From a virus (taxonomy: Duplodnaviria; Caudoviricetes): 63,943 nt of DNA. Under the pieces are notes generated by a model, which saw only the letters and a list, made by a program, of their open reading frames with translations, did no database searches and was not told the DNA's origin. The stretch is taken from positions 1 through 63,943 of the IMG/VR virus record IMGVR_UViG_3300025103_002730. One strand, written 5' to 3'. The position numbers and the translations under genes were made by a program. Within the stretch, counting starts at the first letter, position 1. Each line of letters opens with the position of its first letter. This document shows, in pieces, positions 1 to 63,943 of the stretch.

Positions 1-1
1 C

Positions 2-3000
2 TTCTGCCCAATTACGGAGTGGATTCCGTTTAAGTTATACCTCTTTGACAATCCCCATTCTGATGTTTCGGATAAGACGGTCACCATTAAGAGCTTAAAA
101 TACGCTGCTCCTAGACGAGATGTCAATGGTAAGCTGTTTAACACTAGGGTCGATGGTGGGTATACAGATTACAACCCCGAAAATACAGCCTCTCAAGGGG
201 TTGGTGATCTAGATCTACATACCAATCCAGTCACTAAGAAGTGGGAGAGTGGTTCTCCGGTTTTATTTGCTAAGATGACTACTAGTGTTGGATATCCAAC
301 CGTCCCAAGTATAGACCACCTTGAGACTAGTGATATAGCGGAAAACCTAGATGGTGACGACTACGAAACGACCAAGTTCATACCCGCTAGCGGGGAGGCT
401 ATGCCTATTCGTCCACAAAACGGAAACCCTCTACAGTGGCAACCAAACTATCTAAGACCAGATGACGTTAGATGTGTAGATGAAGAAAACCCTGATTATG
501 ATAAAGAAACCCTCTCAGTTTATAACTTCAGCACTCACCGTAAATTTGATCGTGGTGACGAGGTCATGCTTACACGTATTGACGGTGTGTGGCACATATC
601 CGCCATGGGGACCAATACGGGTGAGACAGAAGAAGTGGCAGGCTCAGTGAATAAGTGGGGTGAATTCACCTACATGATGACCAACGCTGATTACTTCTTT
701 AGAAATACTGATGGTGCTAGTTTTGCTCCTAGAGACGCTGAACAATTCTTTCACAAGTTATACTATGATGGAGACCCCGTAAATACCGGGTTGGACTACG
801 GTTTAGATGGAGGGTGGGACGCAAATCAAACATTCAACACGGCTAATGTTATGGATGTATATCTTAGACATGGTTATGCCCAAACAACCTCTTTTGATTA
901 CCTAGATAGTACCATATTTGGTATTCGTGGTAAGGCTGGTACCGTTGGTAAATTTGACGATAAGTGTTCAATTGCTACTACAAGTGCCCTAGAAACTGCT
1001 GGAGGTGTTCGTATTCCTCCTCCTGACGCCGATACCAACACAAGAAACGCTGCTCACGCTGGGGTTTTCTTTGGATGTGTATTTCCGGGTGGATATACAG
1101 GTGCGTCTGTCTATTTAGATGATAGACCTTGGGATACTAAGGTTCGAGCTGTTGGAACGACCGTGGCAACTGATAACTACATAAATACAGAGACAACCAA
1201 TAGTAAAAAAAAGATTTTCGACGCAGGAAATGGCACTTCGGACCGAAATAACTGTAGACAGCCCGTTGGGTCTGACCCATTCGATCAAATTAGTGCTAGT
1301 GACAATAGGTGGTCTAGGGCTGATAGTAGATATTCTGCTAATATATTTGCTAAGGATAGAAATACTAACAGTGCTATATTAGCTTCCGTGCCAGCGGACG
1401 TGATGACTAATGCTTCTCCCACAGGGAAAAACGGTAGCCCCTTATATCCAGTCCATAGGTTTAAGGATATGCACCGTAGAGATGAGGACGTTAAACCATT
1501 AGCTGGTAAAGCATTTTTACAGGGTATGTGGTTGGGTAAAAATGATACGGCTGGCTCTGATGAATTTGATGATAGTGATAGTGCTTTTGATTTCTCCCCT
1601 ATATCTAGGAACAAATTGATGTTCCGACCTTTGAAGATGGAGGCGTATATTCAATTTGGTGTTAACAACAATGGTCCGGAAGCCGGAGATATTGCTAGGG
1701 AACTTTCTAAGACAACAACACAACAGAAGAAAGGATTTTGTGCTGAGGCACGTCGCACTCAAAAAGATTGGAATAGACCTGCTACGGCCTTTTTTGAGGA
1801 TAGAGAGCGAGGTGAAACAGACGAGTGGCACTTTGACCACCTGCATTCGCCTCTTTGGAGTGATGATGGGTTATCTTGGGGTGGAGATGTTACACAGGAT
1901 ATACGATATTATAATCTTCACGAATTTGACTACTGGGATAATAGCCTCGGCCCAACGAAATGGAGTAATGATATTCAACACCCTTTCGGTAATGGTAACT
2001 GGAAGGGTGCTAAAGCCTTTGGGGTCATCACTACGTTCAATACTGTAACTGCTAACAGTCAGATAGACATTACTACTGATAATATCTATGGAATGGGTCC
2101 TGCTGGTCATGGCGATTTTACTATAGCAGGTGGTTATGCTCACCAAGATAGAACTTGGGGTGTTTCTGAATTCATTGACTCTTACAAGCAAGAAAACATT
2201 ATTGACTTGAGTTTGAGGGTATATCATCAACATCCTAGAGATCAGACCCTATATGACCCTAGGACGTTCGCAGTTCATCATTTCAATCCAGATGTCAGAT
2301 TGAGGGGAGGCAAATTCTTAGATGATGATGGTGAGGAAAAACTACTAGATCCATTTAGACCTATTCAGATTCAGGGAGACATCACAGAGGGTGCCGTTCT
2401 GGGCGGTGGAGATGTTGAGTATAGCTACAGCTATGAAGAAACTCGCAGCGAGGTAGACATAAGGGTTATATCCAGACATGCCAAACATATAGACCATGAG
2501 TTACCCGGTCTTCAAGATACCGATCTCTATAAGAGCGGCCAGGAGTATGAAGCTGTAAAACTCAACGTTGGTGAGTATGTCCTGTCTGATGTGACCCTCG
2601 ATATTGACCAGCAACGTCAACCACCTGTGATATCCAGTAAGTTCTGGCGTATTGACGATGTACGTGTGGGAAAACTGTTACCCTTTAGGTATAACACGTT
2701 AGAAGTGGGTGTTCCAACCCCGGAAAATGAAGTCTTTTTTGTTAACGATGGAGTACGCTCCAGATCTCATACTGGATTGAATGCTTCAACGCTTAATATA
2801 AAAGACATGATGATAATCAAAAATCTGGGAACAGGTTATAAAACCGGAGATATCGTGGGGTTGAATTCTAGAGGTGTTAAGTTCAAGATTACCGCACTGC
2901 TTGGTGCCCCCGTGGGATTAGAGTGTCTATCTCGTGGATCAGGCATCACAGCGTCTCAGGTAGCCTCCTACGACGATACTTTCAAAGAGGGTGAAGATGG

Positions 3001-3427
3001 CCCTCTGGAAATAACAACGCTGGAGAGCGTAGCTGGGACAGGTTTTGACGCATATTTTGTGGCAGGTAAGGTTTATGAGAAGTTGAATACTGATCCCAAG
3101 CCATATCTGATGAAAAGAAACGGTGAGGAAATTATACGAATAGCAGCAGATGAGTCTCAGGGCACCCATCTTACCTACGGACACACATCAGCAGCGGAAG
3201 CTGGTGCTTTTATCAACGAATCTAGAGAAACGACGTTTACTTTAGATCCAGCCCTATATTCTGCTAATAAGGAGTACGACCTCTTCTTCCACTTCCATAA
3301 TGATATAACTATGACGTGGATGTCAAGTAAAAAGGGTTTCTTTGGGTCTTCTGCAAGAACGAAGGTTCCCCCACATCAAACACCAGCCGATGAACAACAC
3401 ATCACAGTTAACATTAATCCACGATAA
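2..3427 (+). CDS. Large putative virion/tail-associated structural protein, 5'-truncated by the window
   Basis: The frame is open from base 2 (FCPITEWIPFKLYLFD...) into the listed ATG at 275, so the gene starts upstream of the window. Protein is >1140 aa, rich in G/D/T/N, has no enzyme motif, and has a 'NLGTGYKTGDIV' segment of the kind seen in tail/baseplate proteins. Confidence 0.55.
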   Translation, partial: FCPITEWIPFKLYLFDNPHSDVSDKTVTIKSLKYAAPRRDVNGKLFNTRVDGGYTDYNPENTASQGVGDLDLHTNPVTKKWESGSPVLFAKMTTSVGYPTVPSIDHLETSDIAENLDGDDYETTKFIPASGEAMPIRPQNGNPLQWQPNYLRPDDVRCVDEENPDYDKETLSVYNFSTHRKFDRGDEVMLTRIDGVWHISAMGTNTGETEEVAGSVNKWGEFTYMMTNADYFFRNTDGASFAPRDAEQFFHKLYYDGDPVNTGLDYGLDGGWDANQTFNTANVMDVYLRHGYAQTTSFDYLDSTIFGIRGKAGTVGKFDDKCSIATTSALETAGGVRIPPPDADTNTRNAAHAGVFFGCVFPGGYTGASVYLDDRPWDTKVRAVGTTVATDNYINTETTNSKKKIFDAGNGTSDRNNCRQPVGSDPFDQISASDNRWSRADSRYSANIFAKDRNTNSAILASVPADVMTNASPTGKNGSPLYPVHRFKDMHRRDEDVKPLAGKAFLQGMWLGKNDTAGSDEFDDSDSAFDFSPISRNKLMFRPLKMEAYIQFGVNNNGPEAGDIARELSKTTTQQKKGFCAEARRTQKDWNRPATAFFEDRERGETDEWHFDHLHSPLWSDDGLSWGGDVTQDIRYYNLHEFDYWDNSLGPTKWSNDIQHPFGNGNWKGAKAFGVITTFNTVTANSQIDITTDNIYGMGPAGHGDFTIAGGYAHQDRTWGVSEFIDSYKQENIIDLSLRVYHQHPRDQTLYDPRTFAVHHFNPDVRLRGGKFLDDDGEEKLLDPFRPIQIQGDITEGAVLGGGDVEYSYSYEETRSEVDIRVISRHAKHIDHELPGLQDTDLYKSGQEYEAVKLNVGEYVLSDVTLDIDQQRQPPVISSKFWRIDDVRVGKLLPFRYNTLEVGVPTPENEVFFVNDGVRSRSHTGLNASTLNIKDMMIIKNLGTGYKTGDIVGLNSRGVKFKITALLGAPVGLECLSRGSGITASQVASYDDTFKEGEDGPLEITTLESVAGTGFDAYFVAGKVYEKLNTDPKPYLMKRNGEEIIRIAADESQGTHLTYGHTSAAEAGAFINESRETTFTLDPALYSANKEYDLFFHFHNDITMTWMSSKKGFFGSSARTKVPPHQTPADEQHITVNINPR

Positions 3428-3438
3428 TCACACGTTTT

Positions 3439-3447
3439 GTGTATAAT
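3439..3447 (+). promoter_or_regulatory. GTGTATAAT motif, putative phage-specific (late) promoter
   Basis: TTTTGTGTATAAT in the intergenic gap, 35 nt before the RBS (AAGGAG)/ATG 3483. No -35 box. The motif recurs on the - strand at several other gene starts. Confidence 0.55.
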
Positions 3448-3482
3448 ACTACAGAAACTTCCAAACAAGGAGATCGATAAAT

Positions 3483-4244
3483 ATGGCATCAATCACGTTC
3501 CATGCTAACAATAACAACATTTACCCTAGCAATCCGACAAATCCCCCTGATTTGATCGACCACGCGGCAGGCTCTGGCATGGGCTTCTTTGGTGGCGGTT
3601 TCGGTATTTCTGTCCCGGTAAATGACTATCAGACCACAATGTACGTAACCAACTCAAATGGTACTGCATCTGGGGTTAGGTGCTCCAACACTAAATATAG
3701 TGATACTGTCGCCTTCCCCAGTAGTGGGGTTCAGATTCAGGGCGGTGTAACCACTGGAACATCTGGTATTCCCAACATCGCGGCCCCTCTCAATATTCGA
3801 TTTGAGCACTCTGAGGGAGTTAGGGTCCAAAACTGTAAACTACGTATCTTTGACCGCTCTGATATCGCACAACATGCTAGTGGTGTGACTACACAGGTTT
3901 ACGAAGTACGTCATCCGCACCCTGTTGAGGGAGTCGATTTTGGTGCTGACAAGGGTCCACTGAAGCATCGTGGCGTAACTGACGCACACGGTTGGACACA
4001 GTTTGCTGACGGTTTCTCTATGACCGACATGGTTATGACCGCTGGTCCCGGCCCAAGTGGGCTGAATACCAACTCCAGCGAAGTGCTGGCGACTGGAGAT
4101 GGATCTTACACTAACTGGATTTCTCAGTCTGGTGAGTCGTGTATTGCTGCTCGTCATGACTGGTTTGTAGCTATGAGTGCCTCTCCCGATAGTATTGGAA
4201 GTAAGACGGATTTTGGTCTGTACTTTACTTTGGAGTATCTGTAA
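3483..4244 (+). CDS. Putative virion structural protein
   Basis: 253 aa, G/S/T-rich, strong RBS AAGGAG, starts with MA, ends LYFTLEYL; follows the large structural ORF. Confidence 0.5.
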   Translation: MASITFHANNNNIYPSNPTNPPDLIDHAAGSGMGFFGGGFGISVPVNDYQTTMYVTNSNGTASGVRCSNTKYSDTVAFPSSGVQIQGGVTTGTSGIPNIAAPLNIRFEHSEGVRVQNCKLRIFDRSDIAQHASGVTTQVYEVRHPHPVEGVDFGADKGPLKHRGVTDAHGWTQFADGFSMTDMVMTAGPGPSGLNTNSSEVLATGDGSYTNWISQSGESCIAARHDWFVAMSASPDSIGSKTDFGLYFTLEYL

Positions 4245-4262
4245 GATTCTGTAAGATTGTGC

Positions 4263-4291
4263 TTGACTTTTCACTGTAAAATGAGTATAAT
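4263..4291 (+). promoter_or_regulatory. Sigma-70-type promoter
   Basis: TTGACT-17 nt-TATAAT upstream of the endonuclease gene at 4354. Confidence 0.7.
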
Positions 4292-4294
4292 ACA

Positions 4295-4323
4295 GCGGCG
4301 GGTAGTTTGCCCGTCGTTTTTTT
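4295..4323 (+). terminator. Rho-independent terminator after the structural genes
   Basis: Stem GCGGCGGGTA-GTT-TGCCCGTCGT followed by a T run. Confidence 0.75.
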
Positions 4324-4353
4324 TGCCTTTTAGGACACGACTGGTATATAAAT

Positions 4354-5820
4354 ATGAGTATGTTAAAAGAGATACGCCGAGACGAAAAACCGGGATATAG
4401 TTGGTATCGGTGTGACTGCGGGGTCGAAAAAAGGATTAGAAGAAACGCCGTCACAAGCAATGGAACGAAATCTTGCGGGTGCCATCGAAGAAGAACCGCG
4501 ATTAAGAATGGGAAAAAAGTCTCTACACACGGTATGTCAAACACTCCTGTTTATCGCTTTTGGTCTGAATCAAAATCTAAGGGATACCTCAAAGAAGAGT
4601 GGCACGACTTTAATATTTTCTATCAAGAGGCTGGTAAGGATTACAAATTAGGAATGCAGATCGTCAACGGCCAATGGGTTAATTCTAGTCAGTCTAAGAA
4701 ACACAGAACTGAGGAAACATCATTTAAGAAATTTGGGGTTAATTACCCTACTCAATCTGAATCTGTAAAACAAAAGATTAAGGAAACCAATATCGAAAGA
4801 TATGGCGTAGCAGTAGTAACTAAGTCAGAGGTCATTAAAAAGAAAACCGTCGAAACCTGCATGAAAAAATACGGAGTTCCACATCACTCTATGACTCCAG
4901 AGTACAAGGAGCGGGCTAGTCAGAGAAATTCAGCAAAGTTTGAAGGAAAAACCAGTGGTGAGTGGGCTAAGGAACTAGAGATTTCACGGTCCTACTTTAA
5001 CATACTTGTAAGAGAACATGGAATTGAATACGCACTATCTCACGAAAAGAACATTTCATCAATTGAACTTATGATAAGCAAAGTTCTACAAGAACTCGGT
5101 GTCGAATTTGAAACCCAACACAAGGTGGAAAACAAGATAGCCGACTTTTTCATTCCTAAATTCAATCTTGTTATAGAGGCAGACGGTCACTATTGGCACT
5201 CAGACGCAATTAATAAAGACAAGATGTATCATTGTAACAAGCGTCAACTTTATATTGATAATGGTCTCTCTCCCTTATTCTTTCGTGAGGGTGAGATTGT
5301 TCGTAAAACCGATATTGTTCGGTCTATTATCGTCAATAAACTTGGAATGTCTAAAAAGATTTTTGCTCGCAAGTGCTCTCTGGTTAACCTAAATCTAAAA
5401 GACAGAAAGTCTTTTCTTGAAACAAATCACTTGATGGGGCCGGGTCGCGGGAAGTGTTTTGCTTTAGAATTCAGCGGAGAAATTGTTGCGGTCATACAGT
5501 ATACCAACAGAAATGGTAATATTGATGTTTCCAGATTTTGTTCTAGTATGGGCGTCCAAGTTGTGGGAGGGTTCTCTAAACTTCTCACTGCTATGGAACG
5601 CTTAGAATCGCCCCTCTCAGTAACGAACTTTGTAGACCTACGATACGGTACAGGTGCTCATCTGGAGCAGTTTGGGTTTAATCTGGAGCGTTGTGGAGTC
5701 AGTTTTGCTTGGGTCAAAGACTTAGACTGTATACATCGTATGAGATTTCCCGGAAAATCAGGATACGAACACGGGTTTAGAAGAATGTACGACTGTGGAC
5801 AAGCTAAGTTTGTCAAATAG
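4354..5820 (+). CDS. Free-standing homing endonuclease (Hef-like, Vsr/DUF559-type PD-(D/E)XK domain)
   Basis: N-terminal CDCG...TKSCGC module, 'ETNIERYG/ETCMKKYG' repeats, catalytic-like 'ADFFIPKFNLVIEADGHYWHS', and a C-terminal 'IFARKC...FLETNHL...SRFC...GGFSKLL...YDCG' domain. Confidence 0.8.
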   Translation: MSMLKEIRRDEKPGYSWYRCDCGVEKRIRRNAVTSNGTKSCGCHRRRTAIKNGKKVSTHGMSNTPVYRFWSESKSKGYLKEEWHDFNIFYQEAGKDYKLGMQIVNGQWVNSSQSKKHRTEETSFKKFGVNYPTQSESVKQKIKETNIERYGVAVVTKSEVIKKKTVETCMKKYGVPHHSMTPEYKERASQRNSAKFEGKTSGEWAKELEISRSYFNILVREHGIEYALSHEKNISSIELMISKVLQELGVEFETQHKVENKIADFFIPKFNLVIEADGHYWHSDAINKDKMYHCNKRQLYIDNGLSPLFFREGEIVRKTDIVRSIIVNKLGMSKKIFARKCSLVNLNLKDRKSFLETNHLMGPGRGKCFALEFSGEIVAVIQYTNRNGNIDVSRFCSSMGVQVVGGFSKLLTAMERLESPLSVTNFVDLRYGTGAHLEQFGFNLERCGVSFAWVKDLDCIHRMRFPGKSGYEHGFRRMYDCGQAKFVK

Positions 5821-5852
5821 AAAAAGCCCCGACCATTTGGCCGGGGCTTCTT
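5821..5852. terminator. Bidirectional terminator between convergent transcription units
   Basis: AAAAAGCCCCGACC-ATTT-GGCCGGGGCTTCTT: GC-rich hairpin with an A run on one side and a T-rich run on the other. Confidence 0.75.
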
Positions 5853-5880
5853 CGTTGGCAGAGGTATCTAACAATGCCTC

Positions 5881-6237
5881 TTATTCGTTCACACCCTTCT
5901 CTTTATTCCACCGTACCCAGCCACCATTAGGTAACCAGTCGTCGCCATCCTTGCGTTTGGGGAATAGTCCGCCACCCGTTTTGTGGGCACCGAACGCCAG
6001 TTTCGCTCGACAATTAAGATCCTTGCAGTGGATTTCGTGATACAAGTTGTCGTCGTTGTTGCGAACGACAAAGCGAACGTCATCATTGCCACATCTTCCA
6101 CATTTGTTTTGCCCGAATACTTCCTGAAAACGACCTACAGCTTGGAAGATATCTGTCTGACCGTCTCCCTCTAGCTCAACGCTCCAACGTCCATCGGGTG
6201 ACTTGTGTGTAACTTTCATTTGCTCGTGCTTCTCCAA
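5881..6237 (-). CDS. Small Zn-finger protein, possibly nucleic-acid binding
   Basis: CGRC and HCKDLNC motifs; coupled to the SSAP-like gene. Confidence 0.5.
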   Translation of the reverse strand: MEKHEQMKVTHKSPDGRWSVELEGDGQTDIFQAVGRFQEVFGQNKCGRCGNDDVRFVVRNNDDNLYHEIHCKDLNCRAKLAFGAHKTGGGLFPKRKDGDDWLPNGGWVRWNKEKGVNE

Positions 6238-6992
6238 TCATTTTGGTAAGAAAAAATAGAATCTGGAATCAACGACTTATCGCCTTGATACTCGTTTAGT
6301 TTTTCAATCGCGTCACTCGCCTGTCGTTTGTCAACCTTGCGGCTAACATTGATTTTGAATACGTCTTTGAAAAATGTCGTCACATTGATATCCAACTGCT
6401 TTGCTTTAATGTCAATGAAGTTGGCTTGAGGATCTGTCATCCTCCCCGAATTGTCATATTCACCCTCCGTCGAAGAATTCTTCTTGCCACTCAGTTCTTT
6501 TACGATACTGGCGGTGTTCTTGCTTGTCATTTCCTCTGAAGAAGCTGTCTTGATTCCAAGAGCCTTCCGCAAAGCACGACTCTCAGCCCGTGTGGCTGCT
6601 GTCGCAGTGTTAAACACACAGAATGCGTCATCTGTGTTTCCTTCCCAACAGTCGGCTACGTCGGCAAATACTTGCCCCGTACAAAATCTCACTTCCCATA
6701 CGACCGTTGCTCGTCCAATCTCATCATGAGTGCTTGGTGGGAATACCTGAGTGGGACGACTCTCAATCACTGGCCCTAATACCAATTCTGCTACACGTCT
6801 CAGTCCAGCACAGGTTGGACGTTCAGCGAACATCTCACTGTCTTCAAACAGAGACATGACCCAGTCGTTCCACTCCGGAGAAGTCCTACTCGGACCATCC
6901 AGAACGATCCTGTCCACACTTCCAGTCGCTTTCATAGCTTCCGTTGACGGACTCTCTAGTTCAGTACCCTCAAACAAATCATCTTCTGCCAT
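6216..6992 (-). CDS. Rad52/Sak-like single-strand annealing protein
   Basis: 'ATAATRAESRALRKALGI' resembles the conserved helix of Rad52-family SSAPs; C-terminal 'MTDPQANFI...KRQASDAIEKL' small domain. Confidence 0.55.
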   Translation of the reverse strand: MAEDDLFEGTELESPSTEAMKATGSVDRIVLDGPSRTSPEWNDWVMSLFEDSEMFAERPTCAGLRRVAELVLGPVIESRPTQVFPPSTHDEIGRATVVWEVRFCTGQVFADVADCWEGNTDDAFCVFNTATAATRAESRALRKALGIKTASSEEMTSKNTASIVKELSGKKNSSTEGEYDNSGRMTDPQANFIDIKAKQLDINVTTFFKDVFKINVSRKVDKRQASDAIEKLNEYQGDKSLIPDSIFSYQNDWRSTSK

Positions 6993-7790
6993 TTACTCCA
7001 CCTCTATAAAACGTTTGTTTCTTGACGGAAACTTATCATTGATTTTCTCAATGTGAGCCAAGACCTGTTCGATTAGGTCTTCTCGTTTCGCCAAAGATTC
7101 CTGTCCTAGTGATTTCACGCGAATCACAGCGTATCCTTTGGTCAGTAGGGAGCCGTTCTTTCTCAGGTCTGCATTCATCTGTTTTTGCAGCTTCTCTTCT
7201 CCCCAAATTGGTAAGAAGTGCGAAGGCCCGTCTACCTCTATTATAGTCTTCAACTCGGGAATATACAGGTCAATTTCCAGCTTTTCTGCTGGAATAATGA
7301 GTTTATGTAACTCAACTTTGTACCCGGATTCTTCAATTCTTTCCTCGAAAATCTTCTCCAGTTTTGACCCTTCTGAAGCAGCCACGCGGATAGCTTTGAC
7401 GCCCTTAGCACGCATAGTTTCCTTCTGCTTATTGGTCATTTTATTCCAGTTTTCTTTCGCCATATCTACACGGCGATTACGTTCCTCGTCGCCCATAGTG
7501 TTCCAGTAGACTTCCAGACTACTACTGATCTTCACACGTTCCTCCTTGGAGCGTGTCTTGCCAGCGGTTGGGTGTTTACTACGGCCTGAGTCTAGTGCTG
7601 CCTTTTGAGCACTGCTCCTATCCTTTAGCTTGCGACCGTGCTTCAGTAGGGTGCGGCGAATCTTATTAGGGTACGTATCTAGATGTTTAGCGATAGCGTA
7701 AGTGCTGTTGTCGTTATCATACATCTTTAAAACCGTCTGCTCAAAATCACTCATCGAAAACCTCTCTAATTTGTTGCAGAGAGAACCCAT
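6993..7790 (-). CDS. HTH + DUF559/Vsr-like endonuclease
   Basis: N-terminal HTH (STYAIAKHLDTYPNKIRRTL) and 'EIDLYIPELKTIIEVDGPSH'. True start is probably MSDFEQ at 7754. Confidence 0.7.
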   Translation of the reverse strand: MGSLCNKLERFSMSDFEQTVLKMYDNDNSTYAIAKHLDTYPNKIRRTLLKHGRKLKDRSSAQKAALDSGRSKHPTAGKTRSKEERVKISSSLEVYWNTMGDEERNRRVDMAKENWNKMTNKQKETMRAKGVKAIRVAASEGSKLEKIFEERIEESGYKVELHKLIIPAEKLEIDLYIPELKTIIEVDGPSHFLPIWGEEKLQKQMNADLRKNGSLLTKGYAVIRVKSLGQESLAKREDLIEQVLAHIEKINDKFPSRNKRFIEVE

Positions 7791-8193
7791 CCATTAGTAC
7801 TGGCGATACACCAGTTAGTCTCAGGAATTCCCCCCTATCTACTTCGTTTGTTACCAACACCTTGTGGTTATTGGCTATTCTAATCAATTCAAAGATAGTC
7901 TTCTCATTCTTATCTGCGGCATTGAAAAGATACGCCACCTTGAATTTGTTGACCACATTCTCTGCTTTTACAGTACCAATTATAGATGTAGTAATCAGAT
8001 GGCCCGTAAAGTGCCACAATTCTGTTGCGTCAAACATCCCGAATTTAGTCTGGATCGGATTGAAATTGACAGTATCGAAGAACACAGCCGCATCTTCAAG
8101 GTTGTTATCTTCGACCTCTTTGTTTAGGAAGTTGTATATCTCCAAGTTCCGTGGTGTTCCACCGTTCGTATCTACATAAAACCCTAGTTTCAT
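7747..8193 (-). CDS. Hypothetical protein
   Basis: 148-aa ORF translationally coupled to its neighbours. Confidence 0.6.
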   Translation of the reverse strand: MKLGFYVDTNGGTPRNLEIYNFLNKEVEDNNLEDAAVFFDTVNFNPIQTKFGMFDATELWHFTGHLITTSIIGTVKAENVVNKFKVAYLFNAADKNEKTIFELIRIANNHKVLVTNEVDRGEFLRLTGVSPVLMDGFSLQQIREVFDE

Positions 8194-9137
8194 AAATTTG
8201 TTTCCCTTTCTTTTATGTTTGTATCGTCTACGTACCAGTCAATGGTCTTTTTGAGACCCTCTTTTAGTTCAGTCTTAGCTTCCCAGTCCAGTAGCGTCTT
8301 GGCTTTATCTACATTTAGGCATCTACGGGGTTGTCCATCACGCTTACTTGTGTCCCATCGGAAATTGCCCTCATATCCCATCAGATCACTGATTAAGTCA
8401 ACTAGTTCACGGATAGTGATTTCCTGACCTGTTCCAATATTGATTGGTTCTGGGCCGGGATCTTTCTTAATAGCCTGAGCTATCACCTCCACACAGTCTG
8501 GAGCGTACAGGAATTCCCTAGATGCGTGCCCAGTACCCCACACGTTGACACATTCCTTGCCCTCTTTCATAGTTTCGTGGATTTTCATGATCAGGGCTGG
8601 GATTACATGACTGGTAGTGGTGTTGAAGTGGTCATAAGGACCGTACATGTTTACGGGAATTAGGTTGACCACATCCATTCCGTACTGCTCTACGTATGCC
8701 TCTCCGAGCCTCATTAGGGTCTTTTTGGCAATACCATAGGGTGCGTTGGTCTCTTCGGGATAGCCGTACCAGATATCCTCTTCCTTGAAGGGTACGGGCG
8801 TGTGTTTAGGGTAAGCACAGACAGTCCCCAACATTACAACTTTAGGGACTTTGAATATTCTGGCTTGCTCTAGGACATTAATGCCCATAGCAAGATTTTC
8901 ATACATGAACTTTCCGGGATTATCACGGTTTGCTCCTATGCCACCAACGCTCCCAGCGGCATGGACAATAACATCTGGATTATATCCCGAGATTAGTAAT
9001 TCTGCACTGAATTCGTCTGTTAGGTCAACATGCTTAGACCCTACGCCATCAATGTGATCATCCGGGAAATACTGAAGCAAGTGCTGTTTGATATTATTTC
9101 CCAAAAACCCTGTGCCGCCAGTGACTAAGATCTTCAT
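8190..9137 (-). CDS. fcl: GDP-L-fucose synthase
   Basis: GGTGFLG, AAGSVGGIGAN, 'GTVCAYPK', YGIAK, 'NMYGPYDHF...SHVIPAL', 'WGTGHASREFLY', 'DGQPRR'. Confidence 0.92.
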   Translation of the reverse strand: MKILVTGGTGFLGNNIKQHLLQYFPDDHIDGVGSKHVDLTDEFSAELLISGYNPDVIVHAAGSVGGIGANRDNPGKFMYENLAMGINVLEQARIFKVPKVVMLGTVCAYPKHTPVPFKEEDIWYGYPEETNAPYGIAKKTLMRLGEAYVEQYGMDVVNLIPVNMYGPYDHFNTTTSHVIPALIMKIHETMKEGKECVNVWGTGHASREFLYAPDCVEVIAQAIKKDPGPEPINIGTGQEITIRELVDLISDLMGYEGNFRWDTSKRDGQPRRCLNVDKAKTLLDWEAKTELKEGLKKTIDWYVDDTNIKERETNL

Positions 9138-9967
9138 TCTATTCCCTCCAAGAATTGCTTACCAAATGTCACCAACTCCGGGACATAGTTGTCTCTGATA
9201 AATTGCTCATACCCCTTAACGTCTGCTATCTTGTCGTAGATTGAGGCGTCAAAAGTCATATCTCCAACAATGTATTCTGGGGTATCTATCTCCTGAAAGT
9301 TGAAACCGTTGACTACTGGGTCATACCGCTGGTTGATATAGCCTACCGGATGGTTCCACTTCTTATATTCGTAATGCTTATACCACAGTTGTTTTAGGGC
9401 ATAATACCGTAGATTGATACCTTGTAGATGAATAACCCCGGCTTCCTTCAGTCTACGCTGCTCAAGGTTTACCTGTGGGGTGCGTGGAGTATGATACTTG
9501 AATTGACTCAGATCAAACTCGTGGGTATTCTGTAGAGGCAGTAGGAATGTGCGAAAGTTGTCCCAATACATAGGGTCCGCTCTGAACTTCCCCATGTCTC
9601 CCACAACGTTGTACCAGAAGAGTTGAATATCATAGAGGGTATTTAACTCTAATAGTGGCTCCCAGTTATTTAACCAAGATTGAGTTAATAGCTCGTCGGC
9701 ATCTATAGCTAGTACGAAATCGACACCACTAGCCCTAGAGTGGGATAACATTGCCTGCCTATTGTGACTTTCGTTAAATTCTGTTCTCTTCCCCTCAATA
9801 ACGAAGGCTTTACCCCCAAATAGATCGCGGATTACCTCTATGGTATTGTCAGTAGAGTTGTCGTCGTAGAAAACCCACTTGTCAATAGGGTAATCCTTCC
9901 AGTATTTGTATACCTCTGGGAGGATCAACGCTTCGTTCTGTATCATTACGTTAGCATGAACTATCAT
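9134..9967 (-). CDS. Glycosyltransferase family 2 (GT-A)
   Basis: 'YDDNSTDNT' and DADE (DxD) motifs. Confidence 0.8.
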   Translation of the reverse strand: MIVHANVMIQNEALILPEVYKYWKDYPIDKWVFYDDNSTDNTIEVIRDLFGGKAFVIEGKRTEFNESHNRQAMLSHSRASGVDFVLAIDADELLTQSWLNNWEPLLELNTLYDIQLFWYNVVGDMGKFRADPMYWDNFRTFLLPLQNTHEFDLSQFKYHTPRTPQVNLEQRRLKEAGVIHLQGINLRYYALKQLWYKHYEYKKWNHPVGYINQRYDPVVNGFNFQEIDTPEYIVGDMTFDASIYDKIADVKGYEQFIRDNYVPELVTFGKQFLEGIE

Positions 9968-10863
9968 ATTAGATTCCAGTTTGGTAACGTTACAGGGTTT
10001 TTGAATATTTCGTAGTGCCCACGTTGGCAGTACACGTTGACGGTTTTTTGATCCATAGTGTTGTTTAGTGTGCCGTATCTACAGTCTAACTGATATATTA
10101 AGCAGGCCCACACAGAGTCTACTACATGTATCTCTTGTGCGTTCTCAATAATCTTGATATAATCAAAGAACGTATTGGTTGCCTTGTTTAGATTGACATA
10201 GCTGACACCCTCCTTACGATCTAGCTCAATGTGTGTTGATTTGTAGGGAACCCCAACGCCCTTGGTCTCTTCACGCTTCTGATCATCGTGGTACAGGACA
10301 TAATCTTCTCCATGTTCCTTAATGAACTTCTCATAAGCGGCATCTTCTAATTCTGTATCTCTCTCAATGTTAAAATCGGTGATCCTTTTCCAGAAACTAA
10401 GATTGTAGTATTCGTAAAAAGCCTCTGTGAAGTGTGGGACTTTAAATGTTCCCGGTAGCAGTCTATTAGCTACAAAGCAATTGTACCACCTCATACCCAA
10501 CTTATCTTCTCTCCACTTATCATGCTCTCCATGAGTACACATTACGTATTCTGGGTTGAGTAATAAAGATCCATTGTTAGCGGATGAGTAGTGAAATCTG
10601 TCAATACTAAGGCTTTTTTCAATAGTTCCATAATATCTACCGTCGTCACCCTTGAAATAGATAGGCTCGACATTATCTTTACCCCGTAGGTAGAAGTCCA
10701 TCATATCCCTAACGTCTGACCTCAGGAATACTAACACCTCATCATAGAGAGAGCTATAATGGTCTATCAAACCCATACAGACTACCAGATCTGTCATTCC
10801 CTGATGGTAGTAAACAAACGCTTTAGTCTTCAAAGTGCTCTCTCCAATAGTTGTAGGTCTCAT
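9964..10863 (-). CDS. Putative glycosyltransferase-like protein
   Basis: 'HQGMTDLVVCMGLI' and 'YIKIIENAQEIHVVDS' resemble GT-B (GT9/GT11-like) elements; lies inside the glyco cluster. Confidence 0.45.
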   Translation of the reverse strand: MRPTTIGESTLKTKAFVYYHQGMTDLVVCMGLIDHYSSLYDEVLVFLRSDVRDMMDFYLRGKDNVEPIYFKGDDGRYYGTIEKSLSIDRFHYSSANNGSLLLNPEYVMCTHGEHDKWREDKLGMRWYNCFVANRLLPGTFKVPHFTEAFYEYYNLSFWKRITDFNIERDTELEDAAYEKFIKEHGEDYVLYHDDQKREETKGVGVPYKSTHIELDRKEGVSYVNLNKATNTFFDYIKIIENAQEIHVVDSVWACLIYQLDCRYGTLNNTMDQKTVNVYCQRGHYEIFKNPVTLPNWNLI

Positions 10864-12373
10864 AGTCGTCAGGGGTTCCCCAGCAGATGTAATTATCTAC
10901 CTCAAACACCTTGACATTAAGCCCGGCTTCTATGTTCCTGTTCAAAACATCGTCCACATAAAATTCGCTGGCGGTACGAATATCTTTTTTACGGTTTTCT
11001 TTGAACCCATCGTTGAAGTCCCGTCCCCTTCTGTAGTAGAACGTTCCAATGATAGCGTGTGTCTTCAGTGGATCTCCACCCGGAAACTTTTTACAGTATA
11101 CGTTCCGCACGCTGTTATTCTCGTCTACGTCCAACCAAGAGTACATGTCAGGATTGATTTTACTCGTCTGATTATTCCTAAACGACCATACGATTACGTC
11201 AACGGTCTCATCATTTACCAGATCTAGGAACTTAGCCTCGTCGTAGCACGCTCCGTTATCGCAAGCTGAGATCAGGATGGGTTCGTCATCCAAATACTTG
11301 GTAGCTAGGCGAACCGTACATGCTTGACCATCAGTGACACCGCCCGTGGTTAGAACTGATGCGTTCGGGTAATACTTCTGTATCTCCCTATCTATTATAA
11401 GCTCGTTAGTGTGTTTTTCCAAGCAAATAAAGCAAGAATCCTTGAATTTAGGCAAAGATTTCACCGCCCTGATAACCATAGGGTCTCCATCAACTGGGAT
11501 TAGCGGCTTGGGTTGTTTATACCCACGAGATGAGAATCTCTCGCCTTTACCAGCCATTGGGAGAACGAGGGTGAAGTCCTGCTCTGGTGCTGTATTTTGC
11601 TCCTTTTTGAGATTAGCGAAACAATTAGACCACCCTTTGTAGATTTCAAGATCGTAAGGAGTGCCCCACTGTAACATCTTATCTATTTCAAAGATCTTAG
11701 TCTTCAGTCCATCTCTTAGTAGTAGCTTGTAGACTAGGCTTACGTAGAACTCACCATTGAGATTGATATCTTCATCCATTAACTGGTTGAAGTATTTTTT
11801 TACTGTGGCCCCGGAGTTGAAGTAGTAGACACCGTTGGAGGCGTACTCATCCATCTTATTCTCAGTGAATGATTCCTTCTCTTTGATATCTTGGAGGGTC
11901 ATATTCTCTTCTTTACAGAAGGCGTAGTTCTCCCCTCTGAGCATGTGAGGGTGAAACCCAGTGTAACATGGTATTCCGCCATCGAAGCCCTCTACGGCCC
12001 CTAGGAAGCCCTCAAAATCCCACACGGTACCAAAGTCACAGTAGCTCACGATAACAGGCTTATCCCGATCTAAGAGACGTGCCACGCTGGATACGGCGTA
12101 TACTGGTCCCTTCTTATGGGGAGCGATGGAAATAATATTACATGTGGGACATAGACCGTATAACACCTTTGACATATTGGTATTACTGATATGGTCCTGA
12201 TTACAGATAAACGTAACATCCTCTACACCCGGAAACATGTCTAAGACGTGAGCTATAATTGGCTTACCGTCCACCTCGATCATAGACTTAGTGGTCTCAT
12301 AGCCAGCCTCTATAAACCTCTTGCCAATTCCCGACATTGGGATTACTAGTTGTACATCTTTCTTATTGATCAC
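10823..12373 (-). CDS. Tandem two-domain sugar nucleotidyltransferase
   Basis: Two copies of the NTP-transferase signature (IPMSGIGKRF; LPMAGKGERF...PKPLI), each ending in 'WGTP.D'. Confidence 0.85.
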   Translation of the reverse strand: MINKKDVQLVIPMSGIGKRFIEAGYETTKSMIEVDGKPIIAHVLDMFPGVEDVTFICNQDHISNTNMSKVLYGLCPTCNIISIAPHKKGPVYAVSSVARLLDRDKPVIVSYCDFGTVWDFEGFLGAVEGFDGGIPCYTGFHPHMLRGENYAFCKEENMTLQDIKEKESFTENKMDEYASNGVYYFNSGATVKKYFNQLMDEDINLNGEFYVSLVYKLLLRDGLKTKIFEIDKMLQWGTPYDLEIYKGWSNCFANLKKEQNTAPEQDFTLVLPMAGKGERFSSRGYKQPKPLIPVDGDPMVIRAVKSLPKFKDSCFICLEKHTNELIIDREIQKYYPNASVLTTGGVTDGQACTVRLATKYLDDEPILISACDNGACYDEAKFLDLVNDETVDVIVWSFRNNQTSKINPDMYSWLDVDENNSVRNVYCKKFPGGDPLKTHAIIGTFYYRRGRDFNDGFKENRKKDIRTASEFYVDDVLNRNIEAGLNVKVFEVDNYICWGTPDDYETYNYWREHFED

Positions 12374-12851
12374 TCAACTGCTCCTTGAGATAGTTTGGGT
12401 AATCCGTACATATACCGTAGATACATCTAGCTCTGGCTAGGTCAAAGTTGTCGATATCCTCTTTAGAGATGAGAGGGATGACGCTATAATTTGTGAGTTC
12501 CAAAGATAGATCGTGAACCCATATAAATCCATTCTTACTAGATATCCACGGACAATTCATAACCATAGAGAAGGGGTCAGACTGATGACAAAACGCACGC
12601 CCTCCCGAATAATAGGATAATGCTACATTATCCTTATAGTGAATCCATAACCTCTGTCTTCTATCATCTAGGTCTGTCTGAGCTATATGGTGGTCAGGAC
12701 CATCGTGTCCCAAGTACAATATACCATGCTTAACCCTGAGGTCAATCTCCGCGTCGTACCCATGAGACAGGGCTTCGTCTATGTACTTTAGGGTATTCTC
12801 CCTCTCGGGATTGGGACCGTCTAAATTCCCTCTATGTGAGATGATCTTCAT
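12363..12851 (-). CDS. GDPD/PLC-like phosphodiesterase
   Basis: 'IISHRGN...PERENT...EIDL...LGHD...GICTD'. Confidence 0.75.
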   Translation of the reverse strand: MKIISHRGNLDGPNPERENTLKYIDEALSHGYDAEIDLRVKHGILYLGHDGPDHHIAQTDLDDRRQRLWIHYKDNVALSYYSGGRAFCHQSDPFSMVMNCPWISSKNGFIWVHDLSLELTNYSVIPLISKEDIDNFDLARARCIYGICTDYPNYLKEQLSDQ

Positions 12852-13666
12852 CCTAATTTACTCCGTACCATTTCAAGAAAAGTGTTTTGGTCAAACGTAT
12901 TTTCGGTAAAGTATGGGTTGTCTATGAATTTGAACATCTGTAACTCTCTACCTGTTAGGGCTATTAGATTGTTACAGTGAGAATATACTACTTGTCCCCC
13001 CCCTTCCCCTATATGGATATTAAACAGGGAGTGTCTAAGCCAAGCTATGTTTCTATCGATAATCTTCTGGTCGTACAACGAGGTGGTTTCGGCTTGAGTT
13101 AAGTCTTCCAAATCCAGCAAATCCCCATTAACAATGTCTTTATAAATGGAGAATGTTTTATGTATATCATACTCCCGACAGTGAGAGGGTTCTTTCTCTC
13201 CTATGATTATCACTTTAACACCAGAGTCATTTAGCATATGAAACAGTGGTGTTTTTATAGCATCCCATTTTTCTTTAAGCCCATAATCTGAGACCGTTAT
13301 ACATTTTGTGTTCAGGACTACGTGGTTTTCACGTATCGTAGCGGGAGGAATTGCTGTCTTAATAGAGTTGGGTTTGATATCTAGGAATTTAGCTAGATCG
13401 TGAGGAATGGGACGTTTGATAAGAGGGCAGTCTTCAGTGCTCGTGCTATCATCTGTCGTACGCACATTATCTAAGTCTGACATTCTTGCTCGAAGAATAT
13501 CGTACATTTTCTGAGAATACTCTTTCCAGTGCTCTGGTCGGAGTTGCTTAATAAGGTCGTCATTAAAAACCACTTCAAACTGTATGTGTGGGCATCCGGC
13601 AAACACACAATAATAATCTAGGTGTAGTGACATGCCGTATAATGGTTCTATTTTACATCGTCTCAT
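12848..13666 (-). CDS. Hypothetical protein, possibly GT9-like
   Basis: 'VKVIIIGE' and 'NIHIGEGG' segments; context within the glyco cluster. Confidence 0.4.
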   Translation of the reverse strand: MRRCKIEPLYGMSLHLDYYCVFAGCPHIQFEVVFNDDLIKQLRPEHWKEYSQKMYDILRARMSDLDNVRTTDDSTSTEDCPLIKRPIPHDLAKFLDIKPNSIKTAIPPATIRENHVVLNTKCITVSDYGLKEKWDAIKTPLFHMLNDSGVKVIIIGEKEPSHCREYDIHKTFSIYKDIVNGDLLDLEDLTQAETTSLYDQKIIDRNIAWLRHSLFNIHIGEGGGQVVYSHCNNLIALTGRELQMFKFIDNPYFTENTFDQNTFLEMVRSKLG

Positions 13667-13971
13667 ATTTCTTCAATCCTTTTACTACGATCTTCTATGA
13701 ATAGGTCATAATAGGGTTTATTACACTCTAGCCCGTGAAATTTTGCCCCCCAAGACTTCAGTTGATTCTCTGTGAACTCATGCCAATCGAGTCCACTTCT
13801 ACTACCTCTCGCGGTCCAGTAGATAATCTCATGTCCACCGTCGTATAGGTTGTTGATCTTAGCGATGTTTATGTGGTTGGGTATAGCCTTGTCATAGCAT
13901 TTCTTTCCATCCAGAGCTATATCCTCTTCGTAAAAACAGACGGTCTCGTCTATGTCTACTCTGATCTTCAT
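13663..13971 (-). CDS. Small HAD-superfamily phosphatase (capsule-biosynthesis type)
   Basis: DIDETV motif I, 'WTARG' motif II, 'KPYYDLFIEDR'. Confidence 0.8.
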   Translation of the reverse strand: MKIRVDIDETVCFYEEDIALDGKKCYDKAIPNHINIAKINNLYDGGHEIIYWTARGSRSGLDWHEFTENQLKSWGAKFHGLECNKPYYDLFIEDRSKRIEEI

Positions 13972-14702
13972 GCTAAGTTTCTCCTGTGAATTTCCTTAGG
14001 GTCTTCTAGAATTTCTTTAACCTGCTCATAGCTCAGTGGATTGTTGTCCATCGAGAAGGAAGCCGCTGCCTTCTCACATATCTGAGTCTTAATGACGCAC
14101 TCCTCAGCGGTCTTTCCGCAGCAAATGATACCATGATTAGCGAGCAAGATCACCTCTGGAAACGAACCACGCCAACGAGAGATAGCTTCAGATAATGCTA
14201 GAGCCAATGGTTCACCGGGCATAGCGTAGGGAACTACACAGGATTTCCGACCGTTGAACACTACTTGATCTGGAAAGAATCTATCATTGGCGAATGTGTA
14301 CATTTTATCTGCGTTACACACGATCTTCAAGCAGTTTAAGGGGTGGGTATGTGCTATGAAGTTAACCTTAGGGTTTTCCTTGTATATGTAAGCGTGTAGA
14401 GCACTCTCCATACTGGGTTTCAGATGTGATTCTTCTGGGTTTCCGTCTTTATCGCAGCAAATGAAGTCTCCGCATGAGATTCTCTTAAAAGATTTTCCAC
14501 TGGCTTTTACCGTAAAACCATCTTTTAAGGTTAGTGGGTAAAAAGCGTCTCTACGTGATGTATTTCCCTCTGTACCTACTACAAATGGCTCCAGTGCCAG
14601 TGTCATATCTACAATGTCCATCATTGCGACTTGTTTCATTCTCTCTTCAAATTCGAAATTCATCATTGTTCTTTCCTCATGTAAGCAGTCGGAGCGAACC
14701 AA
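13968..14702 (-). CDS. Class II aldolase/adducin family protein
   Basis: 'EGNTSRR', 'PSMESALH', 'HTHP', 'LLANHGII' Zn-binding histidines. Confidence 0.85.
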   Translation of the reverse strand: MVRSDCLHEERTMMNFEFEERMKQVAMMDIVDMTLALEPFVVGTEGNTSRRDAFYPLTLKDGFTVKASGKSFKRISCGDFICCDKDGNPEESHLKPSMESALHAYIYKENPKVNFIAHTHPLNCLKIVCNADKMYTFANDRFFPDQVVFNGRKSCVVPYAMPGEPLALALSEAISRWRGSFPEVILLANHGIICCGKTAEECVIKTQICEKAAASFSMDNNPLSYEQVKEILEDPKEIHRRNLA

Positions 14703-15397
14703 TCGGTAGAGTGTACGTTGTATTTAAGACCCTTATCTTTCAGGAATTTCTCTACACCAACGCTCTCGCTAAATAGATGATATTCATATTCGTCGAACAG
14801 AATTACGCCTCCGGGTAATAGCCTGTCCCATAGGTTCATTAACGCATGGTATGTTGGACGCTCAATATCTACATCAATATAGATCAAGGATGCCCTGAAG
14901 CCGGGGTTATCTTCTAAGAACTTAGGCATGGTCTCCTGTACGTCACCCTTAATCAGTTTGACTTTGTCAACAACACCCTCTGAAATGCCTAACAGTCGAT
15001 CATTTACAACCTCTAAGGATAATTCATCGTTATCTACCTTGCTGTAGACGGCCTCTATACTGTTCTTGTCGATCTCTGTGTCTTTATTATTGAGGATGAA
15101 ACTGCCTTCACTGGGGTCAAATATGTCAAACCCAACGATTTTCTTATTAGAGTTGGGAATGAACACTTCTAGGAACTTGACAAACGTTGCTACTCCAGAC
15201 CCCTTAAACACCCCTACTTCCACTATGTCACCGGCTAGGTGTTTGGTCTCTTGAAAGAAGTGAAAGCGATGGAGTAGCTTACCGATCAGCTTGATATCGC
15301 TGGAGAATATGAACTTGTTGAAAGCCTCATAAACATCATCAGAAATACAGTTCTTGGAGTTGTTGTTACAAATGTCTATTTGGTTATACTGATTCAT
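14663..15397 (-). CDS. TylF/MycF-type sugar O-methyltransferase
   Basis: 'GDIVEVGVFKG', 'GFDIF', 'IYIDVD', 'GGVILFDEY'. Confidence 0.8.
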   Translation of the reverse strand: MNQYNQIDICNNNSKNCISDDVYEAFNKFIFSSDIKLIGKLLHRFHFFQETKHLAGDIVEVGVFKGSGVATFVKFLEVFIPNSNKKIVGFDIFDPSEGSFILNNKDTEIDKNSIEAVYSKVDNDELSLEVVNDRLLGISEGVVDKVKLIKGDVQETMPKFLEDNPGFRASLIYIDVDIERPTYHALMNLWDRLLPGGVILFDEYEYHLFSESVGVEKFLKDKGLKYNVHSTDWFAPTAYMRKEQ

Positions 15398-15992
15398 TTA
15401 GTATCCTCACTATTTTTTGTGAACTCTCGTTGTCATTAACAATTTGAACAGACTGCGTTTGTTTTTTATCCCAGAAATACGTTAAGATGATATCTGCGAC
15501 CTCTTTCTGTGGTAGAATGTAATTCTGGAACTCAATTTCCCTACTCTTAATCTTAGCCATTATGTCGTCTATTTGATAGCCACGATATTTGAAGTCCCTC
15601 TCCAGCTTCCACAGGTATTTGAGGTTCTTCTCCGTGTCTATGAAGATCTTTACGTCGGCAGAGATATGTAGTGTGTGGAGGCCGCTTACAATGATTGTTT
15701 TCTCTGGACTTATTGCTTGTGTCTCAGTAAATGTCCCAAGGGTATGATCATAGTCTCGTTGGGAAATTTCCTTGCCATTCCTTAGTTGCTCAACGTTGCT
15801 GGCCATTAAGTCTAGATGGTTTGCCAACGGATTGAGGGGCGTGTAATACTTCCAGTGGTAGTCACTTCTCTCCCACTTGTGGTATCTGTCGCACTCAAGG
15901 ACCATAGAGTGGTCTATACGAGACAGTAACTGAGCGGCCAGCGTGGTCTTACCGCTACCAGAGTCTCCGCAGATAGCTATGACATTATTCAT
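15384..15992 (-). CDS. Phosphoribulokinase/uridine kinase family P-loop kinase
   Basis: GDSGSGKTT, 'DRYHKWER', 'YDHTLGTF', 'GLH', 'RD...RG', 'YILPQK..AD'. Confidence 0.85.
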   Translation of the reverse strand: MNNVIAICGDSGSGKTTLAAQLLSRIDHSMVLECDRYHKWERSDYHWKYYTPLNPLANHLDLMASNVEQLRNGKEISQRDYDHTLGTFTETQAISPEKTIIVSGLHTLHISADVKIFIDTEKNLKYLWKLERDFKYRGYQIDDIMAKIKSREIEFQNYILPQKEVADIILTYFWDKKQTQSVQIVNDNESSQKIVRILNESV

Positions 15993-17214
15993 TCATCATC
16001 TGCTTAAATTGTTCAAGGTTCATAGTCCATTCAGAATTTAACCCTTTATCTAAGAGTTTTAAGTCTTCTTCACGTACTAGCTTTCTACGGTAACTTGCTT
16101 GAAGATTCCATCCAGCGACCCTCTGTTGATCTAGATACTTCAGTCCGATCATGCCCGACGCATCACCCTTCCTCATACAAATTTCCCCAATATTACCCTG
16201 ACCGTCAGTCGCCCTCATATGGTTCTTGTGAGTGCCCTTCTCGACATGTTCAGTGTCTATAAACATCCTAGTGCCCACAGGAAGCACATGAGTAAACCTT
16301 AGGTTTACATCAAGAAAAGTGGGAGACAGAATACATTCAATCTCAGTTGTCTCTGGACAAAATAGTGTATTTATCATCCCTCCACCAATAGCACCAACCA
16401 CATGTGTAGCCTGCTTGAAAACCCCTATCTTCTCTTCCGTAGACATGGTTTCCGTGAACACTTCAGTATAACCTATGGATTCAAGAAAGTCAACCAGTTC
16501 GCCCTCATTTTCCAAACGTCTCCGTGTGGTGTAGTCTGTTCCTATATTAGATTTGTCATTATGCTTCCACGAGCGTCTGGATATGTATAGCTTTTGTCCA
16601 TAGTTTGTGTTGGGCTTGATATCCTTCGCTATATTTTTGAGTAGGTCATACACCTCTGCTCTTGGTGGAGCGTTGGAGTCGTGTCCATGCGTGTAGGATT
16701 CCGACATTAGTAGTGTCCCATACCTCACACCAAATTTTGCGAAGAGAACATCTTTTTCCATGTCAATCCCAGCCAATTCCAGAAACTCTACTACAAATGG
16801 GTACAGCTTACGAGCCTCCGCGTTTGGATAAGTCATTAGAAGCCGGAGGTTTGGATGAGTCTTCTTCATCTTGAAGTACGAAATCAGGTACGGCATCGTG
16901 TCGTATAGGAAGTGGTAGTAGTTATCCGTGTTGTACATGAAGAAAAACACGGGATCTGTGACTACACGGTGACAGTTGGGAGCTACATCTTCGAATAAGC
17001 TCTCTTCCCACAAACCTTGTAAAGACATAACCCGCTCATTAATAGGGTTGTAGACTTTATCATCCTCGGGGGATAGCACTCTTGTGTTTGGGTATATCAG
17101 ATCACCGACTAATTCCGCGTTGTATATCTGATACACGTTGATATATCTACTGTTAACATCTGTATCAAATAGTCGATAGTGTTTGTCAATACTACTAAGT
17201 CTATGAACTCTCAT
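15985..17214 (-). CDS. Glycosyltransferase family 61 (DUF563)-like
   Basis: 'NYYHFLYD', 'KLYISRR', 'RRLENE', 'ATHVVGAIGGGMINTLF'. Confidence 0.8.
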   Translation of the reverse strand: MRVHRLSSIDKHYRLFDTDVNSRYINVYQIYNAELVGDLIYPNTRVLSPEDDKVYNPINERVMSLQGLWEESLFEDVAPNCHRVVTDPVFFFMYNTDNYYHFLYDTMPYLISYFKMKKTHPNLRLLMTYPNAEARKLYPFVVEFLELAGIDMEKDVLFAKFGVRYGTLLMSESYTHGHDSNAPPRAEVYDLLKNIAKDIKPNTNYGQKLYISRRSWKHNDKSNIGTDYTTRRRLENEGELVDFLESIGYTEVFTETMSTEEKIGVFKQATHVVGAIGGGMINTLFCPETTEIECILSPTFLDVNLRFTHVLPVGTRMFIDTEHVEKGTHKNHMRATDGQGNIGEICMRKGDASGMIGLKYLDQQRVAGWNLQASYRRKLVREEDLKLLDKGLNSEWTMNLEQFKQMMNE

Positions 17215-17963
17215 AATTCACCCTTGTTTTCCCAGTAAAATGGCTCAGTTGTGTGTAGGGGCGGCTTAGGGTTCTTCAACACTAGTGGTCGTGGGTTAAT
17301 CCCATGCTGCTGACCATTAGTGGGATCTATCTCATATTTGACCCCGTGAACAAAATCAAGATTGAACTGAGTGTATTTAGTGTTCACTTTCTTAATATTC
17401 TGTAGTACATTTTCTGCGTCTACATGGTTGATGATATTTGGTACTTGTATTGACTTTATAGTTCCCCCATCAGACTGGACACCAATTTGCCACTCCATGT
17501 CGCCGTCTTCTTCGCCAACCCCTAAAAATCTCTCATCAAACCAGTTTAATGCGGAGATGATCCTTCTATCCAGCGTGGCGTGGCTCCAACTGCCGTTGAT
17601 CTTAAAAAACCCATCTGATTCTAGGATTCCCTCTAGGGCATCAAAAAACGCTTCATTGGTAATAGAAACATCGTCGTTTAACAGTAATACATGATGATTA
17701 CTAGCGTTGATTAATAGGTTGTTCCATAATTTGGCTAACGATCTGAACTCTGGATGTATATTGGGAAAGATATTGGAATATTCACTAATGAATTTCAGAA
17801 TATCGGCCCTGTAAGTTTGATTGAAATCAGCTTTATACTCTCCATTGATAGCAACCATTATCTCAATGTCTGGACGGAACTCTTTGATCTGCTTAATGAG
17901 AGGCTTAAAGAACTTCTCGAACCGATGTTCAAACGTTACTATTCCTATTGAATATTTAATCAC
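17211..17963 (-). CDS. Glycosyltransferase family 2
   Basis: 'LLLNDDV' and 'FDERFLGVGEEDGD'. Confidence 0.8.
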   Translation of the reverse strand: MIKYSIGIVTFEHRFEKFFKPLIKQIKEFRPDIEIMVAINGEYKADFNQTYRADILKFISEYSNIFPNIHPEFRSLAKLWNNLLINASNHHVLLLNDDVSITNEAFFDALEGILESDGFFKINGSWSHATLDRRIISALNWFDERFLGVGEEDGDMEWQIGVQSDGGTIKSIQVPNIINHVDAENVLQNIKKVNTKYTQFNLDFVHGVKYEIDPTNGQQHGINPRPLVLKNPKPPLHTTEPFYWENKGEL

Positions 17964-18669
17964 TTGTAATCCTTTCTCTAGGGAACCCTAGGGCTTTTCT
18001 TTGCTCGTACACCTGAGCGTCCCGACCTGAGTAATGTAGGGTTTTCTGAACCGCTAGATCCACTTCGTTATGGTTCTGAGAACCCTCAATACTCCAATGC
18101 TCGTGGCTAACAATAACCTTGTCAATATACTGTTCTTGGCCCATTCTGCGAACTTCGTCTGTGAATTCGTTGTCGCAGTAGAGGCTTTTGTAGTCTGGGT
18201 GGTAGATGTATCCAAATTCGTCATACAGCTTTTTCCCCATAATTGAGAAGGTGATGAGTTCGCCATTAGTATTACCGTCATCGAAGTGGACACAGCCATC
18301 TAAATCAGGGAAGTGCTCCATCATAGCATGTGAGATTTCCCTGTCCCAATTTTCTACCTGTGGAACCATATCATCGCTAGCACAAACAACTACATCCCAA
18401 CCATCCTTAGGAATATGATTGTTGATAGCACTGATCTTCTCAGTATTCTCGTCGTAGTAGATAGTTCCGTGTGTATTGGGTTTGTGGCCCAGTAATAAAC
18501 GAATAATACGACCCTCCACATACTCACTTGTCATAGTCGAATCAGACGTGTCGCAATTGATGTTAAAAGTAATTTCATTCTCATCGCTACACAACTCCAC
18601 GTACTTAGACAGTACGTCAATGAATTTAGAAGCCCGACCGTATGTGGGAAATTGTACTAGGATTCTCAT
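17956..18669 (-). CDS. GT-A fold glycosyltransferase
   Basis: 'FPTYGR', 'CASDDMVP', 'YIYHPDYKSLYCDNEFT', 'HEH'. Confidence 0.75.
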   Translation of the reverse strand: MRILVQFPTYGRASKFIDVLSKYVELCSDENEITFNINCDTSDSTMTSEYVEGRIIRLLLGHKPNTHGTIYYDENTEKISAINNHIPKDGWDVVVCASDDMVPQVENWDREISHAMMEHFPDLDGCVHFDDGNTNGELITFSIMGKKLYDEFGYIYHPDYKSLYCDNEFTDEVRRMGQEQYIDKVIVSHEHWSIEGSQNHNEVDLAVQKTLHYSGRDAQVYEQRKALGFPRERITSD

Positions 18670-19560
18670 TTAGATCTCCTTAATGGCGTCTGGGAAGTGA
18701 CCCTGCATAACTTCAACCTTGGCGGTCATTTCTTCGTCTCCGAGATGCTTCATAAGGGTTGTGGCACGATGAAACGGCGTGTGATTACTCTTCATTTGAT
18801 TCTTGATCTGTAGAGCCATATCCTCTTTAGACCCCGTGTCGTTGAATATTTCTACTAGGAACTTTTCAAACGTTTCCGTGTCATCTGTTTTGACTACAAC
18901 ATTAGGAGCGTTTACGGTTAGGTCGAAGAACAACTGAGATGAACAGAAATCCATATCTCCCACGAGTGTGAATGAATTGTACTTCTTGTAGAGTTCGTGA
19001 GCAGAGACCGCGTTAGATCGAATATCAAACTTAGAATCTATTTCGCCATTGGTAAACTGAACCAAGTGGTAAACTCCGCCGTCTTTGATCTCGTGCTGTA
19101 CTGAGTCATCGTGTGTTTTGGCGAAGATGGCCCTAGGGCATAGTGGCTTAACATACTCAGAACGCTGAATAGCGAATAAATCAAAAGCCGGAAGAATTCT
19201 TTCGTACCTGATATTCGTTTTTGGGTTCTCGCTTAACGAGTTGGTAAAGACAAATGGGACATTGAGATTCTTTGCGGTCACAAACTTCTCAAAATCAGCG
19301 ATTTGAGATTCAGACATACCAGCAGCGTTTATAACTAATTGAATTTGGTTATTCTGTTCCAGATACTTGACAATATCGGAAGTGATCATTGTGTAGTGGG
19401 ATATAAACACTTCTGGCTGTAGAGTGTCAAATATGTCAAATGCACTGATTCGACTGTCATTCCAAAGGTGTGCGTCTACACCGCAGTGTTGAAGGGCGAC
19501 CGTTAAGTACCTTGGTTCCGTAGTCAGTTCGCCCGAATAGTCATGAAACAAGATTTTCAT
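18670..19560 (-). CDS. Hypothetical protein, possibly a degenerate GT-B
   Basis: 'MKILF' start and C-terminal 'SNHTPFHRA' resembling GT-B (CgeB-like) 'HTY.HR'. Confidence 0.45.
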   Translation of the reverse strand: MKILFHDYSGELTTEPRYLTVALQHCGVDAHLWNDSRISAFDIFDTLQPEVFISHYTMITSDIVKYLEQNNQIQLVINAAGMSESQIADFEKFVTAKNLNVPFVFTNSLSENPKTNIRYERILPAFDLFAIQRSEYVKPLCPRAIFAKTHDDSVQHEIKDGGVYHLVQFTNGEIDSKFDIRSNAVSAHELYKKYNSFTLVGDMDFCSSQLFFDLTVNAPNVVVKTDDTETFEKFLVEIFNDTGSKEDMALQIKNQMKSNHTPFHRATTLMKHLGDEEMTAKVEVMQGHFPDAIKEI

Positions 19561-20306
19561 TGTTCAGTAATCCTCTTAAAAGTCTTTATGTTATCCACTT
19601 TGATAATTTGTTCATCTTTATTTTCTGAGAGGAAAAGTTGCCTTCTCCCACGCCAAGCATTAATAGCCTCAAACAGAAACTTGGTCTTTAGTTCTGGTTT
19701 GGAAATAGTGTTATAGAATGATCTAATCATAGCTTCACCATTAAGGTAAAGTAGGTCTGTCCACACTTTATCTTTCACCGCTAAGGCGAGATTCTCCAGA
19801 CGGTCATTATTGCTGATGACACCAATATCAAAAGAAGATTCTTTAGAACTCTTCTGATAGGGTATAGACGATTTCTTGATGCTCAGAGATCTCAAGTAAG
19901 GAATAGTGAGTAGTACACCCCCTCCACAGACGATAATTTTGTCATTCCTAGTGTTGTTCATACACAACCGAAGACCCTCACAACAGTTACTGTGATAATA
20001 TACCTGATTCTCAACAATGCGAATGGGGACACTTGGAGCAAAGTTTGCCTGAACGAACTGGTAGATCTTTTGGGTCTCAAATCCAGAGCATAAGATGATT
20101 TCGAAGTCAATAAATGCCGCCTCAATGGCGTGAATTTGGTGCTCTAAGAGGGTTTTTTCTCCAATATTGATTAGGGAGACTGGACCGTATGATTTCATAC
20201 GGTAGCCATAGTTTTCTGCTAAGAATATGAATGTAACCTTTTCATCACGCTTCAACCCCGGATTGTCTGTCTTAGCACTCGTTATGTATCGGCTATTTTG
20301 TTTCAT
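19557..20306 (-). CDS. NTP-transferase-like protein with altered Gly-rich loop
   Basis: 'FLAENYGYRMKSYGPVSLI...TLLEHQI' matches the ILAAGxGxRM motif but has lost glycines. Confidence 0.65.
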   Translation of the reverse strand: MKQNSRYITSAKTDNPGLKRDEKVTFIFLAENYGYRMKSYGPVSLINIGEKTLLEHQIHAIEAAFIDFEIILCSGFETQKIYQFVQANFAPSVPIRIVENQVYYHSNCCEGLRLCMNNTRNDKIIVCGGGVLLTIPYLRSLSIKKSSIPYQKSSKESSFDIGVISNNDRLENLALAVKDKVWTDLLYLNGEAMIRSFYNTISKPELKTKFLFEAINAWRGRRQLFLSENKDEQIIKVDNIKTFKRITEQ

Positions 20307-21072
20307 ATTTTTGGTATAGCTTCTGTTCCTGCGACATAACCCTAACGCTATCTACCATTTTCTTGTAATTTCGGTGTTCTAAGTACAGATTGTTCACCAC
20401 TACCTTGTGGATAATTGAAAATCCATCACCCTCATACATCACGTTGCTAAGTACTTCGTCGTTTTGGGATTTGTCAATGATATTGAAAATGTCTGGCGGC
20501 AAGACACTACCAGACTTGATGTTCACAAAGTAAGCCGCTTCAATCAGCTTATTAAACACGTCACTGTCTCTAATTCTGATTGTGTCTATTACATGAAAAA
20601 TAGCACACGAGGTGTACATCGTCTCCTGTATGACATTGACCATATTAGACACTTCGTTTGCACCGCGTTTGTCAAATGTGGATATGACCAATTTCATTTT
20701 TCCCACTGGATAATCCATAGCAAGCACTGAATCAACAGTACGCTGTAGATCTTCTAGGGTACTACTTGGGTGATCATAGATAGCAATTCCAAACAAGGGC
20801 ATAATTTCCCTGCGTGCCTTGTCCTTGTCGTCACCGTTTAGGTCTACCCAGTCTGAACCCCTGTACATATTACAGAACTTACTCAGATTGTAGTAGGGTT
20901 GTCCAACGGTCATAGCGGCCTCATGCCTCACCTTAAACAGGTCTATACGATCAGCCCTGCATCCAGTCTGAACTTGTGGGAACAGTAGTCCAGAAGCACC
21001 AAAAACAGTATTAGGGTGCTCTGAATATTCGGCAAAAGTACAACCTTTACAGTTTGTAGTTGCCTCACTCAT
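20293..21072 (-). CDS. Cys-motif protein with degenerate GT2-like domain
   Basis: N-terminal CKGC...C...C; 'LQRTVDSVLAMDYP' is a GT2-like segment. Confidence 0.45.
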   Translation of the reverse strand: MSEATTNCKGCTFAEYSEHPNTVFGASGLLFPQVQTGCRADRIDLFKVRHEAAMTVGQPYYNLSKFCNMYRGSDWVDLNGDDKDKARREIMPLFGIAIYDHPSSTLEDLQRTVDSVLAMDYPVGKMKLVISTFDKRGANEVSNMVNVIQETMYTSCAIFHVIDTIRIRDSDVFNKLIEAAYFVNIKSGSVLPPDIFNIIDKSQNDEVLSNVMYEGDGFSIIHKVVVNNLYLEHRNYKKMVDSVRVMSQEQKLYQKYETK

Positions 21073-21491
21073 TACTTGACCCTCTTAGCTTTGATCTCGT
21101 AATGTAGGCCGTTAATGTGAGAGGAGACGATCTCTAACCCCAAACTCATCAACATCTCTCTGACGGCATGGACAGAGGTCATTGAGTTGTTCTGTGACAC
21201 CACGCTGGAAGCATCTTCTGGAGCGATTAAGCCGTTGGCAACCGCTTTTACGAAAGCACGCAATTCTGTACCCCCAACAACAAGTTCTCCGTTGATTCTC
21301 AACTTAGACCGTAATGCCCCTAAGATCTCTCCGCTGTGATTGATGGAGAAGGAATCCATAACATCGGACGCTAGGATAAATTCACACTCATTAGCAGTAA
21401 TGCTTCCTAGGTCCAAACTATCGTTGTTAACAGTTATTATTTGATATCCGTCAATAGCTTCCTGTATACCACGAATAATTTGTAACTTCAT
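21072..21491 (-). CDS. Degenerate SAM-methyltransferase-like protein
   Basis: 'ECEFILASDVMD...LRSKLRINGELVV' resembles MTase motifs II/III; no motif I. Confidence 0.45.
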   Translation of the reverse strand: MKLQIIRGIQEAIDGYQIITVNNDSLDLGSITANECEFILASDVMDSFSINHSGEILGALRSKLRINGELVVGGTELRAFVKAVANGLIAPEDASSVVSQNNSMTSVHAVREMLMSLGLEIVSSHINGLHYEIKAKRVK

Positions 21492-22474
21492 TATTTCCTC
21501 ACCTCTGTAACAGTGTCAAAAATTGAATTCCACTCTTTGATATAGCGTTCTTCACCGAACTTCTCTTTAATAGTTTCTCGTCCAGCTAACCCAATTTCCT
21601 TCGCTTTCGCCGGGTCTTTGAGCAGCATCTCGATCCTCTCACGTAGGACGCTCTCATCGTTCGAGATATAGCCGTTAACGCCATCTTCGATGATATTGGG
21701 TATCTCACACGTCGCCATCGTAACTACCGCACAGCCGCAAGCCATAGCCTCCAGCATTGATGTGGGTACAGGACTGAGTGTACTTGGATTGATATAGATA
21801 GATGAACCTTGATATGCCCCAATTAATTCCTCGACTGACTCGCTTTGTTCTGATAATCCGGGGGTCTCGCCAATAACAACCGTAGGCAGACCCTTAGTGA
21901 TACGATCCCAACCCTTATAATTTAGGGCGTAATCGCGGTTCACAAAGTCGTGAGCAACCGTTAGAACGGTGTCTAACCGAACATCTTCTTCCTCTGGAAG
22001 ACAGAATAGGTCGGTATCGATTGAGTGATATACAACCTCTCCGGGTATCCCCCAGGAACGCTTAGAGTATTCAGTAATGAATACGTTTACATCACCCTTC
22101 ATTTGTCGAAAAGCAGCTAGTTGATCGCTGGGCCAATTCGGTAGTGGCAACGTGTGCTCAAGACACAGAATGGGCAACTGTAGTTTCTGGTTGATTTCCA
22201 TAGCTGTTTGAAACTGTCCAAACTTACTATTCACGAAGATGAAGTCGAAAACAACACCCTGATACATGGAGTTTTTTGGAAGTTGGTAGTAATTCTCAGG
22301 CATGGGAGCGTGGCCGTCATACCAATCTTTACCGCCATCATAGTTGAAGGCATAAAAGTTATGCCCAGTCTTAGCAACTTGGGTCTGGTAACGCTCGTGC
22401 GTATTGAACGTGAGAATATTGTACTTGTCCGACGTTCTACCTACGTCGTTAAGGATGTTCAGCGATCTAAACAC
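21491..22474 (-). CDS. Glycosyltransferase family 4 (GT-B)
   Basis: 'IYINPSTLSPVPTSMLEAMACGCAVV', 'IEDGVNGY'. Confidence 0.88.
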   Translation of the reverse strand: MFRSLNILNDVGRTSDKYNILTFNTHERYQTQVAKTGHNFYAFNYDGGKDWYDGHAPMPENYYQLPKNSMYQGVVFDFIFVNSKFGQFQTAMEINQKLQLPILCLEHTLPLPNWPSDQLAAFRQMKGDVNVFITEYSKRSWGIPGEVVYHSIDTDLFCLPEEEDVRLDTVLTVAHDFVNRDYALNYKGWDRITKGLPTVVIGETPGLSEQSESVEELIGAYQGSSIYINPSTLSPVPTSMLEAMACGCAVVTMATCEIPNIIEDGVNGYISNDESVLRERIEMLLKDPAKAKEIGLAGRETIKEKFGEERYIKEWNSIFDTVTEVRK

Positions 22475-23585
22475 TTAGTGCCTCCTTCATTTTTTCCCCA
22501 ATGGTTTCAAGAGAAAAATGTAATAATTGCTCTCTAGCCTCTGGTATAAATTCTGTGTCTTTCAAAAATTTGTCACCACACCAAAGGTTGTACATCATAC
22601 GCATAGACCGTTTGATGTTACGCTCATCGGGCTTAATCCAGTAATCATTACCATTATTGACACCTCCAAAAATTCCACTCTCAGACTGTACTACTTGATA
22701 GACAGAATTTATTGAGTTACACGAACCCTGTAGGTATTCATTAACCGCCCCATTATTAGACACTATAGGGGTATTCCCAAATCCGGCGGCGTCTATTTCA
22801 GCTAATGGAAAAGTTATATCCGTATTACAACTCACATAGCAGTCACAGTACTGGTGTAACTCATACAAGTTTACATCGGTAAGTTCTGGTGCCGAGATAA
22901 CAATCTCTCTATTGTAAAGATCTGAACTGGTTTCCAGTCTTAAAAGAGACTTGACACTGTCTGACAAATCGTTCAGAAATTTGAGTTCTTTGTGGCTGTC
23001 TGATGACTGTGGCTTCATGCGTATCACTAAGCTGACATTATCATTTGCATCAAACTCTGAATGGAATGCTGCCAAAATCCAATTAAGACCCTGAGAATCA
23101 CCCATAGACGCAAACGTGTAGAACTTGAAGGTGCCTTCCGCTTCTTTGATAGACAACTCTTTGTATCTTCGGCTATACACGTCGGTGTCTACAGCAAGCG
23201 GAACGATCCTAATCCTTTTGTCTATATCCTGTAGGGGTACAGAAGAGACGGAAAATGGAGTCCAGATCTCATCCATCATCTCTAGTCGTTCCATCCAAAT
23301 AGAATGTTTAAGCTCGACAAAATTATTAGCCAAAAGCCCTATGTTTTTCTCAAATTTTCCAGTGCCCACCATATGTTCTGGAAACACATGTTGAATACAG
23401 TGGGTCGCATCCCCAATGTCTTTGTCTTCAAGATGAGCGATGGCTTTTGGGGTTTGGGTGTGGCCCAGTTCAATACTGCGACAGACAACGTCAACACCCG
23501 CACTTTCCAATGCTCGGATGTTATTAACCGTCTGCTTTCCCCAGTCGCTCTTTTCCTTGTAGTATCCTATGTATAATACCTTCAT
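22467..23585 (-). CDS. GT-B glycosyltransferase (GT4-like, possibly degenerate)
   Basis: 'MDEIWTP', 'AFHSEF', 'DCYVS...FPLAEIDAAGFGNTPI'. Confidence 0.7.
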   Translation of the reverse strand: MKVLYIGYYKEKSDWGKQTVNNIRALESAGVDVVCRSIELGHTQTPKAIAHLEDKDIGDATHCIQHVFPEHMVGTGKFEKNIGLLANNFVELKHSIWMERLEMMDEIWTPFSVSSVPLQDIDKRIRIVPLAVDTDVYSRRYKELSIKEAEGTFKFYTFASMGDSQGLNWILAAFHSEFDANDNVSLVIRMKPQSSDSHKELKFLNDLSDSVKSLLRLETSSDLYNREIVISAPELTDVNLYELHQYCDCYVSCNTDITFPLAEIDAAGFGNTPIVSNNGAVNEYLQGSCNSINSVYQVVQSESGIFGGVNNGNDYWIKPDERNIKRSMRMMYNLWCGDKFLKDTEFIPEAREQLLHFSLETIGEKMKEALSV

Positions 23586-24211
23586 TTTGTTCTCCTAATT
23601 GCCCAGTCTGGAAATGGAATTTCATCGCTAACTAGGGCACATAGTTCTAGTCCCGATTGTTCGTTCAAAAATTCGTCTACAGCCTGTTTAATTCCGTAAC
23701 CCAATTGATTATTGTAGGTTATACCCTCTTGGGTGAACTCTCTATCCACGCTTATATAGTCATGTCCACCGAGAATACCTTCCGGTTGTACCTTTTCGTG
23801 GTAATCCTGTAGGTCTTGCTTTACAGACTCATATAGATGACAACCGTCTAAATATACAAAGTCAAAATATCCAGTTTGAAAATTATTCACTAGATCGTGT
23901 GAGTACCCACGATGTAAATGGACAATACCCATCTGAATTTCTTTCTCATACCTCTTTCGTATAGCTTCTTGCATACTAACATTACTATGGGCGGTTGGGG
24001 TGTTTCTCATGTGACCTTCTGAATAAACCTTACCATTCCACGGATTGACCTCCCAGGGGTCCAGTAGATGCAATTCTTCAGGCTCAAGTACTGCCATAAT
24101 ACGCTCAGAGAAGTGTCCAGCTTCTACTCCAACTTCCAACACACTTGGATTGTCAGGTAGCAATTCTTTCATGTATGCTAGATAAGCGTCTCTATCCTGT
24201 AACGTTTTCAT
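23582..24211 (-). CDS. Class I SAM methyltransferase (Methyltransf_24-like)
   Basis: 'LEVGVEAG', 'FDFVYLDGCHLYESVKQD', 'GGHDY'. Confidence 0.85.
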   Translation of the reverse strand: MKTLQDRDAYLAYMKELLPDNPSVLEVGVEAGHFSERIMAVLEPEELHLLDPWEVNPWNGKVYSEGHMRNTPTAHSNVSMQEAIRKRYEKEIQMGIVHLHRGYSHDLVNNFQTGYFDFVYLDGCHLYESVKQDLQDYHEKVQPEGILGGHDYISVDREFTQEGITYNNQLGYGIKQAVDEFLNEQSGLELCALVSDEIPFPDWAIRRTK

Positions 24212-24975
24212 ATTACTCCTAAATCGTAATTGTTAATGAAATCCATGCCGCCTTTATTAAACTCCCCGTGGAACCCAAATGACCCATAGCTAAATAACAT
24301 GTCTCGATTGAAGTTTCTGTAGGTCGTGGGATGTTCGACAGAGAACTTAGCGGCCAGTTCTGGCGGTGCGAACTGAATCCCAACCTTTCTCATTCGGTCG
24401 TAGTTGAACACACAGATGTTCAGGTCTTCGTTCTTGTGGTCCCAGCCTAGCTTGGCTGATTCTTCAACAAACCGTCTTGTTCTCAGGGAAAATCCCCCGT
24501 TACCAACAACGTTTGGGATATCCTCGATTTGCCCGGCGACCATGTCACTAGCTTGGATGATACTCATGGGCCAAGGGGCACCAATGTAATCATAGGCCAG
24601 AAACCGTGCTTCCCACTTACTAGCGTCGATGATGGTAGAGTCGTGCTGGACATTCAAGCAATAGTCACCAGTAATGTAGCGTGCCGCCTGTTGAACGAAC
24701 GACTCACAAAACCCTGAGCGGTTAGAGTCGTCATTCTGAAGATTGCTATTCAGATCGACACTCATATCATACACTTCGATACCGTATTTGTCGATGACGG
24801 GTTCGAATAAACCGAGATCAGTCTTGCTAGGGTCCGTTATTAAAACTTTCTTGCCAAATTCTACCTGATCCATACCAATCAGCATGGCCCTGAGGGACTT
24901 ACGTACATGCTCCGTACCCCAACAGAATGTGAAGATGGTTACTTGCGGTAACTGAAGTTTATTTCCAACAGTCAT
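24208..24975 (-). CDS. DUF5672-like GT-A protein
   Basis: 'QHDS', 'YDYIGAPW', 'VGNGGFSLR', 'NED', 'AAKFSVE', 'FGFH'. Confidence 0.8.
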   Translation of the reverse strand: MTVGNKLQLPQVTIFTFCWGTEHVRKSLRAMLIGMDQVEFGKKVLITDPSKTDLGLFEPVIDKYGIEVYDMSVDLNSNLQNDDSNRSGFCESFVQQAARYITGDYCLNVQHDSTIIDASKWEARFLAYDYIGAPWPMSIIQASDMVAGQIEDIPNVVGNGGFSLRTRRFVEESAKLGWDHKNEDLNICVFNYDRMRKVGIQFAPPELAAKFSVEHPTTYRNFNRDMLFSYGSFGFHGEFNKGGMDFINNYDLGVI

Positions 24976-25972
24976 ACATACCCTCCGTTATCTCATATTC
25001 CATAGTCACTTGTTCTCTCTTGGGTTGTTTTTTCGCCCATCTAAACATTTCATCTACGGTTTTGATAAGGTAAGTAGTATCCTTAAATCCTAGACACATT
25101 TTTGCCTTAGAATGATCACATTGTGTATGTTTAGCTTCATGACGTGCCTCTATATGTTTCACCTTTACTGGATTACACCCGTTCCACACAGATACACGTC
25201 GTACGGCCTCAGCTAGTGCATTAAGGGTCCAATCCTCTTCGGCACCTAAATTAAACGTTTCTCCATCGTGATTATCAATCAATTGCTCGAACGGTTTCAT
25301 GTAGTATTGAACATCAGAGAATTGACGAGTCTGCTCACCATCCCCATAAATCAAGAGCGGTTCACCTTCAAGAGCACGCCGTATAAAGATTCCCACTACA
25401 TTCCTATAGCGGTCCCAGATATTCTGGTAAATACCAACAATGTTATGAGGTCTGACGATGGAATAACGAAGACCATGTTGATCTCCAGCTATCTTCATAT
25501 CCATTTCTACCGCGTATTTAGCTACACCATATGGATCGATGGGTTGTGGAGTCATCGTTTCAACGAATGGAGGTTTTTGAGCACCGTAAACCGCCATAGA
25601 TGAGGTGAAGATCATCTTAACGTCGTTCTGAATACAAGCGTTTATTACATTAGCACTGGATAATACGTTGTTGGAGTAGTTAAAGTGGCGAATAAAGGGT
25701 GATAGACCCTCCGCAGCGTAAGCAGCGAAGTGATAACAAGCTACTACATCTTTCTCCATAGTAAAGATATTGTTTAAACATCCCTTAGCATCCACGTCAG
25801 ATAGGTCAATAGGCCAAAATTCAAACTGTTTTATGTCAGCCTGAGGTAAGTATTCTGGATACCCACCGCTAAGGTCGTCAATACCAACAACTCTAAAACC
25901 TTGTCTGATCAAATAACGAGAGAAATGACTACCAAGTAGTCCAGCACATCCTGTAACCACTACGGTTTTCAT
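24959..25972 (-). CDS. NAD-dependent nucleotide-sugar epimerase/dehydratase
   Basis: GCAGLLG, 'TSSMAVYG', YGVAK, 'GDGEQTRQF'. Confidence 0.9.
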   Translation of the reverse strand: MKTVVVTGCAGLLGSHFSRYLIRQGFRVVGIDDLSGGYPEYLPQADIKQFEFWPIDLSDVDAKGCLNNIFTMEKDVVACYHFAAYAAEGLSPFIRHFNYSNNVLSSANVINACIQNDVKMIFTSSMAVYGAQKPPFVETMTPQPIDPYGVAKYAVEMDMKIAGDQHGLRYSIVRPHNIVGIYQNIWDRYRNVVGIFIRRALEGEPLLIYGDGEQTRQFSDVQYYMKPFEQLIDNHDGETFNLGAEEDWTLNALAEAVRRVSVWNGCNPVKVKHIEARHEAKHTQCDHSKAKMCLGFKDTTYLIKTVDEMFRWAKKQPKREQVTMEYEITEGMYDCWK

Positions 25973-27657
25973 TGAATTACCCCCTTTTGCTTCATAACTT
26001 GGACCCTCTTCTGTTCCCAGTTATTCCTCTTATCGCACTGAGCCACCATTTGATTGTAGGCCATATTGAAATCAAACGATGAACGATGATTAGCACCGTC
26101 AAAAGCAGCCGAAGATTCGTTGAAGTACATGCCCCCCGTAGACCCCGTAGCCGACTTGTATGTCAAATCCCTACATAGACGTGACTCGAAGAAAGTATTG
26201 AGTTTGGAAGGGTCTCCGAGGGCCTCAATGATCAACCACTTGGCAAGCTGGCCAGCGTCTACGTTGGAGATTTGTTCGTCGCTTAGTTTTTGAACTGGTC
26301 TATGTTGTTTGAGTGGAGACCCCCATGTTTGTTCGGTGGGTATTACCTCAAAGCTATCAAAGATATCTTCCCACTTCTTACCGCTCATGTCCCATTGATA
26401 GTACTTTTCGAAATTCTCACGGGTTTTTGTGCCCATTTTTTCTCTACCTTCATCCGTCATCTTTTCAAAGAAATGAAGAAATACTTCTGAGGAATATTCG
26501 TTATCAGGCACAGCCCTGAGACAGCCAGTTTCTAGCTCTTTATAAAGAGCGGCTGGCGTTAGGGTGAACCCTTCTAACTTACGAAGTACAGACTCCATAG
26601 CAGAATAATCAGTGCCACAAACGGGAACCCCACATGCGGCGGCTTCAACCTGCGGAAGTCCAAAACCCTCACAATTAGCATACTGCGTGTAGAGGTCGAA
26701 CAGATTGATGATGTTGGACAAGTCCTCATAGGAGACACCGTTTTTAACGTTTGACAGGGTCGAACCCCACTTACCAGTGAATGGGGACTGAGCAACCGCA
26801 CCTTTAAAGAGAGATGGGAAGGGTTTCTTGGTCTCTGGGCAGATATATGTGAACAGAACGTGAGCAGACAGATCGTGCTGCAGAATCAGTTCTGGGATAT
26901 CCCAACCCAAGTCTGGGTAGGATGTATGACAATACAGGTAGTAGTTGTCATTTTCCGCCTTATCCAGAAACTTACGGAAAGCCTCAAAGAGATCTGGGTA
27001 CAATTTACGTCGTTGATTACGCATAACCGCCCCTAAGATTTTGAAATCTGGGTTAATACCGTAAGATAACTTATGGGCTTTCTTATCAGGGACCGGATTG
27101 TAAGCCGGGTGAGCAGATGGGGGTGACGATCCGTGGTACTTAATTTTCCCACCAGATTGTTCATTCAACACCCCACCGGCCCAGTCCGAATAAGTCAGGC
27201 AGGCGTCAGCATTGGCATATGTAGAGATCCACTGACGGGCCTGTGGACGAGCGTCAACGGTCGGCATAATAGCCCACTTGAAGTAATTTCTAAATGGAGA
27301 GCGTTCAGCAAAATCCAACATCCAGAAGTCACGAATATCACACACGATATCCGGCATGAAATCCAAACATACATGTTCAAAGATCCACTCACCAAACTGA
27401 TTGGTTCCAGAACCGTTGTAAGCCCGCATTTCCTCTTCTGTAGCCTTGGGTTCACAATCTGTATTTGGAGATACTCCGTAATACTTCCAAGGGATGTTAG
27501 CGGCCCGAGGGTCATTTCGCTGACCGTAGGAACCCATCTCGGCAATTTCGTACTTACCAGTTCCGTGCAGGTAGGTCAGAATCTCTCTGGTGTATGTTGC
27601 GTACCCAGTATTGAGAAAAGTTGCCTCACTACAAAATAATATACGCTTACGCCTCAT
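25969..27657 (-). CDS. Glycosyltransferase family 4 (GT-B)
   Basis: 'RNQRRK', 'EGFGLPQVEAAACGVP'. Confidence 0.88.
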   Translation of the reverse strand: MRRKRILFCSEATFLNTGYATYTREILTYLHGTGKYEIAEMGSYGQRNDPRAANIPWKYYGVSPNTDCEPKATEEEMRAYNGSGTNQFGEWIFEHVCLDFMPDIVCDIRDFWMLDFAERSPFRNYFKWAIMPTVDARPQARQWISTYANADACLTYSDWAGGVLNEQSGGKIKYHGSSPPSAHPAYNPVPDKKAHKLSYGINPDFKILGAVMRNQRRKLYPDLFEAFRKFLDKAENDNYYLYCHTSYPDLGWDIPELILQHDLSAHVLFTYICPETKKPFPSLFKGAVAQSPFTGKWGSTLSNVKNGVSYEDLSNIINLFDLYTQYANCEGFGLPQVEAAACGVPVCGTDYSAMESVLRKLEGFTLTPAALYKELETGCLRAVPDNEYSSEVFLHFFEKMTDEGREKMGTKTRENFEKYYQWDMSGKKWEDIFDSFEVIPTEQTWGSPLKQHRPVQKLSDEQISNVDAGQLAKWLIIEALGDPSKLNTFFESRLCRDLTYKSATGSTGGMYFNESSAAFDGANHRSSFDFNMAYNQMVAQCDKRNNWEQKRVQVMKQKGVIQ

Positions 27658-27754
27658 ACGTTTTTCCCTTTTTTATGTTGTCAATTGCCCACAGGGGTTG
27701 TAAATTTGAGTAGTGGAAACATTCTTTTTGCTGTTCCTCATCCGTCAGGTCAAA
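27647..27754 (-). pseudogene. C-terminal remnant of an HNH endonuclease
   Basis: Unlisted frame reads FDLTDEEQQKECFHYSNLQPLWAIDNIKKGKTYEA*, the tail of the '...DHI.P...FDL....CFHY.NLQPLW...N..KG' HNH family; no start or DH motif. Confidence 0.75.
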
Positions 27755-27785
27755 ATATAATAGTCCACAATGGCAATTATACCAA

Positions 27786-29345
27786 TCAGATTTCGTGAAT
27801 TTTGTTTACAATGAAGGAATTATCCTGCTCTACGTCACCGCACAGCATTAGGTTGTTGCCCTCATAAAGAATGAACCTGTACTTTTCTCTGGTCTCAGGA
27901 AATACCACGACGCTATCAAGAGAACAGGAAGCGTCTTCAACGGTTAGGAATGACATGAGTTTGCCAAAGTTCTTGCCCTGCTTCTTGATCTTGAAGTTGT
28001 TCATCCTTGTGATGTTCACTACAAGACAGATATCCTTACCAAACTTCCCATTCGCGATATCCTTACATGAAGTGTTGGAGATAGACGTATCGACCGCTTC
28101 GACTTCACTTAGGGAAACTGGACAGCCCAAGAACTTCTTTTCCATCTCGACGATCCAAGAAGGGTCATCCGACATTCCGTATGGTGGGCTTGCCAGCATA
28201 CCCACTTCGTTCAGGACGATCTGACTACGGTTGGCGTTACTGGTCCCTCCACCCATCTTCTTTGTAGGAGACAGGTCTTGAAAACACTCACCAAGGGTTT
28301 CCCATCGTTTTTCCGGATACTGCGTTGTAACCCACTTCATTTCCGCCTTAGTCAGTTCACGGAATATAAGGTATTCGTACAGTGCCTTATTTCTGCTCAC
28401 ACCGGTAGATTTGGTAGAGAAAAACCCAATAGAACACAGGGCTTTGAAAGCAGTACTAGTTATGTTGGGAGCAATGTATAATAGAACATCCATCCAAGTG
28501 AATTCTTCCGGCTTCTTCTGCGACTCCCATACCGCAGCACCAATAGCCCTCACTACCTTGTCGCCAGTGACCCCAGTAAGACCCTTAACATCCTTGACCC
28601 CAAAGAACACGTCTCTACCCACACGCTCAAATTTCAGACCAAAAGAGGTTAGATTTGGCGACTTCACCTCAATGTCAAACAGTTTAGCCTCAGAGACCAG
28701 TTCATAGATCTCCTGATGGGTATCCTGTTTTTCATTCGCGTGGTATAGGTAAGACGTGAAGAACTCAACCGTGTGATTAGCCTTGTACCAAGCTGACCAA
28801 TAGGAGTCCTTAGCGTAAGCCACAGCGTGAGACTTATTGAATGAGTAACGAGACGACTTCTCGATCCAGCCAAAGATTTCCCTAGCAGTAACATCGTCTA
28901 CTATCCCAACTTTCTCACAACCCTTGATAAACTGCTCACGGATTTCCATCATCAGCTTGGCTTTCTTCTTTCCGATAGCCTTACGTAGATAGTCCGATTC
29001 CTGCTCGGTGAAACCTGCCAGCTTCACGGCGATACGCATCGCCTGCTCTTGATAGACCAACACCCCATAAGTCGTATTGAGAATATCTGCAAGAGAGTCA
29101 TGAAGGTAGGTTACCTCTTCTCGGCCAGCCTTACGGTCAACAAAACGCTGACTCATAGATTTGCCGTCAACGATAGCCTTTAAACATCCCGGTCTAATGA
29201 TCGCGATGAGTGCTGCCAACTCTTCAATATTGCTGGGTGCAACCTTCTTAGACCAAGACCTCCCAAGGTTACTCTCCAGTTGGAAAACACCCTTAGTAAG
29301 ACCGTTATGATACAAAGCCCACGTTTTTTCGTCTCTTAGATCCAT
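27786..29345 (-). CDS. dnaE: DNA polymerase III alpha subunit, C-terminal half
   Basis: 'GVFQLES', 'ALIAIIRPG', 'TYGVLVYQEQAM', 'LRKAIGKKK', 'YSFNKSHAVAY', and C-terminal OB fold 'MSFLTVEDAS...VVVFPE'. Confidence 0.9.
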   Translation of the reverse strand: MDLRDEKTWALYHNGLTKGVFQLESNLGRSWSKKVAPSNIEELAALIAIIRPGCLKAIVDGKSMSQRFVDRKAGREEVTYLHDSLADILNTTYGVLVYQEQAMRIAVKLAGFTEQESDYLRKAIGKKKAKLMMEIREQFIKGCEKVGIVDDVTAREIFGWIEKSSRYSFNKSHAVAYAKDSYWSAWYKANHTVEFFTSYLYHANEKQDTHQEIYELVSEAKLFDIEVKSPNLTSFGLKFERVGRDVFFGVKDVKGLTGVTGDKVVRAIGAAVWESQKKPEEFTWMDVLLYIAPNITSTAFKALCSIGFFSTKSTGVSRNKALYEYLIFRELTKAEMKWVTTQYPEKRWETLGECFQDLSPTKKMGGGTSNANRSQIVLNEVGMLASPPYGMSDDPSWIVEMEKKFLGCPVSLSEVEAVDTSISNTSCKDIANGKFGKDICLVVNITRMNNFKIKKQGKNFGKLMSFLTVEDASCSLDSVVVFPETREKYRFILYEGNNLMLCGDVEQDNSFIVNKIHEI

Positions 29346-29346
29346 C

Positions 29347-29640
29347 TCACCATCCTAACAGCGACTTAACATCAAATTTCACACAAAGGAAATATACCAA
29401 GTTACCTATCGCAGACCCCAATACCAGACCCAAACATAACCCCGCAACGAATCTGTTCTCCAGAATACCGTCTTCCACAATATCTTCTGGGTTCGCCCTC
29501 GCTCTTTCCTCAGCGTTGTCTAGTTGGTTAATGGTAAACAGATAGTCAACTGGGCTACCGTGATCATCGAACTCGTGAAGGTGATAGTAATAGGGTTGAG
29601 CAGTCCTATACCTGTTTTTGTTCTCTACTTTTCTGAGCAT
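29347..29640 (-). CDS. Hypothetical membrane protein
   Basis: 97 aa with a C-terminal hydrophobic helix; RBS GGAG. Confidence 0.6.
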   Translation of the reverse strand: MLRKVENKNRYRTAQPYYYHLHEFDDHGSPVDYLFTINQLDNAEERARANPEDIVEDGILENRFVAGLCLGLVLGSAIGNLVYFLCVKFDVKSLLGW

Positions 29641-29648
29641 GATTTCTC

Positions 29649-30326
29649 CTACTTAATTGCTAGACCACCATTGGCAAAACACTTGTCCACCGTTAGATTT
29701 TGATAGACTAGACGGCGGGACTTTTGAAACTTGATGAAGATGTTGGCTGTATCCTTAACGTCCTGTAGGGCGTCGTGAGCGTTCTCTGAGGACATTCCCA
29801 TACGTTCTCGCAGAGAGTCCATACTGATAGACTTGATGGCAGGGTCGCCCTCTGTCCACAGCCACATGTCGTCCATAACATCGATCTTGTAGATCTGATG
29901 GAATAGCTTCTGACCCTGTCTCTTATCATCGAAGGGTCCGTATTCCTTGCACAAACGGTCTACGATCTTCATGTCATATCCCAAGATGTTAAACCCACAT
30001 GGAATTGGGGCGTGGAACTGTTTTCCAGACCAGTTGTACTTATTAACGAATGTACAGAACTTCTTCCATACACCCTTAGGGAGCGGTGCTTTAGCAAGCT
30101 GCTTCCGTGTCTGACCTGTGACCTTGAGTGCCCCTTCCTCAAGAGGGTCAACTCCAGCAGCCAGTGCTTTCTCGTCGTCAATAATTGGACGCATCATACT
30201 CTGGAATTCACCCTTGGGCCTAAAATTGCGACCATCTAGGGCGATAGCAGCAATCTGAGTTGGCTGACAACGAAGTGGGTTACGTCCACCTGTTTCAAAG
30301 TCGAAGCAAATTATATCCCTATTCAT
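29649..30326 (-). CDS. DEDDh 3'-5' exonuclease (DnaQ/epsilon-like)
   Basis: ExoI 'FDFETGG', ExoII 'GFNILGYD', ExoIII 'HDALQD'. Confidence 0.9.
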   Translation of the reverse strand: MNRDIICFDFETGGRNPLRCQPTQIAAIALDGRNFRPKGEFQSMMRPIIDDEKALAAGVDPLEEGALKVTGQTRKQLAKAPLPKGVWKKFCTFVNKYNWSGKQFHAPIPCGFNILGYDMKIVDRLCKEYGPFDDKRQGQKLFHQIYKIDVMDDMWLWTEGDPAIKSISMDSLRERMGMSSENAHDALQDVKDTANIFIKFQKSRRLVYQNLTVDKCFANGGLAIK

Positions 30327-30454
30327 TGTAATTTCCTCTCCGAATGAGAATAAGTTTTCATTATCTTTTGTCCTTTATTCTTAAAGGTAATAGCTTCGCA
30401 AAAATCGAGAAATTCTTGCTCCTCCATATTACCCTTCATCACATTCACTCGTTT
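30323..30454 (-). pseudogene. C-terminal remnant of an HNH-type homing endonuclease
   Basis: Reads KRVNVMKGNMEEQEFLDFCEAI..., paralleling 'KEINRMKSNLPEGDFLQIIKNI' at the end of ORF 30773-31456. Confidence 0.65.
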
Positions 30455-30456
30455 AA

Positions 30457-30756
30457 TTAGTTCCAACCCCTTCCCCTTTGGTTATCTTCTACCCGGCGAA
30501 CCCTTTTCTCCAATTGTTCCATCATGCCCTGCAACTGTTCGATACTTCGCCTGTTCAATTCGTGACAAACTTTAGCTTTTGTTGCTTCACCCCACTTCTT
30601 TTCGCGTTCTTCGTTGAGTTCAATCATTGTAATGGCGTTTTCTAGAAGATCTGAGATGTAGATCTTATCATGACCAGAGACACAAGAGTCCAACTCTGGC
30701 ATAGATCTCATTACTGTGGCGGCTTGTGCGTAGCGTTCTTTACTGAAGGGTTTCAT
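30457..30756 (-). CDS. Hypothetical protein
   Basis: 99-aa ORF with coiled-coil C-terminus; RBS AAGG. Confidence 0.55.
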   Translation of the reverse strand: MKPFSKERYAQAATVMRSMPELDSCVSGHDKIYISDLLENAITMIELNEEREKKWGEATKAKVCHELNRRSIEQLQGMMEQLEKRVRRVEDNQRGRGWN

Positions 30757-30772
30757 TGTTCAACCTTTAATA

Positions 30773-31456
30773 CTAAAATGATAATATTAACTCCTTATAT
30801 TCTGCAATATTCTTGATTATCTGCAAGAAATCGCCCTCCGGTAGATTTGACTTCATTCTATTAATCTCTTTATGTACCCACTGTACGTTTCCCGACACGT
30901 ACCCCTTACTGCTGTCTATTCTATCTAAAGAGGCTGTAGAGTCCCCCTTCTGCTTCCTAGTCTTCGGAAAGAAAATTGGCTGACCGGAATAAGCACATAG
31001 ACCATTCTGATCAAGGTATTTAGCCCAAGCATATTCCATGGTTATATCAAATTCTAACATTCTTTTTTCAGCACCCTTGGTGTACTGACCCCAGTGGCTT
31101 GCTTGAATCTCTTCATAACCCCTAAAGTTTGGGTGAGACGACCCTCTTTTCCTTGAGTTACAACCACAGCTTTTCGTGTTTCCGCTAGTTAAAGAGTGAT
31201 TTAGTACAGGTATTTTGTTTCCACAATCACAAACACAATTCAGAATCGCGTGCGAATATTCATCCCTACCGTGTACGCTGATGACCATGAGGGAGCCAAA
31301 TTTTTTACCTATCCACCTTCTCTCTGGGGTTTTTGATATACCCCACTTCTTCATCCTTTGGGACACGCAAGCCTCGCTCAGATTAAATTCCTTGGCTACC
31401 TCGCGTTGTGTCTTCCCCTCAGTGTAAATCATTGCTTGTAAAGTCTCTTTGTTCAT
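30773..31456 (-). CDS. HTH + HNH-type homing endonuclease
   Basis: HTH, 'CVCDCG...TKSCGC', 'CAYSG...SLDRIDSSKGYVSGNVQWVHKEINRMK'. Confidence 0.85.
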   Translation of the reverse strand: MNKETLQAMIYTEGKTQREVAKEFNLSEACVSQRMKKWGISKTPERRWIGKKFGSLMVISVHGRDEYSHAILNCVCDCGNKIPVLNHSLTSGNTKSCGCNSRKRGSSHPNFRGYEEIQASHWGQYTKGAEKRMLEFDITMEYAWAKYLDQNGLCAYSGQPIFFPKTRKQKGDSTASLDRIDSSKGYVSGNVQWVHKEINRMKSNLPEGDFLQIIKNIAEYKELILSF

Positions 31457-31497
31457 AGTATGTCTCCAGTAGAGTTAAAATTGACATACTATTATAC

Positions 31498-33153
31498 TCA
31501 ATTTCCTATTAATTCCCTCACATACATCAATTTATCTAGGAGATTTATCCCGAGAACATCGAATTTCACATGTCCTAGTGCCTCTAGGTCGTTCATTTCA
31601 AGACCGGCAATCTTCTCGCCTCCACTTTTCTGGTTAACCATAGGGCATACCTCGTGAAGCGGTAGAGCAGAGATCACAACACCAGCGGCGTGCTTACCCT
31701 GTGTCTTGAAGGTTCCCTCAAGATCAATAGCTTGTTGGAAGTATTCAGCATAGTCACCGTGCAGTACACCTTCATCGTCAATATAGCAGTAGTCCCTAAG
31801 GTCGTCTGCATTATTCAGAAGTGCCCACCGGATTATAGAGCGATCCTCTTCGTCCATTAGTGCTAACTGGTCGGATATAGCGGCCTCGTCAGGTATGTAC
31901 TTGGTAATGTAGTTCATCTCACCAAACCCACAGGCTTCGTTCACACGTAGAATCTCTTTGATTGCACTGCGACCCTGTAGCCTACCAAAAGTACACATTT
32001 GGCTAACGTTCTCGGCACCATACCTGTTCTTCAACTCCTGAATGATTTCATCACGCTTACCCGTAGGAACGTCCATGTCAATATCGGGTAGGGACACATG
32101 ATCTTCTGTGTTACGACCGTCGTTGTAGAAACGCTCAAAGATAAGAGCAAACTCAATAGGGTCGATCATGGTGATCTTCATGAGGTAGGAGATCAGACAC
32201 CCAGCAGCAGACCCTCTCCCCGGACCAACCATCCAGCCGTTACTACGGCAGAAGTTGAGAATATCCCAAACGATAAGGAAGTAACCTGAGAGATTAGCAT
32301 TCTCTATAACCTTGAGTTCTCTGTCGTAGCGTGCCCTGTATTCTACACAGTTATCAGATGTAATAGTGCCGTCTTTCTCTAGCTCCAACCAGCCCTCTTT
32401 ACACAATTCTACCAGATACTCACCTTCGCTGTAACCAACAGGACAGGGGAATTTAGGAAGCATTGGCTTACTGAGGATATTGTAGTTCTCACACTTGTCA
32501 AAGATCTCATCGAAGATATCCATCTTAGGATCATCCACTAGAATCTGTGCGGCCTCCATCCTGTCTTTTATGTAGAATTCGCTACACTCGAAGAACATCT
32601 GGTAGTCAGTAATGTCAGTGTTGTTTCGGATCAGTTGGAGACCGGGGATGACGTATATCCGCTTTACTTGTGACATAGTCTTCTTTAGGTGACCACATAT
32701 CAAAACCCTGTGCAGTTCAGCTTGATCTCTCTCTACGTAATACGTATTTGGGAAAGCAGAACTCTTCTGATAGAAGTCTTCACCTGAGATTGGTGAGACA
32801 GAGGGATCTCTAGCCAGACAGATTAGGTTACCCTGATTAGCCAGCTTGACCAATAGCCCAGTGTCAACATTTCCCCTGTCGTCGAGGGTGGACACGATGC
32901 GGATTAGTTCCAACCAACCTTCTTTGTTCTTAGCAAAGAGGGTGAAACCATCAAACGTACAACCAATGATTGGCTTGATATCGTTCGCTATGCAGGCTTG
33001 GTAAAAAGAAACGGCTCCGGAGATTGACTTGTAATCAGCTATCCCGCAGGCCCGATAAGAATTCTCTGAGCATTTTTTAGCTAGTTGTTTGGGCTTTGAG
33101 AAGGCTCGCTGTAGAGAATAGTGCGTGTAATTGCACAACGGAAACCACTTCAT
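31498..33153 (-). CDS. dnaE: DNA polymerase III alpha subunit, N-terminal half (PHP + palm/thumb)
   Basis: PHP 'HYS...IKPIIG', 'GPGRGSAAG', 'FERF', catalytic 'PDIDMD', 'GKHAAGVVI', 'VKFDVLG'. Confidence 0.92.
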   Translation of the reverse strand: MKWFPLCNYTHYSLQRAFSKPKQLAKKCSENSYRACGIADYKSISGAVSFYQACIANDIKPIIGCTFDGFTLFAKNKEGWLELIRIVSTLDDRGNVDTGLLVKLANQGNLICLARDPSVSPISGEDFYQKSSAFPNTYYVERDQAELHRVLICGHLKKTMSQVKRIYVIPGLQLIRNNTDITDYQMFFECSEFYIKDRMEAAQILVDDPKMDIFDEIFDKCENYNILSKPMLPKFPCPVGYSEGEYLVELCKEGWLELEKDGTITSDNCVEYRARYDRELKVIENANLSGYFLIVWDILNFCRSNGWMVGPGRGSAAGCLISYLMKITMIDPIEFALIFERFYNDGRNTEDHVSLPDIDMDVPTGKRDEIIQELKNRYGAENVSQMCTFGRLQGRSAIKEILRVNEACGFGEMNYITKYIPDEAAISDQLALMDEEDRSIIRWALLNNADDLRDYCYIDDEGVLHGDYAEYFQQAIDLEGTFKTQGKHAAGVVISALPLHEVCPMVNQKSGGEKIAGLEMNDLEALGHVKFDVLGINLLDKLMYVRELIGN

Positions 33154-33194
33154 ATCTTGTCCTTGTTAGTGTCCTAATTCCTGTCTTCTCCTTT

Positions 33195-33222
33195 ATTATA
33201 GTCCAGAATCTCTGAATGTAAA
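33195..33222 (-). promoter_or_regulatory. Sigma-70-type promoter upstream of dnaE-N
   Basis: TTTACA-16 nt-TATAAT on the - strand. Confidence 0.5.
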
Positions 33223-33288
33223 GGGTTACTTTGAGCGATTCTTGATTTTTCTGATAATTTCTGGCCGTACGATACAACGGAGACAAAA

Positions 33289-34029
33289 TCAAGCATGTTC
33301 AAAAAAATACCCAAACCTGTCTATGTCTACAGAGTGTGTGTTTTCGACTAGTTTGATCGTCTCGTTATCATAGTAATGAGAATAATGAAGGTGGGTACTT
33401 TGATTCATTGGCGACAATTTAATATCCAGGTAACTTTCTATCTTATCAAGTTGTTCATATTTGAACCACACTACCCCTCCGGGGTGACGCTCGTTAACCC
33501 AATACATACATGGTTCAGTGGAAGTATCTTTGTAATCCTTTAAAAATTTATGAAACCCCTTGGTTATTACCTCTATGTTTAAATCGTTAGCCCATTTGCG
33601 GATCCCATCTTTATTACTTAGTTCTTCCACAGACGACGGGCTGTCTATAATCTTCCACGTCCTTTGTATATAAAAACAAAACAGGGATAACATTCTTTCC
33701 CAAGGATTTCTTGACACAGCAATCAATTCATAATCATTAAATTCGTCAGGTAGTGATCTACTGTTCTGATGCCAAGATTCGTCTGGTTTTCTTATACTAT
33801 CCCACCCCTGATTAGATTCCATCAAAGCCCAATGAATTGACGTACACGCAGTTTTTGGAATGCGTATAAAAATCATCTTTTTGTCTCTATTTACTAACAT
33901 AGTACTCCAACATTTTTTTTCGTAATTGCTTGTGTTTTTCTTGGTCTCCATACCAAACTTTTCCCGAAAGGTTATGTTCACTGACACGATAAAAGACAAT
34001 GATATCTGATAAATTCCTAATCTGAACAC
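33289..34029 (-). CDS. Sulfotransferase family 2 protein
   Basis: 5'-PSB 'IFIRIPKTACTSI', 3'-PB 'RNPWERMLS', C-terminal 'DIDRFGY'. True start is probably MLVNR near 33900. Confidence 0.8.
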   Translation of the reverse strand: MFRLGIYQISLSFIVSVNITFREKFGMETKKNTSNYEKKCWSTMLVNRDKKMIFIRIPKTACTSIHWALMESNQGWDSIRKPDESWHQNSRSLPDEFNDYELIAVSRNPWERMLSLFCFYIQRTWKIIDSPSSVEELSNKDGIRKWANDLNIEVITKGFHKFLKDYKDTSTEPCMYWVNERHPGGVVWFKYEQLDKIESYLDIKLSPMNQSTHLHYSHYYDNETIKLVENTHSVDIDRFGYFFEHA

Positions 34030-34663
34030 CTCTCATTGCGTTGATACTGTAGAAAATTAAATCGCCGTACACATTCCTATCGAGACCTGACTCGTCTTGA
34101 ATTTTTCTTATCAAACCGGCGTCAAACTCATCTACGACAGAGCGTCTCATGGCCGTTGAGGGGTTGTTTATAACCCACGATTTGGATAAAATGTACTGGT
34201 TTACATTGTAGGGATGTGAAGTAACCCCTTCACAATCCGGAGCGTTCATATCAATGAATGGTGATGTTCGATCAACAAACCTTTGTATTTGACCTCCTAC
34301 TATTCCTATGTCTTTATTTGTGTCTAAGAAAGCAATCTGTTTCTCTATTCTGTTGGGCGTCATTATATCGTCGCCATCCATAAACACCAGAAACTCACAA
34401 TCTTTGTCTAAAAATTTTTTCGCAAAAAGTCTAGCTGAGTCACACCCAAGGTTTTGCTCCGTCCTGACCAGTTGAATATTTTGACTAACAATTGATTCAA
34501 GAAATTTAATTGTCTCTAAGTTGATACTGCAATCATCTACAATAATAAGTTTCCAATGTTTATAAGTTTGGCTTTGAATACTCTGGATCGCCTCTTTTAA
34601 CCAAAGAACATTCGTATTGTGTACTGGCATAGCAATATTCACAATCATAATATCTTGTTCCAC
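33887..34663 (-). CDS. Glycosyltransferase family 2
   Basis: 'AMPVHN...SIQSQTY...VDDCS', 'FMDGDD', 'RIEKQ'. Confidence 0.88.
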   Translation of the reverse strand: MEQDIMIVNIAMPVHNTNVLWLKEAIQSIQSQTYKHWKLIIVDDCSINLETIKFLESIVSQNIQLVRTEQNLGCDSARLFAKKFLDKDCEFLVFMDGDDIMTPNRIEKQIAFLDTNKDIGIVGGQIQRFVDRTSPFIDMNAPDCEGVTSHPYNVNQYILSKSWVINNPSTAMRRSVVDEFDAGLIRKIQDESGLDRNVYGDLIFYSINAMRGVQIRNLSDIIVFYRVSEHNLSGKVWYGDQEKHKQLRKKMLEYYVSK

Positions 34664-36615
34664 TCTACTTTGAAATTTTCAATAGAAAAATTTTCTCGAA
34701 TGTAGTCTCTATTTTTTGCTTCTTTTGTTGTCTCCTCGCACGACCTTATCGCTTTGGCCCACTCTGTTGCGTGAGATTTATATCTTACAATGGAGTCAGA
34801 AAACATACCTACGCCAACGGGGTGAGAAACTGTTGGTATACCATGTGCAATACCTTCCGCTACGGATAAACCGAAAGATTCGTCATAAGATGTAGATAAA
34901 GATAAAGAGCACGTTTTGAATAATTGTGAAACATCTTCTACGTGCCCGTAATAGAACACATTTTGTATACTGTCACTTAAAATCCTATGGTTGACCAAAT
35001 CTCTTGCTTCTTGATCGAAGTATTGCTCTAACCAACTACCAGCTATATGGAAATTAAAATCTGGTAAACAGTTAATAATATCGGCAAGGACTTGGACACC
35101 CTTATATTTCTCTATCCTATGATGCCACAGGATATTTTTTGGGACCGGCCTTCTTTTTAATTCTTTATCGAAGAATACTGGTGGAGGTATACATATACCG
35201 TTATAATGTTTTGCAACAGTCTTGTCCACAAACACACTAACGTCTGGTTTGAGAATATCAATTAATATATCGTGCAGTCGGTTATGTCTAAATCCAGAGT
35301 GAGATACGTATATTATCTTCTTATTGAGTGGATTATCTCTCATGAACATTGGCAATGATTCATTTAAATAGTATGCCCAATAGATGATAATATCAGATTT
35401 TACATAAACTTCTTCCATTTCTTCTTCAGAATAACCAGTCGTCATACCCGTTTCAAGGTTATGGAACTGGGGAGGGTTCGCCAGTGGTACTATACCAGTA
35501 ATATCATCACTAAAACATTGTGCAAAAAGTTTCATCCACGTAAGGGCACCTCCGGGGGCTATTTCACCTTGAATTAGACCTATTTTGTTTGATTTAAAAG
35601 TGTTCGACTTTAGATTATTTAAATCGCTTGGTTGCCAGATCGGCTCTATATTTTGGTAAGAGTTTTCATACCTTTGAGGCTCTATTGGACAAAAATCCCC
35701 TAAAGATATTTGTGACAGAACGGCCTCTCTAGTTTCTTGGTCCCTCAAAGAATTTACATGTATAAAATAAGCCTCTGAGGAATTGTACCAGAAACCATCT
35801 TCACAAGTGAATAGACAGTTCCACTTGAAGTCAAGTGGGTTAAAAACATCTTCGCCATAAACTAAAAGGGTCAAATAATTCTGGTCAAAGCACCACTGCT
35901 TAGGATATGTATCTGTGGGCTGTTGGTAGTATTTTGCACAAGACTTTGGTATAACCAAAACGCCCCCATTAATCATTACCTTGGGGTAAATTGTTCTACC
36001 ATTATCTAAAAATTTTTCTGCCTGCTTGTCTGTTAGAGTCTTTCTTATTATTATGTCCTGCTCTCGTTCAATCCAACTGTAATCTTTTTGCGACCAGATG
36101 CGATATTCATCAAAGCCAGATATTTTATCATCTGGTGTTATCTCAAAGATATTTGGTGCTTTATCAGATACAAGTATATCACAATCTAAATACAATGTTT
36201 TTTCGTATATAGAAGTTACTTGTCTTACTCTATACTTGTTAGCCATAGGCCAATCTGGATGTTGATCTCCAGTTAGCTCTATGTAATCTGCACCGCATTC
36301 TTGTGCGTATTCTTTGATTCTCTGACGTGTTACTCTGAGTAGTTTCCTAGCTGCCTCGTTAGCTGGAATGACGCATATAGCTAATGTACTTTTGGGTTCT
36401 GGAATATCATCATAAAAATCAATAGTGCTAACTCTATGTTCCGACGTACTCAAACTAAGCACACCCCTACTCTTAGATGGTCGTAGATATTTTTCCCTCT
36501 CTGCTTGAGATGTATCTTGGCACCACTTCCAGTTAGGCGGTATTACACCCATCTCTTTTTTAAAGACCTTACACCAACCCGGACTAGAGCATTGACACTT
36601 GGACAAATCATTCAT
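34645..36615 (-). CDS. Fused GT8-like (GT-A) + GT4 (GT-B) glycosyltransferase
   Basis: 'LYLDCDI', 'INGGV', 'DQNYL', 'WN' (GT8-like), followed by 'ESFGLSVAEGIAHGIP' (GT4). Confidence 0.8.
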   Translation of the reverse strand: MNDLSKCQCSSPGWCKVFKKEMGVIPPNWKWCQDTSQAEREKYLRPSKSRGVLSLSTSEHRVSTIDFYDDIPEPKSTLAICVIPANEAARKLLRVTRQRIKEYAQECGADYIELTGDQHPDWPMANKYRVRQVTSIYEKTLYLDCDILVSDKAPNIFEITPDDKISGFDEYRIWSQKDYSWIEREQDIIIRKTLTDKQAEKFLDNGRTIYPKVMINGGVLVIPKSCAKYYQQPTDTYPKQWCFDQNYLTLLVYGEDVFNPLDFKWNCLFTCEDGFWYNSSEAYFIHVNSLRDQETREAVLSQISLGDFCPIEPQRYENSYQNIEPIWQPSDLNNLKSNTFKSNKIGLIQGEIAPGGALTWMKLFAQCFSDDITGIVPLANPPQFHNLETGMTTGYSEEEMEEVYVKSDIIIYWAYYLNESLPMFMRDNPLNKKIIYVSHSGFRHNRLHDILIDILKPDVSVFVDKTVAKHYNGICIPPPVFFDKELKRRPVPKNILWHHRIEKYKGVQVLADIINCLPDFNFHIAGSWLEQYFDQEARDLVNHRILSDSIQNVFYYGHVEDVSQLFKTCSLSLSTSYDESFGLSVAEGIAHGIPTVSHPVGVGMFSDSIVRYKSHATEWAKAIRSCEETTKEAKNRDYIRENFSIENFKVEWNKIL

Positions 36616-36687
36616 TAATAATCACCTTATAGGAATTGGTGTCCGACCGTTCTTTTTGTAGAAAGTCCGTCTTACACTTATTAGATT

Positions 36688-37728
36688 CTATCCGGGACTT
36701 TCGTAAAAACCTATGTCAAATCCGGGTCTGGTACATTTCTTGACGGTCTCTTCCATTCCGTGTTCTTTTATGTGTTTCTCTATAAATAGACACATATTTT
36801 CATCAGTTCCCTCCCAATTAGTCTTACAATAGTGGCACATTCTCGTACATTTGAAAGACCTACGACTGGGGTCCATTAGCTTAGGACTAGTGTTTTTCTT
36901 GATTTCCTCGAATCTCTTCTTGAGCATCCCCAGAAATCGCTCCTCATCGCTCTTATCGAAGCACATACTGAAGGGTTTTGGGTCCATTTCTCCCTCGGTA
37001 TCCTTGCAGAAGAAGATGCTCATGATCCGATTCAGATAGTCTGGGTACAACTTGGAGATAGCATAGAAGTAGAGCAACAACTGAGGGTCACTACTTAACT
37101 TTTTGAAGTCTTTTTCTTCCCCAGTAGCCCAGTTCATACGTCGCCCGGTCTTCCAGTCAATAACCTCGATGGTTTCGTCATTAACCAGAGTCACAAGGTC
37201 AATGGTGCCCTTGATAGCAAGCTGACCCTTCACCATTTTACCATCAATCTCATACTCAAACTTTGCCCAGTCTTCTTCAATAGGAATATCAAAGTGAGGC
37301 TCAGGATGATGGATGTTGCGGAGGCGTGGGTCGAACTGACCGCCGTTCTGCCTAATGAACATGTAGACGGAACGCTTTACTTCTTTCAGGTCTCTCGGGT
37401 ACCACTTATGATCCGTCATCTTTAACTTATAACACTCAAAACTTAACTCACACAACTCATCCAAAAGATCGTCGGTGAGCAATCTGTTCTTATCAATTTT
37501 TACTTTACCGCAGGCATCATCTTCAACTACCAGAAACTTGTTCTTGGGTTTGTCCTGTTGGAATTTCTTCAGCCCAGAAAGGATCTCCATAACCTTGTGG
37601 GCCATCGTCCCCATGTCGGCACGCTTATTACTCTTAGACGGCCAGCCTAGGTTGTAAGTGATGAAATACTGCATTTGGCAGTAGTCAAAGTTGGTATAGC
37701 TGCTCGACCTGATGTACGTAACGATCAA
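36688..37728 (-). CDS. PD-(D/E)XK exonuclease (RecB/Cas4-like)
   Basis: 'GTMAHKVME', 'IKGTIDLV...IDWKTG', 'QLLLY', C-terminal CxxxCxxC. Confidence 0.85.
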   Translation of the reverse strand: MIVTYIRSSSYTNFDYCQMQYFITYNLGWPSKSNKRADMGTMAHKVMEILSGLKKFQQDKPKNKFLVVEDDACGKVKIDKNRLLTDDLLDELCELSFECYKLKMTDHKWYPRDLKEVKRSVYMFIRQNGGQFDPRLRNIHHPEPHFDIPIEEDWAKFEYEIDGKMVKGQLAIKGTIDLVTLVNDETIEVIDWKTGRRMNWATGEEKDFKKLSSDPQLLLYFYAISKLYPDYLNRIMSIFFCKDTEGEMDPKPFSMCFDKSDEERFLGMLKKRFEEIKKNTSPKLMDPSRRSFKCTRMCHYCKTNWEGTDENMCLFIEKHIKEHGMEETVKKCTRPGFDIGFYESPG

Positions 37729-37730
37729 GA

Positions 37731-38600
37731 TTATCTCCTAAATAATTGCTTGACTGACTCAACAAGGTGATCAACACTCTTGTCAGCGTTGTCAATAACG
37801 GTCTTGAATGGGTAATCATCTAACGCCGTTTCGCTTGAGTGCTTGTCGTCGCTAAAGGGGACTCGGTTCAACCTCCACAGGTCTCCACCGATTTTTGTTA
37901 TTGCTTCTGCCTCATTGGGGAAACGGATATCCGCAATGATGGCAAGTTCTGATTGTTCTTGTTGAATTCTCTTAATACAGGAGTTGATCCAAATAGGACC
38001 GTACATCTTACGCATCACGTCAGTTCCGAGGAACTGCATGAATTCTCTGGCGGTCATTGGGCCGGGTTTGTGAATTAAAAATAACCCATCGTCAAACGAT
38101 AGTATACCTTCGAACTTACGCTTGATAAACTCCTCATCAGTAACACTAGGAGTTAACATGTCAACGCAGTTGTAACCACCAGACGTTTCATTAAACAGAA
38201 AATTAGCCTCCTGAGGCACGATAACCCCCAGCATATTCTCCCAAAGAAGATGCTCCTGAAGAGTATTCTTCTGGTCGTCAGTTCCCCAAACGCATCCATG
38301 AGGAATCTCAAATAGCTCAACACACATTTGCTTGAGACTATCAGCGAAACTGTACAGCTTCACATAGGGCCACAGATTCAACTCTGCGTACTCTACGAAT
38401 TCCCTGTCCTTGCGGGTAATGTCAAAACCGCCCCACCCCAAATTTCCGAAGGTGTCGTGGGTTAGAACGTTAAGGTCTCCCTCAGCCCCAATATTCCAAT
38501 CTTCTGCCAACCCATATTTCTGGAGAACCAGACCATTGAGGATATTAGCAGTTGTGTTCTTACCAGCCTGCTTCCTACCTGAGATACCAATAACCTTCAT
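37731..38600 (-). CDS. Deoxynucleoside monophosphate kinase
   Basis: 'GRKQAGKNT', 'SFADSLK', 'TAREFMQFLGTDVMR', 'DIRFPNE', 'HSSETALD'. Confidence 0.88.
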   Translation of the reverse strand: MKVIGISGRKQAGKNTTANILNGLVLQKYGLAEDWNIGAEGDLNVLTHDTFGNLGWGGFDITRKDREFVEYAELNLWPYVKLYSFADSLKQMCVELFEIPHGCVWGTDDQKNTLQEHLLWENMLGVIVPQEANFLFNETSGGYNCVDMLTPSVTDEEFIKRKFEGILSFDDGLFLIHKPGPMTAREFMQFLGTDVMRKMYGPIWINSCIKRIQQEQSELAIIADIRFPNEAEAITKIGGDLWRLNRVPFSDDKHSSETALDDYPFKTVIDNADKSVDHLVESVKQLFRR

Positions 38601-39619
38601 TAATACAATCCCCTTAGTCCTGATAGAATGTTGTCTTGAATGTTCTCCACAAATAAGTTCCCCAAGTCTTTGGAGTGCATCTGCGGAAAGGTGAGTGTGA
38701 ATAAACGACCGAAATCTCTCTTGATCTTGATCTTACCTTCTCTGCCCGCTGAGTCGTTATCTGTGAGGATTACGAGATTGGTAATCCCGCTGGTCAGCAA
38801 CAGCCTCTTCTGCTGCTCTGATACCGACTTGCCAAACAGCCCGACGCAATTTACAACGCCAGCCTCAAACATTTTCCATACGTCACCCTGACCCTCTACA
38901 ATGAAAAGGGTTCGGGTTTCCAACGCACGCTCAATAGCACGGTCCCAGTTATAGCAATAGTCAGTCTTCCTAAGACCACTTGAAAACAAGTACTTAGGCT
39001 GTAACCACTGCTCTGTGGATCTGGCGATGTATCCCATCTGTTTTCTCTTGAAATAGATAGGGATTATGGAGCGAAACTTCATGGGCGAACGTTTGTCGTC
39101 ACAGTCTTCCACTCCAAACACCTTGAGGGTCTCTGGCTTGAACCCACGAGCCTCGAAATAGGGTGAGCGACCGCAAGTGCTAACTTTATCGAACGTGCTC
39201 TCTGTGAGGGTCTGAGAGGGCTTATTGAAGATCTTGTTCAAATTGGTAAGGTGGTGGAACCTAACCTGCTTAGACTCAAAACCCTGAGCATCATTTATGT
39301 TATAGATCTGAGAAATAACCCTCAGAACATCACCAAAAGAGTCTGTGTCCAGAAGACCCTTAATAAAGCCAAAGATATCACTACCATAATGATCGTGACA
39401 CCCACGAGTCCAACACTTCCAAACCTTGAACTTGGGAGAGATTGAGCATCCGTTACGGTTGTCGCTGCCTTCGTGGATAGGGCAGCACATGAAGATGTTG
39501 TCGCCATCCTGATCATACTTTAAGTTGAAGTTATCTAACAACTTGTAAACATCGTCGAAGATAATATCCTTGACCTTCTCTAGGTTTAATCTCTTATCCG
39601 ACGTGTTTGTTGTATTCAT
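38600..39619 (-). CDS. dnaG: DNA primase (Zn finger + TOPRIM)
   Basis: 'CCPIH...WKCWTRGC' Zn finger, 'PKYL', 'VEGQGD', 'TDNDSAG'. Confidence 0.85.
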   Translation of the reverse strand: MNTTNTSDKRLNLEKVKDIIFDDVYKLLDNFNLKYDQDGDNIFMCCPIHEGSDNRNGCSISPKFKVWKCWTRGCHDHYGSDIFGFIKGLLDTDSFGDVLRVISQIYNINDAQGFESKQVRFHHLTNLNKIFNKPSQTLTESTFDKVSTCGRSPYFEARGFKPETLKVFGVEDCDDKRSPMKFRSIIPIYFKRKQMGYIARSTEQWLQPKYLFSSGLRKTDYCYNWDRAIERALETRTLFIVEGQGDVWKMFEAGVVNCVGLFGKSVSEQQKRLLLTSGITNLVILTDNDSAGREGKIKIKRDFGRLFTLTFPQMHSKDLGNLFVENIQDNILSGLRGLY

Positions 39620-39751
39620 ACCAGAGCAACCCTGTATTTGCTAGTGCGTAGGAAAACCACGTTAAAGCGTGTGGATAATCACCATGTCGGAAGTTATCTC
39701 AGCACAAATCAGGCATAGGAATGAGGCAGCGGCTATTGCGTAGATTGACAT
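39594..39751 (-). pseudogene. Frameshifted small two-TM membrane protein
   Basis: MSIYAIAAASFLCLICA continues after a one-base shift as DNFRHGDYPHALTWFSYALANTGLLWYEYNKHVG*. Confidence 0.55.
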
Positions 39752-39990
39752 TCATCTCTCCAACTATTTGCCGCTTCTTGTACTTTGTTTATTACGTCGT
39801 TGAAAAAGTCCGCAAACTCATCCTGAGCCATATATTGTACTAGACCATCAGCCACATACCTCCATCTCTTAGTGCCTTTGTGGTCTACGTTAATCGCACC
39901 CCCAAGTACGTCATCTATTAATGTTTCGTTCATCTTTCCCCCTCGTCTGTGGTGGCATGTAGCCAAAAATATGTCCGCAAATAAACCCAA
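39733..39990 (-). CDS. Hypothetical protein
   Basis: Likely start MNETL at 39933 after the RBS GAGGGG. Confidence 0.5.
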   Translation of the reverse strand: MGLFADIFLATCHHRRGGKMNETLIDDVLGGAINVDHKGTKRWRYVADGLVQYMAQDEFADFFNDVINKVQEAANSWRDECQSTQ

Positions 39991-40141
39991 CTGTAAAGGT
40001 TACAAAAGGTGCCTCAAAAGCCGAATTCTGCATAAACCGACTGACACTCAACTCTACCCCACCTATGGCGACCGCGTACAGGTCATATAACCCAAGGGTG
40101 ATTACAAGTGTCGTGACAACCAGTGCTGTTCTAGTCATCAA
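39911..40141 (-). CDS. Small membrane protein
   Basis: Two hydrophobic helices, 'GFICGHIF'; RBS GGAG. Confidence 0.6.
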   Translation of the reverse strand: MMTRTALVVTTLVITLGLYDLYAVAIGGVELSVSRFMQNSAFEAPFVTFTVGFICGHIFGYMPPQTRGKDERNINR

Positions 40142-40191
40142 TTCTCCCTCCTTTTTATCTCTCAGGAAACGTACTTGATCTTCCTAGTCCA

Positions 40192-41631
40192 TTATTCATC
40201 GTCTTCCTCAATAGGTTGATTGGCACCCTCTAGAGCACCATTGGGGTTAGTTCTAGCCTCATCTCTAGTACTGATTTCTGTGATTCTAGCGTGAGCACCG
40301 TCCATGCTGAAGTTGATGTAGTTGCCGTCCACCAATCCACCACCGTGTCTAGCTTTCTTAACGACAGCCTTGTGGGTTCCGCCCTGAGGACCATCTTCGG
40401 CTATTTCCTCTTGGGCCTTTGGCTTAAAGATAGCAAATGAGGTGCAAAGCCAGATGATGCGATCTGACCCAGCCGCCACCGACGTGTCTTCCCTAGTGAT
40501 GCCGTCACGGTTCAACTGAATAAATGATAGACAGGCGAAATCATACTTAACAGAGAGGTTGTGTAGAGTAGTAATCTGAAACCCTAGTGCCTGATATTCT
40601 TGCATATTATTGGAAATACCAGAGGAAGACATGAGTTTGAGATAATCGTATACCACCAAGCAGTCGTTAGTACGACCCTCCTCATCCTGTCCAACCTCTC
40701 GTAGAATCCAGCGTTTGATAGTATTCACAATGGTCTCAAATGGAGCACCAGCAACACCAACGTAGGTGTACGGCAAAGACTTGATTTCTTCGAATGCCGC
40801 TTTGACGGCGAGGTACTTTTCCTCATTTACTGAGAACTGCCCAGTCGCAATCTCGTTAATAGGTACACCACTAATATGAGCGGCCAGCCTGTTCATATGA
40901 TCTTCTTTACTCATCTCAGTATCCAACATTAGCACTGGAATACCGTTACGAGCATTGTGGAGAGACACATTGTCAGCAAATACAGACTTACCAACACCGG
41001 GACGTGCGGAGACGATATCGATACACTTGCGTCTTAGTCCACCTCCGATAACCGCGTCATACCTAGGATATCCAGAGGTCAGACCAATTTGGTCACACTT
41101 ATTCTCTATCAAGAATTGTAGGTAGTCATCGGCACCATCGCCAAGCTGTTCTGGCTTTTGACCGTTCTCATCGTCACGTAAGAATTCCATAAGAGGATTC
41201 TCAACCAGACCAATGATATCATCAATGGATTCGTCCCCATTGATATCGTCAATACCCCTCTCAATCTTCTTGGCAATACGTTTGGCACTTCGGGCAAACT
41301 CAAACTTCTTAATCTGTGCCGCGAAGAAAAGAACATTGTCCTGCTTAACGGGAAACTCCATCAAGGAACCAATGTATTCTAACTCCTGATCTGTGTTGAT
41401 AACATCAGATAGGTTGAGTTGTTGTGCGGCAGACAGGATGGCTGGCACGTCTACTACGGCCTCGTTCTGCAAGACCTTCTCAATACACTTGTAGATAACC
41501 TGATTGTTCTGATGAGCAAAGCTACCGTGATCAATAACATCGTTGATTTCTACATATGCGTCCAGTCCATAGCTAAACAGTCCTGCCAAGACGGCTCGTT
41601 CAGCACCAATGTCTGAGAGTTTCTGATCCAT
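40192..41631 (-). CDS. dnaB: Replicative DNA helicase
   Basis: 'AERAVLAG', Walker A 'ARPGVGKS', 'DTEMS', 'DYLKLM', 'QLNR', 'KARHG'. Confidence 0.93.
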   Translation of the reverse strand: MDQKLSDIGAERAVLAGLFSYGLDAYVEINDVIDHGSFAHQNNQVIYKCIEKVLQNEAVVDVPAILSAAQQLNLSDVINTDQELEYIGSLMEFPVKQDNVLFFAAQIKKFEFARSAKRIAKKIERGIDDINGDESIDDIIGLVENPLMEFLRDDENGQKPEQLGDGADDYLQFLIENKCDQIGLTSGYPRYDAVIGGGLRRKCIDIVSARPGVGKSVFADNVSLHNARNGIPVLMLDTEMSKEDHMNRLAAHISGVPINEIATGQFSVNEEKYLAVKAAFEEIKSLPYTYVGVAGAPFETIVNTIKRWILREVGQDEEGRTNDCLVVYDYLKLMSSSGISNNMQEYQALGFQITTLHNLSVKYDFACLSFIQLNRDGITREDTSVAAGSDRIIWLCTSFAIFKPKAQEEIAEDGPQGGTHKAVVKKARHGGGLVDGNYINFSMDGAHARITEISTRDEARTNPNGALEGANQPIEEDDE

Positions 41632-41637
41632 GCTAAA

Positions 41638-42054
41638 CTAACTTCCTATGCAACGACCGCAGCGGGGGAATGAACCAAACAGCGTACTACCGTGTGCGAT
41701 GAACGATTTCTTACACACATGACACTCAACCTCTACCACGTCAGGTGCTGGCCGTGAGCGTGCCACCTTTTCATACTTAGTGGGGTCAAAGTTCTCGTCT
41801 CGATTCTCTCCCTCGTCAGTCCACTGGTTACTCTTAGCCTTCACGGGTGTTCTATGACCCCTCTGATCACCGGGTGGAGTAACAGAGAAGTCTTCATTAA
41901 CGACTGACCCTCGCGTCTTAGGCTTGTCTATGACGGCCTTGGGGTGTGCGGGTATATCTTCTAAGGGGTTTTTATCCAGTAGTTGCGACAAGATCTCTTG
42001 TTTTTCTTCTGGGGACAACGACTCAAACAACGCTTTGAGAATATCTACACTCAT
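41638..42054 (-). CDS. Hypothetical Zn-ribbon protein
   Basis: C-terminal CHVC...CGRC. Confidence 0.55.
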   Translation of the reverse strand: MSVDILKALFESLSPEEKQEILSQLLDKNPLEDIPAHPKAVIDKPKTRGSVVNEDFSVTPPGDQRGHRTPVKAKSNQWTDEGENRDENFDPTKYEKVARSRPAPDVVEVECHVCKKSFIAHGSTLFGSFPRCGRCIGS

Positions 42055-42539
42055 TTTCGTCTTCCTTTTTCAATCAGGATATCAGCTTTCCTGCGTATGT
42101 TGTGCTCACGGTTTTCTAACTTCGCTAGTCTGGAGTCCGCGACTTCCTTCCAGTCATAGATTTTTTTAGCCAATTCGTTCTCTCTGAGTACCCTGCCAAC
42201 CTTAATCTCATGCTTTGCAATAGTTTGACTATCAAATTCTTGAGAGTATATGCTATTTAACGTTGAGGCACACCATCTGGCGACATTTTGCTGACCAGCA
42301 CGCTCACCAGCAATATGGTCGGCGTATTGGTAGAGCATAAAAGCGTAGTTGAAACATTCGTCTTGAGTTAACGTGTCTAGGGTCGCTAAGTCAAAAGTTT
42401 CCGCCATAGCAAAATCAGCTTTGAATACTGTTGGTGCGGCATTCTTCAGCGTGATATACTCATCAATTCTCCTGATGAACTCTTTAAGTCTGTCAGCAGC
42501 AGCACTCAATTTGCTTTCTCCAATATTCTTCGGGGTCAC
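42051..42539 (-). CDS. Hypothetical helical protein, possible UvsY-like recombination mediator
   Basis: Coiled-coil character and position between recA and dnaB; the function is a guess. Confidence 0.4.
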   Translation of the reverse strand: MTPKNIGESKLSAAADRLKEFIRRIDEYITLKNAAPTVFKADFAMAETFDLATLDTLTQDECFNYAFMLYQYADHIAGERAGQQNVARWCASTLNSIYSQEFDSQTIAKHEIKVGRVLRENELAKKIYDWKEVADSRLAKLENREHNIRRKADILIEKGRRK

Positions 42540-42909
42540 TGTAGTTGAAAACGATTAGTTCAATCTCGTTTATCTCACACCAATCAGCCTTGTTACGATC
42601 CCTCATTTGAGAGAAAAGAAAGCCAGCCTTCGTTTTGTGAAAGAACGGGGTGAATTCAAAGTGCTGTTGACCATGAACCTCTACGCCTATTTTAGCGTTC
42701 GGAATGTAGAAGTCAAGGTATAAAACAGATTTTAAGGCGGGATTGACCGTTCCCGGCAACTTTACCTCTTCGTAGACTGAATAACCCTTAAACTTTTCTC
42801 CAAGTATTTCCCTAGCGGCTCGATGATACTTAGAACACTTAGCTCTCTGCTTGGAATATTCCTTGAGATCCAGATTGTATTCCAGACCATTCAGTCCGGT
42901 TACTTTCAT
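42493..42909 (-). CDS. Vsr/DUF559-like endonuclease
   Basis: 'YLDFYIP...VEVHGQQH...RDRNKADWC'. Confidence 0.75.
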   Translation of the reverse strand: MKVTGLNGLEYNLDLKEYSKQRAKCSKYHRAAREILGEKFKGYSVYEEVKLPGTVNPALKSVLYLDFYIPNAKIGVEVHGQQHFEFTPFFHKTKAGFLFSQMRDRNKADWCEINEIELIVFNYSDPEEYWRKQIECCC

Positions 42910-44027
42910 ATTAGGATATCTCTCACTTGTTGAATAAGGAAGTCTTGTAGATCTTGATTTTCAGCAATGAAATCTGAAACATTGCTCATACCCTGAAACT
43001 TGAACGCCTTCGTTACCGCATCAGCATCCTCTGGGTTCACCTCGTTGACCTTGAGATACTTCTGGATGATTGGGTCGTCTTTGTTGTCAATGAAGCACCC
43101 AGCGGTGTACCAAGCACCCTTGACGGATATAAGAGCGAACTGCGTAGCTATGTGACAGATCTCCTGTGCCTCATCAACCCCGACCCCATACTTGATCCAA
43201 CTCTCTGCGAGGCTGTTTGGGATGCCTCCAGCGGCAGACGTAAGGATCTTCCAGTTGGCTACTTGGCCGACGTGATTGCCAGAATCTTTTGGTACTTCCC
43301 ACTTGCCACGATGAGTAATCACCATATTTGTACCAACTTGATACTGTAACATATTACCAGAGTCAGCCATTTTCTTTGGGGCAAAACGGCTACCACCAGT
43401 GTTAGCAATGTTATGGGTGATAAAAATCACGATAGACTTCATACGAGATACATCGCCGCTTACACGCTTAAAGAACATGGACAGCAGTCTCGGTAAAGCG
43501 TTTCGTACACCTGTGCGAATCTCACCGTTTAACTCATCCTGAGGAACCATGTTTGAAGCTGAATCAATGATACACACCAAACCCGGCTCTTGCTTAATCA
43601 GGGTTTCCAGTGCGTTCAGGTACGTCTCAGCGGACACCTTGGGTTCTTTGTCTGTAGCCTGTACGATGCTAATAGCGTCAACATCCAGATCTTTGATACC
43701 TGTGAAGTTCTCTTTGGTCATCCGACCCTCAGTGTTTAGGTAGAACACCTTCTTACCTAGTTTTTGTGCTTTAGCCGCGAAGTACAGGGCTGTTGTCGTT
43801 TTCCCGGTCTTGGGATCTCCCGTGATATTGACACACTGTCCTTCTCTCAAGCCTCCTCCAAGAGCAAGATCTAGTGCGGGAGACACGCTGATAACATCAA
43901 ATTTCTCCAGTGTTTCCAGAACCTCAGTTCCAGATTCAATAATATCACCATATTTCTTAGTAATACTGTCGACCAGTACGTCACCAGTTTCCTTAATCTT
44001 GCCCTTCTTCGCTGTTTTTTTTGCCAT
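42906..44027 (-). CDS. recA: RecA/UvsX-like recombinase
   Basis: 'SPALDLALGGG', Walker A 'GDPKTGKTT', Walker B 'IIDS', 'IKYGVGVD'. Confidence 0.88.
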   Translation of the reverse strand: MAKKTAKKGKIKETGDVLVDSITKKYGDIIESGTEVLETLEKFDVISVSPALDLALGGGLREGQCVNITGDPKTGKTTTALYFAAKAQKLGKKVFYLNTEGRMTKENFTGIKDLDVDAISIVQATDKEPKVSAETYLNALETLIKQEPGLVCIIDSASNMVPQDELNGEIRTGVRNALPRLLSMFFKRVSGDVSRMKSIVIFITHNIANTGGSRFAPKKMADSGNMLQYQVGTNMVITHRGKWEVPKDSGNHVGQVANWKILTSAAGGIPNSLAESWIKYGVGVDEAQEICHIATQFALISVKGAWYTAGCFIDNKDDPIIQKYLKVNEVNPEDADAVTKAFKFQGMSNVSDFIAENQDLQDFLIQQVRDILI

Positions 44028-44463
44028 TCTCGATATTCCTTAACTTTTGTAGGATGTTTTTCTTGCCGTATGTCTTCTTGCGTACTGTTGGATTTTCTTT
44101 GTACACAACTTCTTGTTTTTCTGCCTCACTCTGTTCCTTCGCTATCAGGTGATACTTGCCAATTATCCTCTCCGCACTAGGATGGTTAAGAGAGAATATC
44201 TTTCGGAATTCATTGGAAGTAATAGCTTTGACAATACCGGCTTCGCTAAACTTCTTGATTAGCTGGTTAGCCCTGAACAATTGACGTTTGAAAGTCCAGT
44301 CCCACGGTTTTCTATTCCAAAACTTATGTGGCAGTGAACCCTCATTCTTGTTCTCCGCGTTTTTCTTACACATAATCTCAGCCACGTAGGCCGCACAGGT
44401 ACAGTGGCCACCTGTTGATTCATGTTTATACCTGCTCTTGTCTGTTCTTTTTCGTTTTTTCAT
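43993..44463 (-). CDS. Hypothetical basic protein
   Basis: 156-aa Lys-rich ORF coupled to recA. Confidence 0.55.
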   Translation of the reverse strand: MKKRKRTDKSRYKHESTGGHCTCAAYVAEIMCKKNAENKNEGSLPHKFWNRKPWDWTFKRQLFRANQLIKKFSEAGIVKAITSNEFRKIFSLNHPSAERIIGKYHLIAKEQSEAEKQEVVYKENPTVRKKTYGKKNILQKLRNIENGKKNSEEGQD

Positions 44464-44866
44464 TGTAGATCAAAGCCTCGTCGAAACAGTTGTCTAATGT
44501 GTCTTCGTACTCTTTTTCCTTGATCAACTCTGGTACAATATACATACGCTTCATCATCTTACCGTCAGACAGTACGCCAATAGTAAGATAGTGTTTCGTT
44601 TTCTGACCCATAGTACCCAAAACCGACCTCACAACATAAATAGCGTCAGCTTCTGCCACATCTATTATAGTTCGGTTAGAGCGAAATTGCAAGTGTAAAT
44701 CCTGAATAAAGACGGAATTCTTTTCACAGTATTCCTTTACGTCAAACCACTCATCGTAGTCTTGGCAGAAAAAGTGTTCACCATTAGTAGTCATCACCTT
44801 AATGAAAACATACTTAGTGTTACTCTTCTTACTGCGATAAAATTGTGCCCATCTTTGATTATCCAT
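44426..44866 (-). CDS. Hypothetical protein
   Basis: 146-aa ORF in the operon. Confidence 0.55.
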   Translation of the reverse strand: MDNQRWAQFYRSKKSNTKYVFIKVMTTNGEHFFCQDYDEWFDVKEYCEKNSVFIQDLHLQFRSNRTIIDVAEADAIYVVRSVLGTMGQKTKHYLTIGVLSDGKMMKRMYIVPELIKEKEYEDTLDNCFDEALIYNEKTKKNRQEQV

Positions 44867-44874
44867 GATTTCCC

Positions 44875-45189
44875 TTATCTAACAGTGGTGGTACATTTGC
44901 TGGACCGAGGTGTTTGAACCGGATCCTTCCTCATGCCATCAGCCATTTCCGCCGCATTCGGCGTCATGACCGTAGCCCCACCCGCATCGTTTCTGGCGAA
45001 CTGATCGAACACTCTACCTTTACCCTCAACCTTTGTGGGAACGGTATTATTCTTAGGTAGTGTACTGATAAACTTTTTGATTGCAATTTGTGATCGGTCT
45101 AAATCCTTACACAGTTCCTTTACTCCTAAATCTACATGATTCTCAATGTAGAATTTTTCTGCCTTACTGAGCGGTCCCTTCTTAGTCAT
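44875..45189 (-). CDS. Hypothetical protein with possible HTH
   Basis: 'LSKAEKFYIE...VKELCKDLDRS'. Confidence 0.55.
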   Translation of the reverse strand: MTKKGPLSKAEKFYIENHVDLGVKELCKDLDRSQIAIKKFISTLPKNNTVPTKVEGKGRVFDQFARNDAGGATVMTPNAAEMADGMRKDPVQTPRSSKCTTTVR

Positions 45190-45538
45190 TCAAAAATCCC
45201 CTTTGTGCCTTTGTCAGGTAAATAGAATTGTTAGTCTTGAGGTAAGTCAAGTACAAATCGAACGTATTCTTGGAAACTCTCTTCATTTTGGTATCAAGAT
45301 TACGTTGTCTCTTACTGTACGGCCCCATGGGGTCGAGCAGTGTTCCCGTGTGTGTCAGGACGTAGTAAACCATAGCACCCCCCGCCTCAGTGTTAGAAAT
45401 CGTCTTAGCATAGTGCGGTACCTTATGCTTGTTTTCTTCACCTACTAGAGATCCAGTTCTGTCGAACAGTTCTTCTTTTCGCGTATCTGAAATAGCGAAT
45501 GGCTTGTTTACATAACGCATCTGTGGTTTTTCTGTCAT
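45182..45538 (-). CDS. Hypothetical protein
   Basis: 118-aa ORF coupled by an ATGA overlap. Confidence 0.55.
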   Translation of the reverse strand: MTEKPQMRYVNKPFAISDTRKEELFDRTGSLVGEENKHKVPHYAKTISNTEAGGAMVYYVLTHTGTLLDPMGPYSKRQRNLDTKMKRVSKNTFDLYLTYLKTNNSIYLTKAQRGFLND

Positions 45539-45894
45539 TTCTTACCTTCCATAACGTAGCGTAGTTTTTGATTAGGAGACATCTTATTAATCTCCTTACT
45601 GGTGGCGTCACCGCCATGTTTGTCCACCCAAGTCTTGGGTTCTTCCGGAGTTTCCTCACGCTTCTTGGCAGCCGCTTCAGCTATTCTGGTTTTGTTAGCC
45701 TTAGTATTCTTAGCGGCTAACTGACCAACGGTCTCCACTTTCTTTACCTGAAATCCCAATCCACCGGAAATAACTCTAGACAACGCTGGTTCCCCACACG
45801 CTGGACATATCTCTAGTGGTAGATCGGTCATCCCCTGTGTAACATCCTCAAGGAAATGCTCACACCCTGAGCACTCATAGTCGTAGTCTGGCAT
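45535..45894 (-). CDS. FmdB-family zinc-ribbon protein
   Basis: 'MPDYDYECSGC...CPACG...RVISG'. Confidence 0.85.
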   Translation of the reverse strand: MPDYDYECSGCEHFLEDVTQGMTDLPLEICPACGEPALSRVISGGLGFQVKKVETVGQLAAKNTKANKTRIAEAAAKKREETPEEPKTWVDKHGGDATSKEINKMSPNQKLRYVMEGKK

Positions 45895-46548
45895 TCAACT
45901 CTCCAACGCTTGAATCACTTCACCTAAGATACCATTACGCTGAATATCTCTATATGTTAATTCACAAATAGCACATCTATCAATACCGCCTATCTTATCA
46001 ATAACGGACTGTAGACCGCTTCTACCACATAAGTCATCCTGATGGGTGTCACCGTTAATGAGTACTTTAGAATTCTGTCCCATACGAGTGATAAACATTT
46101 TGATTTGCTCAAGTGTACAGTTCTGAGCCTCGTCCAGAATCATATATGTGTCATGGAAAGTTGCTCCACGCATGAGTTCCAGGGGGCGATATTGAATAGC
46201 ACCATCGTTTGAGTAGTGACCGTAGAATGCCTGACCAAGAAAATGCTTCAGATTCTCTTCCATTGGCAGTAGATACGGTGCGATCTTTTCATTCATCTCT
46301 CCCGGCAAAGAACCAATTTCCTTGCCGGTACTAACAAGGGGTCTCGTAACAATGACCTGTGCGGTTTCGCCCTTATGCAGTTGGTGTGCCGCTATACCGG
46401 CGGCTATAAAAGACTTCCCAGACCCAGATGGTCCGGAACAGATGATTATGTCATGCTCAATGATAGCTCGGATGTAATCTTTCTGATTAAATGTTTTAGC
46501 TTCAAGGGCAACAAGTTTAGGTTGCTTCCCCTTTTTAGATTTTCTCAT
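45895..46548 (-). CDS. phoH: PhoH-family ATPase
   Basis: 'GPSGSGKS', 'TRP', 'GSLPG', 'MRGATF', 'LDEAQN', 'TRMG', 'GD..Q.D'. Confidence 0.93.
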   Translation of the reverse strand: MRKSKKGKQPKLVALEAKTFNQKDYIRAIIEHDIIICSGPSGSGKSFIAAGIAAHQLHKGETAQVIVTRPLVSTGKEIGSLPGEMNEKIAPYLLPMEENLKHFLGQAFYGHYSNDGAIQYRPLELMRGATFHDTYMILDEAQNCTLEQIKMFITRMGQNSKVLINGDTHQDDLCGRSGLQSVIDKIGGIDRCAICELTYRDIQRNGILGEVIQALES

Positions 46549-46556
46549 GTGACCCC

Positions 46557-47087
46557 TTATAGATCAGATTCTTTGACGAAGATTCCGTCGATCATTTTGC
46601 CTTTACGGTCTTTAATGTCTTCCCATGCTTTTGCAAGACAGTCTTCGAGAGAGATATTGTTTCTCTCAGTAATATTCAGCATAACGACTAACATATCCCC
46701 AATATCATCCCTGATATCCTTACCCTTACACACGCTGTCGGATAGCTCACCTAACTCTTGAGCGAGTTTTAGGGTTTGGTCCTTATCTGTGCTACCGTCT
46801 ATTAGGTTTCGGTCATGGTGCCACCCAATGACATCATCAATCAACGCCGCGAGGCGGTACTTGTTAGTAGTATATTGAATAGGTAACTCATAGTTATCCA
46901 TTAATCGTGCCTTCGCCCCGCGAAATAGACCATCCCTATTTGCGATAACACTGGTAACGTAGAAATTATTACCATGTTCATCTACTCCCGCCTCACATAC
47001 ACCAGACATAGGTATATCAAAGGTTCCTGCTTGCCATCCAGTCAACTGGGCCATTCTCGCCGTCTGATCCGCGTGCTGCTCTGTCAT
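46557..47087 (-). CDS. MazG-like nucleotide pyrophosphohydrolase
   Basis: 'QTLKLAQELGEL...DDIGDMLVV...LEDCL..AWEDIKDRKG...GIFVKE'. Confidence 0.85.
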   Translation of the reverse strand: MTEQHADQTARMAQLTGWQAGTFDIPMSGVCEAGVDEHGNNFYVTSVIANRDGLFRGAKARLMDNYELPIQYTTNKYRLAALIDDVIGWHHDRNLIDGSTDKDQTLKLAQELGELSDSVCKGKDIRDDIGDMLVVMLNITERNNISLEDCLAKAWEDIKDRKGKMIDGIFVKESDL

Positions 47088-47398
47088 AGTTTCATATCTC
47101 CAAAGTCCATGTCTTCCAAATCGTTCTTACTAGCACCAATTTTGTAACTGGTGATCTCATGTTCCTGAGGGGCGACCTGTACAGATTCGCTACTCATCCA
47201 AGGCTCAGTCCAACCAGCAATAGGGTTTTTGCCAACGTTGTCGTATGGCAGGCCAATATTCTTACGGCGTGACATACACAACCAATCAATATACTGGTGA
47301 AGAACATCGTAACGCTGAACACCAAGGTCTTTCCCTAGGAATAAGGGTTGACTCATAGGGTCCACATGTTTAAGATTGAAAATTGTTTTCATTGTCAC
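47084..47398 (-). CDS. nrdB: Mini ribonucleotide reductase beta subunit: N- and C-termini fused in frame, di-iron core deleted
   Basis: N-terminal 'TIFN...QPLFLG..LGVQRYD' and C-terminal 'LHQYIDWL...NPIAGWTEPW.SS..VQVAPQEHEITSY' both match class Ia NrdB; total length only 104 aa. Confidence 0.8.
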   Translation of the reverse strand: MTMKTIFNLKHVDPMSQPLFLGKDLGVQRYDVLHQYIDWLCMSRRKNIGLPYDNVGKNPIAGWTEPWMSSESVQVAPQEHEITSYKIGASKNDLEDMDFGDMKL

Positions 47399-47401
47399 TC
47401 A

Positions 47402-48022
47402 TTACCAAAGTAATACTGGTACTATTACTATGTCTTTGATTGAGGCGTCCCGCATGGTTACGCTACCCGTTTCACTGTCCGTTGAAAATTTAAGGACAAT
47501 ATCATACCGCTTACCCTTTTGGATATCCGTAAGGTTAACTTGATCACCGTCGTTTGGGAGGAACACTTCTACGGATTTCATCTCATAGTACACTCTCTGT
47601 ACGTAAAGTATGAAAACGCCAGATGGAGAATGAGAATTGTCTTCTATTACACGTCCCTGCTGACCCTCGCCCTCTAAGACATTGGTCTGATCGTTAGGTT
47701 CCGGTTTTGGGTCAGCGACCACATCCCATTTCTTACTCTTACCCTCGAAGAAAACCGTCTTTTCTTCTGTCCTCTCTTCATCTGTATAAAAAGCAAACTC
47801 ACCCTCTATTATGGGTTCTTCATCTATATCTATGAAAGGTTCTAACTTTCCATTCCCCATTATAGGGTCTAACGTAAAGCTGGTAGTCAGCCCAAAATGA
47901 GTAAGCCCAAAGTGACTTGGAGCAGCCGTCCCCACTACGGTAGCTACCAGAGGCTCACTAATAGGAAGTAAAGCCCCAGCAAATAACCCGCTCAACGCTT
48001 TGTTAAATGTTCTTCTATCCAC
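47402..48022 (-). CDS. Hypothetical protein with Tat-like signal peptide
   Basis: Starts MDRRTFNKALSGLFAGALLP (twin-arginine plus hydrophobic stretch); RBS GGAG. Confidence 0.6.
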   Translation of the reverse strand: MDRRTFNKALSGLFAGALLPISEPLVATVVGTAAPSHFGLTHFGLTTSFTLDPIMGNGKLEPFIDIDEEPIIEGEFAFYTDEERTEEKTVFFEGKSKKWDVVADPKPEPNDQTNVLEGEGQQGRVIEDNSHSPSGVFILYVQRVYYEMKSVEVFLPNDGDQVNLTDIQKGKRYDIVLKFSTDSETGSVTMRDASIKDIVIVPVLLW

Positions 48023-48158
48023 GGTATTTTCTCCCGTTAGTTGTTTTCGTCTGCAAAATCATTGATACCCTTCCTGATTTGTTCCCCTTGATCTATTTGT
48101 TCTTCGGTTATTTCTTTCTCTCCATAGCTCTGTGCGGACCATCCGGGAGGATCACTCT

Positions 48159-48187
48159 ATTATATCCCTCAGACCCCGTATTGTCAA
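48159..48187 (-). promoter_or_regulatory. Consensus sigma-70 promoter heading the replication/metabolism operon
   Basis: TTGACA-17 nt-TATAAT, perfect consensus. Confidence 0.85.
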
Positions 48188-48198
48188 TAGAAAAGTAC

Positions 48199-48238
48199 AA
48201 AAAAAGTCCCCTCGCAGCATAAAAGCCGCAAGAGGACT
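48199..48238 (-). terminator. Rho-independent terminator ending the membrane/lysis-like operon
   Basis: AGTCCTCTTGCGGC-TTTTAT-GCTGCGAGGGGACT followed by a T run. Confidence 0.8.
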
Positions 48239-48257
48239 ATGAAATTGAATCTACTTC

Positions 48258-48464
48258 TTAGTCGAGAGGTTTGTCAGGCTGAACAATTGTCACTTCGATT
48301 CCCTCTCCAAGCTGTATGGTGGCAATCTTCTTGCCGTCTTCCACTTTGAACTCAACCATGTCAATGATGGTTTTAACCCTTTCGACTTGTTCTTTTGTCA
48401 CACCTAGATGTTCAAGTACTGTGTCAACAAGGCGACCTGTTATTGTCATTGACTTGTACCCCAC
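48258..48464 (-). CDS. Small hypothetical protein
   Basis: Likely start MTITG overlapping the upstream stop. Confidence 0.5.
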   Translation of the reverse strand: MGYKSMTITGRLVDTVLEHLGVTKEQVERVKTIIDMVEFKVEDGKKIATIQLGEGIEVTIVQPDKPLD

Positions 48465-48922
48465 GAAATAGCGGTTAGGATCTTCACAAGTCGTTCACGG
48501 CGGTCACCATCTAATGGTATATTTTCTTTACCGATAGCAGAAATCACTGCTTTATCGATAGCTTCACCTAGATCTGGGTAGATGCCCTTGATATCTTGAC
48601 CAGCAAAGTTCATCGCACCAGCCATGATATTGAATTCACGGAACTGACCGGTGCTCTTTAAGAAGCCGGGGTCAGTCTCGATAACGCTTGCCATCTCAAC
48701 GAAGAAGGGTCTGAGTACAGATGAATGCTCTTTGCTAATATCAATGTCTACAACGTTTTTAACCATCTTCTGGTATAAATCGGACGGTTCGTCTACGACA
48801 ACTACGTCTGGCGTGTTTGGGGTAAAGTCTACGTTATCCTTTGCCCACTGAACTAATTGTTCCCCAAAGAGACCTGTAAGTACTAAAATGAAGGCGGCGA
48901 TAAGTCTTGTTTTTTTGTTCAT
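48446..48922 (-). CDS. Signal-anchored hypothetical protein
   Basis: Basic N-terminus plus hydrophobic helix and Pro-rich linker. Confidence 0.6.
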   Translation of the reverse strand: MNKKTRLIAAFILVLTGLFGEQLVQWAKDNVDFTPNTPDVVVVDEPSDLYQKMVKNVVDIDISKEHSSVLRPFFVEMASVIETDPGFLKSTGQFREFNIMAGAMNFAGQDIKGIYPDLGEAIDKAVISAIGKENIPLDGDRRERLVKILTAISWGTSQ

Positions 48923-49296
48923 AGTTCCACATTTCCTTGAACATCTTTACTGCTCGTGTCTGTAATACTGCCACGAAGGCCCCCAACGTCAGTATGCCCA
49001 GCCCCATCCTTGACAACAAATAGTGGGAAGATCTTGTCCAACTCAGAGATAGCTTCCGTCAACCCGCGATTAACAAGTTGGTTTCTGAGATCCTCCCAGC
49101 GTGACACTACAGTGCATAATGAATCTTCAGGGCATACCTCTGGATGGTCATTCTTTTCCGACGTAGGAACATCTTCTTTTTTCTCGTCCTTGACCCGCTT
49201 TAAGATTTTAGGCGAGATACCCTTAATCTGCCCCCAAAATGTGCTACCTCCAAGTAGTACTCCTAGACCAACTATGATCATCTGAAATGCCGTCAC
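48919..49296 (-). CDS. Membrane-anchored hypothetical protein
   Basis: N-terminal TM helix. Confidence 0.55.
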   Translation of the reverse strand: MTAFQMIIVGLGVLLGGSTFWGQIKGISPKILKRVKDEKKEDVPTSEKNDHPEVCPEDSLCTVVSRWEDLRNQLVNRGLTEAISELDKIFPLFVVKDGAGHTDVGGLRGSITDTSSKDVQGNVEL

Positions 49297-49308
49297 TACA
49301 CTGTCCCC

Positions 49309-49662
49309 CTATAGGTTTTTCTTAAATGAGTGGTAAGAACTAATCGCTTCGGTTAGTTCTTTTTCGGAAAGTTTTTCTGAAACATTGAGTAATGCGTTGA
49401 AGGCGGCTTTTCTTTCTCTGAAAGGTAATCTTTTAGCAATAACTCTTTTCATGACAAATCTAGCTATGAATCCCGGACGCTTGATAGAACTCTTGATGGA
49501 TTCCTCGTTGCTCCCACATCGATATAGAAGTCTTATTAACGTAAATATGATCTTGAATATTGTGATCAGTATCATAGGATCTACGCCAAAGTTTTTATCC
49601 TCTGACTTAGCGTAAACTAACACACGTGCTGCCAATTCTGTCAGCTTGTCGTCATTCATCAA
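49309..49662 (-). CDS. Single-TM hypothetical protein
   Basis: 'FGVDPMILITIFKIIFTLIRLLYRC' followed by a basic C-terminal region. Confidence 0.55.
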   Translation of the reverse strand: MMNDDKLTELAARVLVYAKSEDKNFGVDPMILITIFKIIFTLIRLLYRCGSNEESIKSSIKRPGFIARFVMKRVIAKRLPFRERKAAFNALLNVSEKLSEKELTEAISSYHSFKKNL

Positions 49663-50308
49663 TTTCAGCCTTTAAAATGGAAAGTACTTCTTGGTGCGTC
49701 TGAAAACCCTCAACTCTTTTCACTGGGCTATTCAAATCGTCTCTCGCCACGACCAACATGGTTGGGTAGGCACCAATCTTATAGTACTTGAAGAATTTCG
49801 AATAGTCCTTTTCTTCGTCGTCTTCATCCATTATATAAAGTGTTATCCGATTGTCAAGCAAAAACTTCTCTAATTCTGGATTTGCCCATGTTTTTTTCTG
49901 CATATCTATACACGGATGGCACCAACTGGCACCCATATGGTAAACCATAATGTTATTTCGGTCAGCCTCGTCTAGTAGGGCAACTCCTCCGAACCGTCCG
50001 TTTGTTTGGGCGTTTTGACCCTTGACGCAGTTGCAATTTGACTTCTTGCAACCGCACTGGCACTTTTTTGCGATGGGTTCCGGGGCTTTATTCTTACAAG
50101 CTGGACAACCGGGGCACTCCGTCTTGTGACCGTCACCATGAGTGATCCATCCAGTTCCATCACAAAGGTCGTTTACTGGGGCTTCTGGAGAATCTCCTGA
50201 GGTCATAATAGCTTTAGCTAAGTTTACTACCACGTATGGTCTATAAGCCCATGATCCTGATGAGGATGAAGTAAATACTAATAATGTAGCAAAAAGTAAG
50301 TTTTTCAT
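49652..50308 (-). CDS. Secreted thioredoxin-like protein with Cys-rich linker
   Basis: Signal peptide, 'CDGTG...CPGCPAC' and CQCGC...CNC clusters, WCHPC active site, cis-Pro 'YPT'. Confidence 0.8.
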   Translation of the reverse strand: MKNLLFATLLVFTSSSSGSWAYRPYVVVNLAKAIMTSGDSPEAPVNDLCDGTGWITHGDGHKTECPGCPACKNKAPEPIAKKCQCGCKKSNCNCVKGQNAQTNGRFGGVALLDEADRNNIMVYHMGASWCHPCIDMQKKTWANPELEKFLLDNRITLYIMDEDDEEKDYSKFFKYYKIGAYPTMLVVARDDLNSPVKRVEGFQTHQEVLSILKAEIDE

Positions 50309-50316
50309 TTTATACC

Positions 50317-51243
50317 CTACAAATATGTTGAAGTACCGTAGTCTAGTAAATCCCTGGCAGGGAAACCGTCTACGTTACTAAAGACCCAAGACCCCTGACT
50401 AGCCAGCATTCCTCTTGCGTCCTTTTCGCGAATCCAGAAGCTACCATCAGGCTGTCCATGCACCTTAGGACCGGAATTCCATCTACCCCAACTGTTTTGT
50501 ACAAGGAATAGTGTTTCATTGAACCTGTCGTTCGTGTCATCACAAGCAATCCACGCCATAGCGTGTGACCAGCCACTAGATCTCTTTGCTATGCCCTTGG
50601 CGTCTCTCCTAGAAGAAAAACCGTAACCAGAGCATACAGAGAGGGCATACCCGTTAGAGAGGGCGTCTCGTGCCTCCTGAACGGTCGTAACCATACTGAT
50701 CGTCTTGACTTGGTGCTTCTTTGCCTCAGTCGTATAGATAGACGCTGGGATGCGTTTTCTTGCACCTAGACTGGAATTGTAGGTTGATAGGTCTACTTTA
50801 CCGTAGTTCTTACGGAGTAGAATACCTCCCTTACTGTTCACGTATCTGGCCGCACCGGAACAGGTCATCCCCTGGCCGCTATGACTTCGTGATTGATAGA
50901 TACCCTCTGTAGCACCTCGTGCCTCAAAAGACTCTGATTCTCCCTTTACGTGGATTTCAACAGCACGACTGATATCCAAAGCGTTTCGTGTAGCGTGGCT
51001 AACACAGTCGCCGGTCGTTTGTTTTTCGGCGGGTCCAAAACCCGGATCAAATTTGAGTAATGACTTAAAGGGAAGGGAGAGTTTCCCCTCCCCCGAGCCA
51101 CACAACCCGAAAGCTGCTGGACCAAATAAGGGAGTCTTTAACTTACCAAGTAGCTCTGCAGTCTCTTTAGGGTCACATATGCTCCCCTCAAAACCATCAC
51201 GATAAGCGTTTAAGAGAGAACGTGGTGTATCAAACTCCCTCAT
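50317..51243 (-). CDS. Papain-like cysteine peptidase (C1 family)
   Basis: 'QTTGDCVSHA' (oxyanion Gln and catalytic Cys), 'WSHAM' (His), 'QNSWG' (Asn), 'GSFWI'. Confidence 0.85.
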   Translation of the reverse strand: MREFDTPRSLLNAYRDGFEGSICDPKETAELLGKLKTPLFGPAAFGLCGSGEGKLSLPFKSLLKFDPGFGPAEKQTTGDCVSHATRNALDISRAVEIHVKGESESFEARGATEGIYQSRSHSGQGMTCSGAARYVNSKGGILLRKNYGKVDLSTYNSSLGARKRIPASIYTTEAKKHQVKTISMVTTVQEARDALSNGYALSVCSGYGFSSRRDAKGIAKRSSGWSHAMAWIACDDTNDRFNETLFLVQNSWGRWNSGPKVHGQPDGSFWIREKDARGMLASQGSWVFSNVDGFPARDLLDYGTSTYL

Positions 51244-51245
51244 AA

Positions 51246-51461
51246 CTACTCCTTGTCGTCAGTGTTATTTTTCATCCACTTAATAACAGTGTCAAGAGCT
51301 AGAGCAATGACAGGTACTACAAGAGCACCCATATTGCCCAAGTCTAGTTCGCCAAGGTTTTGCATTACGTAAGTTACAGCGGCAGCACCGCCAACAAGTA
51401 GTGCGTTTTTACCCAAATTACTTAGGTCGGAAATATCAAGTTTGAACTTTTTAGATCCCAT
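51246..51461 (-). CDS. Holin-like small two-TM protein
   Basis: 71 aa, two hydrophobic helices, charged C-terminus, immediately upstream of the peptidase. Confidence 0.55.
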   Translation of the reverse strand: MGSKKFKLDISDLSNLGKNALLVGGAAAVTYVMQNLGELDLGNMGALVVPVIALALDTVIKWMKNNTDDKE

Positions 51462-51464
51462 TTG

Positions 51465-52043
51465 TTACTCCTGTATCTTGATGTGAATTAGAAATCCTTC
51501 ATGTTGACCATCATCTAATCGATAAGGGTGTCCAATGAAGCGAAGTTTCCTTTTATCTACAGATACGGTTTCGATATCAATTCTTCTGCTCATCATTAAG
51601 CAGGAACTAAGTTCGTCTAAGAAATTCCCTCTTTCTTCGTCGTCTACAACCGTAACCCAGTCTAATCCACCGCTAATGTCGCCCTGACCAACAGTCTGTT
51701 GGTAGAAATTTTCATTAGCCCAGATTAGATTTCCTTCCCTGTCAGTCTCAAAGAGACACCTATCCTGATAATGCAACGCTATCTTCGAACGTTGATCAAT
51801 AACTGTTTGGCGTACTTCCATGCGATCACAGGTGTTAGAAAGTTTCAATACCATATCTTTAATAGAACCACCTCCGTTGTAACTGACTTCGGATTTGATT
51901 TCTAAGATACTATTCTTGATTTCTTTCTGGTCTTTAAACCAAACACGAGTAACTTTGAAGAAACGCCACAGAAAAATGATAGCAGAGCCAATCGCACCCA
52001 CCAGAGATGCGATGGCTACAATTTCGTCTATGGTGATGTTCAT
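51465..52043 (-). CDS. Membrane-anchored PAS-domain protein
   Basis: N-terminal TM, coiled coil, then 'FETDREGNLIWANENF...DWVTVVDDEER...' PAS-like fold. Confidence 0.7.
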   Translation of the reverse strand: MNITIDEIVAIASLVGAIGSAIIFLWRFFKVTRVWFKDQKEIKNSILEIKSEVSYNGGGSIKDMVLKLSNTCDRMEVRQTVIDQRSKIALHYQDRCLFETDREGNLIWANENFYQQTVGQGDISGGLDWVTVVDDEERGNFLDELSSCLMMSRRIDIETVSVDKRKLRFIGHPYRLDDGQHEGFLIHIKIQE

Positions 52044-52067
52044 AATGACTCCTACGAACGAGCCATC

Positions 52068-52730
52068 TTAGGATTCGTAAGAGTCTTGTGCCTTGTAGTC
52101 GTCACTCTGAGGATTTTTGCCACCAAACATATACGTCAACTCACCCGGAATAGCACGGGTTGTGTTTGCGGCAGCGTCGGCAGAAGCCTCATTTCCAGCA
52201 CCGCTTGGGCGGACAAAGTCAGAAGCAACACCGGTATTACCGCTCTTAGTTACAAACGAGTTGTAACCAGACGCTGGTGCAGCTAAAACGTCTATATCTA
52301 CAGTGCCATACAGGTGTGTACCTGAAGCCTGCATAGTAGATCCTCTGGAAGGATCAGCACCGTGTACATCAGCAGCACCACCAATCAGCAGTGTGTTAGC
52401 TACACCACCCAAGGTAGTTGTTACATTACCACCTTGAACAACCCACTCAGTGGCACCAGCCTGATAACCAAGCTGAGTAGTACCTTCTGTTATAGCACCG
52501 GGAACAGCACCAGAAATACCAACTTTGTCAGTATATTGAGATCCTGTACCATCTTGTGCAATTACCTTAGAACCATAGCTTTGACCTACGTCGTCAGCTA
52601 GTACGGAAAGAACAAGGTTGTTGTTAACAGGACTGTCTGAGGCGGGAGTTCCGCCGTGTACAACAGTTCCACCATCACGATTTTCAACGGCTGGCTGGTC
52701 GCCAGCACCACTTGGAGCTACAGTAGCCAC
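52068..52730 (-). CDS. Putative virion protein (G/A/T/S-rich)
   Basis: Amino-acid composition; RBS AGGAG; preceded by the GTGTATAAT motif. Confidence 0.5.
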   Translation of the reverse strand: MATVAPSGAGDQPAVENRDGGTVVHGGTPASDSPVNNNLVLSVLADDVGQSYGSKVIAQDGTGSQYTDKVGISGAVPGAITEGTTQLGYQAGATEWVVQGGNVTTTLGGVANTLLIGGAADVHGADPSRGSTMQASGTHLYGTVDIDVLAAPASGYNSFVTKSGNTGVASDFVRPSGAGNEASADAAANTTRAIPGELTYMFGGKNPQSDDYKAQDSYES

Positions 52731-52804
52731 ATTAAATCTCCTGTAAGTAAAAATGAAAAGTTTTAGATTTGTCCGTGTCCGACTGTAATTCCAATTCCTG
52801 TGAT

Positions 52805-52813
52805 ATTATACAC
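52805..52813 (-). promoter_or_regulatory. GTGTATAAT motif, putative late promoter
   Basis: Overlaps the sigma-gene stop codon; upstream of the virion/lysis-like operon. Confidence 0.5.
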
Positions 52814-53279
52814 TTTTTAAAAGCGAAACTTTCAGTTTTTCCAGATTTTTCTGAAGTCTAACACGAATAGTCTCGCCACAAACTTGCCTATCTTCCGCCA
52901 ATTCCTTGATCGTCATGTTGTTATAGAACCTATCCATTATAAGTGACGGATCTTCACATGTTGCCGAAATGGTGTCCAACATGTCAATTTGAGCGACCGG
53001 ATCGTGCTTATCTTCAATGTTTTCATGAAGAACAGCGGCTTTTTTGGATTTATTGAACTTTCTTTGGCTGAGACACTCGTACACCACACCCGTATGTAGG
53101 TAGGAAGTGAATTTGGTCCCATTACGCTTATTGTACCGTTCTGACGCCCTCCACAGTGCGTTTAAAATACAACTTTGGATCTCATCCTGTGACAAAACCG
53201 TAGCAAAAGATGACGCCGCACTGTATGCGATGTTCATTACGTCTTCGTCATTCAGGTACTTCTGGATTTTCTTGTTCAT
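52806..53279 (-). CDS. Phage-encoded sigma-70-like factor
   Basis: Region 2 'ALWRASERYNKRNGTKFTSYL' and region 4 'RFYNNMTIKELAEDRQVCGETIRVRL..LEKLK'. Start taken as MNKK at 53279. Confidence 0.8.
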   Translation of the reverse strand: MNKKIQKYLNDEDVMNIAYSAASSFATVLSQDEIQSCILNALWRASERYNKRNGTKFTSYLHTGVVYECLSQRKFNKSKKAAVLHENIEDKHDPVAQIDMLDTISATCEDPSLIMDRFYNNMTIKELAEDRQVCGETIRVRLQKNLEKLKVSLLKSV

Positions 53280-53691
53280 GTGTTTTTCCTTTACTTGTAA
53301 TAGTTTGTTCAATCTCTGCTCTGACTTCGCCGAAGTCGAACATTCTTCCAATCCCAACAAAAAACCTATATCTACTACAGATTTTTAAAACTTCCACGCC
53401 GCTAGTTTCGCTCAGTGTGTCCCTTATCTCCTCCGTTATGCTGAAGTTGGTGTGTCCCATCCAGCAGTTAAAATTTGATGCTATAGAGATATTCTCCATT
53501 AGCCGCTCGTTAATAGGAATGAGCAGTTGGTCCTCTTTCCTATCTTGTTCATCCTGATAAGGCACGCCTTCTTCTTCAGAGTCTTCTACCGCTCCCTCTT
53601 GTCTGTGTAACATGTCTAACAGTGGAGACTCAAGCTGACTTTGTAGTAAATCTTCGTATTTTTGCCAACCCACTTTGTTATTTGTTTTCAT
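53248..53691 (-). CDS. Hypothetical protein
   Basis: 147-aa ORF coupled to the sigma gene. Confidence 0.55.
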   Translation of the reverse strand: MKTNNKVGWQKYEDLLQSQLESPLLDMLHRQEGAVEDSEEEGVPYQDEQDRKEDQLLIPINERLMENISIASNFNCWMGHTNFSITEEIRDTLSETSGVEVLKICSRYRFFVGIGRMFDFGEVRAEIEQTITSKGKTHEQENPEVPE

Positions 53692-53701
53692 GGTAGTGCC
53701 C

Positions 53702-54217
53702 TTAAAAAAGGTCTGTAGGTTTAATTACTGGAGTATCTCCAGATTTCCTTTTTGTTAAGCCTTCCTCTTCTCCCTGTATGTATTGACCGCCATCCTCAAG
53801 GATAGTCGATTTAAGTATGACTGATTTGACAAATGTACTGAATTCATCCAATTTTGAGTCTCTTTCGAAATTCGTTTGCAGGATCTGCATAGACTGTACC
53901 TGAAAAGCCGTCGTTGGAATAGAGGCGATTAGTAGGGCGAACTTCTCCATAGTTTCTGGAGAGTAGTCATCCATCCCAACGTCTATGACTATCTCACCAT
54001 CCTCATCCACGCTGTAGCAGACGCACGCAGGACGACCCTTATTCCCAAAGGACTCCTTCGACGATTTTGTCTGCGGTGTTTCTCCAAGTGAATTCGCTGG
54101 CGGTGGAGATCCCGGCTTCTGAGATTTCCCCCTTGTAATTAGCTGCAAAGGCCAGCATAGCGTCCGAAAGATCTCGTATAGTATTTTCATCAATTTTTGC
54201 CCATTTTCCTTGTCCAA
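53702..54217 (-). CDS. Hypothetical protein
   Basis: ORF overlaps the GT4 3' end; the true start is uncertain. Confidence 0.45.
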   Translation of the reverse strand: MDKENGQKLMKILYEIFRTLCWPLQLITRGKSQKPGSPPPANSLGETPQTKSSKESFGNKGRPACVCYSVDEDGEIVIDVGMDDYSPETMEKFALLIASIPTTAFQVQSMQILQTNFERDSKLDEFSTFVKSVILKSTILEDGGQYIQGEEEGLTKRKSGDTPVIKPTDLF

Positions 54218-55118
54218 AGAACCACTTGTTGTCGTAAGCCGGTTCGGTGTTCTCGATGTTTATAGCTGTACAGTTATCAGCATTGCAAAACTCTGTATGA
54301 GCAGAATAGTCGGTGGCAATTACGTGTCTACCTACTGACATCATCTCCAGTAGCTCCAGATTCCAACCTTCTCCACGAGAAGGAAAGACTCCACAGTCCG
54401 CTTCCGCCATCATATTATACACACCTCCCTGTGTCTCAGCCCTCGGAATAAGTTTTACTCCGGGGTGAGAGTACAGAGATTCCCACCTCTCATCCTCCCC
54501 AGTAGTGTTGAATGGGTTGTGGCACATCATTCTTAGCTCGATATTGGGATTCTGCTCGTAGGCCAACCTGAAGGCTCGAATCAGGATATCGTGCCCTTTA
54601 CGCACCTCCCATTTCCCACAGTTAAAGAAAACCGTCTTATTTTTAGGGTGTTGCTGAGTCATTGACGGGTTAGTGGGTAAAAAGATAGATGTGTCTACAC
54701 CCAGAGGTACTACGTGAATGTTATTACCCAGTCCATGATACTGAATAACACCCTTGGCCCACTCTGAGCATACCATCAGTTCATCGCAGGACCGCATTTG
54801 ATGTAATTCCTGCTTCGTGAAGGTGTCTAGCTCGAAGATAGGGAACCCTATGTGTTTTCCGCGACCAACGTGTTGGGCTAGGTCAAACTGGTGCCACAGA
54901 CGCACTGAGGCGGCTTCTGGGTTGTACCCGTTTTTGGCTAGGTCAAGAGATCTCTGTACTATCGTATGGTCTTCTTGACAGGAAACGCTAATGCTCTCAG
55001 GGCCAGAGATAGGATACAGGGATACTTCAACACCACGATTCCAAAGTGCCTTGAGGATATTGAGACAAGTAATCCCATATCCCAATTGATTAATCGGTCC
55101 CGTTAAATTTAATTGCAT
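54039..55118 (-). CDS. Glycosyltransferase family 4
   Basis: 'GKWEVRKGHDIL', 'FPSRGEGWNLELLEMM'. Confidence 0.88.
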   Translation of the reverse strand: MQLNLTGPINQLGYGITCLNILKALWNRGVEVSLYPISGPESISVSCQEDHTIVQRSLDLAKNGYNPEAASVRLWHQFDLAQHVGRGKHIGFPIFELDTFTKQELHQMRSCDELMVCSEWAKGVIQYHGLGNNIHVVPLGVDTSIFLPTNPSMTQQHPKNKTVFFNCGKWEVRKGHDILIRAFRLAYEQNPNIELRMMCHNPFNTTGEDERWESLYSHPGVKLIPRAETQGGVYNMMAEADCGVFPSRGEGWNLELLEMMSVGRHVIATDYSAHTEFCNADNCTAINIENTEPAYDNKWFFGQGKWAKIDENTIRDLSDAMLAFAANYKGEISEAGISTASEFTWRNTADKIVEGVLWE

Positions 55119-55183
55119 TTAGATACGTCCTTACAGAGTAGTATAAAATAATCCTGATCATATGTCTGTGTCAATCACAATTT

Positions 55184-55612
55184 TCATTTAAACACCTCTC
55201 TTACAAATTCCTCTACAGTTTTTGTCTGTGGCTTTTCGGTCAGAAACTTATTTACGGTGCGTTTCGCTGTTCTGCGTCTTTCTCCGAGTCCCACTAGGGC
55301 ATCCACACAGTCATTATAAGCTGGATGCTTCTGACGCTCAGGAAGTGGGATGGGTTTAGCCTTAGGTGAGGCGTTCTTGCCCTTCTTCTTTTTCTTCTTC
55401 TTCTTTTTCTTCTTGACTTTGGGTAGCTCAACAGCAACTACAGGTGGTGCTTCAGGAGGGTCGTCTATGTACCCTAGATCAAAACGCTCTGGGATCTTTA
55501 GGGGTTTGACAGATTTGTTAGTAAGACCGTTGACAAAACAGATAAACCAGAAGGTTCCAACGAGGGAGCTACACAGTTTAACCAATAGGTCTATATGTCT
55601 AGGGTCGTCCAT
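55184..55612 (-). CDS. Membrane-anchored protein with poly-Lys tract and RuvA-C-like domain
   Basis: TM helix, K11 tract, 'DCVDALVGLGERRRTAKRTV' resembling RuvA domain III. Confidence 0.5.
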   Translation of the reverse strand: MDDPRHIDLLVKLCSSLVGTFWFICFVNGLTNKSVKPLKIPERFDLGYIDDPPEAPPVVAVELPKVKKKKKKKKKKKGKNASPKAKPIPLPERQKHPAYNDCVDALVGLGERRRTAKRTVNKFLTEKPQTKTVEEFVREVFK

Positions 55613-55792
55613 TTTAGAATTCCGCTTTCAGAATACATCTACTGTCTATAATCCCAACACCATACTCTTGATATGCGTAGAACCCGGCTGTTTCGGGCTT
55701 ATGGACAGGGTCGTCGTCGGGTAGTAGCCCTCATACAGTTGGAGCACTTCGGCTGCGGTGATTGCCCCTGTCGAGCACTTGCACATCATCTT

Positions 55793-55820
55793 ATGATAGT
55801 CTATATCGGCTGTATGTCAA
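55793..55820 (-). promoter_or_regulatory. Sigma-70-type promoter
   Basis: TTGACA-16 nt-TATCAT. Confidence 0.6.
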
Positions 55821-55841
55821 GGGTTTCTTTAGAGTATTTAC

Positions 55842-55872
55842 AAAAAAGGCCTCGATAGTTTCCCATCGAGGC
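55842..55872 (-). terminator. Rho-independent terminator
   Basis: GCCTCGATGG-GAAA-CTATCGAGGC followed by CTTTTTT. Confidence 0.8.
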
Positions 55873-55931
55873 TGAAATAGCAGCGTTTATTCCCGTGAAC
55901 ATCTTCGAAAGAAGGCTGCTATCGTGTAAAA

Positions 55932-56096
55932 TGGAAGGGCGGGATTTACTTTATTTACCCGCAACTTTCAGGGCCAGTTGTGTCAATGTCCCTACTCGAA
56001 CCGCTATCCACTGCCTCAGTCAGTTGACCCTTGGCCTTCATAGATTCGCGTGCTGTTACCGTCACTGGCTTGCTCCGGTGTTTTCAGCCACCTTCC
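55932..56096 (-). ncRNA. Unknown 165-nt structured RNA with tRNA-like ends
   Basis: 5' GGAAGG pairs with 3' CCUUCC-A; T-like stem GCGGG/CCCGC; internal helices UGGCU/AGCCA, AGGGUCA/UGGCCCU and CAACU/AGUUG. Confidence 0.6.
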
Positions 56097-56108
56097 GCCA
56101 GACAGGAG

Positions 56109-56465
56109 CTACCCGTCTGAATTCTTATTCCTCGGCGTAATCTGTGATGGATCAGGACCAAGGGAGATATCGTCTGCCATAATACAGACGGAACTTTTCT
56201 TGTTCTTTTCTTCATCCTCGTAGTTGTCAATCTTTAGCTTACCAGTAATAGCTACGCAACGGCCCCTAAGAAGCATAGGATTGAGGTTTTCTGCCATCTT
56301 ACCAAAACATAAAACATTGATAAACAACGTGTCATCGTTACGATGATCATTGACGGCTAACCTAAACTTAGACATGGACGTTCCCTTTCTCGTCGCTCCA
56401 AATTCCGCATCGCTAGTTAGCCGACCTGCTCCGTTCCAACAATTCTGATTCATCTGATACTCCAA
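56109..56465 (-). CDS. ssb: Single-stranded DNA-binding protein
   Basis: 'GRLTSDAE', 'FRLAVN', 'FINVLCFGKMAE', 'GRCVAITGKL..DNYED'. Confidence 0.88.
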   Translation of the reverse strand: MEYQMNQNCWNGAGRLTSDAEFGATRKGTSMSKFRLAVNDHRNDDTLFINVLCFGKMAENLNPMLLRGRCVAITGKLKIDNYEDEEKNKKSSVCIMADDISLGPDPSQITPRNKNSDG

Positions 56466-56491
56466 GATTTACAAATTCGGACTGATAATTG

Positions 56492-56746
56492 TTACGCACT
56501 CTCAGGTGTTGTGACCGGTTCACCGACACCCAATGTAGAACGTCCTTGCTTCAAGTAAAGCGATAGTCGTTCAACCTCTGCTACAATGGCTACTCGCTTT
56601 TCCTCAAGACCAACGATTTCTCGTTCGACATTCATGAGATGAACTCTTGCCATTTCCTCTACTGACGCCACCTGTTCTTCTGCCACTTCTCTGTTTCTCC
56701 GGTTTAAAGGATTGTGTTTAGTCGTTATATTATAGTCTACAACCAC
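56492..56746 (-). CDS. Small coiled-coil protein
   Basis: Heptad pattern; true start is probably downstream of the promoter at 56729. Confidence 0.5.
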   Translation of the reverse strand: MVVDYNITTKHNPLNRRNREVAEEQVASVEEMARVHLMNVEREIVGLEEKRVAIVAEVERLSLYLKQGRSTLGVGEPVTTPESA

Positions 56747-56757
56747 CTAAAAGACAA
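56729..56757 (-). promoter_or_regulatory. Sigma-70-type promoter
   Basis: TTGTCT-17 nt-TATAAT; shares GTAGACTATAAT with the promoter at 57944. Confidence 0.65.
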
Positions 56758-56788
56758 ATCGTTTTTGGAATTTTTAGACTATATCGAG

Positions 56789-56815
56789 AAAAAAGACCGG
56801 CCCAAAAGCCGGTCT
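56789..56815 (-). terminator. Rho-independent terminator
   Basis: AGACCGGC-TTTTGG-GCCGGTCT followed by a T run. Confidence 0.8.
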
Positions 56816-56831
56816 CGGGTGTTTAAGCATT

Positions 56832-57212
56832 CTATCTTGAGTAATGCTTCAAAGTACGGTATTGGAAGGGTACAATAGCGACCCCTGCTACGGACCTACG
56901 CCGTTCCAACTCCCGTTGCTGTGCCTCAATTTCTTCTTTCTGACGCTGAATGATAGCGTTTTTACAGCGAACCCTCTTAACCGCACAGAGTTCCTCAGAC
57001 GTGATAAACGCTGGAACCCTACGTGTCGTCAGTGACGACTTCAGACGAGACTTCATCAGGCAAAACCGCTCCTTCAGTTTCACACAGATAGACGGACGCT
57101 CAACGACGTACATCGCTGGCACTACCACTTGAACCTCAGTAACACAGGGATCATCCGCCCGTGCTGAACTCACTGAAGCTACCAGAGTAGCAAACAAAAT
57201 AAGACCTCTCAT
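56832..57212 (-). CDS. Secreted hypothetical protein
   Basis: Signal peptide ending ARA; RBS AAGGA. Confidence 0.55.
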   Translation of the reverse strand: MRGLILFATLVASVSSARADDPCVTEVQVVVPAMYVVERPSICVKLKERFCLMKSRLKSSLTTRRVPAFITSEELCAVKRVRCKNAIIQRQKEEIEAQQRELERRRSVAGVAIVPFQYRTLKHYSR

Positions 57213-57265
57213 ACTTAATTCCTTTCTAAAAGATCAAAAACCGATGGAGACCGTGGTAAAAGAAT

Positions 57266-57539
57266 TGGAGGCGGCGGAAGTCGAATCCGCGTGTTGTATA
57301 GGTTTCAAAATCAACAGTTTTTACATGTTTAGTGCCTAAGGCACGGTTCTTGCTGTTAGCGATAGTTCCCGAAGGATCTCTCTATGGTCGGGTGATGAGG
57401 CCCATAGAAGCCTCACAGCCTACGCTGCAAGTGCAAAAGAGTTTACAGTTATCGTTTGGTGTGGTTTTTAGCTAGCCCCCACGCCACCTAGCACATGTTG
57501 TTGAAGTCTCCGTCTACCAATCAATTCCAGTACGCCCCC
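57266..57539 (-). ncRNA. ssrA: tmRNA, compact 274 nt, tag (A)VNSFALAA*
   Basis: Acceptor GGGGGCG/CGCCUCC-A with a G3-U pair, T-arm GCGGA-UUCGACU-UCCGC, and 'AUAACU' before the tag ORF GUA AAC UCU UUU GCA CUU GCA GCG UAG at 57446-57420. Confidence 0.92.
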
Positions 57540-57565
57540 GTACTACTTAGTCCGCAAGCGGACAG

Positions 57566-57674
57566 TGTGATTGACAGGAGTCGAACCTGCATAAACCGAC
57601 CTGACACCCAATTTATGGGAAATAATACGAGAGTCAGGGTGAGTCGCCAATTGTCTCATTACGGCCACAATCAC
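57566..57674 (-). ncRNA. tRNA-like RNA with expanded D-loop and anticodon loop
   Basis: Perfect acceptor GUGAUUG/CAAUCAC-A, T-arm GCAGG-UUCGACU-CCUGU, anticodon stem CCUGAC/GUCAGG closing a ~27-nt loop. Confidence 0.7.
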
Positions 57675-57943
57675 AAAAAACAACAACTGAACAGGGCTTC
57701 TCACCCCTACATCATACCTACCTTCACTGGGATTTAACCCTCCACCGGCTGATTCAATTGTTACCTCCGTAGTTTTGTAGGCAGTCAGCCTACTTCAATC
57801 ATCGGGATTTAGAGGAACACCCGACTAGCCAGCGACAACTGGCGTGGCTCTACTTGAATAGCTTGGTAAAGCTATCCTTAGTCAACTTATCCACAGAGAA
57901 GTCTAGGACTTCATCGAGTTTAGGAACCCCTGTTGTCTCATGT

Positions 57944-57972
57944 ATTATAGTCTACTTGACCCTGTTTGTCAA
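57944..57972 (-). promoter_or_regulatory. Consensus sigma-70 promoter driving the ncRNA/tmRNA operon
   Basis: TTGACA-17 nt-TATAAT with an A-rich upstream element. Confidence 0.88.
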
Positions 57973-58060
57973 GGTCTTTTTGACTATTTTTTCACTTTCA
58001 ATTTCAATTTCAGAAGTGGCTCACTAGGTTTATCGGCTTCTGAGACTGTGATCTTGATCA

Positions 58061-58231
58061 TTATTTGTCCTTTTCTGAGATTAAGCAACATTTTTTGAAC
58101 TTGAGACCGCTGCTACACGGGCACGGCTCGTTGCGACCAACTTTCCCACGTTTTTTCTGTAGTTCACGCTCGGATTTCTCCATCGCTTCGATGATATCCA
58201 TCGCGTGTATTTCTCCAGATCGCGTATCCAT
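58061..58231 (-). CDS. 56-aa SEC-C motif protein (absent from the ORF track)
   Basis: MDTRSGEI...[27 protein letters not shown]. Confidence 0.8.
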
Positions 58232-58247
58232 TGTATGTCAACCGCTT

Positions 58248-58475
58248 TTATTCAGATTCTTCCCACTCGAAGTACCTGTCCATAAACTTATCATAGATAT
58301 TTGCGTACTTAATGTCGTCGCAGATTAATCTGTACAACCGCTTGGGGAAGATCCTGAACCCGTCACGGTCAAAAATCTTCGTTGAATACTCCCAGTTCTT
58401 ATCTTTGTAGGACACCCGTATTTTACAGACGTTTTTTAAGAGGGTCAGCGTGTATTCTTCTATTTTACTCTTCAT
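58248..58475 (-). CDS. Hypothetical protein
   Basis: Start taken as MKSK; the longer listed ORF overlaps tRNA-Asp. Confidence 0.45.
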   Translation of the reverse strand: MKSKIEEYTLTLLKNVCKIRVSYKDKNWEYSTKIFDRDGFRIFPKRLYRLICDDIKYANIYDKFMDRYFEWEESE

Positions 58476-58481
58476 ACCAAG

Positions 58482-58554
58482 CGACTCCGACCGGATTCGA
58501 ACCGACATTTTCCACATCGACAGTGTGGGGCATTAACCATTATGCTACAGAGCC
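58482..58554 (-). tRNA. tRNA-Asp(GUC)
   Basis: GGCUCUG acceptor, CCACA-CUGUCGA-UGUGG anticodon arm, GUCGG-UUCGAAU-CCGGU T-arm, G73. Confidence 0.9.
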
Positions 58555-58557
58555 TTA

Positions 58558-58773
58558 TCATCTAAAGTATCTTCTTGTTAAGTTAGCGAGTGTTAAAACC
58601 GCGAAGAAGGCCGATAACAAACATGTCAACACAGCCATAACCGCGTTGTGATGATAAGCACTAAGAAAGAAGAGGAATAAGTAGATTACTAAGCATATTA
58701 TGCTCATAATCAGTTCTACTACGTTGGATGTATCTGGACCCTGTTCATACTTAGGAGGGTCATATGGACTCAT
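58558..58773 (-). CDS. Small two-TM membrane protein
   Basis: Two long hydrophobic helices. Confidence 0.55.
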   Translation of the reverse strand: MSPYDPPKYEQGPDTSNVVELIMSIICLVIYLFLFFLSAYHHNAVMAVLTCLLSAFFAVLTLANLTRRYFR

Positions 58774-59351
58774 TCCAGAAACTTCTTAATTGTACTGAGG
58801 CCAGCCCCATTGATCATTTGGGGTGTTCCACCCGATTGTACGGCAACTATAGCACCCTTATATTGAGCAGATGCTCCAGATAATCCATTTACAGCCTTTC
58901 CATGTGCCGTCCATAGATGCTCACCATCAGTTGTCGTCCACCCCTTATCGTAAGTGGTGTAGTTGTGTTTTTGTTTGTCTAAGTAATGATAACCCGTAAC
59001 ATTTACCGTGGTGTATTTTTGCGGCTCTTTATCTGCGAGGGGAACCGCCTCCACCTCTATTTTACCCTTGACCTCCACCAACGCTAAGTCCCACACCTTA
59101 TGCTGCTTCAGTAACTTTGCTGGAAATGAACACTCATTCCCTTTGTGGTAGAAAGATACACTTGTTGTTTGGTTTGGTATTAGAAAAAATCCGCGACCAC
59201 ATGTTAATATGAGGGTTTTTTCATCGTCTGATTCTATCACGGTCCCAGAGAACGAAGCACCCTCCTCACGGTGGACCCTTACAACTGAGTCAAAATCTTC
59301 AGCCACGATGGGCATCAGGAGTAAGAAAAACGTGATTAGACTCTTGAACAT
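58770..59351 (-). CDS. Secreted trypsin-like serine protease homolog
   Basis: Signal peptide (MFKSLITFFLLLMPIVA), 'SGTVI', 'LILTCGR', 'DLALV', 'GLSGAS'. Confidence 0.7.
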   Translation of the reverse strand: MFKSLITFFLLLMPIVAEDFDSVVRVHREEGASFSGTVIESDDEKTLILTCGRGFFLIPNQTTSVSFYHKGNECSFPAKLLKQHKVWDLALVEVKGKIEVEAVPLADKEPQKYTTVNVTGYHYLDKQKHNYTTYDKGWTTTDGEHLWTAHGKAVNGLSGASAQYKGAIVAVQSGGTPQMINGAGLSTIKKFLE

Positions 59352-59390
59352 ATTATGGTTTCCTTTACTATCCTTTGTTTTGAAAAAACT

Positions 59391-59511
59391 TAACGCAATG
59401 GGATTTGAACCCATAACACCATCACCCAACCTATCACAGCCAGTCACTGGCACCGTCTCAGGACGGCGTGTCTACTAACAGGAATCGCTTCCGGTATTTC
59501 CACCATGCGTT
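59391..59511 (-). ncRNA. Expanded/degenerate tRNA-like RNA (~120 nt)
   Basis: AACGCA/UGCGUU acceptor, T-arm AUGGG-UUCAAAU-CCCAU, hairpin inserted in the D-loop, non-canonical anticodon arm CCGUC-CUGA-GACGG, very long variable region. Confidence 0.6.
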
Positions 59512-59513
59512 AA

Positions 59514-59587
59514 TAGCACCGACAGGAGTCGAACCTGCAACATTTGCATTCTAAGTGCAACGCCTCTGCCAGTTGGGCTACGATGCC
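59514..59587 (-). tRNA. tRNA-Leu(UAG) with short variable loop
   Basis: GGCAUCG/CGGUGCU-A acceptor, UUGCA-CUUAGAA-UGCAA anticodon arm, 5-nt variable loop, GCAGG-UUCGACU-CCUGU T-arm. Confidence 0.85.
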
Positions 59588-59593
59588 ATGTTT

Positions 59594-59842
59594 TTAGTCT
59601 GAGTTATCAACACTCGCGACTAGTTTGTAAGTAATATCATCCTCTTTTACCAAGAGTTCATTTGAACCCAAGAATCCACGGCCCACAAAACCCACTTGAA
59701 TTCCCACGGCTTCTAAAGCCTGACGAACCCTGATATCCAGAAACCCACGGGCCAGCTTACCGTCCATCTCCCGCTTATTTGCCGCCTCCAGATCTCGTTC
59801 ACGTTCCGCGTCTGTACGTCTATCCTGAAAATCACCGAACAT
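59594..59842 (-). CDS. Hypothetical protein
   Basis: 82-aa ORF in the - strand array. Confidence 0.5.
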   Translation of the reverse strand: MFGDFQDRRTDAERERDLEAANKREMDGKLARGFLDIRVRQALEAVGIQVGFVGRGFLGSNELLVKEDDITYKLVASVDNSD

Positions 59843-59845
59843 AGT

Positions 59846-60190
59846 TTATTCCCTTTCCATTGTAATACTTGTTGCCGCAAAAACTAAACCAAACATTTCC
59901 TTACGCCAAATGGTTTCTCCGTGACCAACAGGGATGAGGTCAATATCAGACAGCATCCACTCATCAAGAATGTCGTCATAGGTCTTACCTAGTTCTGCCC
60001 ACTCTTCTGTTTGAAAGCAAGACCACACTATTGTACGGTCTTCATAGATCGTGGTCAATTCAATTGACTGAGGAAATCTCTTTGAACCAGTTGAGCTACA
60101 CACGCTTGTAATCATATTCAACAAAGGGTCAAGATTCCAAGTCGTCTGGAGTTCTACTCTGTCTGGTCTTCCTAGTGTCATCTTGGTCAT
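59846..60190 (-). CDS. Hypothetical protein
   Basis: 114-aa ORF. Confidence 0.5.
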   Translation of the reverse strand: MTKMTLGRPDRVELQTTWNLDPLLNMITSVCSSTGSKRFPQSIELTTIYEDRTIVWSCFQTEEWAELGKTYDDILDEWMLSDIDLIPVGHGETIWRKEMFGLVFAATSITMERE

Positions 60191-60495
60191 ATTCTACCTT
60201 TATACTTACTGTTAAACCGTTTGAACTTAACCAGTCTCATCATATGCCTGAACATAGGCACAAACTTCTTCCAGTTCGACAAGTCGAACGTATTACTAGC
60301 GTGAACACTTATGATATGACAACACCTACACAAGCTCACACCGTTGTCTAAATCATACGCCTTATCTGGATACAAACTCTTTGGGTAAATGTGGTGTGCT
60401 TCTATTGTACCCACCCGACCGCACATTTGACATGTGTTTTTGTCTCTAATCCTTACGGCCTTAGACCATTTTCTTAGTGAGTAAGTATTGAACAC
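60187..60495 (-). CDS. HNH endonuclease
   Basis: 'RDKNTCQMCG...EAHHIYP...DLDNGVSLCRCCH'. Confidence 0.85.
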   Translation of the reverse strand: MFNTYSLRKWSKAVRIRDKNTCQMCGRVGTIEAHHIYPKSLYPDKAYDLDNGVSLCRCCHIISVHASNTFDLSNWKKFVPMFRHMMRLVKFKRFNSKYKGRI

Positions 60496-60513
60496 TCGTT
60501 CCTCGTGCTAAAG

Positions 60514-60586
60514 TGCGAGTGACAGGGATCGAACCTGCGACATCCACGTTGGCAACGTGACGCTCTACCAACTGAGCTACACACGC
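60514..60586 (-). tRNA. tRNA-Gly(GCC)
   Basis: GCGUGUG acceptor (one U-U mismatch), GCUC D-stem, UCACG-UUGCCAA-CGUGG anticodon arm, GCAGG-UUCGAUC-CCUGU T-arm. Confidence 0.88.
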
Positions 60587-60589
60587 ATA

Positions 60590-60877
60590 TCATCGCCCAT
60601 GATACTGCCACATGACTGCGTTACAGAGAGTATGGACGGCACCCTCTGTCATATGTGTCTTGTGACAATGTTGCAAGTGAACAGGAGTATTCAGGAATCC
60701 TGTGGGGAACAATTGCCAATTGATCTCCCGTGCCTGAATATGCTCTGGTGGTTCTTCCTCAAGGGAACAGCCACACCAATAACACTTGCCCTCTTGCAGT
60801 AGAACATATTCATTACGAACACGAGCGTTATCGCCCTTTCGCCAATCCAACGTTCTGTAATCTACTGGTAAATCCAT
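60590..60877 (-). CDS. Endonuclease VII-like small protein
   Basis: 'QEGKCYWC...HLQHCHKT...GAVHTLCN'. Confidence 0.7.
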   Translation of the reverse strand: MDLPVDYRTLDWRKGDNARVRNEYVLLQEGKCYWCGCSLEEEPPEHIQAREINWQLFPTGFLNTPVHLQHCHKTHMTEGAVHTLCNAVMWQYHGR

Positions 60878-60948
60878 CTTTGTTTCCTAAGCACCGCAGC
60901 TAAGAATCGAACTTAGTATTTTTCTCTACCCACGTTCTACTTTCTAAG

Positions 60949-61031
60949 TGACAGAAGAAGGAATCGAACCTAAAATGCCGAAAGGCGAGAGATTTACAGT
61001 CTCCGGGGCACACCACCTGCCCAATTCTGCC
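60949..61031 (-). tRNA. tRNA-Tyr(GUA), weakened T-stem
   Basis: GGCAGAA/UUCUGUC-A acceptor, GGAGA-CUGUAAA-UCUCU anticodon arm, long variable arm; T-stem UUAGG/CCUUC has two mismatches. Confidence 0.8.
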
Positions 61032-61088
61032 ATATCTTCCCGAACGGGAATATCATATCCGTTTGTTCCCATGAACCTATCTTCCAAG

Positions 61089-61152
61089 AGGTACCTGAGG
61101 GAATCGAACCCCGTTACAAAGGTGCTGCTCTACCTAATTGAGCTAAGGTACC
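61089..61152 (-). pseudogene. tRNA-Thr(UGU)-derived RNA lacking the 3' anticodon strand and variable loop
   Basis: Perfect GGUACCU/AGGUACC acceptor and D-arm, then GCACC-UUUGUAA joined directly to the T-arm. Confidence 0.7.
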
Positions 61153-61169
61153 AAGTTAGGCTAAAAGCC

Positions 61170-61577
61170 TCACAAATCACAATTCTTCTTCTCATCGAGG
61201 AACTTCTGGATTAGTTGTCCAGCGACCCCTTTCATCGTGGTCTTTCCCCTATCAGTTAGCTCGTAGTGGAATTCACCTTCCGGACCAATCAACTGATCAA
61301 TCAAACCCTTCTCCATGAGACCTTTAAGGGTTTCGTCCACCGCGTTGGAGACAGAATCATATGTTAGAGTCATTTGTTTCAAACCAATAGGGTCAGCATC
61401 AACCTCGTACTCAAGGGCCTCAAAAATCACTTCGTCTGGATTAACGTTTAGTTTTTCTAGCCTCTCAATCCACTCCATAGCCAACTCAGCATCCTCGTAA
61501 ACCCCAAGGGGATCAACGCTGACGGTAAGACCGTTGTCCTCTATCTTCACAAGAATGTAGACAATTTCTCCTGACAT
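61170..61577 (-). CDS. Hypothetical protein with C-terminal winged-helix-like segment
   Basis: 'LKGLMEKGLID...YELTDRGK'; RBS AGGAG. Confidence 0.55.
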   Translation of the reverse strand: MSGEIVYILVKIEDNGLTVSVDPLGVYEDAELAMEWIERLEKLNVNPDEVIFEALEYEVDADPIGLKQMTLTYDSVSNAVDETLKGLMEKGLIDQLIGPEGEFHYELTDRGKTTMKGVAGQLIQKFLDEKKNCDL

Positions 61578-61670
61578 TATTATAATCTCCTAAGAAATTC
61601 ACGTCTGCCGTATGTTATACACAAAAACCACTAAGAATCGTCAATTTACCTAAAAAAGACAAAGTACCCT

Positions 61671-62294
61671 CTAACTGCCTGTTGTCAAGTGTCTCGCATG
61701 AATCCTTTGTACCATTGTTAAAAATTGCGAAGTCGTCAAGCCCCTCTTCGCCAGATTGCAATCCTCACAAGAAGTTCTACAATTACCTTCTACATACCCC
61801 TTAGAGTTATCGATCCTGTCTATGCCGGATAGACTCCTCCTTGAATAACTAGCACCTCCAGTTTGTCTGGATCTATTATTAGAAGGCTCTAGTCCACAAT
61901 ACCAGCAATCTTTAGTTACAAATGATTTAAACTGATCAAACGATAATTCAAAGTCCCAGCCCTTCTTTTTACATTTACTCTTGTAGTTGGAATATACTAT
62001 TGCTGTATGTCTGTCAATGTCGTTGTCGTATTTTAGTCCGTTTTGGTTCCCAAGAAGCCTACTAGACTTACAATCGTTACAACATATTGTATTTCTACTC
62101 ACGGTTGCCTTAGCTATAAGGACTCGACGGGTGAACTCTTGACACTTGCCACAAGAGCACCTACATAAGTACAAATAGTCGTACCTGTGTTTTCCCCATG
62201 TTGCTTTGGGACGGACCGCACCTACGTATGTTTCTACGGTAAGTTCTCCAACGGTGAAACCAAGTAACTCTTCAGCCTTTTCGTTGTCCAACAT
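61671..62294 (-). CDS. HNH-type homing endonuclease
   Basis: 'CRCSCG', 'CWYCG', 'GIDRIDNSKGYVEGNCRTSCEDCNLAK'. Confidence 0.85.
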   Translation of the reverse strand: MLDNEKAEELLGFTVGELTVETYVGAVRPKATWGKHRYDYLYLCRCSCGKCQEFTRRVLIAKATVSRNTICCNDCKSSRLLGNQNGLKYDNDIDRHTAIVYSNYKSKCKKKGWDFELSFDQFKSFVTKDCWYCGLEPSNNRSRQTGGASYSRRSLSGIDRIDNSKGYVEGNCRTSCEDCNLAKRGLTTSQFLTMVQRIHARHLTTGS

Positions 62295-62360
62295 ATCAGC
62301 AATTCCTCGTGTTTAATACAGTTTTAAATATGTGATGTTACTGTATTATACACCAAAATA

Positions 62361-62996
62361 TCACGAATTTCGCTTAGAAAATGCTTCTAAAGTGAATTTG
62401 AAGGGATTTCCCTCAATTTTTTCTACCAAACTAAGCATTTCTTGAGCTACCCCTCTTATCTCTAATTGGGCATGTTCAGAGTTTCTTAACTTTTGGAAAT
62501 TCGCGAAACTCCGCATGTTAAACGTCACGTCAGCCTGAATCTGGCTATTGTACGTCTTAAAAAACCGTGCCGACTCTTTAGCTCGCTTGCGACCCAACTC
62601 TTCCGTTAGTTCCTCCAAACAGTGGTGGTACAGTTCATTACCGGCATCCGTGTAGTCCTTGAGCGTGTCCTGCCACTTCTGAGGCCAATCCTCCGGGATG
62701 TAGCACTTATCCTCCTTTAACTCTTTGTAACGTGCTGATTCTCCGTTAAAACTGCTGATGCGATGTTTTAGCAGATGAATGTGCGTAGCCTGCTCTACAT
62801 TTACTAGGAAGTGAACGATACCCTTTTCGAATGGAGTTTCATGTCCGTTGGCCCAAAGCGTCTCTATCATAGCTGGTATTCTTGCTTTCTTTTCGTCCGT
62901 CAAATTTCTACTAGTGCTTGTCCAAGCCGAACACGCTATCACCTCGTCAGAACCGTAGTGTCCAAGTAGTTCTACTTTGTTTTTAAGCTGTCCCAT
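62361..62996 (-). CDS. thyX: FAD-dependent thymidylate synthase
   Basis: 'GHETPFE', 'KHRISSFNGESARY', 'KESARF', 'NMRSF..F..LR.SEHAQLEIR'. Confidence 0.93.
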   Translation of the reverse strand: MGQLKNKVELLGHYGSDEVIACSAWTSTSRNLTDEKKARIPAMIETLWANGHETPFEKGIVHFLVNVEQATHIHLLKHRISSFNGESARYKELKEDKCYIPEDWPQKWQDTLKDYTDAGNELYHHCLEELTEELGRKRAKESARFFKTYNSQIQADVTFNMRSFANFQKLRNSEHAQLEIRGVAQEMLSLVEKIEGNPFKFTLEAFSKRNS

Positions 62997-63082
62997 TCTA
63001 TTTTATATTCCTCTGTTTCTTTGTTAAAGGTAATATTATACACAAAAATGGCCTTCAACCCGAATCTGCTGTACTCATATCT

Positions 63083-63682
63083 TCAGACATTCCACTTCTC
63101 CTGAATAAACCAGTTGTCAAACTCACTCTGAACCATAACCACGCCCGGCTTGTTACCCATATAGTATATCGGCTTGATCAACCGTTCAACTTTAGCATAA
63201 TTATAGAATTCTTCAACTTTATCGGGAAACATGATTCCCCATTTGATTTCTCCAGCATTTACCTTCGCCTCAATCCTGACCAAGTGCTTATCTAAGTCGT
63301 GATCCTTGGGTTTTCTCAAGTCCACCCCACACCGCACAGAGTTGTAGATAAACAGAATAGCGGCTCCCTCTCGGATATACGCCTTCAGGTCATTCTCTTT
63401 GAGGGTGAACTTCCCCGCCGTTGGAACCCACTTCATTTCGATTGGCAGATCTGATCGCTTGCGGAAGTCATATTTAATATCCGCCATGAAATCGGCTCCT
63501 GCGGTATTGCCGCTCGCGATAAACTCACCGCCGTTCCCACATCCATTATCCCTTGGGTTCTCCACGACGCCGTCGTCAAGTTGATCCAACCAAGCGTTCC
63601 ACCAATAGTTCTCCAACAGTGTTGTAAATTTGATATCACGTTTAAAGGTATCCTTTGTTCTGTTGTCAAATCTACTATTCAT
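63083..63682 (-). CDS. PD-(D/E)XK-like nuclease
   Basis: 'GADFM...PIEMKW' motif; start taken as MNSRF overlapping the upstream stop. Confidence 0.5.
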   Translation of the reverse strand: MNSRFDNRTKDTFKRDIKFTTLLENYWWNAWLDQLDDGVVENPRDNGCGNGGEFIASGNTAGADFMADIKYDFRKRSDLPIEMKWVPTAGKFTLKENDLKAYIREGAAILFIYNSVRCGVDLRKPKDHDLDKHLVRIEAKVNAGEIKWGIMFPDKVEEFYNYAKVERLIKPIYYMGNKPGVVMVQSEFDNWFIQEKWNV

Positions 63683-63893
63683 CCCATTTCTCCGGGTCCA
63701 TACATTCTTCGTAGCCGTCCTGCCACCTCTGAAACATAACATCATCATCTTCTTCGATGAAGCAGACCATAAACTCCTGCTCAAACGCTGACCAGAGTTC
63801 TTCGGGGAATGTTATATGCACTCCATTGTCATCGACAACATGCGTATGCTTCTTTAGCATTTCTTGGTACGCTTCTTTGAGATCATGAAACAT
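63675..63893 (-). CDS. Small acidic hypothetical protein
   Basis: 72 aa; RBS GAGG. Confidence 0.5.
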   Translation of the reverse strand: MFHDLKEAYQEMLKKHTHVVDDNGVHITFPEELWSAFEQEFMVCFIEEDDDVMFQRWQDGYEECMDPEKWDE

Positions 63894-63943
63894 TTTTAGT
63901 TTCCTCTGCTAATGTATCGCGAATGGCACATTGATATAGAACA

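Follow-up and report, generated by a model that had tools for sequence, protein, structure and literature searches.

What is transcribed from the phage DNA that separates a perfect host-type promoter from a tmRNA gene, if this DNA holds no protein gene? The question is raised by a locus in a 63,943-nt stretch of DNA from an uncultured marine phage, the whole of which is called the window here. A sequence-only reading had described the locus as a dedicated operon of noncoding RNAs, in which a promoter is followed by a hairpin-rich leader, two tRNA-like RNAs, and a tmRNA. Comparison with related loci suggests that it is probably the part nearest the promoter of a longer, early-type unit, of one kind with the tRNA and stable-RNA clusters of T4 and T5. 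Its elements are listed below in the order of transcription; L002 belongs to the nearest related haplotype.

57944 to 57972, minus strand: consensus sigma-70-type promoter, TTGACA-17-TATAAT, 12/12 match.
57916 to 57943, minus strand: predicted transcript start, from alignment with L002 and BLAST segments.
57850 to 57915, minus strand: gene remnant, the last 21 codons and stop of a 585-aa gene, from alignment with L002.
57777 to 57843, minus strand: three 6-bp hairpins (57843-57828, 57825-57801, and 57793-57777), from the predicted fold, z = -1.6.
57676 to 57768, minus strand: domain closed by a 17-bp helix, from the RNAalifold consensus with L002.
57566 to 57674, minus strand: RNA of 109 nt, most likely tRNA-derived, from the predicted fold and an acceptor/T-arm scan.
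57540 to 57565, minus strand: spacer with the hairpin GUCCGC-UU-GCGGAC, from alignment with L002.
57263 to 57539, minus strand: one-piece, shortened tmRNA of 277 nt, from Rfam RF00023, with the mature RNA at 57266-57539.
56832 to 57212, minus strand: 126-aa ORF with a hydrophobic N-terminus, from the ORF list.
56793 to 56816, minus strand: intrinsic-terminator-like hairpin, 10 bp and then a U-run, from a terminator scan.

The promoter lies exactly where it had been placed, at 57972-57944, and is kept in L002. The window holds three perfect TTGACA-17-TATAAT sites, each of them on the minus strand, whereas shuffled sequence would be expected to give 0.06. Perfect promoter hexamers also recur frequently on the gene strand of relatives. 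It also proved correct that no credible coding sequence follows over about 680 nt. The four largest ORFs (80, 57, 53, and 47 aa) are without family support, with 0 Pfam matches below E 0.1 and 0 PHROG matches. An apparent 227-aa ORF nearby has its start within a tRNA-like gene. The strong host-type promoter and the co-oriented noncoding RNAs ending in a tmRNA are retained from the operon proposal, and the dedicated noncoding operon is not, because no terminator stands between the tmRNA and the 126-aa ORF. The consensus scan found neither a terminator-like nor a promoter-like site between these two genes. The 126-aa ORF is 89% identical in relatives, has no Pfam or PHROG match, and is probably co-transcribed with the upstream RNA block. 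The unit probably ends at the hairpin at 56816-56793, the first strong terminator on the minus strand after the tmRNA; in the Rfam search, this hairpin was also matched by sRNA models through their terminator-like ends.

The tmRNA at the end of the block was confirmed by RF00023, which it matches over the full length of the model (positions 1-374, E 5.7e-17) at 50.5 bits, a small margin over the gathering score of 47. Its orthologue in L002 reaches 52.2 bits. ARAGORN overlooks the gene by default and places it at 57266-57539 when thresholds are lowered. The acceptor stem pairs GGGGGCG with CGCCUCC over 7 bp (alignment columns 30-36 with 296-302), including G3:U70, the T arm is GCGGA-UUCGACU-UCCGC, and CCA is not encoded. 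PK1 is present, and it is followed by the tag frame at 57446-57420, GUA AAC UCU UUU GCA CUU GCA GCG UAG, which ARAGORN reads as VNSFALAA*. This tag aligns with ANESFALAA of L028 and with the ANESLALAA tags of relatives, whereas the resume codon is GUA in the window and GCA in these relatives. The tmRNA differs from that of L002 at 9 of 277 nt, and its stop changes from TAG to TAA; one pseudoknot-like element, the helix after the tag, shows two compensatory pairs in the RNAalifold consensus with L002. The permuted-tmRNA model RF04321 (gathering 47) gives 13.1 bits (E 5.4) at 57420-57617 and 18.6 bits in L002. A gene for SmpB (PF01668) was found neither in the 64-kb window record, which is 38% complete, nor in a 111-kb relative, which is 67% complete. 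The spacer before the tmRNA is replaced in L002 (16 differences in 26 nt), but its hairpin is kept there as AACCAUUC-UG-AAUGGUU, and the same hairpin stands before the permuted tmRNA of L028. The Rfam search that had been suggested as a check recovered the tmRNA and nothing credible for the upstream block at E<=10, riboswitches and ribozymes included. It also found no glutamine riboswitch.

The RNA at 57566-57674 was upheld as an expanded tRNA-like RNA by an acceptor/T-arm scan and by its cloverleaf fold, which has a 7-bp acceptor stem, a 4-bp D stem, a T arm, and a 52-nt central arm. The acceptor stem GUGAUUG/CAAUCAC is perfect (7/7) and is joined directly to the 5-bp T stem. The T arm, GCAGG-UUCGACU-CCUGU, is canonical, with 5/5 stem pairs, and is identical to that of the tRNA-Leu of the window at 19/19 positions; self-similarity of the block within the window consists of T-arm matches only. 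The discriminator is A, and CCA is not encoded. In both the minimum-energy and the centroid fold, the irregular 52-nt arm replaces the 5-bp anticodon stem and 7-nt loop, and G-A can be read from the sequence at the G18-G19 position of the D loop. The RNA gave no match to the Rfam tRNA model RF00005 (gathering 29 bits) at E<=10 in a 1.6-kb search, and default ARAGORN made no call. Model R2, which represents this RNA, aligns 15 canonical tRNAs through their acceptor, D, and T arms only. The 3' strand CAAUCAC of the tRNA-like RNA is not complementary to the 5' strand GGGGGCG of the tmRNA. Judged from the sequence and the modelled fold, the tRNA-like RNA most likely derives from a tRNA and would not be a decoding tRNA. 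A processing and stability module, or a stable tRNA mimic, is its most likely role.

All 109 nt of this RNA are identical in L002 (0/109 differences), with 10/89 differences (11%) in one flank and 16/26 (~60%) in the other. Third codon positions of the four downstream genes are 18.8% diverged from L002. With only two haplotypes at hand, that of the window and that of L002, L003, and L012, the conservation and the covariation described here come from one comparison. A small-ORF reading of the conserved 109 nt was rejected: the ends of the 53-aa ORF differ in L002, and the ORF has no family and no synonymous variation. The phage group carries at least three different expanded tRNA-like genes, namely 57566-57674 and 59391-59512 of the window and L002:940-1052, the last of which scores 51 bits as a tRNA and has 49 nt in the anticodon-loop region.

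Two structured segments are predicted farther upstream. The 17-bp outer helix of the 57676-57768 domain has the U-rich run UUGUUGUUUUUU as its 3' strand, which is itself paired. Nine columns of the domain are substituted relative to L002. Seven of them fall within the outer helix, all of whose pairs survive, one with a change on both sides and five with a change on one side. As modelled, the domain looks like the 3' end of an sRNA or a terminator, and it is absent from the consensus terminator scan list. Model R1, which represents the domain, finds its orthologue only; the sole outside match is to a simple terminator hairpin of L042 (16.1 bits, E 0.8). A T-loop-bearing RNA had been claimed at 57683-57763. 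Its supposed T arm, GGG-UUAAAU-CCC, has 3 bp and a 6-nt loop without UUCRA, and no tRNA was called there by the Rfam tRNA model, by ARAGORN even at lowered thresholds, or by model R2. One tRNA-like RNA is left of the two claimed, that at 57566-57674. In the three-hairpin segment, the middle hairpin (57825-57801) has the loop GUUCCUCUAAA, and the segment differs from L002 at 1 position in 85 nt, from G:C to G:U. The description of this part as hairpin-dense is weak: folding energies are not exceptional, with z-scores of -0.7 to -1.85 across segments.

The leader is partly explained by a deletion. In relatives, 2.1 kb separates the promoter from the RNA block. Positions 57921-57943 are common to the window and relatives and hold the 5' half of a hairpin with a GUUCCU loop, and 57916-57920 are junction bases. 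As read from the alignment, the 3' half of this hairpin is lost in the deletion. The hairpin was also considered as a known ribozyme, for which Rfam gave no support. The adjoining segment 57850-57915 translates as DEVLDFSVDKLTKDSFTKLFK*, the C-terminus of the L002 ORF, and is 97% identical to L002:3010-3075 (2/66 positions differ, both at third codon positions as read from the alignment). The corresponding 585-aa gene is intact in relatives (L002:1318-3075). By this alignment, 57850-57915 is a deletion scar that partly makes up the "leader". Of the hairpin-rich leader of the sequence-only reading, one part, 57850-57915, is a 3' protein-gene remnant, and another, 57777-57843, holds the three predicted hairpins. 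The 585-aa ORF falls in a viral protein family of ~640 aa; its matches in the Atlas are all to viral clusters without a name, one of which offers a TerD lead for 22% of its members, and a sequence search against the PDB returned nothing. The idea of a Ro60/Y-RNA pair formed by this ORF and the neighbouring RNAs was dropped, as there was no TROVE match and no other Pfam or PHROG match.

The remnant also bears on how conservation in the block is read. It is expected to be neutral and differs at only 2 of 66 positions; therefore, the local background divergence may be lower than that of the downstream genes, or a recent exchange may have taken place. This low divergence weakens the constraint argument for 57764-57915. 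The argument is less weakened for the tRNA-like RNA, whose flanks are diverged.

Synteny of the block was confirmed in the nearest haplotype and was not found beyond it. That haplotype (94% identity) is the only one to share the upstream elements. In 42 syntenic loci that are more distant, neither the upstream domain nor the expanded arm was matched by models R1 and R2, BLAST, or local alignment. These 42 loci contain ordinary tRNAs, and at least eight of them carry permuted two-piece tmRNAs at the same slot. Ordinary tRNAs stand directly beside the tmRNA in L032 (tRNA-Val) and L030 (tRNA-Gly and tRNA-Asp). It was also considered whether the upstream block is homologous to the 3' portions of the permuted tmRNAs of relatives; this was rejected, since the local alignment scores equalled the shuffle scores. 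A blastn search of the 861-nt block against the phage collection gave no match, and when IMG/VR was scanned for exact matches to five stretches taken from the tmRNA and the tRNA-like RNA, the same two contigs alone came back. A metagenome scan with the tmRNA 3' end found one more copy of the same haplotype (L012) and unrelated tmRNAs sharing a 23-mer. Two MAGs from the genome-contig scan (Desulfobacteraceae and Bdellovibrionales) were not read as hosts. The habitat is named as marine or seawater only, and runs with small word shares were set aside. The polymerase of the phage is of the split Pol III alpha type and is <30% identical to any record of the phage collection; no cultured phage exceeds 60% protein identity for the polymerase or SSB.

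Contigs from two seawater metatranscriptome runs, belonging to two studies, cover 57307-57680 and 57722-57848. Contig X18 (355 nt) covers 57334-57680, including the tRNA-like RNA, and X20 covers 57722-57848. The coverage also takes in 114 nt of the insert of relatives and nothing else of the 1.5 kb compared. These contigs are assemblies without ends, strand, or level, with DNA carry-over possible, and they lend weak support to expression of the RNA block. The gaps between them (57681-57721 and the flanking genes) carry no evidential weight. By its own terms, the operon proposal would be refuted if the tmRNA alone accumulated and the upstream segments were not conserved in relatives. About half of this applies: conservation of these segments is seen in the nearest haplotype only, but the contigs cover upstream segments as well.

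Together with these data, a sequence of events can be proposed. The consensus host-type promoter would drive, in order, the leader, the structured segment, the tRNA-like RNA, the hairpin spacer, and the tmRNA, and the next small protein gene is probably in the unit too, up to the terminator at 56793-56816. A recent deletion of ~2.1 kb would have taken out the 585-aa gene together with an expanded tRNA and other small hairpin RNAs, leaving its scar as a short leader. The three hairpins and the helix-closed domain would form a lineage-specific segment, probably a small-RNA 3' end or a leaky terminator. The tRNA-derived RNA would keep the acceptor/T-arm half and carry a long arm where a tRNA has its anticodon arm. 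Host RNase P would cleave both the tRNA-like RNA and the tmRNA at their 5' ends. The 3' ends would be trimmed by host enzymes, which would also supply the CCA that is missing from both genes. The tmRNA would be charged by host AlaRS through G3:U70. The tmRNA and an assumed host SmpB would then free stalled ribosomes and tag proteins with (A)VNSFALAA.

Other explanations of the locus must be weighed against this one. It is unlikely that only the promoter and the tmRNA are functional and that the rest is rearrangement debris, made up of a scar, leftover hairpins, and a decaying tRNA pseudogene with an insertion. The gene remnant in the leader fits such a history, and so do a bare T-arm fragment at the same position before the tmRNA of L028, 71 nt of the 5' part of the tmRNA found as a stray copy in L012, and the lack of the upstream elements in the 42 more distant loci. 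The tRNA-like RNA itself fails the Rfam tRNA model and has G-A at G18-G19, and the low divergence of the remnant means that identity here need not equal selection. However, decay should cost pairing, and the acceptor and T stems are intact. The 109 nt are identical while their immediate flanks have diverged, all substitutions in the 57676-57768 helix preserve pairs, and RNA-library contigs span the supposed debris. The original proposal, in which a dedicated operon of two tRNA-like RNAs and a tmRNA remodels host translation early or provides decoys for anticodon nucleases, is very unlikely. It agrees with the strong promoter, the co-oriented RNAs, one conserved tRNA-like RNA, and the three or more expanded tRNA-like gene designs of the phage group. 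Its second tRNA-like RNA, however, has neither a T-loop nor a tRNA call, the unit seems to continue into a protein gene, and the leader is partly a gene remnant. The decoy role is itself unlikely because the predicted fold of 57566-57674, without a 7-nt anticodon loop, offers an anticodon nuclease no target loop.

It is highly improbable that 57566-57674 is a true decoding tRNA whose short intervening sequence is removed after transcription, as in Lak megaphages. ARAGORN in intron mode, at the default threshold, does call it as tRNA-Asn(AUU) with a 15-nt intron, and the 51-bit tRNA at L002:940-1052 has its insertion in the anticodon-loop region. Passages of the Lak megaphage report describe "enigmatic" tRNA introns that are conserved, so that phage tRNAs with conserved introns are on record (Devoto et al. 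2019, PMC6784885). The ARAGORN model, however, has a mismatched anticodon stem and disrupts the D stem of the fold, places the intron at 32/33 instead of 37/38, and requires a long, poorly paired variable arm and the rare anticodon AUU, and the Rfam tRNA model is silent at E<=10. A more far-reaching reading is quite unlikely as a whole. In it, phages have a set of acceptor/T-arm RNAs, to which the 109-nt RNA and the two other designs of this phage group belong. These RNAs would be strongly selected, cut and CCA-tailed as tRNAs are, and would act on the host via the tRNA top half, perhaps by sponging or misdirecting host factors or acceptor-reading defence toxins or by helping to load the tmRNA. 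Separately, with a one-piece tmRNA in this lineage and permuted ones in sister lineages at one slot, the clade may record swaps or interconversion of tmRNA topology.

The reading of the locus as the promoter-proximal part of an early-type unit places it among systems that are already described. Phage tmRNAs have been known for decades, as have the non-decoding, tRNA-like stable RNAs in the tRNA clusters of phages, and the arrangement of promoter, tRNA look-alike, and tmRNA is of a type already seen in such clusters. To these, the locus adds a well-delimited stable-RNA example, under apparent selection and directly before a tmRNA. It also holds lessons for annotation: default ARAGORN can miss a tmRNA, a promoter-proximal "leader" may be a gene remnant, and an ORF may start in a tRNA-like gene.

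The species 1 and 2 RNAs of T4 are comparable stable RNAs. RNA1 of T5 (NC_005859, 30501-30644, 144 nt) is annotated as "tRNA-like stable RNA with unknown functions" and lies inside the T5 tRNA cluster. In its fold, a Leu-like D arm and an expanded middle lie between the acceptor stem and the T arm, which is the same design as that of 57566-57674. The latter is of the RNA1 type in that it belongs to a phage tRNA/tmRNA cluster and combines acceptor and T arms with an expanded, non-decoding middle. Small structured RNAs lie alongside at both loci, those of RNA1 being RNAI, RNAIII, and RNA2H. The two RNAs differ in the middle, where RNA1 has two central hairpins and 57566-57674 has one 52-nt central arm. 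No sequence relationship is seen; model R2 gives RNA1 14.3 bits, below canonical T5 tRNAs. The RNA of T5 has been recorded to accumulate stably, whereas 57566-57674 is known from its sequence and an RNA-library contig. A second parallel is tRNA punctuation, including t-elements, in which tRNA-like structures reportedly serve as RNase P and RNase Z processing signals. A t-element is an acceptor/T-arm module without decoding capacity between RNAs of one transcript, as at 57566-57674. That system is organellar, whereas the window is from a phage and cleavage here is predicted only.

The tmRNA can be compared with that of the OM43 phage Melnitz. According to passages of PMC9004378, Melnitz resembles the window in having a marine-phage ssrA just downstream of a sigma-70-type promoter, and passages of PMC9004378 and PMC7162821 give the tmRNAs of Melnitz and of huge phages a tag with a proteolysis-type end, as in the window. 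The same parts of PMC9004378 describe a permuted two-piece tmRNA in Melnitz and 17/47 related contigs, and put the marine share of one-piece phage tmRNAs at only 2.5%. In contrast to the permuted Melnitz tmRNA described there, that of the window is in one piece and shortened, with 277 nt against ~354 in the similar tmRNA of L010. The window phage is not Melnitz-like, since it has the split Pol III alpha polymerase. Permuted tmRNAs (RF04321; alpha_tmRNA, RF01849) are also found in relatives at the same slot, in the order tmRNA, small gene, orf84, and SSB. They have in common with the window tmRNA the 3' acceptor strand, the P2 "AAACAUGUA" stretch, and the tag end. Unlike them, the window tmRNA is encoded in the standard order: the 5' acceptor strand comes first, and the T arm comes last. 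Its 5' half aligns with the one-piece tmRNA of L010 at a local score of 61 (z 20), against 21-33 (z 2-7) for the coding pieces of relatives. One slot carries either a one-piece or a permuted tmRNA, and the clade is therefore a natural comparison set for the change of tmRNA topology.

The window is the entire virus record (63,943 bases), has no end repeats, and is estimated by CheckV to be 38% complete. Its DNA is present in marine and seawater metagenomes. The genes include a split Pol III-alpha-type DNA polymerase, a DnaB-like helicase, glycosyltransferases, and an HNH/homing endonuclease, and no cultured phage was found at 60% or higher protein identity for the polymerase or the SSB. The polymerase is encoded by two ORFs about 2 kb apart (27786-29345 and 31498-33153, minus strand) that match consecutive parts of phrog_405 (positions 627-1063 and 245-615), indicating that the gene is split or interrupted. 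A tRNA cluster (Asp, Leu, Gly, Tyr, and one weaker tRNA match) occupies the last 6 kb on the minus strand.

A TTGACA-17-TATAAT promoter lies exactly where the sequence-only reading had placed it (57972-57944, minus strand; 12/12 match). All three perfect sites of this kind in the window are on the minus strand (0.06 expected by shuffling), and in relatives the gene strand has several per 8 kb. Such sites are genuine host-type promoters, strong and of the type commonly termed early. Just upstream, a 56-aa ORF (58061-58231, minus strand) encodes a SEC-C metal-binding motif (PF02810, E 2.4e-09). The RNA block that follows the promoter had been described as free of protein genes, and its four largest ORFs (80, 57, 53, and 47 aa) have no Pfam (E<0.1) or PHROG match. 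The description of the block as a dedicated operon is not supported. Between the tmRNA and a 126-aa ORF (56832-57212), neither a terminator-like nor a promoter-like site was found. This ORF has an AAGGA stretch a short way ahead of its ATG, and the first strong terminator on the strand is at 56816-56793. The unit therefore appears to run on into this ORF and is not purely non-coding.

The block ends in a tmRNA, as had been proposed. Rfam identifies a full-length one-piece tmRNA at 57263-57539 on the minus strand (50.5 bits; gathering score 47). It is not called by ARAGORN at default settings; with lowered thresholds, ARAGORN places it at 57266-57539 with the tag VNSFALAA*. The ends pair as GGGGGCG/CGCCUCC, including G3:U70; the RNA has a canonical T arm and lacks an encoded CCA. 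At 277 nt the molecule is shortened, and the PK2-PK4 region of the Rfam model is mostly absent. Comparison with L002, a relative's contig, reveals two compensatory pairs in the helix that follows the tag, whose stop codon is TAG in the window and TAA in L002. The tmRNA 5' part, from the acceptor strand through PK1, has a 71-nt copy (83% identity) on another contig from relatives, at L012:1141-1210, just upstream of tRNA-Leu(UAG) and about 5.4 kb from the real tmRNA; such a copy is absent from the window.

Relatives provide a second haplotype with 94% identity to the window over 57235-57848, found on three contigs (L002/L004/L017, L003/L005/L018, and L012) that are identical to one another here. 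In this haplotype, the promoter is followed by about 2.1 kb not present in the window. This stretch contains a tRNA (L002:940-1052, Rfam 51 bits) with 49 nt instead of the model's 9 in the anticodon-loop region, then a weak tRNA-like RNA (L002:1063-1137, 13.5 bits) ending in an encoded CCA, as well as several GUUCCU-loop hairpins and a 585-aa ORF whose viral family (members of about 640 aa) has no named domain. A 142-nt insert is also present at window position 57849. Window 57850-57915 has 97% identity to the final 66 nt of the 585-aa ORF and still reads its last 21 codons and stop, both differences being at third codon positions. Since an ORF tail cannot predate its ORF, the window lineage lost the 2.1 kb, and this loss was probably recent. 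The claimed hairpin-rich leader is largely a deletion scar holding a gene remnant.

Recurrent hairpins with a loop starting GUUCCU(A/C)U.AA occur at L012:3998-4339 and 6353 and, as one whole and one truncated copy, at window 57808-57818 and 57921-57927. Their stems co-vary (GGGG/CCCC versus AGAG/CUCU), and no match to a known family was found. L012 has 4 copies of GTTCCTNTNAA (0.13 expected), a pattern picked after the hits were seen.

Third codon positions in four downstream genes differ between the haplotypes at 89 of 473 sites (18.8%).

Differences between the two haplotypes (one pairwise comparison), in promoter-to-tmRNA order
Gene remnant (57850-57915): 2 differences in 66 nt
Three hairpins: 1 difference in 85 nt
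Helix domain: 10 differences in 89 nt
tRNA-like RNA (57566-57674, minus strand): 0 differences in 109 nt
Spacer: 16 differences in 26 nt, hairpin kept
tmRNA (57263-57539, minus strand): 9 differences in 277 nt

For the three hairpins, constraint is less well supported, since the remnant next to them is expected to be neutral and is almost equally conserved. The tRNA-like RNA looks constrained because diverged sequence flanks it on both sides.

This expanded tRNA-like RNA had been recognized from the sequence, and the analysis bears it out: a perfect 7-bp acceptor stem, a 4-bp D stem, a T arm, and discriminator A are present. The T arm (GCAGG-UUCGACU-CCUGU) is directly joined to the acceptor 3' strand and is identical to that of the phage's own tRNA-Leu (19/19). 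The D loop has G-A in place of G18-G19. The D and T arms are separated by 55 nt, 52 of which fold as an irregular arm; in a covariance model of the RNA (R2), 15 canonical tRNAs align by their acceptor, D, and T arms and the middle is deleted. No Rfam tRNA match was obtained at E<=10. It is recognized solely in the intron mode of ARAGORN, as a tRNA-Asn(AUU) whose 15-nt intron lies at position 32/33; given this position and a mismatched stem, that model was judged unconvincing. A suggested role as an anticodon-nuclease decoy found no support, and any function of the block beyond the tmRNA is one that we infer. Another expanded tRNA-like element, 122 nt long, is found at 59391-59512 (minus strand), directly after tRNA-Leu(UAG), with a 7-bp acceptor stem (UAACGCA/UGCGUUA), a T arm (AUGGG-UUCAAAU-CCCAU), and a long central arm. 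It is not at this place in L012, and ARAGORN reports it only at -ps90, as tRNA-Arg(CCU) with a 35-nt intron. The GTG start of a 227-aa ORF (58770-59453) falls within this element, so the real start is probably an internal ATG (MFKSLI...).

The second tRNA-like RNA claimed at 57683-57763 did not hold up: its GGG-UUAAAU-CCC has a stem of 3 bp and a loop of 6 nt, and it is not called as a tRNA by any tool. Instead, 57676-57768 is a lineage-specific domain closed by a 17-bp helix (RNAalifold, two haplotypes), the 3' strand of which is the U-rich run immediately ahead of the tRNA-like RNA. Seven of its nine substituted columns fall within the helix and break no pair, with one two-sided change (A:U to G:C) and five one-sided changes. 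The sole outside match of its covariance model (R1) is a plain terminator hairpin. The domain may tentatively be read as the 3' end of an sRNA or as a leaky terminator.

With the SSB (56109-56465) as query, 44 IMG/VR loci were retrieved at 55-96% identity, many of which share synteny of orf84, SSB, and orf142. In the 42 more distant loci (L019-L060), searches with R1 and R2 (46 sources each) revealed neither the helix domain nor the expanded arm. BLAST gave only two short matches in these loci. One, in L024, is to the 3' end of the tmRNA; the other, in L028, spans the T arm and spacer, and there a bare T-arm fragment is followed by the same spacer hairpin as in the window. In distant relatives, ordinary tRNAs adjoin the tmRNA. 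The manA RNA motif (RF01745, 59.5 bits versus 55.2) occurs just after the SSB gene at L021:3154-3331, and none was found in the window.

ARAGORN detected permuted tmRNAs in 5 of the 44 SSB loci. Of the 42 more distant loci, 18 were submitted to Rfam; among these 18, RF04321 was above threshold in 8 and no one-piece tmRNA match was found; three of the eight also pass the Alphaproteobacteria model (alpha_tmRNA), which hints at alphaproteobacterial hosts. These two-piece tmRNAs (L021, L023, L024, L025, L028, L030, L032, and L034) lie upstream of SSB at the slot of the window's one-piece tmRNA, with the tags AEPCLALAA, ADESLALAA, ANESFALAA, and ANESLALAA. The window tmRNA has in common with its permuted relatives the 3' strand, the P2 stretch, and, with L028, the tag end GCACUUGCAGCGUA. 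Its 5' half scores 61 (z 20) against the one-piece tmRNA of the metagenome contig L010 and 21-33 (z 2-7) against the permuted coding pieces; only the 5' comparison with L010 is unbiased, because L010 was retrieved by an identical 3' 23-mer. These findings show that one slot carries either tmRNA topology in this clade, most simply via replacement. The phage-like contig L010 (1,336 nt) carries tRNA-Ser and tRNA-Arg, a small ORF, and a promoter that resembles the window's, again TTGACA-17-TATAAT. It also encodes a one-piece tmRNA of full length (114 bits, tag GETQLALAA), whose 5' half is the closest found to that of the window; the first ~80 bases of L010 resemble a sequencing adapter.

Contigs of the L002 haplotype occur in two seawater metatranscriptome runs from two studies. 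One contig (X18) covers 57334-57680, and those of the other run (X20) cover 57307-57477 as well as 57722-57848 together with 114 nt of the 142-nt insert. This is a weak hint of expression, as the contigs give no ends, strand, or level and DNA carry-over is possible.

A limited literature search found no published description of the RNA at 57566-57674 or of one-/two-piece tmRNA alternation at one phage locus. The promoter and tmRNA are real and of a known kind. Buchholz et al. (PMC9004378) report tmRNA in 402 of 18,146 phage genomes, with two-piece forms predominating among marine phages, and place the Melnitz tmRNA directly behind an early promoter. tmRNAs are also described in huge phages (Al-Shayeb et al., PMC7162821), and tRNAs with conserved 'enigmatic' introns in Lak megaphages (PMC6784885). 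The T5 RefSeq record lists RNA1, beside RNAI, RNAIII, and RNA2H, as a 'tRNA-like stable RNA with unknown functions'. Although a sequence relationship is absent, RNA1 folds to the same design as 57566-57674, which is one more example, apparently constrained, of the poorly understood tRNA-like stable RNAs of phages.
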